A stretch of 64,000 nt of DNA. Source: Spizellomyces punctatus DAOM BR117. Lineage: Eukaryota. The DNA lies in the NCBI GenBank assembly GCA_000182565.2, contig KQ257456.1. The stretch is one strand, 5' to 3'. Below are positions 1-64,000 of this stretch, piece after piece; position 1 is the first letter of the stretch; every line of letters starts with the position of its first letter. The position numbers and the translations under genes were made by a program. The notes under the pieces were generated by a model that saw nothing but the letters and a program-made list of their open reading frames with translations, ran no database searches and was not told the DNA's origin.

Positions 1-183
1 CACTGCTTTCTAGTTTTCAACTTCTGGCCTCTTCAGTGTGCTTCCCATTCAGCCATATGAACTGTGTCAATCCCGCAACCACTGTATATTTTTTTCCAGC
101 TTTCACCATGTTGAGAGATTGCGAGTACATGTCTTTTTGCTCGACCAGCACTATGCTCGACTGGAGCCATTTGCGAAAGCGCC

Positions 184-482
184 AAAATGATAGTCTTGAA
201 TTTACATTGTTTTTTTGGAGGTCCAGTCCACCAGACCAAGACTAGAGAGGAATCGAACCTCTATGGTACGATCCAGGTCCTCCCTCCGCCCGAAGGCATC
301 ATCGGGTATAGCAGCCGCCCCAACCAACGCGACTGCAGTCCATGCAACCACCCACTCAGGCCCTCCCTCCGCCCGAAGGCCTCATTGGGTATATCCCCTC
401 AACCCGAAGGCATCATTGGGCATATAGCAGCTGCCCCACGCCATCGCAGCCCACAGTCCATCTCAACCACTTGCGGGGGAAC
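184..482 (-). ncRNA. Putative Pol III-transcribed structured RNA (or SINE-like unit) with three K-turn/UUCG hairpins and a tRNA-like T-arm
   Basis: Minus strand: TATAAAAA (512-505); A-box-like TGGTTGAGATGG (469-458); three 25-nt CCC-RAU-GA-N-GCC-UUCG-GGY-N-GA-GGG hairpins (420-396, 389-365, 306-282); B-box GGTTCGATTCC (259-249) within the stem-loop AGAGG-TTCGATT-CCTCT; a further hairpin (237-220), an A7 run, and the first T4 at 187-184. Transcript ends are inferred. Confidence 0.6.
275..470. repeat. Imperfect direct repeats: three 25-bp cores, two of them in longer ~75-bp modules
   Basis: ccctc..cccgaaggc.tcat.ggg at 282, 365 and 396. Modules 282-351 and 396-470 also share tatagcagc.gcccc...cagtccat..caaccac. 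Confidence 0.9.
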
Positions 483-1255
483 GGGGGGACGAGGGAAGGG
501 TGCCTTTTTATAACCGAGCGCGACTGCGCGTTGTGGCTGGGGAATGCCACGTAAGCTGGTCTGATGATCTTCTAGCCCCTTGAAAGTAGGACCAATCGTC
601 GTGGATTTGTAGAAGCACGTTCTACCCCTAGCTTCCCCTTGACGCGCTCGTTCTTCCGCAAGATCCCGTTAAATCCCGATATGATGATGAACCTTCTCGA
701 CTGGACGCCGTCACCAGCAGCTGGACATGGTCAAGACGACATTGAAGCATTGAAGGCCCGTCCATATTTCTGCATTGGCTGCTGTTGATCTGTGCAATAA
801 CGGTGGTCGTGTTCCGCCAAAGCGATAATCTTCAAAAAGGTAATATCCATGGTTGACACCCATCTCCACCAAATGACTCCTCTTTTGGGGGATAGACCTC
901 AATGAACTTTGCACATGGGCTTTGCCGATGTAAAGGCTGTAGATGATCTATAGTTCGCTCAATACTTGGTTCAATCTACTCAACTGCTAGTCAGGTTGAC
1001 TGTGGAAACGTAGACTTTTTGCGAAACCAAACAGCAGAGTCTAATTCACATATGCTGTTCTTCTTCTTGCCAGCCACAAGTTACTGCTGCTACAGGGGGA
1101 CATTTTAGGAAGCATCTGTTACTGCATTGCTGGAATGGTGAACAAAATAGTGGAAAGCGCACACACCATGATTGATTCGTAAGCTCTTAGTAAGCGACAA
1201 GTCCGATCAGCGCTATGCAATTGAAATTATCCTGGGGATGACTGATCACTGATCT

Positions 1256-4200
1256 ATGCCTATGATGTCTGAACAACTGGCAGATACGGCTGGACAAGAT
1301 GTTGAAGCTGATGTCCCCGCAGATGGAACTTTACCTGAACCCACGCTGGAAGCGGAGGAGCCCACAAATGCAGCCCTTATGACTGAACCCATCGAGAGCT
1401 CTGCAGTTGAACCCACGGGTGACGCTATTGGAAGTTTACCTGAACCTATACCGGACGCAGACCAGCCCACAGATTCAACAATAACGAGTGAGCCCATCGA
1501 AGCCTCCGAAGTTCAACCCACGGATGAACCTATTGGAACCTTACCAGAACCGACACGGGAAGCTGAACAGCTCACAAACGCAACCCTTGACACCGAATCC
1601 GTCGCAAACTCAGAAGTTCAACCCACTGATGAACCTATTGGAACTTTGCCAGAACCAATACCGGAAGCAGACCCGTCCACAAATACGACCCTGATGACTG
1701 AACCCGTCGAGGCTTCCGACGTTCGACCCGAGAGTGAAGATGTTAAAACTTCACTAGAACCGACGATGGAAGGAGAGCAACCCACAATTACGACAAGCAT
1801 GACTGAACGTGCCAAGAACTCAGAAACTCCTGTTAATAGAGACGTTGGAACGCCGATTGGAGCAACTGTCATGGAAGTCACAGAGATGGAGCAGATGAAC
1901 ATTGGGGTCGTGCAGGAAGAGCATGTGATGGAGGTCACCGCGGTTGAGCAGATGAATATTGGGGTTCTGCAGGAAGAGCAAATGCTAGAAACTGGAGAGA
2001 TACTAGACCCAATGGCAGACTCGCTGCAGGCTATTGATGTCCCGGAGCCTGGAATCAGCGAGCCTGTACTTCCGGATGACGTAGCTGCTTCATCCCTTCC
2101 TGCGGCACCTGATGAAGTTACCGAGGCGGAAATCGGTAGGTATTTTGAAGTAGAAGCGACATATCTTGTTCTTTCTAAATCCTCTTTGCAATCAGATGAT
2201 CTTTTTGCCAGAACGGGCCTTCACACCCGACTCGATGAATGGCATCAAAAACGCTATTACGGAGGATATCGAGACCGGCGAAGTGAAGTCGAGTATTTCC
2301 ATGCCGAGACACAAACACCAACACCACAAGAGATCAGAGCTAGGGTGAGAATACATCACTTGCACCCGGACTCTATGAGATGGCATTCCTTATCCTACAC
2401 TCCTGTAGAATGCCCCTCTAAAGTTCCACAGAGATACCCAAACCAAATTCCTGCGCAACCGGCGTACTCAGTCCACTCGAGAATCTGCGACACAAATGGT
2501 AATTATTGTCTCGCACCCCTGCAAATTGTTTAGGTACTTATCCTTGCCCGACATAATAGACCAAACCAGGCTGCTATGTCTCCGTCGAAAACGACCACAT
2601 TCTCAGACCAAGGCGCTACATTTCGGCCGACGAGCATGATGCATGGATAATATCAAACGTGATAAAATTGCAGTGCTGGGTCCGTCGAGTGAAGGCCTGC
2701 AGACGGGTGGCACGATTGCGAAAAGAGCGGGACGAGCGGACACAGGCCATGATGGAGGTCTGTTGATATCGGGACCATGACGGCAACATTGTAGGCGTCC
2801 TTACTAACTTATGGTATTGATTCCAGAAAGAACGAAGACGCAAGGAATTAGCTGAAAAACGAAGACGAAAAGAAATTGAAAGTCGCTTGCATCCAAAGAC
2901 GACAAAAGATTTCGAAATATTGTACAATGGGCTCGAGAGTACGTCATAATAACGAAGCACTCGAAATGCGTCCGTTGATATCGTACTAACAACTATTTGA
3001 CAATCATAGGCTGGCGTCAGCAAGAAACACTAAAGATCAACAAAGCTGGCTATTCAGAACCCGCTCGCCTTGCTGCTCTGGCAGATCTTTTGGATCAAGA
3101 AGCAGCACTCATCCAAAAGATTGATCGCTTAAAGATTGCCGCAAATGAAGAAAACAGAGAGCGAAAGATAGTGCGGCTACTGGAGGCGGTTAGTTAGCCG
3201 ATGGAAAGAGTTTTACGCTATTTTGGTTCACTTAGACGGTACATTTCCAGATGTCTTCCTCCAAAAAATGGATGGTAGAAAAGGTCGGCATCGTATCCGT
3301 CGATACTCCCAACACCATTCGTGCTCGCGAGTTACGGGATCTCTACCACGCGCTGAATGTGCCTCTTGTGTCGGTCGACGAGAGGTTGCAGATATTGTTA
3401 CATGTCAAGTACACGGTCAAGGTATGGCTCTATGTTGGCAGTTCATACCAGTTTCCTCTAATGACCGTAAATTCCAGGAATTTGACTGCAATTTGACAAG
3501 AGAGATTGTGGAGCTCATTGACCGAGAAGGAGATTTGGTCAGTCGTGGTCGGGATGCCAAGACTATGGAAGGTAAATGAACATTGACACCATCGTGCAGT
3601 TCGGGATTCGCCAACAATTCCATAAATTCAGGGCTCCGAAAGCGAATTAGCAATCTATTTTTGCAATTCATTCAGACGCCAGAGTTTAATCCAGAGGCGG
3701 GCTTATACCAAAAGGTATTTTCAATCCCCTTCATCTTTTCCATTTCCTCTCGCTGATATACGTCGTTGCAAAACAGTTCCCTGACGCAGGCCAATCCTGG
3801 AAGCGAGATCAAGCCGTCTACTACTGTCGAAGCTGCACACGCTACCTACCTTCCACAGCATTCTACCTTTCAACCACTATGAAACACCTGGGCAAATGTA
3901 AAACATGCACAACGGAAGAGAACTTGGCGACATCGCGAAAGGATGACTCTATTTACTCGGACTTGTTAAAACTTATTCGCCTACAAGAACTTCAACGAAG
4001 AGCTTCATCAGGGGTACCAACAGATGCGCACTACAATGCAATATCCCTTCTTCAGGAATCCGATATGCGATACCTAGTGGATCGGGTTTGGAATCGTCAG
4101 AGCGCAGTTAGCGGGAGCAGGGCATTGGAGAGTCTCGTCCTCACAAGATGGAATCCCAATGTTGAGTTGAGCCCATGGAATTGCATTTTGCTGACAAAAG

Positions 4201-4406
4201 CCGAGGCGGCTACGCATGACCGCCAGCCAGATCCAGAAGAACTTTACTCTGAAGAGTTTGTGCGAAAGATATTGCAGAAGCACTTTGCTGCCAAGCAGCA
4301 CTTTGCCCAACTGCCAGCTATGGAAAAATACCTTAGAAGACATTATGTGGAAGACGCTCAAGGGAAAATGGTGTACACTCCAGCGGAGGGTTCTGTAACA
4401 AGCTGA
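1256..4406 (+). CDS. IQUB: IQ and ubiquitin-like domain-containing protein (IQUB/FAP253-like radial spoke protein), multi-exon
   Basis: YYGGYRDRRSEVEYFHAETQT, IQ-like IKLQCWVRRVKA, HPKTTKDFEILYNGLE, DTPNTIRARELRDLY, RISNLFLQFIQTPEFNPEA, and C-terminal LVLTRWNPNVELSPWNCILLTKAEA. Exons joined by GT-AG introns. Confidence 0.88.
1337..1981 (+). repeat. Coding tandem repeats: 5 x 105 bp (35 aa), then 2 x 57 bp (19 aa)
   Basis: Units start at 1337, 1442, 1547, 1652 and 1757 (EPT/EPI...IGTLP). VMEVT..EQMNIGV.QEE occurs twice at ~1868-1981. Confidence 0.9.
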
Positions 4407-4741
4407 CGAGTTACCTCAATTGAAAAGGAATCTGTCATTTTGTCCTATAATTTTTTTTTTGATGAATATTATTCTTTCGAAATTGCTAGCGATATTGGAA
4501 TTCACAGCTACAAAGGCGATCCATAGCAAACATTCATACCTGTTAATTGTTATCCAACAGGTTCATTGTCGAAAAACCACGAAACAACCTAAATGATGAT
4601 CTCCGTGGATTTACGCCTGTCTATCCTGGGTGGCCAGTGGATTTCGCCATACGTTGCGGGGAATGGTGTTTTACTTTGATTCACAGGTAGGCAGCTTAAA
4701 TATCCACAGCTAAAATACATCGTCAAACCGTCCTCGAAATG

Positions 4742-7205
4742 CTATTCCACGACAAGTCCTCTCAGCCTATTCAAAGCACCAGCAACCTCTAAGCCCCTTG
4801 GTCGGGCATAGTTCCCAACTGGCCATGCGAATGGATGTACGCAATCGATACCCTTTTCATCCCACTCCCTTTCTAACGCAGCCACCAGCTCTTTAAGAGT
4901 TAATCTCGATTCGCCTTGCATCTTATCCCGTACGTATAGAGCAGCATCAACGATACACCGTGCTTGTGAAGGGTGCGCCAGTTGTTCAAGGGCAGAAAGA
5001 TTCACGTCAACTCCGTCGAGACTGATCAAAAAAGTGTGGATTGCTTTTGATTTGCCGGATCGCCGTTGCTGTGGAAGTGGCGAGTCTTCGGATGCACCTT
5101 TTTCAGAGTGCCAATCGTGCTGAACGGGTACATTGTTGGCGTGTGATTTAGGTACGATGATACGATCGGTGATTGGCCCATAGGGAAGATCTTTGAGAGA
5201 GAATCAGTAAACCTGCGAAAATAACGTGCATGTCCTATCAACATTTACCTCCATTCTCCAGAGCCACAGGCAAATCAGCAGCAATCTTCTTTGCTTTACG
5301 TGTCACATCTCTGGGATTATACCTCAGGTGAGTCTTTTGAAGAATACCACCTTCACTCATGTGACCGACCTTGGGACGTAACTCTCCATTGAGATCACGA
5401 CATCAGCCACATCAAGATAACTTCCACATCCACCCACAACCAGTATAGAAGAACATCCCTTCTCGGTGTATAAGGATCGAATCTGTTACATTAATATTAG
5501 CAAGGGTGCCTCATAATGTCAAGATCCCCAGGATAACTAACCTTGCTGATCAGCGGGGTGATTGGCTCATTCTCTTTACTAACTAGTAGCTCCATCCGCC
5601 GATCCCGAATAAGGAAATTGGTCGCGCAGGTGTCCTCATCAAAAAGGAACCCCCGGCAGCCAATCTGTTTAATTGCAGATTGTATCAATACTTGATCCAT
5701 CAATTAGATTCACGAATGACTGACCTCCAGAGCTTCCTGCGGGGCAAATGTTACCATGGCGCTATATGGTAGTTTATGGATCCTTCATCATACCTGCATG
5801 TTGGCTGCCATACTTGTTGAACCAGAGGCGTCGGGAGTAGAAAAGTGGGTAGTGTCCTTCTCAAACGGTAAGTTGTTTATAAAAGGGGAAATGTCCACGG
5901 ATGTAACGCTTCTAAAGAACGACGGATCGTAAGTCACCAGTTCGTATGGCCAATCAGAGTGCCTGATAAGCTCTTCCTAACCTCCCATCCTCCGCACGGA
6001 TCTTCATGACTGATTCATCAGTGACCACAAACTCACGGCCGTCGCCTGCAACGTACGGTCAGCGGTTATTTCTCGCGCATCATGCGAGCACAGAGACCTT
6101 ACCCGGAATGTGATTGTATATGCCTACTTGGAGCGCATCAAGCAGTGTGGACTTTCCATGAAAACCTCCACCAACGATAAGTGTAATTCCCCGAGGAACT
6201 CCTATGTTCGGCTATTAGAAACCGAAGAACGTGATGTCTGCGGCAATACCTACCCATCCCTTCTACAACGCCTCTATTTGGTAATGTAAACACTCTTCGG
6301 AGTGAATCGGGCGACACAAACGGAATCACGTCTGCACCCCGCATGGGGCGATCAGACGCACCACTTTCCCGTGGAAGAATCGCCCCATTTCTCACAAAAG
6401 ATACCAAACCAGCATCTTTGACTAATTGTCTCAGAGTATGTTGGTCTTCCACGCTTTCCACAAACTGGCGGAGCTCCTGCTCGTCTAGAGCAGCATAGCG
6501 CATGGTTTGGGCGGCAAGCGATGGCAGGACCTCCGTTAGAAGCGTACATGCTTGTCTACCCAAAATACTACGTCCTTGCGCAGGAAGGCCGATGGTTAGG
6601 CGAGCTTCTACAAATGCAGGTGTAATGGACAAGGATGTGCGCTCAAGGACTTGTTGTCCGGGTGTGTCGATATTGATATCAGCACCTTTTGGTCCATGCC
6701 ACCCGCCTCCACCTGCATTACTGGGAGTGTGCAGTTTGTTACTACGAACATGGGTTGATATTTGTCGTGTGATGTAGTCTTCCAAAGCGACGCGGCGGAC
6801 AGGAGTGCGGAAGAGGTCTGCTGGGAACCTGGCAGACTCTTGGGGAATGCGGACTCGGAACTTGGACGGCGGTGCGAAGGGATCAGATTGGACATTGTCG
6901 ACAAATAACTGCATGCCATCATCAAATGCGAAATACCCTTTGATACCCTTGTACTGGCCATATGACCCGCGGTCAATAGATATCAAGTATGATGCAAGTT
7001 CGCGCATTGTGCGGACTGGACAATTGCCTTCTGAGTTATTCATAACTTCGGTAGGTGGAGTGTCCCGGCCAGAGCGTTCTTCTCTCAATTCTCTTGAGCG
7101 ACCTCCCCCATACTTTTCTTTAAAATAAGCACCACGGCCTCGACCTCGACCTCGGGAACTTCCCGCTGGGACATTGGAATAGGGCGAGTACCGCGTCCCC
7201 TGCAT
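4742..7205 (-). CDS. Predicted ABC-class ATPase (ABC_ATPase/COG3044 family, MRB1590-like), multi-exon
   Basis: VQSDPFAPPS, QQVLERTS, GLPAQGRSI, GAILPRESG, Walker A IVGGGFHGKSTL, ISPFINNLPF, DASGSTSMAAN, DEDTCATNF, EPITPL, YARPRGLEVAGALNRLR. RG-rich N-terminus. Confidence 0.85.
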
Positions 7206-7532
7206 AATGGTCGGCAAGAGGGTGGACAAATGAAACGAGGTCCAAAATCTATTTATCGCTAGACCTTTTCCAGTCCAAAGTAACCGTTGGATAATGAACG
7301 GCAATGGGGAAAAACCTTGCAACAATGGCATGCAAAGCAGAAACATGAAGATCTGAACCAACTCTGTTGAATGAGTCATTCCCATGGCAACAGCAGCGCT
7401 TACGTACAGCGCGATCCTGGCTCAAAGGACTTTGCTAATCTTTTGGAGAGTTTAAGAAATCATCAATTTCCTTCATCTTTAGAATTGTAAAAAGGTGGAA
7501 GGAAATTGGTTACGTACAGTCACCAATATGTT

Positions 7533-10500
7533 TCAATGGACTGCCCCTACCTGGTTATCCAACTCTGCATTGAAGCTGTCCCTGGTCATTTGATGCATGT
7601 CTGCTCCGGTCGCATCTTCCTCAATATCCAAACGTAATAGATCCAGATCTGATAGATTGGACAAACTGTCGCTTCGATTTATTGGGTTAGATACAGATAG
7701 GTGGGATGGCGAGGCTGTTGAGGATGCGGAATTTGGGGAATTGGTAGCTGGGGGTCGTGATGGACTCGGGGGCGAGGTTGATGACGGCACGGTGCTGAGA
7801 GATTCCTTTTGTATGTTCTCGTAGGCAGAGGTGGAGCTTTCCAGACGATCATTGATCGATAATATTGTCCCTGCAAAAACAAGTCGTCAGATACACTGCC
7901 GTGGCCGTGCTCGAGAGATTCCAAGACTCACCTAAAAGATCCTCGTCCAGGTGAATGTTCTCGCTGACAAGTTGTTGCAGCTTGTTCTGGAATCCTTTCG
8001 TCTCATTGTACAGTTGCTGGAATACGACAAGGAAGTGTTATGCTATGAGCATTGTTCTAGGATACCTTCCTCCGTACCAGCAATAAATCATCGTTGCTCT
8101 TGCTTCGTTGCACAGCTTCCACGGCCCTCATTGAACCAACTATTTCATCCAAAACGCTGGCGGTCTCCTCGGCTGTTTGGATATCTCTTTGAATCTTTTC
8201 ACGGTCAACAGATTGGGGAGAATTGTGGGTGGAATCTTCCCGTGTTGATCCAGCTTGCGCTACAGAGCTCGTTCCCTGAGTGTCAATGTTGACTTCCTTG
8301 GCGGCTCGAGATTTCTGGATTTCTCCATTACGCTGGCAATACATATCAATGTCATTGAGTAACCGCGCCAGCTCAGGATCTTCCTGATTCGATCCAATTG
8401 GTGTATCACAATATCAGATATGTCACGATATGTCAATAGCAGGGGGTTATAGAGTCCTACCTCTTGATGCTTCCGCGTCTGCAGAAGAGGAGCAATTTCT
8501 AGCGAAACAATGCTCTGGTTCATACGAAGGGAGACGGACAGGGCCATTACGCCGGCAATATCAATTGGATTGTGAGTCAAATTGAGTCGTTGCAAAGCTG
8601 GCATCAATGGCAGTGCTTCAGCAAGCGCAATTGTCCCTGATAGCAGCACGGATTATGGTTATGCACAAGATTCCGGAAATGAAACATTCCAAGATACCTT
8701 CAGATGTTAGATTGGTTTTGGACAAGGCAAGGTTTGTAAGGCTCTTATTCACCATCAAAGCATCCTTCAAGGCAATGATCTACGATGTAAACAAGCACGT
8801 AAGCAAGGTAACTAGCGATAGGTCTCACCCTAGTTCTGTCCAAAATAAGAAACTTACAGCGTCCAGTTGTCTGTCACCATCCAGCGCGTTTCCGCTCAGG
8901 TCCAAAACCTTAATAGTGCTATTGACTTTCTAACGATCACAGAAAGTCAGACTTTCTCACAAATCCGGATGGCGAACATCTGTCTCACTGACCAGCACGT
9001 CAGCCAGCGTGTAAATATCCAGTCCATTCAACTGCTTGTTTTCGCGCAAGGAGAGCTCAAGCAAACGATTATTCTCTGCCAGAGCGGGTGCAAAGGCGGA
9101 TATTGCATTCTACAATATGATCCGTTCGAAATTAGCTCTATCAATCATGCAAGTTGTTTGATTAGATGTCATACCCCAAGGTTGTTTCCTGAAAGATCTA
9201 GCCGGCGCAGACCTTTCACAAGGTTGCTACGTCGATTCAAATATGATTGGGGTTGTTCTGTTCGCAGAAGCTCCGCAATCGAAGACGTAGAGTCCTTCGC
9301 CAAACGGTTTCCGCACAAAGTGAGGGTATCCAAATCCGAGCTTGCCACGCCAGGGGCTAATGAAGAGTGAGTATTTAATTTGAAGTTGATGCTAACATGT
9401 CATCGTCACCTGCCTAGTATTTTCATCAACGCGGCAGATAAATCGCAATGATCCATTTTAAGGACTTCCAATCCGATCTTGTCTTTTAAGCCGTGCGCGA
9501 AATACGACATTCCGCGTGAGTCAAACGCGATACCCGACACATCAAGGTACTTTAGAGCCTTGCTCTTTACAGAGCGTGATAAATACTCTCGTTAAGATGC
9601 TAGCCCTATCAGCCGCAACAAGTATTTGGTATCCTCAGTCTTTACCTTCTTGACATATACAGCCAGGTACTTTAATCCATTACCCTGCAACTTTTTGACA
9701 CCTCGTAAACTAACTGAGGATATTTTATCTCTGCTTATGGCGGACTGCAGGATGACCTTAAGGACCTATACAGCAACATATTAGGCGAATTGGAAGTTGA
9801 CAGCGCAGGAGAAGTGCAGGTCGTACCTCATCACTCAATACAGCGTTATCAAGTGACAGTTGTTGGAACGGGTAATTTGTGCCTAGCAAATCGGCAATAG
9901 GTGACACGTTATATGCGTTTATCGTCAACCCTGGCAGACCATATTCATGAGGGACACGCTTGCGACTGGGTATTAGATGGGCAATTACCTGATAGATCCA
10001 GTTTGTCTGTGCTCGCCCCTGATGAGATCGCCTCTTGCAGCCGTGTAACAACAGCATCAATCACTTCTTCATTGCGCGTAGAGCACGCCTGATAATAATA
10101 TGCCAAAAGATCGTCAACTGTGTTGATGGGCACGGACGGTAATCCTTCCTGCAGGACCGAAAGCATGACGGGAGGTCGTTCGTACTGTGGGTTCTGCGAG
10201 CTTCTTTGGAACTGCCACTGCTCTGGACTAACGTCTTCAGGTGCTTCTGGGAAATGGTGCAGCTGGCCTGTGGGTGACTCGAGGTTTTCTGCATAATCGG
10301 AGACAGGCGATGTCACTGGTTCAGGATCGATGGTAACGTCGGGAAACGAGAATCTAACGTGCTTTTCTCCTTTCGATAAGCTGTTTAGCGAAACCGAAGA
10401 TCTTCCGGACATTCCGGTGCTTCCGAGAGGAGCGGTGTTCAGGGAATCGTTTGATCCATTCGGATCCGATATTACAAATGTGGGAGAGGCAAGGGTTGGA

Positions 10501-11597
10501 GTATCAGACGCTGTTGGGATATCATGGTGCAAGAATCTCGGGGAGTTTATAGCATCCGAATTGGAGTCTCTAGGTACATCTGCTGTTGAAAGTTGCTTCA
10601 ACAAAGGCTTCACTTTCTCGATGGTTGAAGAAAACGCTCCAGCAGCTTGATCCATGTGCTTTGACAACCAATTGTCACGCCAAAATATGGAATTTGATCG
10701 GGAGCCCGATCCAGTACTTGCGGACTTTAGGATCCCACGCTCTGGCCGCGCATCGCGAGGTGGTGGCCGTGAAGGAGTTGGTGAGCCGTGTGGTGAGTCT
10801 GGAGAGCCGCAGGAAGAAAGTTATTGACGCGCAAGTTGTCGAAGCAAGACATAATCGGGCTCGGAATACGTACATGTAATGCCTCTGACATGATCTTCTC
10901 CCTCCCCTTGCTTTGCAATAAGCCACCCGACTGCAGCATCGAGGAGTGATGATCGTCCCGACTCTCCCGACCCTCCCGAAGTGTTTACTGTCTCACGATC
11001 GGAAAGCGAGTGGGATATTGCGAGCTCACACATTTTTGCCTCAAATCCCATGGACAGCAACTGAGCGAATGTTGCGTCCAAGTCATCTTCTAAGGAGTCA
11101 ACGTCCGGTGCGCTCGTTCCTGGCGATTGATCGGCCGATTGTTCCTCGGTTAGAGCAGGGGATTCACTAGTAGATGGTTCGTCTATTGGAGTTTTCTCTG
11201 AGTGATGCTGGACAAGGTCATGCATATGAAGGTGATGTGCTTCCGCAACAGACGGCGACATTTTATCGATTACGGCGGCCTCCAAAGACGGTCTCCGCTC
11301 TTGGGTAGGGACAGGCGGAATTAGCTCCGGACGTGAACCAGACGGCTCAGAAAATGCACCCAAATCCCCCAAGTCCTCTTCTGAGCTATCTCTTTGTGGC
11401 TCCGCCATGGTCGACGTTGGGACCTCCTCACCCTCCTCACTGTCCTGGAGGCTTGCCAATTCTTGGCTTGCGGTAGGACTGCGGAGCGTCGCAGAACCTG
11501 ACCCCAAGTCAAAGTCAGCATTTACGTCAAGGCCATCCTCGAGAGTGTGTAGTGATTCTGGGCTTTTTGCTGGCTGGGGTTTTCTTTTGCTCGCCAT
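7533..11597 (-). CDS. RNI-like LRR protein with N-terminal UBA-like domain and PP1-docking motifs (PPP1R37/Mhp1-like)
   Basis: UBA-like FAQLLSMGFEAKMCELA...LDAAVGWL; RGILKS and KHVRF motifs; LRR units such as LQRLNLTHNPIDIAGVMALSVSLRMNQSIVSL. Multi-exon. Confidence 0.72.
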
Positions 11598-11773
11598 TTT
11601 CAATTTCGTTTGTTTTTGGAGAGTTTCTTCCAACGAGCACAGCGTGAGCAATACGCGTTTTGCAGCGTAAGCCATTGCACACTACACTACATACACGTGT
11701 AATAACGAAGCAACAGTAAACAAGAACATAACAAATTCAGATGGCACTATGTTTTCCAATGCGCTTTTTCAGC

Positions 11774-12481
11774 CTACTTCCAGTCTCTCCACCATTCCTT
11801 GCCTCTTGCGGCGGGAAGGTCTGATTCGTATTCTTTGCGGGGACCAATGCCCACGGGCCTGCAAATGTGGCAATATTTGTCCAGGATGCACCATCTTGAG
11901 CATATGCGCTAGATTTCAAGGATTTTCCTTACCAATGCCAGAGATGATCTGGGTACATGTATGTGTGTAGAATTGTGGAATGATTCGGTATGAAAACGGT
12001 CAACCATACTGGATGTTGAATTGCAGTTTTACCTCTTCCACCAACTGTGCTCAGGGCCCAGTACGGCATCTTGGGCTCCTTTTTTTGTTTGGCCTCCTGC
12101 TGCTCCTCCTTGTGTTCTTTCTATCAAAAAAATGGTCATTTCTGAAGAGAAGATGACTTTTGCAGCAAACCAGGAAACCTTTTGCCAGTAACGATCAATG
12201 TAGGCGAGCTCCCATTCCATCTCGTGAGACAGTCCAGGAGGAAGCTCGGGACTGCCAGGGATGTACACACTGGGCCAGGTCACCGCACTAGGTGACGGGA
12301 TCGTTGGCACAGGTGCGAGGGGAGCATGGTACTCGGGAACAAATCTTCCATAGTGATATACTTTTTTGGTCGGAGGGGAATGCCGTATTTCATAGATTGG
12401 CAGCGATGTCCCTTCCTTTTCGGCTGCCGCTGTTGTCGTTTTCTTTGGCAGCGGCGGAGGTGTCCTACAATCTCTAAACAT
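11774..12481 (-). CDS. Hypothetical Pro-rich protein, 4 exons
   Basis: ORF MFRDCRTPPP...YWQK can be spliced in frame to KEHKEEQQ..., DHLWHW and PVGIG...WWRDWK* using canonical GT-AG sites. No recognised domain. Confidence 0.45.
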
Positions 12482-12570
12482 TTTCAAAAAGAACAAAAGG
12501 TATATGAGGCGTCCCGTTCCCCCGTTGTGTTGGTGGTGGTGGGCTGAACCTTTTACGTACATTCACCCCC

Positions 12571-12591
12571 CGTTCGTTCGTTCGTTCGTTC
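12571..12591. repeat. (CGTT)5 microsatellite in a divergent promoter region
   Basis: cgttcgttcgttcgttcgttc. Confidence 0.8.
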
Positions 12592-12765
12592 AATCCGTCA
12601 GGTCATCGAAAGATGCGATGCGTCGATTAAAAACGCGCAGTGCCAGTGGTGTGATGATTTTAATCGCATGTATTTTCGGCTAAAAATGGGTCGACAAAAC
12701 ATAAAGTCTTGAACGGAATTTCCTTCCCCTCCGAACATGCGCATTTACGACAACTCTCCTCAACA

Positions 12766-15700
12766 ATGGCTGTGGAAAACCTCTCTTCATGCAATGGAAA
12801 CGAGCAACAAGACGGAAAGCTTGCAGTTTCACAACGGGAGAGCTTTCACTCGATATGGTCGGGTTTTTACAAAAAGGCCCTCAAAGAGCGACAAAATCAA
12901 CTGAGACTTGTCTACACCCACCTATTCCCTTCCCAACCTTCCCAGCTCGTCAGTCCCTTGTCCGCTGGTCCTCGCTCACCAAATGGTGGACCTGCGGAAC
13001 CCCCTTCCCCCGAACCGATCGACGATGCATTTCCACTCAATGGCCTTGACGAGCAGATCGCTGACAACATGGTCGAAAACTGTGTGGGGTAATTATTGAC
13101 AACCTTGCTCACACTATGCTGTGCGGATATGCTAACCAATGCATGGTCGCGTTACGTGCATCACAGAACACTCGGTCTGCCCGTCGGTATTGGCCTCAAC
13201 TTTACCATCAACTCCATCCCGACTGTAGTACCCATGTGCATTGAAGAGCCATCCGTCGTCGCCGCTGCTTCAGGCGCTGCAAAAACAATTTCCACCTTTG
13301 GTGGAGGTTTTACTGCGACAACCACTGATAAAAATATTATCTACGCTCAAATCCAAGTGATGGATATAGAAGACGATAGAATTGCTATCGCATTAGAACA
13401 GGTGTGTGACACAACCTGTTGATGTTTGAAAATCCACTTGTCTAAATAGCAGCATATAGGTCAAAGCACGCCGAGATGAAATCATTTCTTTGGGCAACCA
13501 GTTCTGCCAAAACATGGTCGGTCGTGGAGGGGGTGTTATGGATGTGACAGTTCGGCAGGTAATCCGACGGTCCGACACCAAGAGGCCAAAAGAAGTTCGA
13601 TTAGAGCGATCATACGGGAGCTGGATAGTAGTCCATCTCCACATTGACGTCTGTGATGCAATGGGTGCCAATTGTGCCAGTGCTGTGGCGGAAGGGACTG
13701 CTCCCCTCATTGCGAGTTTGACGGGTGGACGGATCGGGTTGCGGATCGTCTCTAATTTGAGTGTAGAAAGGATGGCCAAGGTATGCATTGAGAAGCAAGG
13801 AGCTTTTGCTGTTGACCTCGAATAACGTGCGAATTTTTTTTTGTATAGGCTTCCTTCCGGGTGCCAATAGATAAACTTGGTTACAAAGGGATTTCTGGTC
13901 AGGATCTTGCATTTCGCGTCGTTGAAGCCAATGAATGGGCACGATCGGACCCATACCGCGCAACGACACACAACAAGGGCATCATGAACGGCATAGATGC
14001 AGTGGCTTTAGCCACTGGACAGGATTGGCGAGCCATTGAAGCGGCTGGTCATGCCTGGAATGGCGTACGCGCAGACAACTACCGTCCCTTTACGGATTAC
14101 TGGGTAGAGGAGGAGGACGATGGACGTCGATACCTGAGAGGCGAATTGGAACTACCAATGCCAGTAGCTACCAAAGGCGGAGTGTTGAAAACAAATCCTG
14201 TGTACTCTTATACCCTGGGCTTACTAAATAAGCCCGATTCGAAAAGCTTGGCAAAGGTAGGCGGTAAAGTAGTGGCATGAGCGTCTGTGGAGGTAGACTC
14301 ACACGATAGCCGGTCATTAGGTGATGGTCGCCGTTGGCTTGGCCCAAAACTTTGCTGCTCTTCGAGCTCTTTGTACTGAAGGTATTCAACGCGGACATAT
14401 GTCTCTGGTAAGCAATTAATCACACCTTCCTGGAGGCGCTCGTATCTCCAATGCTGACTCTGTGCCTTTTCCCGTAGCACGCCCGGAACATTGCCATTGC
14501 TGGTAAGCGTCAGAGCTGTTATAATGGTATCACTCCTATACTGTTTTTGTTTACATTTTTGTTCCTGCAGCTGGTGCACCGCCTCATGCAATCGCTGAAT
14601 GTGTCACTTTTATGGTTGAGACTGGACGGTTTACTCGAAGTGCTGTGAAGGAGTATCTGACGGCACACGAGGTCCACCACAAAATTCGCTTGAATGGCTC
14701 ATTTGAAGATATCCACTCGGCCTGCTCGTCATCTGATCTCAATGGGATGACCAATGGCCATGCAAATGGGAATAGCCAGGAAGATGAAGCGCCACCGAGT
14801 TTGTTTTACTTTGAAGAATCTGATTTGACTGCATCTCGGACGGCTGGTGTTGAGGACCGTGTGACACTCAACGTTGCTTTCCAAACACTTGGTGCCAAAC
14901 CCGTCCATATTGAGCTTGTACCAAATGTTCCTCCTACAAAGGTGGTTCGGCAGCTGTTTGGAGAAAAGAGTCACGCCTGGCTTTCTGAGCTCTACGGCCT
15001 GCTGGAATCGCTGAAGCTTATCACAATCAAGCCCGAGAGGGCCAACGTCATTTTGGCGAAAAAATTGAAACTGCTGTCAGTTTTGCTCAACATCCTTATT
15101 CGGCGATTGGTAACAGCCCATCCGTTGGAAACCGCGCGCTTCATCAAGCGGATCTCCAGCACCCGTTCTGCATCCTCAGAGTCGGACTTGAATGGAAGCA
15201 ATGGGGACTCGCCTACAACTGAGACACCACCATCTCACAAGCTTGGTTCCGGAATCTTTCGTCACCGCGTCATCCTTGACGTTGACCTCAAGCACATTTC
15301 CTCCACTGGCACTGACCACCTTCGGATTGGCTTCCCGTTGATTCTTGCTATTTGGCAAGTTTTCGAGTTTCGTGTTCAACAATGGGTAGGAGAGCCTCTT
15401 CTCGCACGAGCGCTCATCGACGAGCAATGGCGCGTTGTTCTTGCCTTGGTGGATGCTCCTCTTCGCCACATTGCCCCAACCGCATCATCACCAGAATCCT
15501 TCAAAGCGGTGATGACGACCCATGCTAAACGGTTCCAATCGACGATATTCGCCCTGTGTGATGCCATCTCTTTCCCAGAAGCCATCGTCACTAGTAGTTT
15601 GGTTCGGGTTCTTCGATGCATTGGCAAACGCCTAGAGTGTGAACACGCGGTGGCACATGATCTCTCTTCCTCACGATTATTACGTGACTTGAAAGACATG

Positions 15701-16009
15701 ACCGAAAAAGGATGGAGCGATGACGGGGGACTAGGCAGTGGAGTAGTCAACTCCTTTCTGCTCTGGTTAAAGATTGTTAAGGGATGGAACGAGGATATGG
15801 TCCGTGAGAAAGCGTTCCGAGCCGCTGGCGGTGCACACGTTCATCAGCTGTTTAGAGAGGAAATGGCGGCGTTCCTCGGCGATGTCAGCCGAAAGCAAGA
15901 TTTGGTTGAATTGTTAGACTCGGTGGATGAATGGCACGTTTTGGACAGATCAAGGCTGAAGGATGCCATGATGTTATTTAGAATTCATTATCAAATTGAC
16001 GTAATCTGA
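12766..16009 (+). CDS. Class II (bacterial-type) HMG-CoA reductase with a long C-terminal extension
   Basis: Class II motifs [81 protein letters not shown]. The 25-nt exon at 14478-14502 splices in frame into ORF 14612-16009. No N-terminal membrane domain. Confidence 0.9.
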
Positions 16010-16384
16010 CATGTAATACGTTAGCTGAGACTTTTTTTTAAAGACTTTATAATATATTGAATTGCCTGAACCCACGAGAGATCTGTTGCATGCTTTGGAA
16101 AGCGGACTTTTGGGCGAGAGAGTGTGCTCGGCACACAATTTGCAGCAGCACAAGCACACGACTACCCTTCCGTCGGACACAGGATATGGATCGGGGGACA
16201 ACTCCATTTTCTGGCACCATGATGTGAGGTGATCTGGCTACAATCTGATGTCTGGATGTAATTCATTACCTCTATCTGTCGAAAGCTTTTGTTAAAGGCT
16301 GACCCACATTTAGGACTGGGGATTTAATTTATGGTAGAAGTCGGTTTGCAAACCGTTTCATGATGTGACTCGACGGTCATTACA

Positions 16385-16994
16385 GTAGAAAGCCTCTACC
16401 GAAAGTATGTACGTCCGGACGACGTGTGTGCACCTATAACCATCAATGACATCCGGCTACAACACCGACCCTTCGATGTCAAGATTTTACGTTGGACACG
16501 GGGGTTAAGTGTGCTGTAGAAGCCCGGAAGCCCTCTACAGAACGCTTTGCCCTTTGTGCGCGGCACATCGTGGAAGAGAGGGCTCACCACCTCTTGCTCG
16601 TGAGGTAGATAATATCAGTAGTATAAAGGATTTCATGTAGCTGACCTTGTCTTAGGGAGTGGCTCTCCACATTCCCTTTTCGTGAAGGGAGCGATGAAAA
16701 AGAGAAGCGGATTCTCAGCGGAAACATTTACAAGAAGATTACAAAGGACACGAAGATGGATGCATCAGGCAGGTGGCATATTGGGCTTCGTGAAGACTTA
16801 TCGGAACATTCGTTCAAAATAGGGTTTTCTGAGGCATCCAACGAACCCCTCGACGAGGGTCTGAAGAAAAATGTGGAGCCCGCCTTGCGCCGACGCTCTA
16901 CGCAAAGAGCCTACCTGCCGGTGAGCTTGTTTGTTATGGCATTTTTATAGACGTGCATTCTAAATCGTCGCATTCTCAATAGGCGCCGCCCTGA
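16385..16994 (+). CDS. Possible small spliced hypothetical gene or relic
   Basis: Open exons ~16484-16604 and ~16657-16920 flanked by GT/AG sites, ending in a short terminal exon. Start codon unclear and no homology recognised. Confidence 0.25.
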
Positions 16995-17733
16995 AGCCCA
17001 TTCTTGCGTCTTTCTTGGGGCCTTTTCGGGTACAAGTTGGGTGTAGCTGTAGGAGGCTACCCGCGTATATCACCCAGGAGGGGGATGATATACTTTACAA
17101 ACTGGACTGGGTCAAGGCAGCCCCTTGTTCGGAGACCAAAGACATGTAATCAAAGAGTGTGAATAGCGGTCGGACGGCTCTTTGAAAATCGTGGCGGTTC
17201 ATTTGATGATCCCTAGGAATTGCGGAGGATAGGATAGCGTGCAAATACGCGATTTGCAAGGCATAGATGGGTGTTGGATGTTCCAGACTACTCTCTGACG
17301 GAGAAAACACGATCGGGAATGCCGCCTATTGAACGTCGCTGCCACCCAAAACCGCAACTTATGATGAGCGACGGGAGGGAAAGGGTGTCAACAAGGACCT
17401 GAACGCTCCTTTGCACACAAGGAGCTCCTGGTTGGGCCTACCCCCCAAAACTGGAGGCCAAACTGCAAGCCTCAGCGTTCATCGCAAAGCCTTGATCATC
17501 CCCGTTGCGGAATTTAAGGCTTGATGTGATGACGTAACTGTAAATACGACTAAGCCACTCGCTGCGAACATTCCCACCCGCCAAGCGCCAACACGAACGC
17601 ATTGCCATTTGCATCACTTTTTCTTTCCATCAACAGCAACTTGCAAGATTAACGCGATCTTAACGCTCGCTACCACCACACAACTCGCAAAACAAACAGC
17701 TTTTGGGAACCCTTTCAGTTTGCATTCTTGGAA

Positions 17734-20212
<2,479 letters not shown>

Positions 20213-20453
20213 ACTCGCAAAAGCCACATTCCCAAAGTTGATGAATATGCCAGCCAGTAAGGGACGAGCACTGATGCCGATCAAACAAAGAGAGCGGCTC
20301 TTGGTCAATCGACCTATCACATTATGGATATCCTGATCTGTCGCAACCGTAAGAATGCTTGGAAATTGTATGTTTCTTTTCAACTTTAAATGTGACCGAG
20401 TATTGTCTATACCGTTTGTGAGGATATCAATCTATATGTACATGGATCATATT

Positions 20454-22416
20454 TCACTCTTCTATTGGGAAAGCTAGACAAAATTTGTCCTTGTCCAAGA
20501 GTGACATTGACTTTCCGTCTGGATTCCACTCAAAACTCAACACTTGGAAATTGACTGAAAACACGAGAAAAGAATTTGTCAATTCCAACATGGCCAATTT
20601 CACACCATTACGCATTATACTTACCAGCAGGAACCTCAACGGACTCGCATCCATTGACCTCCCCACCCTGCCACATGTAAATAACCCCGTTTCCACAACA
20701 AAATGCCAATCTATCAGGAATGACTGGATTCCACCGCACCATTTTGACTGGATTCGTTTGTTGAATCAATGCTACCTGTCGGAGCTCGACGAGATCCCAG
20801 ATCCAAAGGCAGGTCGGCATATTGTCTACCAATGGACCATCCTCAGCTGTTTATATTTCATTAGAAAAGCAACTATGTGACTTACCATTGCGTGTTACGA
20901 TTAACCGTCCATCACAGCTAAACTCGCATATCCCGACGCCCATTCGAGGGTTAGGTTTATCAGGGTCCGGCCGTGATTGGGGAATGGTAATAGGTGGACA
21001 AAGGACTTGATCTATTGCAAAAAAAAAAGACCCCAAAAAGAATGTTGATTATGCAAAATGGCAAACGCAAACAAAAAATCGATAAAAATCGTACATCGGA
21101 TTTTTGGGTGTGCTGCTTGACTCCAATTCGCTATTCCCGTCATTGTGTTTTCATTTTCTGGGTCCGTTTCCTTAAACACTGTCTAGTGTATTCAATCAGC
21201 TTTTTTTAACATGTTGAAAACACACACGCAAAGAAAAAAAAATACATACAATGTCATGCGGTACCAGTTCTCTTGGATGCGAGAAATCAATGAGAGGTTG
21301 CCATGTATAATAATTTAATAAGCGGACCTAATGTTGCTCTTTTGTTCAATACTTGTTTTTTGTGATGGATAGTTGAAAAGGATTTATGTGAACTGAACCT
21401 TTTGGTCAAAACTTCCTATAGCCAGAAACTGACTAGAAGGTGACCATCGCACTGTTTTGATTCCTAGACCCGTGTCGTATGCAGAGTAGGATTTGATGAG
21501 GCGGCCGTCAGGGTAGTAAATGTGGATTTTATACTAGAGTGAATAAAATTTTTTTTTCGTTGGGTTGAGTGAATTGTTGGGTCTGGCAAATAATACAACG
21601 TTTCTGGAGAGAACTTACGTCCAACATTGTTTCCCAAGCCGCAATGAACCGTCCATCAGGGGACCATGCAATGTCTTCCAGATCGTTCGTGTCCAGGGCA
21701 AATCGCTATGCAAAAGTTAATGAGAAATGTATTTTACTGCTGATCAGAGCTCATTTTCAGCATCGTACTTTTAACAATGTCCAATCTTCACAATCATATA
21801 TGCTGAGATAGTCTTTACAGTCTTTACGTTCAGCGAGGGCAAAATATCGCCCGTCCTGACGGAAGCAGTAGCCTGTGCAATGCGGTGAGGGTGTGGCAGA
21901 GGGATGGAGTGTTTCTTGGCTAGCATATACCTTTGTCAGAGTATTTTGGGTATTGTATATAGTATGCTTCTTTGGATGTGAGGGACCATACCGTTATTCG
22001 TAACTATGTGGTCGATGATTAATCAAATTAACGAGAAACCCCATAAAAATGCGAAGCACTAAATCAAGAAACCAAACCTGAAAATCCGAAAAACTCAACA
22101 AATGCCGTGCGTCGGGTGCCCATTTGACGTCCACCAACCCCGATACCCCTTCTTCAATCTTTGCGGTCCATTCCTCATCTTTTATACTCCACACTTGAAG
22201 TATACCCAATTTGAACGATGCGCATAATACGAGTTCAGAGTCTGGACTCCAAGAGACGTGTTGGATGTTGTCGGTGCAGGCAAAGAGGTGGAGGATTTGG
22301 AGGCTTTCCGCGTCTCGAATGACGAGCCGGTGTTGGACGGCTGTGGCGAGGTAGAGACCGTTGGGGGAAAAATGACAGAGATTCAAAGACTGTTTGTAGA
22401 GTTCCGTAAAGTCCAT
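20454..22416 (-). CDS. WRAP73: WD repeat protein WRAP73/WDR8 (centriole/SPB)
   Basis: [10 protein letters not shown]...[65 protein letters not shown]. Multi-exon. Confidence 0.9.
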
Positions 22417-22682
22417 CGTTTGGAGAGCGTGGAAAGTACCTCCGCGTTAGTGCGTAATGCTTTACAAGTAGGTCTGAGATCTCTACTTTCAAAGCGCGCG
22501 ACGACCCAAAGTCGTTCTGGACAATCGGACATCATTTGCCCTAATGTGGCTAGATGAGGCTGACTGATCAAAAGTCTTGCTGATCATTCTTCCAGCGAGA
22601 GCAGTCCTTCCAGTTACAAATATGTACATGATGTATTTGCATACACACATCACCCTACCGGCCGATTACATATTGAGTTCCA

Positions 22683-23390
22683 TCACCGCCATCCGCCAAA
22701 ACATACCGGCCCATCTAACACGCCATCGTCCTCCATGGAATCCACTCTAGGTGGCAATTGCAACGTTAGACACGGCAGTGGGGGGAAAGATGGTATCGTA
22801 GGTTGATCCTGCGATGGATCAATAGCGTCTTTTGGAGGAACAGGGGGACTAGGTGTGTTCCACCCGAGTGTAAAGGTAGGAAGAAGAGGGAATGAGGGGA
22901 CCGGATCGTAAGGGCCATCTGCTGGTAAGATGGTGTCATAGGCACTATCGTGCCGCTCAGTTGTTGTAACAGCTGGATCAGTATGATCGGGTGCATGCAG
23001 CACATGAGCGTCTTCCACTTGGTTGCTGCAGTCCATATTAGCCGCCAAACATCTTCTCCCGACTGTCATCCCATCCGGCCCATGTACTTTTAACACTTTG
23101 AAACCAGTGTCGTCATCATTCCCTGCTTCACGTCGAAGGGTGTGCAAATCCGGTCCGCGAACTTTGAGAACTTTAAAGGACCGTTCAGCGTCGTCCACCC
23201 GGCCTGATCGTAACAGTTGAAACGACCGACCAGCACACACACCCACGCCCCAATGGGTGAGCTCGGCCAGCGATGAGCCACGTGGCGGGACGGTCTCGAG
23301 GTGTGTTGGTTCATCGACGTGGTTGTTGTCGCCGGCTTGTACAAGGTGTTTGGGTTTTCTGCGCATCTTTTTAAAGAGTTTCGATAGCAT
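22683..23390 (-). CDS. Hypothetical protein with duplicated short motifs
   Basis: Intronless ORF of ~235 aa from MLSKLFKK; FKVLKV(R/H)GPD twice and PSFP(L/P)LP..TL twice. Confidence 0.5.
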   Translation of the reverse strand: MLSKLFKKMRRKPKHLVQAGDNNHVDEPTHLETVPPRGSSLAELTHWGVGVCAGRSFQLLRSGRVDDAERSFKVLKVRGPDLHTLRREAGNDDDTGFKVLKVHGPDGMTVGRRCLAANMDCSNQVEDAHVLHAPDHTDPAVTTTERHDSAYDTILPADGPYDPVPSFPLLPTFTLGWNTPSPPVPPKDAIDPSQDQPTIPSFPPLPCLTLQLPPRVDSMEDDGVLDGPVCFGGWR

Positions 23391-24681
23391 TGAGCGGCAC
23401 ACTATACCGAGTATTTTCAAACTACCGCGGTAGCAATGTAAGCCGTCACATTGACACTAAAAAGTCCACACACTCGACGTTTATCCAAAAAATAGTCCTT
23501 CAACTCAAATGGACGTTTTATGGAAAGAAATAAACCTTGCCAAAATGCTTTTAAACCTCTTTTTTTTGCCCTTTTGTGAAGTTGACGCGGGTATCCCTTT
23601 TTGCACGGATTACCCAACCAAGGAATGGCGGAGTAAAACAAGGTTGGCATGTGAACAGGTTGAAATGTGTGTGTGGTATGTGGCCCTTTCAACAAGGCGA
23701 AGCCAAATAATGATGATATATCTGCCTTTCACCCTCGGGGATGTGTGAAAAGGCTGCCTATGTTTTGAATGCCTTGATTTGCCCTTGATCTACTCCCTCC
23801 AATAACGGAGGGGCGTTGCAGCTTTATGAAGCGGACGCGAGGCGAGACAAGAGTGGGGGAAGGTTGATTCTTTATAAAGGCATGCAATGCGTCGAGCGTT
23901 TCATGAAAACACAACGACAGCCACGGGGAAAATGACCGAGCCGATAAGCCTCCCCACATGATGCGCTGACTCGATGGCTGCTCGGCTGGACATTAAGCGT
24001 ATCTATTGCTCGATGCCACGAACCTCCACGCCAAACTCCCTCTACGCCTCTTCGTCCAAGTAGCTTGCTTGCCGCAATAGATGCCAAGATGAACGGCATA
24101 ATCCATCCACCACCGACATCCACAGCCTCCACTAGGAGCGCTTCGCCTCCCCACAGCAACTCGCTAAAACGGCTGGCTGAGTTTTTCAATCGGACCTCTG
24201 TCACGTGGTAATGGATCCAAACGTTCCAAACCGCGCACTCGGAGGCAGATTCCAATCAAACATTCTAACCGGTTGCAGTATGCACAGCCTCTGCCTTGGC
24301 ACGTCCACAAAAAAGGCGTATGGTGCCAAATTCCCGGCAAAAACAAATCTAAAACTTTGCCTCCTTTCCCCTGTCCATGAATAGATAATGTTGCCAAAAA
24401 GGGAAAAATTGATACTTGCCCCTTTTTCTTCCATTGTGGAACCTTCGCTATTTCCCAAATACGCGGAACCCTCCGCAGGTGGCCCATTGTTAGAGCTACA
24501 ACTTTCTGGGCGTATTAAGTGTGAAATTCCCATTTTTTTTCCCACGTCCATTTCCTTTCGCCGTCGTCGTCGTTTTCTGTTCTTTGTCGTCGTCGTCCTT
24601 GTCCATCGCCGTCGTGGTCCCCATCGCTGCCGTCGTCCATCGTCCCACGATCCTCATTCCCCTTCACACACACACGCAGCT

Positions 24682-25837
24682 ATGCGATTAATGGTATCAC
24701 CAAGACGGCCGTTACGGCGAGTGATCAAACTGCGTCGCTATGTTCGTGCGTCGATTGTCCTTACGATCCTGTTTTGGCTCAAAGACTGGCTGTGCTGCGT
24801 CTTTATCATTGTATACTGCTACATCTCCTGGAACATTGCCAAAGTCAATTACATTGGGTCAGGGAACGACGGCTTCCCGCTTCACCTTGACACTCTGCCT
24901 CCCGCTCCCGATATCGACTTTACGGCACTTGCCTCTGCTCGAGCACTCTTGGCAAGCAGACCGCACAATGCCACCGCAAGTGACGAGTACAGTCGCGCAC
25001 AAGACTTTGTCACCAAGAGCGAAGAGCTCCTCCGCTGGGGCCCCGAGTCATCCGAGGCCGACCGGCCCATACCGCCCATCATGCACCATATTGCTATCGA
25101 GATGAAAACCCCGATTCCACAAAAGTGGCTGGACGCTCGGGATGCTTGCAAGCAAGTGCATCCTGACTGGACATTTATGTTTTGGGATGATGCATCTGCG
25201 GAAAACTTTATTCGGAAGGAACACCCATGGTTCCTTCACACTTGGACAAATTACAAGTATCCCATCCAACGGGCCGATTCGCTGAGATATTTAGTTCTAT
25301 TTACCTATGGAGGAACATACCTCGACATGGATCTTCAGTGCAGACGGTCGTTGGACCCATTCAGAAAGTAAGTTTTTGGGCCCCGGAAGGGCCACTACCG
25401 GTTTTCATCTCCGTACGAATTCTGACCGCGTTATTCCTTTTTGAATGTGCCTCTCTCACTCTAGATTCAAATTCGTTGCTCCCGCTGCTCATCCTGTTGG
25501 AATCTCAAATGGTTTCATTATGACGTCGCCAAAAAACTCCTTTCTCCGACAGTTGACCAGCAATCTCCAGTACTTTAACCGCTGGTACCTCTCCCCGTAC
25601 ATAACGGTCATGATCTCTGCCGGATGCATGTACGTGTCCTCGCAACACGCCATTGCATCCGATCGAAGCGAGCTCATGGTCTTGGGAGGGCTCAACAACA
25701 AGCTCAGCGGAAATGTCACAACGCCCATCTTTACCCACCTAGGCGCTAGCAGCTGGCACGAGAAGGACGCAAAGGTGTTCAAGGTGTTGGGCAAGGTGCT
25801 CAAATCGATACCAATATTTGGAAAGGATTACAAGTGA
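24682..25837 (+). CDS. Glycosyltransferase family 32, SUR1/CSG1-like mannosyltransferase
   Basis: N-terminal TM; IPPIMHH, HPDWTFMFWDD, YKYPIQRADSLRYLVLFTYGGTYLDMD (DxD), HLGASSWH. One intron. Confidence 0.88.
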
Positions 25838-27374
25838 TGGTTATCCCACACGGCGTGGACGCCTGATGGGGCAATCTTTTGCAATATCCTGCCACCCTCA
25901 GCACTTTCCACTCTCCCGAATTTTTTTTTCTTGTTATTTCTCTCTACTCCCAAGTTTTTGCTACGATATACGCATCCATGTGAAGAGGGAATGGTGGAAT
26001 TTCTCCAAAGGAGTGTGGAATCGGCCACGGATTTGCATTTTGGGACACATTTGGGTTTCCCTCCCCGTAATTTATCTTATGAATCTGTATTATAAATGCT
26101 TGGGCACAATCTGCTACCTTTGAATGATAAGATTTTTTCATACTGGAATGTTAACATTTGAACATCATCTCTATTCCCCCAAATTCTTTGAACTTGTTGA
26201 ACCACAGTATGTTGAACCTTATGGTCACGGGGGGACCCGTGGATCGGGACTCTGGAAGGCGCTACAAGCCTTTCATTGCTAGTATACACAAAACAATGTC
26301 ATCTTTTTAATTTTATACGATAAGGTTGAGCATCCCCTAAAGCGAAATGCTAGAAGGTGCTGGTTGGCCAAAAACAAACAAAACAAGCCTTCCCAATATC
26401 CGCTTTCCCAAATGCATGCCCCTTCTTATCATTCTCAATATTACCTCCCCCCTGTTGTCTTTAATAAATAAACCTACACACACAACGCGGCGTCTCTCCA
26501 AACCTTTGAACTCGTACCCAGTTTGCAACATGCACGCATTTCCTCATCATCAATGTCTGCTTTTTAACACACACGACTCTGGTCATCAAAAGAGATCATA
26601 AGATATCCAGCAAAACATGCAAACATGCTCATCAAACCAAAGGACCCACCCTCTTAGACATTTAGCTAATCCCGCCTGTACCATGTAAACAAAACCTCAC
26701 ACCTCCCATTCGAATTATAAACAAAATGACATTGTAATCATCCAACCAGTGCACCAAAGATGTGGCCGTTTGGATGTTCTGGATATCGGTATCATAGCCT
26801 CAAATGAATTCGTGGAATACCCATGCACGTGCGGTTTGTGGATTTGGATTTTGGAAAGTTTTTATTTTTTTTTTGTTACATGTGCTACAAGTAAAACTTG
26901 AGAAAATATAAAATGAAAGCGGCTCAAAAGGCTGCCGTTTTTTATTTTTGTTTATTTACGGTTCCGATGTTTTTTTATCATTTCCGCGTGGCCAGAGTTT
27001 ATAAAGTGGAGGATGAGAGGCTATGCAAAAAGCAATTTTAACAGCAAATGGATTGCCGTTTCGTTTGATATCACACACACAACCTGCATTTTGGGGTTGC
27101 TGCCTGAAAATGGGAGTGTCCAAATTGGACAGCAAATCAGGTGAGACGGATCGATTCATGGCTGCACTGCCTCCGGCGGTTTTTTGTAGTCGTTTCATTC
27201 AATACAATGGCTCCGTTTGCTCTCTACTTGATTGTCGCTCATTGTATGCCATGGGAAACACATTGCCCCAAGAATAAGTATGCGATGATAACAAGCACAG
27301 TAGATTTCTTATACTATCAGTAAAAGATACCGCACATCCAAAACACATTGTTTAAAAAAAAATGCAGCATTTGA

Positions 27375-30300
27375 TTATCCCAAACTCTTTCGCCCAGCAG
27401 CATGCACCCGAACAATGACTTGTCCCCGCCTCGCAGTCTCCCTCTCCTTGCCAGTAATAACATGCATCTTCTTTGCATCCGAATGCACATCAAACATTTT
27501 CTCGTCTTCTGGGTAATCTCCTTCTGCAACTTTTGGGTCCCCCGTCGCACCTCGGACGCGTGTGCGCCCTTGTTCGGTCAATGCAAAGAATTCATCAAAT
27601 TTCTTGGGGTACTTTGAGTAATGGACTTTGATTCGCCAATCTGTCTCGCCCAGTGGGGAATAGTAGAGTGCGCGGGCCTTGTACCAGAGGGGTATACCCT
27701 CTTGCTCGCTAAACACTTCAATAGAGTCGCCAAAATGGAGATTAAAGAAAAAGCCGTTGCTCGGATCGCCGAGGACAGGGCGGTTCGTTTCCGGATCGAG
27801 AATGAATTGAGTTATTGTTGTTGTTGTTGTTGTTAATGAGGTTGTGGTTGCGGTCGCTTCGACGGGTGAGCCAGAGCCTTCAACGTCAATTTCTTGCTGT
27901 GATTCGTGGGATAGGGACGTGGATTGAGGATATGAATTGGGTTGATTTTGGGAAGTATGAGCAGTGTCCTGCACTTGAGGAGATCCAGGATTTAATACTC
28001 CTTTTGGAGACATTTCCACTCTGGTGGGTACCATCGTCCAGTTGGCCGGTATGGCTTCCGTATGTGTTGGATGAGCTTGAGGAACAACGATACCACCCAT
28101 CAATTCCTCTTCTTCTTCTTCTTCTTCGTCGTCATCATCATCATGATTCTCATCTTGGCCTCGCATATTCACAGCCTTGTTTGACGCCGGGCCATTTGTA
28201 AAAGTCGTTGCCAATGATTTGGCCGGCACTGGGGATGCCGTCCCCTCCATAGAATCCAATTCCATATCAACATCCATGTCATCGGGAGCTTCAGTGTCCT
28301 GTTGAGGAACAGGAGACGCATCTCGACCACCATCAATCTCCTTTTGGGCGACATTAAATACCAATTCTCGGGTCGCGTTTGAAGGCTGCGATACATCGTC
28401 GCCTCTCACCGTAATCACGCGGAACGTGTATCCAATGACTGAACGCTTGTCCTGATGATCTGCCCATCGTCTGCGCTTCAAGCCAGATGTGTGCCCGTTT
28501 TGTCGTTGGTCACAATTGGATTTGATCAGTTTTTCATGCAGATCTTGAGGTAAACCTGTCCACTGACTTTCCCGTCCCTCCCATATTGCCTGCCACTCCC
28601 CATGCCAGTCACTCGCCGCCTCCCCACCAGCTGCAATACAGTCGATGCCATTCTTGTCGCTCCGGACAATAGCATCCGTTCTTACAACCGAGCTCCTTCT
28701 CCGCTTCTTGATGACCCTTTCCTCCTCAATATCCTCTTGTGCTGATGATATGCGGTATCGGATTTCCACACGATACGTCGTGCCTATTGGGTCAATGCTG
28801 CTTCCTCGAGGTGATTCCCATGTGAGGACAATGTGCGGTTTTTCTACAAATGAGGAGACACCATCGGTAGAGAGAGTATTCTCGTCTACAGGTGATTCCA
28901 CAGGGGTCCAGGGAACTAGTGCTATTTGAACATTGTTTGGTGGCAGAGCGGGTTCTAAGACAGAGCACCTATGAGTAGCTGATATGGCTTTTTTCATGCG
29001 TCTCAATAATCTCGTACGACTTACCCAGCCCAACGGGACGAACGATACAGAAACCAGGCCGAGAGTAATCTCCTTCTGCCGCTTCTGCATCCCAATCCGA
29101 ACTCTTACCCGCCCATCCCACGGTCACCACCCGAACAATGTATCCCACATCATCCGACAACGCGTGAACACTTTTATCCGCAATGATAAATCCCCTGACA
29201 GTCGCTGTCTTCAAAGGGCCCTTGTAAACAGATGCCCACCAGCCTGGTGAATCTGACGCTCGTCGGATCAAAACTTCGTAGGTACGATCATTAGGCGATG
29301 AGCGATTAGGCGCCCATTCAACGTTCAAACATCCTCGAACCCGTGTTGCGGTCACAAAATCTGGAGGTAATGGTGGACCTAGATCAAGATGCCATATGTC
29401 GTCTGCCAGGGTGAAACATTTGCTGCCGTTCAAAGAGTATCCCAGCTCGCCCATGTAGATATAGAGTCGTTCGCCAACCTGCAAAGAGTCCATATCAGCT
29501 ACCTGTCCTTATGACACAGTATGTATGGGTTGCGCAATCACGTACCACCGCTGCCCCATGATCGGCTCGGGGTGCTGGTTTGTGCGTCGAATTCAAAGCT
29601 ATAGGACCTGCCCATGTTGCAGACTCTGAAAAGCACAGTTAATAACTTACGATACAGCTCACTAACAAAAGACTTCCTTACCAATGTCGAACGCGTATAC
29701 ATCACCCGAATGCCTTGGCAGCGGTATGTCGGCTTGCAGGCCCTCCTGTCCTCCAAACACAATCATTTTGCCGTTATAGACACATGCAGTGTGTTTGGAG
29801 CGACCTGGTGGCTTTGGCCCTTGTATTGGCGGATGTATCCACTCCCATCGGTCTATACGTAGACGATGCAATGTAAGCAGAGTTACGTTGGGCAAAAGGT
29901 AACGCGTCCACATACCTAGATCCAAAAAGACAACGTCATCCAATCTCAATGCCCGATCAACGGCTCGCTCATCAGGCCTCATCCCGCCATACATCACCAG
30001 TCTTCTCCATCGCCCGTGCCGCTCCGCCCAGTATACCGTAGAATGTGCTTCCCGGGGAGAAGGCGGTTTTCCTTTGAGAGGAGGCCTACTCCATTCCATC
30101 GTCCGAAGGTTATATACATACGTGTCGTTCAAGTATTCATTAGGGAACGTGTAGCCACCGAAAAGTAGCAGCAGCGGATCTGTGCTATCGGTTGCTGGTA
30201 AATAAGTTAGAGTTGCTCCAACGCGGGGACTGGGTGGGGTACCGGATGCTTTCAAGCGAGTGAATGACTGATCCTTTGCATCATATCGCAGTAGCTGTAA

Positions 30301-30865
30301 AAGAAGAAGAGTTTCAGCGTTCATCCCGATGGTAGATTCACAAAACACACTCGTACATCGTTTGTCACTCCATCTCCTTTGTCGGTCGTCACAAACCCCC
30401 CAAAAATATATACAAATTCATCATGACTGGTAACGGCCATACTGGCTGCAGGGGCAATGTCACTCTCTGTCGGATTTAGAGTAGGCTTCCTCTTACGGCT
30501 CTTGTCGGGCAGTCGATTCCAAGATGAAGCCTCTTGATACAAGGACACACAATATGACACAATTAGCACAGATCCTCTTAATGATATTCCCCAACTCAAC
30601 CGCATTCCACACCTGCATCATACGCAAAGCAGTCGGCAAGAAGGTTTTGCGTATCGGATCCCCACAGTAATATTACTTTGGTTATCATGTCCTCCCGATT
30701 CAATCTTTCCCTCCCACTCTCAGAGCGTCCGTTTGAAGCCTTGGATCCATGTGAAGCATCTGCACTGTTTCGATAGCGGACGACGGCACACTTGTGCCCG
30801 TGCCGTGCGCAAGGGCGAGTAGATCCCTTCACGTCTGCTTTGACCCACCGCCCTTGGACGCCCAT
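27375..30865 (-). CDS. Host cell factor-like protein: Kelch repeats + FN3-like domains + C-terminal Tudor/chromo-barrel
   Basis: RPCARHGHKCAVV, PPSPREAHSTVYW...LVMYGGM, PPGRSKHTACVYNGKMIVFGG, DDIWHLDLGPPLPP..LNVEWAP, and GDSIEVF...WYKAR...IKVHYSKYPKKFDEFF. Confidence 0.75.
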
Positions 30866-31816
30866 GGGGATTTGGAGGAGTGGGACAGTCAATGTTGCAA
30901 ACGCCACCCAGCGATGATGCTCGACGAGATTGGACTAGAGTTGTGTGCGAGAACACACACACTCGTACAGACGCCAGGGTTCCCGATGAGTAGTCGAAGC
31001 AGCGCACAAAGTGGAAACTAATTTGCTAGGTTTAACGCCTCTGTCGGTAATGCGAGCTCCTTGCCGTAAACCCGTTGAGTAGCCAAAGGTAATGTGTTGT
31101 CAACAGTAGCGATCCAAAAGGTATTTCAGGCTGCCGATGCTCGACCAGCAACAAAGGTCTCACACTCAGATTGTCCTTTTGTTGCCATGACATTAAAGTA
31201 TTTGTACGGTGACTTTGCCACTATACTCAAAAGTCGTTCTCGTCCCAAATAAGCTCCTAGAAGGTGGCGTGAATGACAGGCAAGGTGAGATGTGAAATGC
31301 AAAAGGGAGCAAGATTCATGATATGAGCTATTGCGTTATGAGCTGTGCATCGTCATTTGATATTAATAATGTGTGTGTGTGTGTGATTTGTGTGTGGTCA
31401 TGGTGGTGCATGAGGCCATGGGGTGTGGACCACCGTCGTTTTCTCTTGCCATGCGTAAGCCATGCGGTATAGCCAAAGCGTATCGCCAATGCTACCCAAT
31501 GCGTTCTCTCCATACAGTTGGCTGCATGTGTTCATAAGTCGTTCATAAATGTCTTGCAATCTCCATAAATAAACGGAAAGCAAAGCGCCTTGTGATTCCT
31601 CACATGACACACGTCAATCTGAATCAAATCAGCGTGTGTTGTGTGTTGGGTTGTGATGAACGGAACGCTTGTCCTTCCGGGTGCTTTTTGGCTGTGGGTT
31701 TTTTGTGTGTGTGTGTTTTTTTTTATAACGCTCGAGCTGGACTTGCAGCAGCAGCAGCAGTAGTTTGGTTTTTGCCTTTCTTTGAATATCCAACAAGCAA
31801 GCGATTGACAGATATC

Positions 31817-32455
31817 ATGCCTGCCCCGCTTATCATCACATCGGCAGGCATCGCTGCTGGGGCAGCTGCCTACGCTGCATACCACACCCGCCGCAACTCT
31901 GCATCCGCTGTGCCTCCATCACCCTCTGCGCTTCTCGCTTCCTCACCATCCTCCCAGTTCGCTCCAGGCTCCCTACCTTCTCCATCAGACACAACACAGC
32001 CTAGTTTTCTTCCTTCCCCCTCCTCAACGTCATCTCACACTGCTACATTTGCCAAATCCGCGCCAGCTACCGGCGGCTTTCTCTTGTCATATGGGAAACT
32101 ACGGAGACTGGACGAGGAGGATGTTGTGGAGTCGAGCTCTGCTCGGGAACCGTGGCTAGGACACAGGAGGTGCGGGTTTCTGTGATATCTCCCAAAGGGA
32201 GTTGTGGCAGGGTGCAAGGGTTTTGTGTGCAGTGCCGATGCACAATGGTAAACACTCGTCTGACAGATTCTTTTGGTCTTTTTTTTGGCACACAGATCAC
32301 CTACCCCAGGCGCCCCGCCAGGCGGTCCACCAAGCCCAAAAGGTCAACAAGCAAAGCTGTATCGCAAGCGCGCAGCCTCCTCCCCAAACACAAGCCTGAC
32401 TACTACTGAACCCGAAACTGCACAAGCCGAGTTTTGGAAAGAGCGTTTCTTTTAG
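31817..32455 (+). CDS. Hypothetical Ser/Pro-rich small protein with N-terminal hydrophobic anchor, 2 exons
   Basis: MPAPLIITSAGIAAGAAAYAAYHTRR... splices in frame to RSPTPGAP...EFWKERFF*. Confidence 0.5.
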
Positions 32456-33021
32456 ACTTGTTTATACTTTTTGTTGCCTTGGGTTTGAAAGAAAGGCAAA
32501 AGCACCCATGCAAGGGTCCCATAATGATCATGCAAAAAAATACAAAAGATTCTTTGTTTATCCTTGGCTGTTGCTTGTTTGTTTTGTTTGAGTGTGTGCT
32601 GTCCTTGTACAAACCTTTTGTCATTCAAGCGTCGTCGTCGTCGTCCGTCCGTCCGTCCGTTTCGGCAGAAAAAAAAAAAAGAACACCTCATGACATAAGT
32701 GTGAAATCGCGTTTCAACCCACTTTTCAACACTTGTTTCCAAATTCCTTTCTTGGCCGCGTCTCAAAACGGAGCGTCGCAAAAGAAAAAGTGGAAATGGA
32801 GCAAAATGTGCTTACGGAAAGCGGAGTTGATATTGGGTCATGGCTTTGTACTGCCGTGGATGCCGATACGCTTGAGCGGTTTGGTTTGAGGTGACTCGCC
32901 GCCGCCATCGTTTGTTTTCTTTGATGGATCGACTTTAAATTGGGATGAACGTCTCGTCCTCCCCCCTCCGTCGTCCTTGTCCACCATTTGTTCAACTCAT
33001 ATTTTTACAGAGCATTTTATC

Positions 33022-34088
33022 ATGTCGCTATATCCAAGGTAAATTCTTTGTTTTTTTTTTTTAACCCTAAAAAAGCCAGTTGCCTATTTTTTTATTTTTT
33101 AAACTTTTTAGTTGCACGTCTCCAGCGTTTACCACGACGGCCCCTAATCTCCCTCCACACATGGATGCCCGCTCAAAGCGAAAGTGTAGTGAATTCTTTG
33201 GAGAAGACGTCCTCCCTTTCAACATGGGTAAAGGGTCGTCTCGGAAGCTATGGGCATACCTCGCTGGAGTGGGCGTAACAGGCAACAAGCGGGCTAGCTG
33301 GCCAACAGCTGGTTTACCTACAGAAGAGGTTGTCGAGGTTCCTAGAAGTTCTACTCCCGTCCAACATTCAGCATCCGTTACTTGGTCTCCTCTAGTAAGG
33401 TCCTCCACCAGAAAGCTGGCAGACATTATGGGCGAATCGTGTCCACTCGATGTGTGTGTTCGTGATATCGAGGAAGGAGGGTTGGAGGTTATGCTCGAAA
33501 GCCGGTTACCCTTGATTTATTTCCTATCTCACCTCCTTGCTGAACATACCGCTGAATCTTTGGTAAGAGAAAAATGGCTCGCATGCTGTTGCATATTTCG
33601 ATTCTTACTTTTCTTGTTTCTAGTTTTTTACACATGACATGAAATCCTTTGCCCAATCCTCCTTCCCTACTACCGCCTCCCTCCTCCATCATTCCCAAGA
33701 CCTCTTCTCCACCTATCTCGACGCTGCCAGCGTCCTTGAAATCAACGTCTCCCAATCCACCCGCCGAATCGTCGCCACAAACATTCGACACCGCAAAGGT
33801 ATCGCAGCCTTTGATCATGCCGTAGTGCAAGTCAAGAAGCTCTTGGAACAGGCTTGGACCCGATTCAAAGAATCGAGAACCTGGTCTACGATGAAGGCCG
33901 ATTTGGGACATTCTAGAATCATTACAAACGAGTCAGAATACAAGGCAAAAGCGACCTTGTATTCTGTTCTGGCTAAACAGTATAATCCTGCTACAGTCGG
34001 AGAAGATCCTGCGAGAGTGCTTTTAGTAAGGAAAAAGACAAAGGAAGTAGTCGCGAGTTTGGGTATCGAGCTGGGCATGGCTCTTTAG
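33022..34088 (+). CDS. RGS domain protein (regulator of G-protein signalling)
   Basis: YFLSHLLAEHTAESL / LFSTYLDAASVLEINVSQSTRR / FDHAVVQVKKLLEQAWTRFKES match RGS helices. Two introns. Confidence 0.8.
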
Positions 34089-34839
34089 ACGAGTTTTCCG
34101 CAGGCTCCATTGTTTTTTATATATAGAGGAACTTTTTTTGTGTGTATCATATCATTGTTTTCTACTGTTAACTTATATAGATAGTTACAAGTGTAAAATG
34201 TACAATTTCCATACAGTATATACTAGTAGTACGTTGATGTCGGGTCCGTTTTGCTTGCTTACACACCCAAACCTGCGCTTAATACCACAAGCACACGTTT
34301 CGGCAAGCTTACGCTGCTGTGCGAGCTTGCTAATAAAAAAAACAACAACAGATTGGAAGATCGACCGACTTGCAAGCGTCCACGGCGGTCGCGCGGTCGC
34401 CCCGTCGTCGCGGTAAACGTCCCCACTTTAGCAAAACGGCGAGCTGCGCGGCCGTAACTTTTTTTTGTTTTTTACTTTGCGCGGTCGTGCGTTGATCGTG
34501 AACGACAAAAACTAGAAACGCAGAGGGAATGGAGGACTAGATGGCAAGATGAAAAGTAATAATATGGGATGGGTACGGATGGTGTTTGCACACTTGGATG
34601 TGGAAAAGTCACCTCAAAGGGAGGACGAAGTAAAAAAGTCAAAAAAAGAATGTCGGCTTGACTGTATCGTTAAGGACAAGACCTGTGAATCTGCTGCTCT
34701 CGTTGGGCAGAAACTTGTCCGCATAGGAATCGTTCATTGGGGGACTCGTGATAAAAGGAGGAACTACAAGTTCCTTTCAAGTCCGTGTCAAGTAAGCGCA
34801 TCCATCCATTGACCCTGTCAACCACCCAAAAAAGACGCA

Positions 34840-40556
<5,717 letters not shown>

Positions 40557-41142
40557 AATAGAACATGGCACTATATCGATCATAAATACAACCATCAAAC
40601 GGAAATAGGCTCAAAGGCAACCAGTGGACTTCAACGGGTGGCCAAAGATCTCGCCGCTGCCTTTCCCAAACCCGCTTTTTGTCCTATTCTTTGTACCTTT
40701 CTGTCCGACATTCATCCCGCGAATGCTCGTCGGTGGAGCGGGATGCTTGCGGGTCCCCGGCAGCTCGTCAGTCCCGTCGTCACAAAAAATCCAAAGAGCT
40801 CCGGTGAATCCACAAAATCAGGATAGTTTGGCTCCAATGAAAATAGAATTATATACAGCATTGGATACAATGGCATGAATCACTGAAATGTGATCGGTTG
40901 GAATGCAGCATGGAGAACCTCCGGCCAGGCGGACAAAACGACTTGCCACAGAAGTTTGTCTTTTGGCCATTTGTCATTTACTTTTTGAGGGTGTTTTCTG
41001 GAATTATCTTCAGGTAAAAGGAGCTGATAAATAAGTTCTTTGCCATTTCTCTTCCTCCCGCTTTTATAACTCACTAGTGCATTGTTGCTTCGATACCCTT
41101 TTATTTTTCTTATTGAAAGTAGCTTGTAACTCATCACACACC

Positions 41143-42302
41143 ATGGCACCCATCAACGGAACTCCACAAACGCACTACAAGGTCGTCATTATCGGGTCTG
41201 GCCCTGCAGGACACACTGCTGCCATTTACTTGGCACGCGCCAATCTCGAGCCAGTCATGTTTGAAGGCTTTTTGGCCGCGGGTGTTGCTGCAGGTGGTCA
41301 ACTTACCACCACGACAGAAATTGAAAACTTTCCTGGCTTTCCAGCTGGTTTATCTGGCCCTGAGCTCATGGACGCTATGAGGAAGCAGTCAGAAAAGTTT
41401 GGTACCAAGATTTTCACAGAAACTATATCCAAGGTTGATTTCTCCGCGCGGCCATTCAAATTGTGGAGAGAAGGCAGTGATACCGAGGAAAAGGATGCCA
41501 TTCTCGCTGACTCAGTGGTTATTGCGACGGGTGCAACAGCCAAGAGAGTATGTTGTCGCTATTCTGTGTCTATTTTGTGATTTTCATTGGACTAAAGCTG
41601 TGAATTGACAGTTGCACATTGCCGGAGAAGATGTCTTTTGGCAAGCCGGGATCTCAGCTTGCGCTGTCTGCGATGGAGCTGTCCCAATTTTCCGTAACAA
41701 GCGTAAGTGTTACGGCGACATGCTTGCTGTACTTGATCTTACTCGATCAATAACTCATCTCCTGTTTTCTTTAATTTTTAGCTCTTGTTGTTGTTGGTGG
41801 AGGCGACTCTGCATCAGAGGAAGCCACTTTCTTGACAAAATACGCATCAAAAGTTTACGTCCTTGTTCGTCGTGACAAGCTGCGTGCCTCAAAGGTGATG
41901 GCTGATCGTTTGTTGGCCCACCCCAAGGTTGAGGTCCTCTGGAACAAGATCCCCATCGAAGCCAAGGGCGACCGCCTGTTGAAACAACTCGTCATTGAGG
42001 ACACCCAGACAAAGGAACAAACGACACTGGATGTCAATGGTCTGTTCTATGCCATTGGTCACACCCCCAACACTGCCATTTTCAAAGGACAGCTTGAATT
42101 GGATGATGTGGGTTACATCAAGGTCCGCCCCAACCAAGGTGTGCCATCGACATATACGAACATTGAGGGTGTCTTTGCTGCGGGTGATGTGCAGGATAAG
42201 ACCTACCGTCAAGCTATCACTGCTGCTGGCTCTGGATGTATGGCCGCTTTGGATTGTGAGAGGTGGCTTGAGGCCCAACACTTTGCCGAGCAACAGCAGT
42301 AG
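41143..42302 (+). CDS. TRR1: Thioredoxin reductase (low-MW type)
   Basis: [30 protein letters not shown], active site [36 protein letters not shown]. Two introns. Confidence 0.97.
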
Positions 42303-43025
42303 AGTTTAGGATAGTAATGATATAGAAAATCCTTTCTTTTGCATGTACCACACTCTCTAGTATCATTAATATTGCAGCGTCACTTTTTTTTTTTGCCAGA
42401 CCTGTTCTTTCATTGCGATTGACATTATGAGATGTGATATTCGTATTCCTTGGTTGTCCCTGGTCATGGGGGCTTGGCGCGCTTAGGTAATGTCGGAGCA
42501 TCCGTGGCCATACCGTGGTAGTTGGGCGGTCCGTCCTATGATCAACCTTTGGGGTTTACGTTTTGCGTCTTTGTCGTGCATCTGAATCTACGTCATTGTT
42601 GTTATATGGCATATGCCATGTTCTAGAATATTTAATGTAACGCCTAGCGTGGAGCGTCCCTCACAATACAATAGTTTACCACAAATTAAAAGAACCTTGG
42701 ACAACAGCCGTCTGGTAATGTTTGGTGATCCGCCTCATTTCGGGATTCTCACTGTTCCATTTAAGCTCCGTATAAGAGCTGTGCTACGGTATCATGGAGG
42801 GCCAAATATGAGGGTCTCCGAGTGTACCTTCAGAAACGCCATTCACGCGGCTTTCCCCCATTTACTAGCAGCTTCTCCCAACAGAAATCATATGTAATTT
42901 TCTCGGCGAATTCGCTTTTCCTATGCGTACTTGTGTTATAAATTACTTGGTGATTTTGCGTAGACGTTTTCATTTAGTATAGAGCTTCACCAACCCGGCC
43001 TTTGGGGTCGCGGGGCCACCCATTG

Positions 43026-44350
43026 ATGACCGAATCTATCGCCATATCGTTTGAACCCTACCCAGGCCAGCCGATGCCCAAGGGCTCTGCGGTTGTTGCC
43101 AATGACATCATTGCCTTCTACGCTATACACTCTGCTGCCATACTCGCAATATCCTTGTCTTTGATCGGCTGTACATTTGTCATTGGAAGGAGTTTGTATC
43201 TACGAAGCTTTGCAACGTTGTATGAACGGTTTCCTCTATACTTGGCCTTTGCGGACCTTATGTTTGCAGGTATGTTTGCATAGTGTTATTAATGGTCCAA
43301 ATGGTTTCAAAAAATGACCTCTTGACGTCTGAAACCTCCGTAGCCACCCACATAGCAGACCATCTGCAAGTGGTCGTCACCAAGCACTACCCATCACCGA
43401 CCTATTGTAGACTACTGGGCGTCCTCGTTGCTCTCGGATGGGGTTACTCAATGTTAGTCAATGCAAGCCTTGCGGCGCAGTGTTGGTTACGAACCGTAAA
43501 GCACATTCATCTGGATCTCGGGGCGTACGAATGGAAGCTCCAGGCGCTGGTACTGACGTTCTTGACTCTCATGATATCGATTGGGTTGGCGATTGATGGT
43601 TTCGGAGTGGGCCCTTATTACATCATCTTTAAGACAACATCGCCGGGGGGAATAGGGATTTGGATATTCTTTGGTATGTTCCCTGAGAGTATGGATATAT
43701 TTGTCAGTTAAACTCACGAGGTAACTGAGTAGGGAACATTGTTGTCCCAGCTGTTGCATCCGTTAGTGCACTTGCAGGCTACTCTACGCGCAAACACATA
43801 CGGAATTTGCTCGACGAGCTAAACTCGTACGTAAAAGATGATGCATCGCTACGCATGTCGACGCATACAGCAGATCTTCGTATGGTAAGACGACCATCAA
43901 ACACTCTAGGAACGTCTTCGAATCTAATATATTGTCACTTTTTAGTTGAATTTTATTATTGTGAGCTTGTTGCAATACGTTCCAGTCATTTTCATGACAA
44001 ATATGATGCTGTTCAACGACGATGGAAAGCTGGCAAACAAGGTTTCATATTTCATTGGTTAGTCCAACGAGCCTACCTTTCTCAGTATTTGGGGATCAAA
44101 TAATTCAACAATTTCATCTACTCGGACAGGTGTCCTGCTAGGGAATTCGGGTGGAGCCTTCAACTTTCTGGTGTATATGATGAACGAGCGAGCGACATGT
44201 ACCAGTAAGACGTCCAAGGAAGAAGGACGTACAATGAGAGAGGCTGTTCCTAGTTTTGTTTGCCAGGCACAATGGAACAAGAGCCAATCGCCAGTTACAC
44301 ATATCCCTGGTGATGACATTGGCACACCAGATGCCTGGGCAGAAGAGTAA
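43026..44350 (+). CDS. 7TM GPCR-like receptor (Git3/cAMP-receptor-like)
   Basis: Seven hydrophobic segments across about 5 exons; ERFPLYLAFADL (TM2), CRLLG (TM3), TM7 LGNSGGAFNFLVY. Confidence 0.68.
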
Positions 44351-44635
44351 TTTCAAGTGTTGCCTTTATCGGGGGGTTATTTTTTTACATGTATGCAAAT
44401 ATACCCATAATCTTAATGCAATATTCAAGAATGTATAATCTCAATGCGAAGCTCTCATGCATCTACTTTGGGCGCTTCCTCAACCGCCTTAACGTTCCTA
44501 GTTTTGAAAAATGCCATGGTTGACTGGCAGCGTTCATAGCATGTGGTAAGCACGACGCGCCCCCAAATCCCGCTCTGGAAATCAACTGTTTTGGTAATCC
44601 TCGGCGTGGACTCTTTTCTTTGGCTGAACACCATC

Positions 44636-45994
44636 ATGACGCCCTCCAATTCCCATGTCTTGACTCTCTGCTTGCTATTACTCACCCTAACAAGCCTATT
44701 ATCAACATCAGCAACACCCTTCAACACTCGTTACGAGCTTGACCCGTCGTCCCTCCACACCCACACCCCTCGCTACCACCGTACAAGTGCCCGACCTCAC
44801 AAGCGTCAACACTCCCCAACTCCACCATCAAATAAGAGCATCATTTTGGACTTTCAATGTAACCTTCCTGGTCAAGTATCCACTTGGGACAACGAAAAGG
44901 TTGGGTTGCCGCGAGAAAGTGACAATACGTGTACAAAAGCCCATGCCACCTTTCTACGTGCCATTGAAAGATTACAAAGGGTGATTTATTTTCAAATACC
45001 TATTCGACTTCAAGCTCGCTTTGCCTCGCTCTGTCCGTCCGACTCTACTATCGCCTCCTGCCGCGCCAAAATGGATGTTTTGGGATCCGCTGGGCCATCA
45101 GCATGGCATGGATGGGATCCATCTGCGGCACAGGCGCTGGGTGTAGACCCAGACTATCTGTACCCATCTGCATTGGCAAAGCAGTACGCTCCTGATGAGT
45201 TTGATGGGCAAACACCAGACATCTCTGCCTCATTTAATTCGGATCCGTTGTGGTGGTTTCCGACCATAGAACACCCTATAGGGTCCCCGAATGATAACGA
45301 ATGGAATGCAGATCAGGCTTGGACGAAGCAATGGGGAAACATTCAACAGTACCTTCCTGTTAAACTAAAAGGCAAAGTATTCGATTTCGAGCAAATCGTT
45401 CTGCACGAACTCATACACGGTCTCGGGTTCATTTCATCGTGGTATACCTGGATTGACGGTGACAGTATTCTACCCTCATCTTTGGATACAGCAGCCAATG
45501 GAACAGTGCTGGGGCTGACGAAACCGTATCTATTTAATAAGTGGATGGCAGATACGGCCAATGGTGTGTGGATGAAAGAGTATGAAGCTCAGATAATTGC
45601 AGCCGCATATCAGATTGCACAAACACTTCCGGACGACGCAATATGGACGCAGGCGTTCAAGGCGTCAGATGCATATAAGCTTCCAGTAAGACTGTTTGAC
45701 ACAATTGCGACGACCCCTGGCGCAATTGCCATATACTACCCTGTGCGCTCATACGTCGATAATGTTGTGCTACGGTACGCCGTCTTGCATACCCCATCCG
45801 AATTCTCAGATGGTAGCACGTTCAGCCATGTGGATTCAGGAGCATACTCTGGCACGGGGTCATATTTGATGAGACCCTTTGGCACACCCTCGACGGGATT
45901 AGACGCTATGCGACCGGTTGGTGAACCGATAGATGAGGTGGTTTTGGGGATTCTAAGAGCCATGGGATATGCAACTGCGTTGACACCTTTATAG
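44636..45994 (+). CDS. Secreted zinc metalloprotease (HExxH zincin)
   Basis: Signal peptide, KR propeptide site, LHELIHGLGF, downstream SHVD...YLMRP. Intronless. Confidence 0.75.
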   Translation: MTPSNSHVLTLCLLLLTLTSLLSTSATPFNTRYELDPSSLHTHTPRYHRTSARPHKRQHSPTPPSNKSIILDFQCNLPGQVSTWDNEKVGLPRESDNTCTKAHATFLRAIERLQRVIYFQIPIRLQARFASLCPSDSTIASCRAKMDVLGSAGPSAWHGWDPSAAQALGVDPDYLYPSALAKQYAPDEFDGQTPDISASFNSDPLWWFPTIEHPIGSPNDNEWNADQAWTKQWGNIQQYLPVKLKGKVFDFEQIVLHELIHGLGFISSWYTWIDGDSILPSSLDTAANGTVLGLTKPYLFNKWMADTANGVWMKEYEAQIIAAAYQIAQTLPDDAIWTQAFKASDAYKLPVRLFDTIATTPGAIAIYYPVRSYVDNVVLRYAVLHTPSEFSDGSTFSHVDSGAYSGTGSYLMRPFGTPSTGLDAMRPVGEPIDEVVLGILRAMGYATALTPL

Positions 45995-46338
45995 ATAGTG
46001 TAGATACAGATCTTGTTCTTATTGCCCACGAAGAGGCCAATCAAAGTAGCGTAAAGATTTGGCGCGAAAATCTGGCCCATGCACATATACTGGAATGGTA
46101 ATAGCTCCAGCAATCATCCATGTTCCCAAGACTGAAAGCTCTTGTTATCCCCTTGCGAGCCCATCCTTAGCCTGGACCACCATTAGGGCTTCCAGGCCTG
46201 ACTGCACCACACAGATATGTGATTACATTACATTGTGCTGCCTAAGAGCCTCTTAGGTAAAACTACAGATATGACGAGTAATCCGCACGCTACTCGGACT
46301 CTCGAAGCCAACCATGTGCTTAGTCGCCGGATATCCAT

Positions 46339-47666
46339 CTACTTCGTATGGGCTAACCTCTTTGACACATCTTCCCAAAGCGGTATGCTTGGCATAGCGC
46401 CTTCCCGCTCGCAAGCCATGCCTCCTGCCGCAGTCCCCATCTTCAACGCAAGCCGGATAACATCGGCATCCAACAAAAGCTCTGATGCTGTTCGTGTTAT
46501 GTCATCCGAGAGGGATCTCACTAGCGATGCAACGAAATACCCAACAAACGTGTCTCCCGCCCCCGTGGTGTCCACCAAGTGCACACCAGGGAGGGCAGGT
46601 GAATGGTAGGTTTGTACTTGTCCTTTGGTACCCCGGACACAAGCGACAGCCCCGTCCCCACCGAGAGTAACGATAGCAATTTTTAATTTTTCCAAACGTT
46701 GCAAAAGGAGTTTCACTGCGTGTCTCGCTGTTTCCAGCTCGGTTGTATCTTGGCTCTTCTCCATGTGCGAAACATCAAACTGTGCTGCCAGGGAGCTGGC
46801 CTCTGATGCATTCAGAACGAGCACGTCCACATGGTTCAACTTGAACCGCTGCACAAAGTCTGATGGACACGGTGCTGGATTGCAGACAACAATCATGCCT
46901 GTGAAATTCAGCTCCATTATGATGGTGTGAAAAAAGATTACAATCATTTCTTTGTCGATCCTACCTTTCTCGGCAGCTTTTTCGACGACTCGATTCGCTG
47001 CGTCCAGATTGATCTCATTCTGCAGAACGACCCAGTCCCCACGGTCAAAGGATGCTATCGCACGATCTGCATCATCCAACGAGATGGCATGGTTTGTTCC
47101 TGGCAGGAGCACGATAGCATTATCGTTGTCTGCAGTGCTGACTTGAATAATGGCCCGACCACTCGGCTGAAAGCAGGGAGATTTGAATCAATCCTTGCTT
47201 TTCGGCACACCGCACAAGGTTCACTTTTTCACCTTTTTGTCATCGACGGTCAGCAGATCTGTCTTGACACCATGTGATCGCATCAGGTCTGAGACCCACA
47301 CGCCGTCCTTTCCAATCCGGCCCGCATGATGGACATCTACGCCTGCCTAACCATTAGAATGTGTGATAATGTGTATACACTTTTCGCCTGAGCTCCGCGT
47401 ATTTTAAACTTGACAGCCAACCTTTGCGAGCGCTACACTTTGATTAGCACCTTTCCCTCCAGGGTGTACTTTGTATTCGGAAGAGGAAATGGTTTCTCCT
47501 GCCAACCGTGCGGTGTATTGACAGTCAGATTCAATGACCTTGTCAAAAATAAAGCACATGGACGTGGGTCTCGGCTCATGAACTGATTCGCACCTGTCAA
47601 CACAATATGGGGAACCATAAATACATCGTCGACGTTCACAGAACCGAAACAGAGAACGCGGGACAT
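46339..47666 (-). CDS. RBK1: Ribokinase (PfkB family)
   Basis: FGSVNVDD, PGGKGANQSVALAK, GRAIIQV, LQNE, NPAP, NASEA, VTLGGDG, VDTTGAGDTFVG. Confidence 0.9.
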
Positions 47667-47835
47667 GTTGCCGAGTGTTGGATGTCATTTGGGCGGATGG
47701 GCGTTGGAATCGCTGTTCATAAGCGACGTGGCTGTGGAGGCTTGGCTGGGCTCTTCCCGCTTGGGGTTTCCGCCAAGCTTATTGTTGGAGCTAGTCTACA
47801 TGAACTATAGTGACGGCTAGTAAGTTTGTAGGCAT

Positions 47836-49179
47836 TCAAGGTTCAATTTCTATTTGGAAATTGCCACCAGTGATAGCCCGGGCGGATTCTGATTGTATTA
47901 AAGCACCATTCTCCGTATTCTCTGCTGATGCATATGCCTGTACGTCTCTGTCAAGTTCCAAAGCTAATGTTGACAGGCGGCCTTTTAATTGAGCCAGATG
48001 TTGTTGGTCTGCTTCAGCGCAATCCACTTTAAGCTCACTGTCATTTGCAACCGTTTCCTCTCCGGAGACAGTTGCCTCCTCTGCCTCCACACGCAGCTGG
48101 TCAACATAATCTTCAAGTGCCGCCCTCTGTGCTGCCTCAATGTCAATCATATTCCTCACTTCACTCAACTCCATATTTGTGGCTTGAGCAGTCTCCACCA
48201 GCCTTTGCTCTTGTCCTTCAAGCTGGGCATTGATCTCCTGTAGCCTCCCCAAGCGCACCTCAAAGAAGGACAGCTCTTCCTGTAATCGAGTACTGTCCGA
48301 ACTGGTGAGAGCCATTTCACAGCGCCCAAGAGCCACTTTCTCGTTGAGTGCCGTCAGTTCTGCAAGAAGGCTATCGGTTGCTGATGCGGATAACAGTTGC
48401 GCTTGTCTTGCCAACATCTCTTCTTCCAGCCGCCGTCGGTCTTGTTCCTCCATTTGTAGTTTTTTCTGCCGCTCTAATTCAATTTCTTCTTCAAGCTTAA
48501 GCGCCTCGTGTTCCAACCTCCTCCGTTCCTTTAATTCGCGATCCCTCATCACGGCCTCTCGGGTCTCTGTCGTCCAGGGACCAAGGGGATAGTTTGCACA
48601 ACCAATATGATCAATGTAGTATACAATGCCCCGCTCAGTATCCAGATATTCCTCCCATCCGTAAGGCAGTTCGTACTCGCATATCTCAAGAATGTCATGT
48701 TTGCGCGTTGCAAACGTCCGGGGATCTATCCAGGAGCAGGTTTGAAGGGCCGAGTCTGCGTAATATGTGCGGTTCGAACGTTTTGGGTCTACAAAAGCGG
48801 ATATATGCGACGGCAATGGCCCGAGAAACTCTGGGGTTTCCTTTGCTCGTGTTATACTTGTCGGAACATATGATTCCAGGGAAATAGGTGCGATTTCTGG
48901 TGCAATATTAATGACACCACTGCCATGCGCCAGCTGTGAATGAGGCACATAAAACGATATTTGGGCTGGCACTGCTGGGTGGGAAACAACTGGCCCTTCC
49001 AAGGTTGTTTGCGTTTTGCTGGGAATGGATGGTATGCATATCGTCACTTGCGGTGGAAGGAATTCTTGGTTCGGAATGGCCACTGTGCCTGCCTCCATTG
49101 GCGCAACAGGTTCGGAAAATGACTGCAAAATCGCCTCAAAAACTCCGATGCTGATGACATACAATGTATCACGTGTCAT
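47836..49179 (-). CDS. Tandem WW domain + coiled-coil protein
   Basis: GPLP...TYYAD...SWIDPR and ELPYGWEEY...YYIDH, followed by a long E/R/L/Q heptad region. Intronless. Confidence 0.75.
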   Translation of the reverse strand: MTRDTLYVISIGVFEAILQSFSEPVAPMEAGTVAIPNQEFLPPQVTICIPSIPSKTQTTLEGPVVSHPAVPAQISFYVPHSQLAHGSGVINIAPEIAPISLESYVPTSITRAKETPEFLGPLPSHISAFVDPKRSNRTYYADSALQTCSWIDPRTFATRKHDILEICEYELPYGWEEYLDTERGIVYYIDHIGCANYPLGPWTTETREAVMRDRELKERRRLEHEALKLEEEIELERQKKLQMEEQDRRRLEEEMLARQAQLLSASATDSLLAELTALNEKVALGRCEMALTSSDSTRLQEELSFFEVRLGRLQEINAQLEGQEQRLVETAQATNMELSEVRNMIDIEAAQRAALEDYVDQLRVEAEEATVSGEETVANDSELKVDCAEADQQHLAQLKGRLSTLALELDRDVQAYASAENTENGALIQSESARAITGGNFQIEIEP

Positions 49180-49567
49180 GGCTCTTCACACTTCATTCTG
49201 GCGATCTCAAGTAAAGGGCAAAAGCAAGTAGAAAACAAACAGTTCAAGAGCGCAAAAGGCCCAATGAACATCTGCATAGAGCAGGGTGGGGTCACTAGGC
49301 ATCAATCTCCGTCCATCAGGAGGACATTGGGGTTGGAAGCGAAGGCGACGCACAGTGTTTTGCCAGATGGTTCTATGGGATAAATCAAATGGGTTGTTGA
49401 GATGAGGAGGATTGACACTTGAGGGTGATGCAAAACAAACCCATTATCGATCGCGCGCTTGCCCTTTCCACCCATGCTGCATCATAACCAACCATCCATG
49501 CCATCATTTACACAGCGCGGCCTAGCGAGAAGGGAAGTGACGCGAAAGGTCGCGACTCATCCGTAAT

Positions 49568-49632
49568 TTTCGAGAAAGTTCACGCCTTGCGGGCTGTTCT
49601 CAGTGCCGTCTATGCTGGCCTCAAATATAAAA
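49568..49632 (+). promoter_or_regulatory. Heat shock element + TATA box of the Hsp20 gene
   Basis: Perfect nTTCnnGAAnnTTCn (tTTCgaGAAagTTCa, 49568-49582) and TATAAAA at 49626-49632, upstream of the sHSP ATG. Confidence 0.8.
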
Positions 49633-49763
49633 GACCAGCGAATGTTGGGGACTCTCTTCACTTCAATCAACAGTTGAAACACTGCAAACTCTCAAGTTCA
49701 CAGTAGCAACTTTGCAAGCTTTTCGTTTTCCCAAACAATATCGACTTTCTAAATCCCGCAACG

Positions 49764-50321
49764 ATGAGCTACTTTTTCTTGGACACCGACCCGTTCTTTA
49801 ACGACCCTTTCTTCCGCGACCCGGTGGCATCTGTATTTGATAGCTACGTTCGCTCTCGTCTCCCGCCCGTCCTTGCACTCGGCGATGCCCAATCTTCGAA
49901 TCAGAACCAGGAGGGGAACCGTCAGGTGGCAACAACCGAGCAGAACAACAAACAAGTTTCCACCGCGCCACGCCGCGGACTAGACGCCTTCTTCAGAGGC
50001 CCTCGTCTGGATGTCACGGAAACGGACAAGGAATACATTATTAAAGCTGACGTGCCCGGCCTCGCCAAATCCGATGTGCAGATCCATGTTACCGACGACA
50101 CTTTGACATTGGAGGGCGAGCGCAAACAAGAACACGAGGAGAAGACCGATCGCAAACATGTGGTCGAAAGGTCCTACGGCAAGTTCTCTCGCAGCATTCG
50201 CCTGCCTCCTGACGCTCAGGCCGAGAACGCCAAGGCTTCACTTGAAAACGGTGTCCTGCAGATCTCTCTTGCCAAGAAGCAGCAGCAGAAGGAGGAGAAG
50301 AAGAAGATTGAAGTTCAGTAA
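49764..50321 (+). CDS. Small heat shock protein (Hsp20/alpha-crystallin)
   Basis: PRLDVTETDKEYIIKADVPGL, LTLEGERK, ERSYGKFSRSIRLP, ASLENGVLQISLAK. Confidence 0.96.
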   Translation: MSYFFLDTDPFFNDPFFRDPVASVFDSYVRSRLPPVLALGDAQSSNQNQEGNRQVATTEQNNKQVSTAPRRGLDAFFRGPRLDVTETDKEYIIKADVPGLAKSDVQIHVTDDTLTLEGERKQEHEEKTDRKHVVERSYGKFSRSIRLPPDAQAENAKASLENGVLQISLAKKQQQKEEKKKIEVQ

Positions 50322-51200
50322 AGAGGGCATGGAGGTGCTTTTTAGGGACAGTTCTTTCATAGTTCATTTGTAACATTAGTTGGCAGTGCTCAAATGTATA
50401 TTTTTGTTTTATGACGTGAGATTGCACAATATATTCGATATCCAGATATTTTGAAAATGCTTGACAGTGCCCAACTTCACTGATTTCACATTTGCTAAAT
50501 GGCTCGCCTCACGCAGAACTCAGAAAGAAAACGCATCAGCAAAGCTCAAACCTGCCGTTACTTTGGCGTTCTGAATTGGACTTCCTGCTGCGGCCGTCAT
50601 GCTGCTTACGTAACGCGCGCGATGAGTTTCCCGACGCGGCCAGAAACTTCCTTCGGCGGATATCTGACTTCCCTGTCCGCTCAACTGAGCTTCTGTGTAG
50701 AACCAAAAGACAGAAAAATCTCGGCGTCAGCAGATGCTTTGGGCTCAAGGGTAGTGAGACGGTGATGACGATCTCCATTCTCCTGTCTCACGGTTCCCGT
50801 CCGGTTCCGCACATGTAACAACGTCAGGTTTGACTTTCTTGCAGGACAACAATGGGCAGTGCGTCTTTCCTGTACATTTGCCATTATTACGTACGCCATA
50901 TGATGCAGGAAGTTTCCAAATACCCTTGTTGTTAGGCTGTGCTTCCCATTGGAACCTTGCACCGCGTGATATCCTTCACGCCGTGCGGGTTCCCTTGGGC
51001 TGAGATAACCCGCAGACCTTCCCAATAGAAACATTTCGACTTTCTAAATGTACCTCGGCAGTAAGCATAGTACGTCATTGCTGAAATCCTATGGTGTACC
51101 CGCCATACTATAAAATGGGCCCCCATCCATGTCTGCGGCCATGTCGTCTTATCGCGATAGTTGTACTGCCAAAGCACCTCCCTGAAAGAAAGCCGCGACT

Positions 51201-52544
51201 ATGGCCAAGGAGATTTCTTGTCTTTGCATTCTCTATATGCTTCTTGCCTTAAGTGGCTCGGGTTATGTTCATGCATTGAAGCTGGTGAACAATTTCAATC
51301 AGACATTGGCGAAAGGCGGAACAAACTTTGCAGCGGCTGATTTGAGAAGTCTGCATAATTTATTGCGCACGTATGCACAGCATTCATTTGTTTATAAATT
51401 CTATCCCTTACAGGCGGACTTTTCTACGACTACAAGTTGAATATCAATACGTCGACGAACATCTACAAGGTTAACGTTCGACAACATACAGTTGCTGCAC
51501 CCAAAACGACCAAGTGGAATAGGACGTAGGTTGCATACCGATTGGATATAAATCATCCTCTAACTACGTCATCCATCACAGATATTCCGAGAATGCAACG
51601 TCCTATTATCCAAACTACATCGTTGGCAAACCTGGTAGTGACCTGTACGAAATCTCAATCGTAACTGTGGGTGGGTACTTCACCATAGTTTGCAGTTCAA
51701 TGTTCCTGCTATTTACACTCTGCCAGGCAACGATTCGTCGATTGCAATACGCCGCTTCAATAATACCAGCGGTAAAATCACTTACAGCTTGAAAAGATCC
51801 AACAGCTCGTGTCCTGTACCCGTCTCGGCCACTGGTGTTGTCGACCCTAATTCGGGTGACCTCTTTGTCGTTGCAATGTGTCGATACGCGAATCAAGAGG
51901 CAAATTATACAAGGAATTTCCTGTTCATTGAGCGCATCAACAAAACTGGTGGACTTGTTCGCCGGAGGACCATTCGCCCTGTCTACGCTTCAGCCGCATA
52001 TGCTGCCATAAACCCTGTCGGCGACCGTCTCTACATTGCAGGCTACAAGTACGATAATACCTCTCATGCCGGAGCTCCATTCCTGGCGTCGTACAAGACA
52101 CGAACACTTGCTCAAGTCAGTGCTCCGACACTCCTTCAATCCGGAAAATATTCAGTTTTGACATCCCTGGCGGTTGACAATGACGGCAACCCTGTCGTTT
52201 CCGTCAATGCCGCAAGCGGAGCGGACAACATGCTATTCAGATTCAATGACAATGGCAATCAAACCCTTGCCAATACAACCACACAACTTGGCGATATCAA
52301 ACTGGTAGCGGGCCGCGAAGCTTTGTATTCATGTGGAACTGAATTTGAGAGCGAGGGTCCAGTCTATCTGACGGCCCGCAACTCGTCCAATCTGAGCGAA
52401 ATTGCCAAAGTGAAGGTTCCGAATACGGGATCGTGCAGGTTTATTCAAATGGACAAGCTGAACGTTGAGGACCAGGACGAGGTGTCCATCGCCGTTGTTG
52501 ACAGGGAAAAGCCCTCGAAACTACGCAAGTACGTTCTGATCTGA
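51201..52544 (+). CDS. Secreted beta-rich (propeller-like) hypothetical glycoprotein
   Basis: Signal peptide, many NxS/T sites, and blade-like segments (AAINPVGDRLYIAG, SLAVDNDGNPVV). One junction near 51645-51695 needs a very short intron or a frameshift. Confidence 0.5.
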
Positions 52545-52808
52545 TGAAAATTGAAGAGTGTGTGGCGTTCCGCGCGGGCGTTAGTGAGATGTTTTCATGT
52601 AAAAATGAAGTGTTATAGTTTCAAAGTGTTCCTAAAGTATATATTGTAAAAAGACAGTGTGCATCAAACAACGATGCTTTCCCGTTTTTGTTATTGTATA
52701 GCAAGGACATCTGACGGAGGGACGGGTGTGGCGCAAAGGTGACCAAGGCGCTGTTGGCATGTCCATGTTTGCGTCGCAGCGTCCTCGCGGCATGCGAAAT
52801 TTGGATGA

Positions 52809-53498
52809 CTAAGAGCGCTCGATCCCTATCCATCTGCGATTCACAGTGCACGACTCACGATGGCCTTTTAAATCTCCAGGTCCATTTTCCACAGTCTCGC
52901 CGCAACCCGGACATACAATCGAATATATGGTACTATATGGAACTAGATACCCGGCACAAGAATCATATCTCAAGTTGGTCTGGTACGTTGCGAGGTTGAT
53001 GACTGTGGGTGAGACCACAGTGTTTGGCAGCGCGCAGTTATGGGTTCGGAGGAGGTCTGAGTCGGGGAAAAGGGTATAGCACGTTTTACAATCAAATGGG
53101 TACAGAGCATTTACAGCATTCGACAACGCAAACATTGTTGGGGGATCGGTTACATGAGGCTAGGTTTGGAATAAAACTTTTTCAGATCATCTTCTCTCGA
53201 CGACCATCTTTGTCCCTACAAGATCAAGCCTTCTTCAATGTACCTTGCAATGCTCTTGCATTTGGCGCCGCAGTGGTGGTTTGGGGCATCTTCCGATCCT
53301 TAAGCATAGAGACGTGCCGATTACAGAATTGTCCTCGCGCGGCGGGGGATGATAAGCGCAATGAACCACGTAATGCGGACACTCGGTATCGACGTGCTTC
53401 ATAAGTTCTTGCTTACTTGCGAACGCAAAACAATTTGAAGACAGGTATTGCGTAACACCTTCTGTCAAATGGATATTCTCCCAAGAACTGCCAGACAA
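52809..53498 (-). pseudogene. Fragmented Cys/His zinc-finger (TRAF-type-like) relic
   Basis: LMKHVDTECPHYVVHC...C...RRQMQEHC, CKTCYTLF...LLRTHNC and CPGCGETV...LKGHRESC lie in separate short ORFs broken by stops. Confidence 0.4.
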
Positions 53499-54623
53499 CT
53501 GAGCAACATATCGTCACGGTCATGCACACTGCTTTGCAAGCCACACCATTGTCGCTGAACCGTTTTGGCAGCTAGTTCGCGCAGAGACAGAGGAGTATCG
53601 GGCGGGGTTGGAGTGAAGCCATGCTTTCGAATATCCATTGGGCAATAGAGACGGCGCTTGGAGCATATTAATTGGTGATCCTGGGACGTAACGGCTTAGT
53701 CTCACTGCTGCTGGGGAACAACTGGTCTTCTTCCTCATACTTCGAAATCCTCTTCAAGTACGCTTGCTTGACACACACATCTCTTTGACATGTTGGTGGC
53801 GGGATCCAATGCGGCGACGACAAAGCCGTGATGAAGTTGTATTATGTAAGCAATATACGCCAGCTGTTTTACTCGGTTGATACCGCCTGAACGCAATCCT
53901 TACCAAGTGGGGAGTGCACCGGTCAACTCGATCTGGTTATACAGCTTCTGTCTTATTGCAGCATAGACTGCAGATCGTACATCAATTTGTAGATGCGGCA
54001 TCCATGTCGCAAAGCCAATATTGTCTGTCAAATATGGTTACATTCTTTGAGGTTATACTTCAGAACAAACTTGTCCTGAGATCGCAGAGTACAACAGTTA
54101 TATCACTCGAGAGCTGAGCGGTTGCTCATTACATGAGCATACCGTTGGGATCATATTCCTGCTCGATGAAAATGGAAACAACTGGCCGCCCGGTGACACA
54201 TGAATTGCATGATGAAGCTACGACTTCACCTGAATAGCGCAAAACTAGTGCAGGAGTTCGTCCTAGATGCCAACTTTTAGGTGCATGCCATAGGGTGGCC
54301 ATTCTCCTCGTTGAAATTCGTTCCAGAAGCTATCGCTTTGGCCAAGCATCACCACATAACAGAGTTGGTGGATTAGAACAGGCTTTTTCAACATCTCGAG
54401 TCAGTTCATCTTGTGGGGTCTCAAACGTTCATTGAAACCTATCTGCATATAAGTAAAAATGTACCATTGCTTCTGGAATCCCGAAGCGATTAGCAGTGCG
54501 AGATGAATGTCATGAAAAAACCAGACGACGTTTCGATACACAAGGTATTGCGCTCACGTTTCAAAAACTTCAATTAACTACAGACACTGTAAATCCATAG
54601 ACTTGTAATACCATTAAGCAATG

Positions 54624-55160
54624 TTATGTGGAAGACTCTGCATTCTTGTAACAGCGATATTTAGGACACTATGTGCGGGCCATGTTAGTCCAATAACACA
54701 TGGAGAATGAACCAAACCTCTTAACTCACCGGAGCAACAAAGCAAGCGATAGGATACCGCTCATCCACACATGTATCTCCGGGGCCGCAAGGATTATCTA
54801 CACATGTTATGTGAGTTCGGTCAGGTGCTGTATAGTTCGGGGTCCCAGTGGGCTGAGAAGACCCGCAGACTTCTCGGCAGTCTTCGATGCTCTAAATTAC
54901 AGAGACAATAAGCATTCCAGCGCTCATAGTTCAACCATATGAGAAGCTACACTTTTACGTACATCAAATGGTACTGAACCTTGGCAGCCACCCCATGTAA
55001 ACTCTTTGCATGTTCCTTCCGTTTGGTCAAAGTAATACCGAAGGAAACGTGCTCTGCATGGCCCAATTTCGGGTTTTTGGAGACATGGGTCTGGGAGCTC
55101 TGCGGACACCAAAGCTTGTGATATGAGCGCAACGACAACGCTGAAAAATAGAGTGCGCAT
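54624..55160 (-). CDS. Secreted BPTI/Kunitz serine protease inhibitor with C-terminal Cys-rich module (~134 aa, 3 exons)
   Basis: Exons 55160-54963, 54891-54730, 54668-54624. Signal peptide; CLQKPEIGPCRARFLRYYFD...CKEFTWGGCQGSVPFDSIEDCREVC (6 Cys); then CVDNPCGPGDTC...CFVAPCPKYRC. Confidence 0.88.
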
Positions 55161-55484
55161 TCCGTCAATCGCTGATAATAATGCGGAAAGGAAACCGTTC
55201 GAAAGGCCAGCGCGGGCGCCCTGGATTTGCTAAGATGGCACAGTCACATGACCTACAGCCCCAACCCACGCCACGGACGCGGTTCCGTCGTCGTCGGCTC
55301 TTTGACACCATCCTTGCAAAGAAATTAGTGCGGAACTCGTACGCCTTTTGTTCGTCGTTCGTCAAAGAACGCAAAGTCGCCTTTCCACCGCTTGCTCGTC
55401 ACAATGGTTGTGGCTGCAGATCCTTCGGTATTGCGGGGTAGGCAAGGTTCAGTTATTGGTATAACGGACAGATTTTGACTCTAG

Positions 55485-58400
55485 ATGGTTGCCATCTTAG
55501 GAATTCCGGAATTCTTTGAAAACGAGCTTGGGGAATGTCTAGTTGCGAGAACAGAGTCGCTATGTAGGCAGGGGTCTCTAGCCTTTTAGTTAGTTGGTGG
55601 AAGTTTAATGGTCCCCTCCGTACTTTCCAGCGACATTCCGCGAGCTTGGTCCACCTGATCTTTGTCATATCGTGAAGACAAATCCCAAAACTCAAGTCAA
55701 GGATGTGGGTATTGACTCTCTCTGGCTGTATTCATAGGTATACTGATACTGGAGCTTCTTAATCATGTAGATCGGGTCATATCACTATGCGCTTGGAACG
55801 GATGCCAGGTATGTATGGCTTTGCGATCCGTTTACTACTGGTCATGACGCTTGATTGATGGCCTTTACTGTCTCATGTAGCTCTTCCGCAACACTCGCTG
55901 CGTACCTTAATTCCCTGACGTATTCGATTGTTAGTGGATGCATTTTATGGCTGATTATGCCACAAATGCTGACACGCGATTCTCATTCCGCTAGGGATCC
56001 ACGGCTGGCAAGGCGTCTCCCTGGAAAATAAGATCTGGCACTTACTGCTGCTACAATGCTTTCTCCAGAGTGGACGTTCGGGTGGAGGTCAGAATTCCAG
56101 GAGGTGTAGACGCGTACGTTGTAGACATGCGCGGGGACCGGTATGCACGTCTGCACAAGCTTTTTGGTAGGTCTGATGTTCGAATTACTCATGCAACATT
56201 CCCCTTTCTAGACACCCGATCGAAAATCCAGCCATGTGGCAGGAAACACACGTATCTGCAGTCTTACGTACCATTTTGGATGACAATGATGAACCAGACG
56301 GCAATGATGGTGAACCGCTGCTGGGGTTGAGAAAAATCGATCCGCTTCCTACCCTGGCCGCGGAGAAGCGCTTTCTGGAAGCTGCGGCTGGAGAATTTTG
56401 GAAGGGTGGGTGTGCTCGGAGTAGTTGGTTACTGCGGAGTTGGGGGCAGGACTGACATATCTGGATGCAGGTTGGCAGCTTGGCACCGCTCCAGAAGTGC
56501 AAAACGCGACGTTTTGTAGCAATCATTTGACAAATGGAGTGATGAAGTACTTCACCGAAGCCGGACGTCCAGGGGAGGCGGCCAAGTTTTTCCAACCATT
56601 ATATGAGAAGGATGCCGAGGTCGGGGCAGTTTTAGCGCGAGGATACCTTGAAACAGGTCCGTTTATGATGTGTTGGTTATATTGGCACCCATATCTTGCT
56701 TTCTAATCAATCTTGCCGAACATAAGACGAAGAGATCAAAGCCGTGGAAGTTTTATACCAGGCGCTGAAACGCCAGCCGATGTCTCATGGGTTGCTACTT
56801 GTACAGATCGACTTTCTGCGAAACAAGGTTCGTATCATGATCTATTAGCACGACTTTCAGGAGCCTTTCGTGACATGATGACTTGTGTTCTATCAGAAAA
56901 AGTACGACATGGCGCTGAAGTTGGCAAAATTGGCTTTCACCTTCGCGCCTTCGGAATTTTGTACCTGGGCGAAGCTTACGGAGATCTATATTGACATGGC
57001 CGACTACGAATCGGTAATTTACTTAGCGGGTAGATGTTGTGGGTCGCGTGCTGATCGCAATACCTCACATTTAGGCGCTTGTGTCTCTGAACGCATGTCC
57101 CATGTTCACGTATTGCGAGCGGGATTCACACCGTATGCCACCACCTGCGAGAACCCACCTACCCTTAAAACCGGATCCGTCTACTCTAAAAGCCGATGAA
57201 GACCCCAAGAAGGTACCTGTTGGCAACGGGACGGTGTATGATGAAAATGATCCAAGGGAAAATGAGGTACTGTATTCTTCCGGAACTGCAAGATTGCAAA
57301 TGGGTTTGGGCACTTAATAGCCGCACCATGACAGGTACATCCGGAACTGCAGCGTCTTGCGTTCCTGTCCCTCCGCGGCACGTTTAGCAAAGCATATGCG
57401 CTGCTTGTGCGCATTGCGTCGAAAGTTGGATGGGATGAATTGCTACGATACAGATCGTCCGTTTTCGTCATGGAAGAGGAGTACCGAATACATCGTGCGT
57501 TGGTGGAGGAAGAGCAGAAAACCACCGAGGTGGAAGCAAAAGCGGCTTCGGAAGAAGGAAGTCCTCAGAGTGGAGAACCGAATGGAAGTGCACAACATGA
57601 AGAAGGGAAGGAGCAGCAAACCCAAGACGATGAGGATATGGTGGAAGCACAAATGGAAGCTATCAGCTTGGATGATGACTCATCACCATCAAAGCCAGAA
57701 AAAAGCAGCGAGAGGCCAATAGGCGAGACAGAGAAGAAGGGAGGGCTAAGCATTGACGAGTTGATGCGACGAACAGGAGGCGATACACATAATGAAGCTA
57801 GCAAAGGAGAGGAGGTTCAAGCACCGGTATATATGCGCGCCGTGTTCGGATACATGGTAGGGTGAGAACTTAATCTACTTACAGAATCCCAGACCGCCAC
57901 GCCATAGCATCTCCTTTAGCTTCAAAAACAAGCGATTATGTGACAAGTGGCTAGATAACCACTTCATGATATTGTACCAAGATATACGACTCTACTCGCT
58001 CTTGAAACAGGTGAGACTCGCCTATGGCACAGGCGTCTGGATACTTTAATGAACCGGCGGTATTCACGAGCGGTGGCGATTGGCAGGAAATATCGCAATA
58101 TAAGAACCAGGCTGGTGCTAATGCCAATGTCCTCTTGTACCGAAAGACTGGTGCTGAATGGGAAATATATGGAGATCTGGCGGAACGATTGGAACACAAG
58201 GTGACAATGAGTCAAACAGGAGACATTGTATGTGGCAAAACGTAACATTATCCCAATTACTATGCAGGAGGATGCAAAGGAAGCGTATAAACTGTGCCTG
58301 AGTCAAAAGTTCTCAATGAAATCGTGGCTGAAATTACTGGAAATGTATGCCGAGGAAGGGAATATCCAAGAGACACTGCGGGCAGTGGCAAAGTTAGTTT

Positions 58401-58721
58401 CTATTTTGGATCGCGCGTTTGTCGAAACTACGGTGAGTCCAGTGTTACGGGTTGATCGGAGATCCGCCAGTAACTGAAGCATACGGTATGCAGTACCCAA
58501 GTCCAATCGCGCGGAATTTGTTTAAATTGATGCGGCGGCATGGACTGGCCAAAGTGCAGAACGCCTTAATTTCAATGAATCTTCCGCAACATGAGTATCG
58601 GCTAATCACGTAAGTGTGAAGATGATCACGATGTCTACTGTTTGCGTGTCTGATATTGCGCACTTCTAGTCGCTACTTTGAGTACGCAGAACTATTCAGT
58701 GTGACTGGGGCTAAATGGTAA
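55485..58721 (+). CDS. ChAPs family exomer cargo adaptor (Bud7/Bch1/Chs6-like)
   Basis: IPEFFENELGECLVARTESL, ELGPPDLCHIVK, CCYNAFSRVDVRVEVRIPGGVDAY, APSEFCTWAKL, LNACPMF, WDELLRYRSSVFVMEEEY, KRLCDKWLDN. Confidence 0.92.
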
Positions 58722-59387
58722 AGTCTGAGGGGAGGACCCCTCAGCATGTCTATTAGCATTGCGTGGGCCCAGATGGAGATGTCCCGACCTGAGGGGGCTG
58801 CTATTTTCTGATTGACCCATAGCTGCCAACTTCCAGTATTGGTTAACGAAGAGCTGCGTATACAAGAGTACCCTTGTACAAAAAGGGATCAGCTTATACA
58901 TATAAATGGAACAATAGGAACGAAAGGAATGATTTGTTCGACGAACACGGATCAAAAATAGCAACTTGGACAAATCGTCCCGGTGGACATCAGCTTCAAC
59001 TGCATCTAAAAATAGGCCTACATATTCGGAGAGCGTACCAGGTAGCTGGGACCCCCTGTTTTCCAGCTGCTTCTTTTTGACACCCATCCACACACACTGC
59101 CTTCCCAATGATTTGCAATATATACACCGGTTTCCTTCCATAAAGTCTGAGCATAGCCGGCATCCCCCTTTGTTTGCGCCTTTTTTAAGGTCATGCATCC
59201 GACGTTATTCTGTTCAATTTAGACATACTCCTACTTTCTGCTATCAAACGTACGCGGGCGCACGTATCTTACGCACATCAATAAAGGCGTTTGTCGACGG
59301 AGTGCGCGCAGTTATCTCTTTGCACGTAAACCCATCCTCAGCTTTGTAAGCACCCGTTGCGCACGCGCGCGAAAAACACTATCCTCC

Positions 59388-61282
59388 ATGGGGAATACCT
59401 GCCGCAAAGCCGAAGTACAACCAGAGAAGGGATATAGAAAGGTGACGCTGGATGATTTCGTCGTCCAACGAGCGATTGGGAAGGGAGCTTTTGGAAAGGT
59501 AGGATTTTCGGACGATGCACGATGATGAAAAAAACTTGTGAACGACCATGTTTAATCTAATGCGAAAATGCCCCCCAATTTGTAGGTCTCGATAATCCAA
59601 AAGAAAAAAGGCGGCCAGCAGTTTGCGCTAAAATATATCAATAAATCAAAATGCATAGCGGAGAAGGCGGTGCATCACATCATACAGGAACGAAACTTGC
59701 TGGAAGAAGTCAAGCATCCCTTCATTTGCAACCTTCGATATTCATTCCAAGATGCGGAGAATCTATACATGGCATTGGATCTCATGACGGGTGGAGATTT
59801 GAGATTTCATTTGGGAAAGCCGATGAAAGAGGCAGCCTGTAAAGTTATCCTAGCAGAAGTTGCCAGCGCCTTGGACTTTTTGCATGGGCATCGGATAGTG
59901 CATAGGGATGTTAAACCAGATGTAAGCACCCGAGTCGACTGTTGGATCAGTTCATGTGGGAAAGACAACTGACTGACTGTCGTCATGCTTCTTTTTTGCC
60001 TTCAGAACATCTTACTAGACGAAAATGGCCATGCTTATCTGACGGATTTCAATATAGCTGTCAAATTCCGGGAAGAAAAGCCATTAAAGTCAGTCGCTGG
60101 GACAGAGCCCTACATGGCACCCGAGCTCTTGCTAGGTGGTGGATACTTTGCTACCGTTGACTGGTGGTCCTTTGGGGTTATGGCCTACGAGCTGATGTTG
60201 GGCGAACGTCCTTTCCGCGGCAAACACAAGCGCGATCTCATCAAAAAAGGGGACTGGAAGTTCCCAAATCCATCCACATCATCATCCGATATATTAACGA
60301 ATCCTTCCAAAAATCAAAAGCAGCATCACCACCAACCTCGATACCCTCGCATAACAGACGTCAGTAAATCCTTCATATCCGGCTTGATGACTGTTGATAT
60401 ACATAACAGGCTTGGTTGTGGTGAGGAAGGAAGAGAAGCGTTACGAGAACATGCGTTTTTCTCAGACATTGCATGGGATAAACTACTGCGACGGGAGATT
60501 GCACCCGCCTTCGTCCCGCCAAAGAATAAAGCAAACTTTGACGCAACGCACGACTTGGAGGAGATTCTACTTAACGATAACCCTCTGGGCTCAAAGTCAA
60601 GACATAAGAAGATGGATCCTGGAGCATTATCCCCTGAGATGATGATGATAGAACGACAATTCTTGGTGTGTATCTGTTCCTGCACACTTTGATGGTGTAT
60701 GCGAATACCTAACCGGTTTGCACTCTGCAGTATTATGACTATACACACCCGGAATTCATCGATTCACAAGACACAGGCGGATCACCTATAGCTAGTATGG
60801 ATTTGGCCAAGCTACGCGAAAGTTGCATATCAATGGATGCGGGACTTCAAGGCTCACGTTCAATGTCCGTCATCAATAGTTCACGAAGTCAACAATTTCC
60901 GCACTCAGCTTCTCTATCTCAGGCGGATTCAGCAAGTGGCCAAGGAAACGCCTCAGCACCTTTTATGTTCCGCCGTGCCGCTAGCGCCATAACCGACGAC
61001 ACAAATCGATTCGGACTACAAGGACCCGGTCCAAAAGAAGTGTTGAGAAGTCGAGCATTGTCTCAAGGGCGGAGAGAAGATGTTGCACCAGTCAGCGGGA
61101 CAAGTCCAGGAATAATCAGAGGAAATTCAGCAGGAGTGTTGATGTCAGCAGTAAATGCCCCGCCAGTACCAGCAATACCACCAATGGCAAACACCGGCTC
61201 GCAAAAGATGCTATTAGAAGAGACGAACCAGGCGCTAAAGTTAGGAATAGACAAGACGGCGCCTGTAGAGATTTCGGCATAG
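59388..61282 (+). CDS. AGC Ser/Thr kinase, YANK/STK32 family
   Basis: MGNTC (possible myristoylation), GKGAFGKV, HPFICNLRYSFQD, HRDVKPD, DFNIA in place of DFG, NFDATHDLEEILL. Confidence 0.9.
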
Positions 61283-61598
61283 CGTGAAATCAAAGTCTTG
61301 CAAAGTTTGTGATACTCTCTTTCTGGTTGTGGGTGCGGGGGAGTTTGGCGAGTAGACGCTGTATACCAAATGGTAGAGATAATACCATCTTTGTACAAAT
61401 TAGGCGAAAATAAGGTCTAATAAGTCGGTCCACACGCAAAGAGAGCTGTCAACAATTCATTGAGCATCAACTTCTTGATTTTTAACAATGTGATATTACC
61501 CTCTACATGAATCTATCTACCGTTCTAGCGAATATAAATAACTAAAACATCTGCGAACTTTCTGACAGATGCTATGCTACTCTAAACTATATGCGACA

Positions 61599-64000
61599 CT
61601 AACGATCCCTACTACGATGGAAATCCCCTCTATGTCCACCATGTCCTCCACGGTGGCCTCGGCCACGACCTCTACCACGACCTCGACCACGACCTCGTCC
61701 GCCTCGCCGACTGCCGCCATCTTGCTTTCCTTCACCGCCACCACCACCACCGGATAAATCTGCCGCACGTTCCAGCTCCCCTTCTTCGAGATCCGGAGAT
61801 TCCTCCTGGGCGGCAGGATACAGCTTTTCAAGAGGACCAAAATATTTTGCCATTCTTCTCATTTGCCCAATTTTGATTGCCATCATATCAAATGCGACGC
61901 CTACAGAGCTTTTGCGTTGTTCTTGATCTGCAGCTGGCCAAGCGCTGAAATTCAAAGAGGGCATCTTGGGGTATCTTTGGGAAAAATGAGTGAGGAGAAT
62001 CCACTTCGCCCTCATTCTGCCGCCAACAATGACCGCTTCTTGGGTGGTTGAGTGCCGTTTGTCCTGTGCCTCGCGGGAACCGGTAGGATCATCCTCAAAC
62101 GTAGCTTCGTGAATGAGCACATCAGCATCACCTCCGACTGTCATAAGATCCAGGTTTGGTCGACAGTCGCCAGAATAAACAATCTTGTAGCCAGATTGAT
62201 GAGCCAGTGAAACAGCATACGAGTAGTGGGAATGGTGAACTTGAACAGTTTCGATGGCACTGAGGCCCAAATCTTCCTTCAATCTGCACATACGGAGCGG
62301 CCATTAGATCATATTCAATTACATCGTTATCTATTCATAACCCATGCCGAGCTGACTCACCTATCAAGAACGGTACTGGATGTGGAGGCTTTCGGCAAAA
62401 GATCATGACAGGGGAGAAATGTGATTTGATCCCCCGCGAGACCGAGAGGTTCACAATCGTCAAATTCGTCCAGCCAGATCCTGTACTGCGGAGGTCCCAC
62501 GATACAGATGGTAGGAGCCGGTTTGCCTGCTTTATCAAAGAGCTAGTTCGTGTGCACCGAATCAGCGATCTAAACGGTGATCCCATTGTTTAACTGCAAC
62601 GGAAGACTCACTTTCTTTCTCTCTAGTAATACTTTGAAAGCACCCAGATGATGATCGGCATGCATATGCGAGATGAACAGAAACTTGAGATTGGTCAGCA
62701 CGTCTTCCAAGGAGGGCCCGTCAGCCCCCTTGAAACGTCTATAAAGCTGTCCATAGGTCCCCTCGCCAGCGTCGAAAAGAATAGAGCCATGGCTCGGTGT
62801 GTATACGAGAGTGGAGCTCACTGTAGCCACAAAACTGTATCAATATGGACTCGACAGCTGAGATGCGTAAGCATCAAAGAGAGACGAACCGTTCCTATAC
62901 CGCGACGGCAAAGCGGCGCCAGTGCCCAGTGTACACACTAATACATCATCTCCTGGCTTTCTGGTGTTTTCTGCCTCGGCAGCTGAGGCGAGTATTTCCT
63001 CTCGCAGGCGCTTTGCCTCCACTTGATATTCCAGAAGACGCGGCTTGTCGAGGGTGGCCAATACCTTGCCGTTGGGATCCTTATGATCCCACGGAGTTTT
63101 TTGTTCGCTGACATCTACCTTCCTGTGGGGCTCCATTTGGTAGATGAGTAGGTTGTTCGCCGCCATGGTCCGAGGGGGAAGGCCTTCTTTTAGAGTGCGT
63201 AATGATTTCAGCATGTTGAAGTGAGAACAATATCGTTCAAACGATGGCCTACCATGGTTCAAGCTGATTGACTCGTTGTCGTAAAACGGAATGCGGAACA
63301 CATCAGGGTCCAGCAAATTTAAGCGGTGTTGACTGGTTGCACTCCCTCTAAAGATGATGGGCTTCGCGCAATGTTTCCCACTGATGATAATGTGCTACAA
63401 AACGAATATTATCTATCACGTCAGAGATAATTATGCATACTATCCGCTTGACAAACATCCCGTACCTGAGTAGTTTCCCCAAAGTTGTTCATCCAAGATC
63501 TATACGCTGCATTTTCTAAAACATCATCTCCCAACATGTGGACTATCACGGCCACCGGGTTGTTCGTCAGACTTGCGTAGTGAGGGACAAATCGGGGGTT
63601 GTTGACCAAGGTGCCGATATAATCTGCAGAGGGACAGTCGATAATGAAGAATACCTACAGGGTATCATATTAGCTATAAAAGTGAGTCCATCAGGACAGA
63701 ACATATCGTACCGAGCCCGGTCTGTCAGGTCCCATGCACTGATGAGGATCAACCCGTTCCCCTTTGTCATTCAGAAACGAGTCTCCCCGATGCAGAGTTC
63801 CTGTTGAATCACCATCCGATCTGTTAATGCTGTTCCCGATGGTCCGTACTAGGCACGTACATACCGAATTCTTTTGGCGGAACGCCCAAGGCGGTCGCCT
63901 TGTCAGGATCAAATTTGCCTCTGACCGGTGGCCCTTGGCATATGAAGCAAGTAACGGTCTTGCTAGGTATCGCCATTGGCAATCTCACTAATTTCGTGTG
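61599..64000 (-). CDS. TRZ1: tRNase Z long form (ELAC2/Trz1), 5' part outside the window
   Basis: LGTGAALPSRYRN, DAGEGT, SHMHADHHLG, YSGDCRP, IHEATF, THFSQRYPK; RG-rich C-terminal tail. Confidence 0.92.

Follow-up and report, generated by a model that had tools for sequence, protein, structure and literature searches.

Kink-turns are familiar as single architectural or protein-binding elements within larger RNAs, including rRNA, U4, snoRNAs, riboswitches and some mRNA leaders. U4 snRNA carries one of the form GCC-AAU-GA...GA-GGC; the consensus of box C is RUGAUGA and that of box D is CUGA. By the standard definition, a 3-nt bulge is followed by G.A and A.G pairs (PMC5061560), and the kink-turn of the U4 5' stem-loop is assigned to a protein-dependent class (PMC4382518). 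Mouse tiny SNORDs are 20-50 nt long, and the preprint reporting them puts the spacing between boxes needed for guiding at ~12 nt (10.64898/2026.07.28.740266). SNORD86 cSPA is reported as a precedent for sequestering snoRNP proteins (PMC11028025).

Here we describe a locus at positions 184-512 of a 64-kb stretch of Spizellomyces punctatus DNA (the window). Our analysis supports a real, abundant non-coding RNA that carries an array of kink-turn hairpins. Among the papers that literature searches brought up, none had a title or abstract on a kink-turn array or sponge RNA, and a search with the hairpin letters matched only an unrelated primer.

Three hairpins and a repeated module

A sequence-only reading of this DNA had proposed three 25-nt kink-turn units, and scanning the window with the pattern CCCRATGAKGCCTTCGGGYKGAGGG (up to three mismatches) recovered exactly these: K1 at 420-396, K2 at 389-365 and K3 at 306-282. 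Re-reading the coordinates against the sequence gave the same result. All three matches lie on the minus strand, they are the only ones in the window, and 0 of 100 dinucleotide shuffles contained a match. Each hairpin consists of a CCC/GGG helix, a 3-nt bulge ending in U, tandem G.A/A.G pairs and a 3-bp stem closed by a cUUCGg loop. At the level of sequence, K1, K2 and K3 all show the helix, bulge, G.A/A.G pairs and second helix of a standard kink-turn, in agreement with that reading, together with a bulge-adjoining C-G pair and a U at L3 (3/3 hairpins). They probably adopt the kink-turn fold.

The hairpins differ from one another in 4 of 25 columns: L1 (A/A/G in K1/K2/K3), 3b (U/G/U), 4n (U/C/C, exchanging G.U for G-C) and 3n (U/G/G). 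The 3b.3n pair is U.U in K1, which also has G.U at 4b.4n, G.G in K2 and U.G in K3. No change affects the CCC/GGG helix, the UUCG loop or any of the four G.A/A.G letters, as the sequence-only reading had stated.

K1-K3 are mutual duplicates, arising from a 31-nt unit and a 75-nt module; being copies of one another, they do not represent three independent events. The 75-nt module at 470-396 shares 80% identity with its counterpart at 351-282. Upstream of K1, the first module (421-470, minus strand) comprises GUGGUUGAGAUGGACUG, stem-loop SL-A1 (451-429; 6 pairs and an 11-nt G/U-rich loop) and the linker GCUAUAUG. The corresponding part of the second module (307-351, minus strand) comprises GUGGUUGCAUGGACUG, SL-A2 (335-312; 7 pairs) and the linker CUAUA, and K2 is preceded by its own linker, GAUAUA (395-390). 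The SL-A stem stays paired in both modules: at one position the two partners have changed together (U-A to C-G), and at two others only one partner has. The window holds no further copy of the hairpin or the module.

Transcription and sister copies

We examined expression using public RNA reads of the same species from a single run (X7), of which ~6 in 100 were sampled. Among the runs examined only X7 showed the RNA; X8 and X9 placed no reads here, which we do not take as evidence. Of the 6534 X7 reads placed at the locus, 6528 are first mates, all on the minus strand, and 4791 of the 6534 align at identity of at least 99%. Depth reaches 3950 over 401-440, 2003 over 441-480 and 503-621 over 281-400, against no more than 4 in the flank at 520-1200. 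The predicted minus-strand transcript thus exists and is abundant, with one-strand depth of 500-3950 over 281-480. A coding-potential check of the RNA strand found stops in all three minus-strand frames and no ORF. We are highly confident that the minus strand is the RNA strand: reads leaving at 275 run into an A run, the sharp depth edge falls, on that strand, downstream of TATAAAAA, and beyond 460 no A run occurs on the plus strand.

At the upstream edge, depth rises from 0.57 (481-520) to 2003 (441-480). An octamer scan placed a TATA box, TATAAAAA, at 512-505 on the minus strand, 42-53 nt upstream of this edge; five octamers of this type occur in the 64 kb on both strands, compared with a shuffle mean of 1.99. 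The box also stands 24-37 nt before two C runs, C6 at 488-483 and C5 at 479-475, which matches the position of a Pol III-type TATA box (~-30). The C-rich stretch they form (475-488, minus strand) is the likely start region. In 2574 reads the fit ends at 459-462 and is followed by 9-10 extra letters, namely a C run plus ~4 letters on the RNA strand. We infer that these are 5' ends of sister copies that lack ~8-20 nt found here. Adapter sequence is the alternative; no adapter considered fits the orientation of the loose letters.

Depth falls towards the 3' side, from 516 (281-320) to 141 (241-280) and 35 (201-240). The part common to the abundant copies ends with AGGACC (276-281, minus strand); loose read ends and a joint that goes back both fall at 275/276, and 36 reads exit there, at 275, into ...AGUGGGGU and an A run. 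Transcription of the locus itself continues on the same strand at depths of 35.9 (161-200), 21-22 (81-160) and 13 (41-80), reaching at least ~position 40, and the window stops at position 1. The expected size of ~270-300 nt was not borne out, given a common part ending at 276 and a locus transcript extending to at least ~position 40. An encoded A7 run follows UCC at 216-210 (minus strand); it may be an internal oligo-dT priming site, which would explain how a small RNA came to be in this library.

The sequence-only reading had also attributed the RNA to Pol III, for which the evidence is mixed. A tRNA T-arm-like hairpin, AGAGG-UUCGAUU-CCUCU, at 246-262 (minus strand) holds an exact B-box consensus, GGTTCGATTCC, at 259-249, the one exact match in the window where 0.12 were expected. 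The hairpin lies outside the common part, so either this locus alone or only a sub-family carries it. From 470 down to 1, the RNA strand has a single run of four or more T, UUUU at 187-184. Depth drops across it from 35.9 to 21-22, and the ~60% that persists beyond suggests that transcripts do not end there efficiently, although molecules ending in U may have escaped detection in a library that probably favours RNAs containing A. Reads that pass the sole T4 and the 36 reads that leave at 275 into an A run lend Pol III no support, and the TATA box together with the exact B-box-like sequence keeps it a candidate.

Most X7 reads derive from other copies in which hairpin units and 75-nt modules are differently arranged: 5989 of the 6534 fit only in part. 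Hairpin-after-hairpin joints through UAUA linkers were seen at 390>364, 390>281 and 420>281 (4 reads each), and a module-after-module joint, going back 195, at 470>276 (21 reads, 9 starts). Among DNA contigs from run X1, one lacks 372-402, a single 31-nt unit, and 273-362 is present in a second version as well. We considered circular RNA as a source of the 470>276 joint and judged it less likely than tandem DNA modules, on the grounds that a similar module-after-hairpin junction occurs at 273 in an X1 DNA contig and that the RNA joint has one extra letter.

Reads from these copies reveal where the hairpins vary. K1, at depth ~3950, has no variant at 10% or more. K2 varies at 3b (G>U, 237/541) and 5b (C>U, 185/542, keeping a U.G pair), and K3 at L1 (G>A, 105/494), L3 (U>C, 71/492) and 3n (G>U, 73/485). 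The L3 change would weaken the pocket contact expected for 15.5K. Variants in SL-A2 at 327 and 323 fall in the loop, and one at 313 (42/409 reads) breaks an A-U pair. Counting genomic copies and read variants of at least 10%, all six variable hairpin sites are at L1, L3, 3b or 3n or are G.U-keeping changes, and none touches the G.A/A.G letters, the C helix or the UUCG loop. With 21-33 of the 75 possible single changes compatible, we estimate the chance of this at ~0.0005-0.007, an optimistic figure since transitions are favoured. The read variants mostly repeat the differences among K1-K3 and are thus not independent of the first observation.

A proposed guide-less protein-binding RNA and its rivals

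The explanation we consider best, at a likelihood slightly short of even, is a small gene family encoding a guide-less, box C/D-like RNA that would load several Snu13-type proteins. Locus 184-512 would be one member of this family of independently transcribed, TATA-driven non-coding RNA genes. Every module would carry a short unpaired head (GUGGUUG..AUGGACUG), a stem of 6-7 bp closed by a G/U-rich loop, and at least one 25-nt hairpin. The hairpins would represent minimal box C/D-type kink-turns, joined by (A)UAUA linkers and differing in number between copies. K1 and K3 match boxes C and D at 6/7 and 3/4 letters, K2 at 5/7 and 3/4, each on a 3-bp CCC/GGG stem. The 6-8 nt between the boxes lie entirely in the 3-bp stem and tetraloop, which leaves no room for a guide, and no antisense stretch of at least 10 nt lies upstream of D/D' in K1-K3. 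Lacking guide space, the hairpins are most likely pure protein-binding sites.

Each hairpin is predicted to bind one L7Ae-family protein, for which Snu13/15.5K is the most plausible candidate in a eukaryote; partners of the Nop56/58 type might then join it. As a whole, the RNA could serve as a multivalent platform for holding, buffering or localising Snu13-type proteins; we infer both partner and role. The scaffold or sponge role put forward earlier is compatible with everything seen. More specifically, this might be an abundant free-standing RNA whose only conserved functional part is the guide-less array of variable copy number, offering Snu13 and the machinery of box C/D or tri-snRNP assembly a titratable reservoir, a chaperone platform or a condensate scaffold; we regard this as possible but doubtful. 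If so, it would be a cellular counterpart of the L7Ae/kink-turn arrays of synthetic biology and a dosage device for an essential protein common to the spliceosome and snoRNPs. Confirmation would make the balance of Snu13 among U4, U3 and box C/D assembly directly testable. It would also show how snoRNA-like genes could arise from minimal C/D hairpins, an idea raised for mammals in the tiny SNORD preprint (10.64898/2026.07.28.740266).

Alternatively, the hairpins may act in cis on a longer transcript, either as a 5' kink-turn RNP that protects or regulates that transcript, which may be polyadenylated, as in SPA and sno-lncRNAs, or as a protein-sensing leader before a short ORF at 170-33, in the manner of L7Ae-, L30- or NOP56-type feedback. 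We consider this unlikely. A same-strand transcript does pass 276 and T4 (depth 35 at 161-240, 21-22 at 81-160 and 13 at 41-80), an AUG in good context lies at 170-168, and precedents are reported in the SNORD86 sensor and cSPA and SPA1/2 (PMC11028025) and in archaeal L7Ae leaders (PMC5539422). However, the ORF is just 45 codons long, terminates within the window and matches nothing in Pfam at E up to 10. Abundant copies leave the common sequence at 276 and meet an A run after 8 nt, so that most molecules appear short; variable hairpin number and tandem modules are not a known feature of such leaders.

To a similar degree improbable is an expressed, recently duplicated minisatellite-like repeat, in which the kink-turn pattern is a by-product and conservation stems from duplication or gene conversion; if the hairpins bind nothing, the locus is simply a highly expressed repeat. 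K1-K3 are indeed copies of one unit, and recent origin would account for their invariant UUCG loops just as selection would. Loosely defined kink-turn-like hairpins are about as frequent as in random sequence: a generic scan counted 10 in the window, K1-K3 among them, and 50 mononucleotide shuffles averaged 10.18 (maximum 18). Hairpins of this kind not being rare, what we rely on is their clustering, a helix made entirely of G-C pairs, the cUUCGg loop, the way the copies vary, and expression. The folding check proposed in the sequence-only reading gave no signal: nearest-neighbour energies were no better than those of shuffles (z = -0.29 for 184-500 and -0.49 to +0.56 for single hairpins), as expected of energy rules that give sheared G.A pairs no score.

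Homologues, whose absence from metagenome scans also favours a repeat, were sought with strict and relaxed patterns. The strict hairpin pattern found 0 loci and the relaxed one 17, each with one hairpin in unrelated context. By eye, these were mostly GC-rich and bacterial-looking, and two (L003 and L014) resemble large-subunit rRNA. A further locus, L013, matches K3 at 23/25 letters, yet its flanks do not align and we rejected it as a homologue. With none found outside Spizellomyces punctatus in these scans, independent covariation is lacking, and every variant seen is from sister copies, between which sequence may be exchanged. Against the repeat stand an RNA depth 100-1000x that of the flanks and a TATA box at promoter distance. 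Hairpins are also 88-92% identical between copies, compared with 37/50 aligned columns (74%) for the rest of the module, and all six variable hairpin sites are tolerated, at the optimistic chance estimate of ~0.0005-0.007.

Far less probable is a known kink-turn RNA, whether an orphan box C/D RNA, a U3-like snoRNA or a U4-derived gene, that has diverged strongly in this lineage and escapes the Rfam models. Fungal snRNA and snoRNA genes have independent TATA promoters and high abundance, as here; K1 and K3 match RUGAUGA at 6/7 and CUGA at 3/4, and K2 carries AAUGAGG, which may correspond to the form in the U4 5' stem-loop. The earlier statement that the RNA matches none of U3, U4, SRP, RNase P/MRP or tRNA was nevertheless upheld. 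Rfam gave no match at gathering level across the whole 64 kb and none to its snoRNA, U3, U4, SRP and RNase P/MRP models. At E up to 10, nothing matched on 1-1500, and on 180-520 (341 nt, 4227 families) only a chance PreQ1 match appeared. ARAGORN in default and intron modes found no tRNA; a 93-nt 'tRNA-?' at 238-330, obtained with -ps90, was rejected for its 4-letter anticodon and poor acceptor stem. Guide space and a second C'/D' pair are absent, the sole AUUUUGG (188-182) lies outside the common part, which has no Sm-type site, and three equivalent hairpins in variable number fit none of those families.

Least probable of all is the SINE-like retroposon family with a kink-turn body suggested earlier: several copies with different 3' flanks (at least 170 different loose ends), A runs after the body (A7 at 216-210, and one 8 nt past 275 in a sister copy) and a nearby B-box consensus suit it, but summed DNA contig depth from X1, one low-coverage run, is 2-7 over the repeat against ~3 in the flanks (~1-2x). 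The B-box is found on the 3' side of the body, beyond the common part, there is no tRNA or tRNA-like head, and the TATA box, which stands at promoter distance, would not travel with a retroposed copy. The 64 kb hold no other copy, and no target-site duplication was seen by eye.

Comparison with known systems

In the layout of yeast U6 (SNR6), a Pol III gene, a TATA box at -30 is combined with a downstream B box. The present locus is similar: it has an upstream TATA box and, ~200 nt downstream, an exact B-box consensus in the same orientation. It differs in that no T run comes ahead of the B box, that reads continue through T4, and that the B-box part is missing from the abundant copies. In SECIS elements helix II is long (at least ~12 bp) and an A-rich motif sits at the apex, beyond the G.A quartet, whereas these hairpins have a 3-bp stem and a UUCG loop.

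The hairpins resemble the U4 5' stem-loop, a 15.5K/Snu13 site, in their helix, AAU bulge, G.A/A.G pairs, short stem and small loop. Unlike U4, the locus has no Rfam U4 match and no Sm-like site in the common part (276-470), and the 3b.3n pair is U.U, G.G or U.G rather than Watson-Crick. G at 3n is reported to permit ion-induced folding (PMC4382518), by which rule K2 and K3 could fold without protein. Archaeal L7Ae-bound leaders likewise use stand-alone kink-turn hairpins as protein-sensing sites, a candidate function here, although they are described as single hairpins in 5' UTRs (PMC5539422) and no convincing coding gene follows this array.

Mouse tiny SNORDs, as their preprint presents them (10.64898/2026.07.28.740266), share with K1-K3 the C-like AUGAUGc, D-like uUGA/cGGA, short terminal helix and Snu13-type kink-turn, as well as very small size and a spacer too short for guiding. 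Here, by contrast, a 3-bp stem capped by a UUCG loop takes up the whole spacer, and there is no antisense element. Tiny SNORDs are also single, intron-derived and of low abundance, whereas these hairpins form variable-number arrays in one abundant, promoter-driven RNA. SnoRNA-ended lncRNAs (SPA, sno-lncRNA and SNORD86 cSPA) use kink-turn RNPs, as proposed here, as stabilising ends and protein traps, including for snoRNP core proteins, and have an A-tailed 3' end (PMC11028025). Those are described as complete snoRNAs from mammalian Pol II host transcripts (PMC11028025); the present RNA has tandem guide-less mini hairpins and its own TATA promoter, in a microbial eukaryote. Considered together with the sister copies, an abundant RNA built largely of repeated guide-less kink-turn hairpins in variable number would be unlike the single-element kink-turns known from larger RNAs.

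Transcription and layout of a hairpin-array RNA

Reading of the minus-strand sequence places a TATA-type box, TATAAAAA, at 512–505; octamers of this type number only five in the window. A C-rich stretch follows 24–37 nt past this box (C6 at 488–483, C5 at 479–475). Module 1 (470–421) runs from the head GUGGUUGAGAUGGACUG through a stem-loop (451–429; 6 bp, 11-nt G/U-rich loop) and the linker GCUAUAUG to the first of three 25-nt hairpins, K1 (420–396), after which GAUAUA links to K2 (389–365) and AGGGCCUGAGUGG follows. Module 2 (351–307) shares the module 1 head, has a 7-bp stem (335–312) and the linker CUAUA, and leads into K3 (306–282) and AGGACC (281–276). The locus-specific part then comprises a tRNA T-arm-like hairpin (262–246) containing an exact B-box consensus (259–249), an 18-nt hairpin (237–220), UCC plus A7 (216–210) and UUUU (187–184). 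Internal duplication is evident between the 75-nt unit 470–396 and 351–282 (80% identity) and between the 37-nt stretches 310–274 and 393–357 (92%), and no further similar sequence was found elsewhere in the 64-kb window. The 3′ half of K2 with its linker (361–374, minus) reads GGGCGGAGGGAGGG, in which four G tracts are visible by eye and could form a G-quadruplex rivalling K2.

A sequence-only reading had predicted a minus-strand transcript, and one exists in X7, a public RNA run under the same species label. With about 6 in 100 of the run aligned as raw reads to 1–1200, 6,534 reads matched (4,791 at ≥99% identity), of which 6,528 were first mates, all on the minus strand. Depth was 4 or less at 521–1200 and 0.57 at 481–520, rose to 2003 at 441–480 and 3950 at 401–440, and then fell to 503–621 (281–400), 141 (241–280), 35–36 (161–240), 21–22 (81–160) and 13 (41–80). 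Minus is very probably the RNA strand, because 36 reads leave position 275 into AGUGGGGU and then an A run, the sharp depth edge lies just downstream of the minus-strand TATA-type box, and the plus strand lacks any A run beyond 460 to account for capture. The present locus is itself transcribed, its unique 3′ part (depth 35–140) contributing a minor share of the total.

Across the hairpin array, none of the three minus-strand frames is open. Antisense to the RNA, a 108-codon ORF (187–513, plus), in which the hairpin repeats yield reiterated 'PEGIIG' peptides, is probably no gene since all reads fall on the opposite strand. Downstream of the RNA lies a 45-codon ORF (33–170, minus; MAPV...) with same-strand depth of 13–36; it gave no Pfam hit up to E = 10. 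A 425-codon ORF (1256–2533, plus) that has no Pfam match codes for a repetitive, acidic peptide rich in Pro/Thr/Glu (EPT..., TEPIE...) and contains a 72-nt direct repeat (1324–1500; 75% identity, spacing 105).

Sister copies of the RNA

The RNA is a family of copies rather than a single gene, and the number of units varies between copies. Most matching X7 reads (5,989 of 6,534) fit the window only in part. At 459–462, 2,574 reads cease to fit and continue for 9–10 letters, on the RNA strand a C run plus about four letters. We take these to be 5′ ends from sister copies with stronger expression, adapter letters being the alternative, and read the sister copies as carrying immediately before AUGGACUG the C run that here follows the TATA box. 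Other reads join hairpin to hairpin via UAUA linkers (390>364, 390>281 and 420>281; 4 reads each). The joint 470>276, which sets module 1 after K3 with one extra letter (21 reads, 9 starts), goes back along the sequence as a circular RNA might; we judge this less likely than tandem modules in DNA, given that contigs from X1, a DNA run, include a copy without one 31-nt unit (372–402) and a second version of 273–362 that shows 5 differences and 2 gaps and has a module-like junction at 273. Summed X1 depth is 2–7 over the repeat versus about 3 in the flanks, which in this one low-coverage run suggests a small family; this depth, together with a B box 3′ of the body, tells against a high-copy SINE, a SINE family having been offered as an alternative.

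Support for the kink-turn pattern

According to PMC5061560, a standard kink-turn consists of a helix, a 3-nt bulge, tandem G·A and A·G pairs and a second helix, a definition that K1, K2 and K3 all satisfy at the sequence level. Each reads CCC / 3-nt bulge / GA / N / GCC-UUCG-GGY / N / GA / GGG, with bulges AAU, AAU and GAU, and the pattern proposed beforehand has exactly 3 matches in the window and 0 in 100 shuffles, confirming the places of the hairpins. Set against the consensus motifs, K1 and K3 have 6/7 box C and 3/4 box D letters.

A single hairpin of this kind is weak evidence: a loose kink-turn scan found 10 in the window versus a mean of 10.18 in shuffles, and nearest-neighbour folding revealed no excess stability. 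The case instead comes from three copies in a row, an all-G-C helix with a cUUCGg loop, hairpin conservation and variation at tolerated places. Hairpins are 88–92% identical between copies, versus 37/50 aligned columns for the remaining module. The genomic copies vary at bulge position L1, at 3b and 3n, and at 4n (G-C versus G·U). Among read variants at 10% or more, L3 U>C (71/492 reads) and 5b C>U (185/542, U·G pair kept) are added and the others repeat L1, 3b and 3n. In neither set is a change seen in the CCC/GGG helix, the loop or the G·A/A·G letters. The model tolerates only 21–33 of the 75 single changes that are possible, so finding all six variable sites tolerated would be a chance event of ~0.0005–0.007; this rough estimate errs on the optimistic side, given the relatedness of the copies and the bias towards transitions. 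Between modules 1 and 2 the upstream stem stays paired through a U-A to C-G double change and two further changes that each affect one side; in reads, 3/4 variable positions lie in its loop and a variant at 313 (42/409 reads) disrupts a pair. An RNA family with a kink-turn array is of real interest, although the evidence for it comes from a single organism and a single RNA run.

Known classes, polymerase and possible role

The claim that the RNA matches no known family was borne out in Rfam, with no family at the gathering score (window) or at E up to 10 (1–1500 and 180–520); 180–520 alone gave a sole match, PreQ1, at 12.5 bits versus a threshold of 39. No tRNA or tmRNA was found, also with introns allowed, and a sub-threshold tRNA-like call at 238–330 is not credible. 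A SECIS element is rejected because the stem here has only 3 bp, and a box C/D guide RNA on the 6–8 nt between boxes, all paired, where guiding needs about 12 nt according to 10.64898/2026.07.28.740266. Two metagenome scans found no relative. On a GC-rich, bacterial-looking contig (L013), a hairpin at 10–34 (minus) shares 23/25 letters with K3; a TTTTATACC motif sits about 95 nt upstream of it, and the start of a divergently oriented ORF is adjacent. This hairpin could belong to an unrelated kink-turn leader of bacteria. The relaxed pattern also occurs at 2776–2800 (plus) of L003 and 491–515 (plus) of L014, near-identical contigs, inside sequence that by eye resembles large-subunit rRNA, indicating that it occurs in rRNA too.

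We lean towards Pol II. The proposed Pol III transcription draws support from a TATA box at promoter distance, the T4 and the exact B box about 200 nt downstream (1 match in the window versus 0.12 expected), a layout reminiscent of the yeast U6 gene, with its upstream TATA and downstream B box. However, about 60% of depth carries on past T4, ends have A runs and the B-box part is not among the sequence shared with the abundant copies. The interpretation first proposed is supported in part: a kink-turn-array RNA outside known families stands, while Pol III, the size and the SINE alternative are doubtful or unsupported.

At the sequence level the hairpins offer all that a Snu13/15.5K site requires and none of the features of a guide, and an abundant RNA carries them in varying numbers. 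Multivalent loading of an L7Ae-family protein is the mechanism that would be most economical, this RNA serving as a putative platform or buffer. The G/U-rich loops and conserved AUGGACUG heads may conceivably add a further role, for instance base pairing or the binding of another protein. K1 has U·U at 3b·3n, as in box C/D. K2 and K3 have 3n = G, which according to PMC4382518 permits folding in metal ions alone, and so could fold in this way, whereas the archaeal box C/D kink-turn described there needs protein to fold. In one precedent, the SNORD86 cSPA, snoRNP core proteins are sequestered on a snoRNA-ended RNA (PMC11028025).
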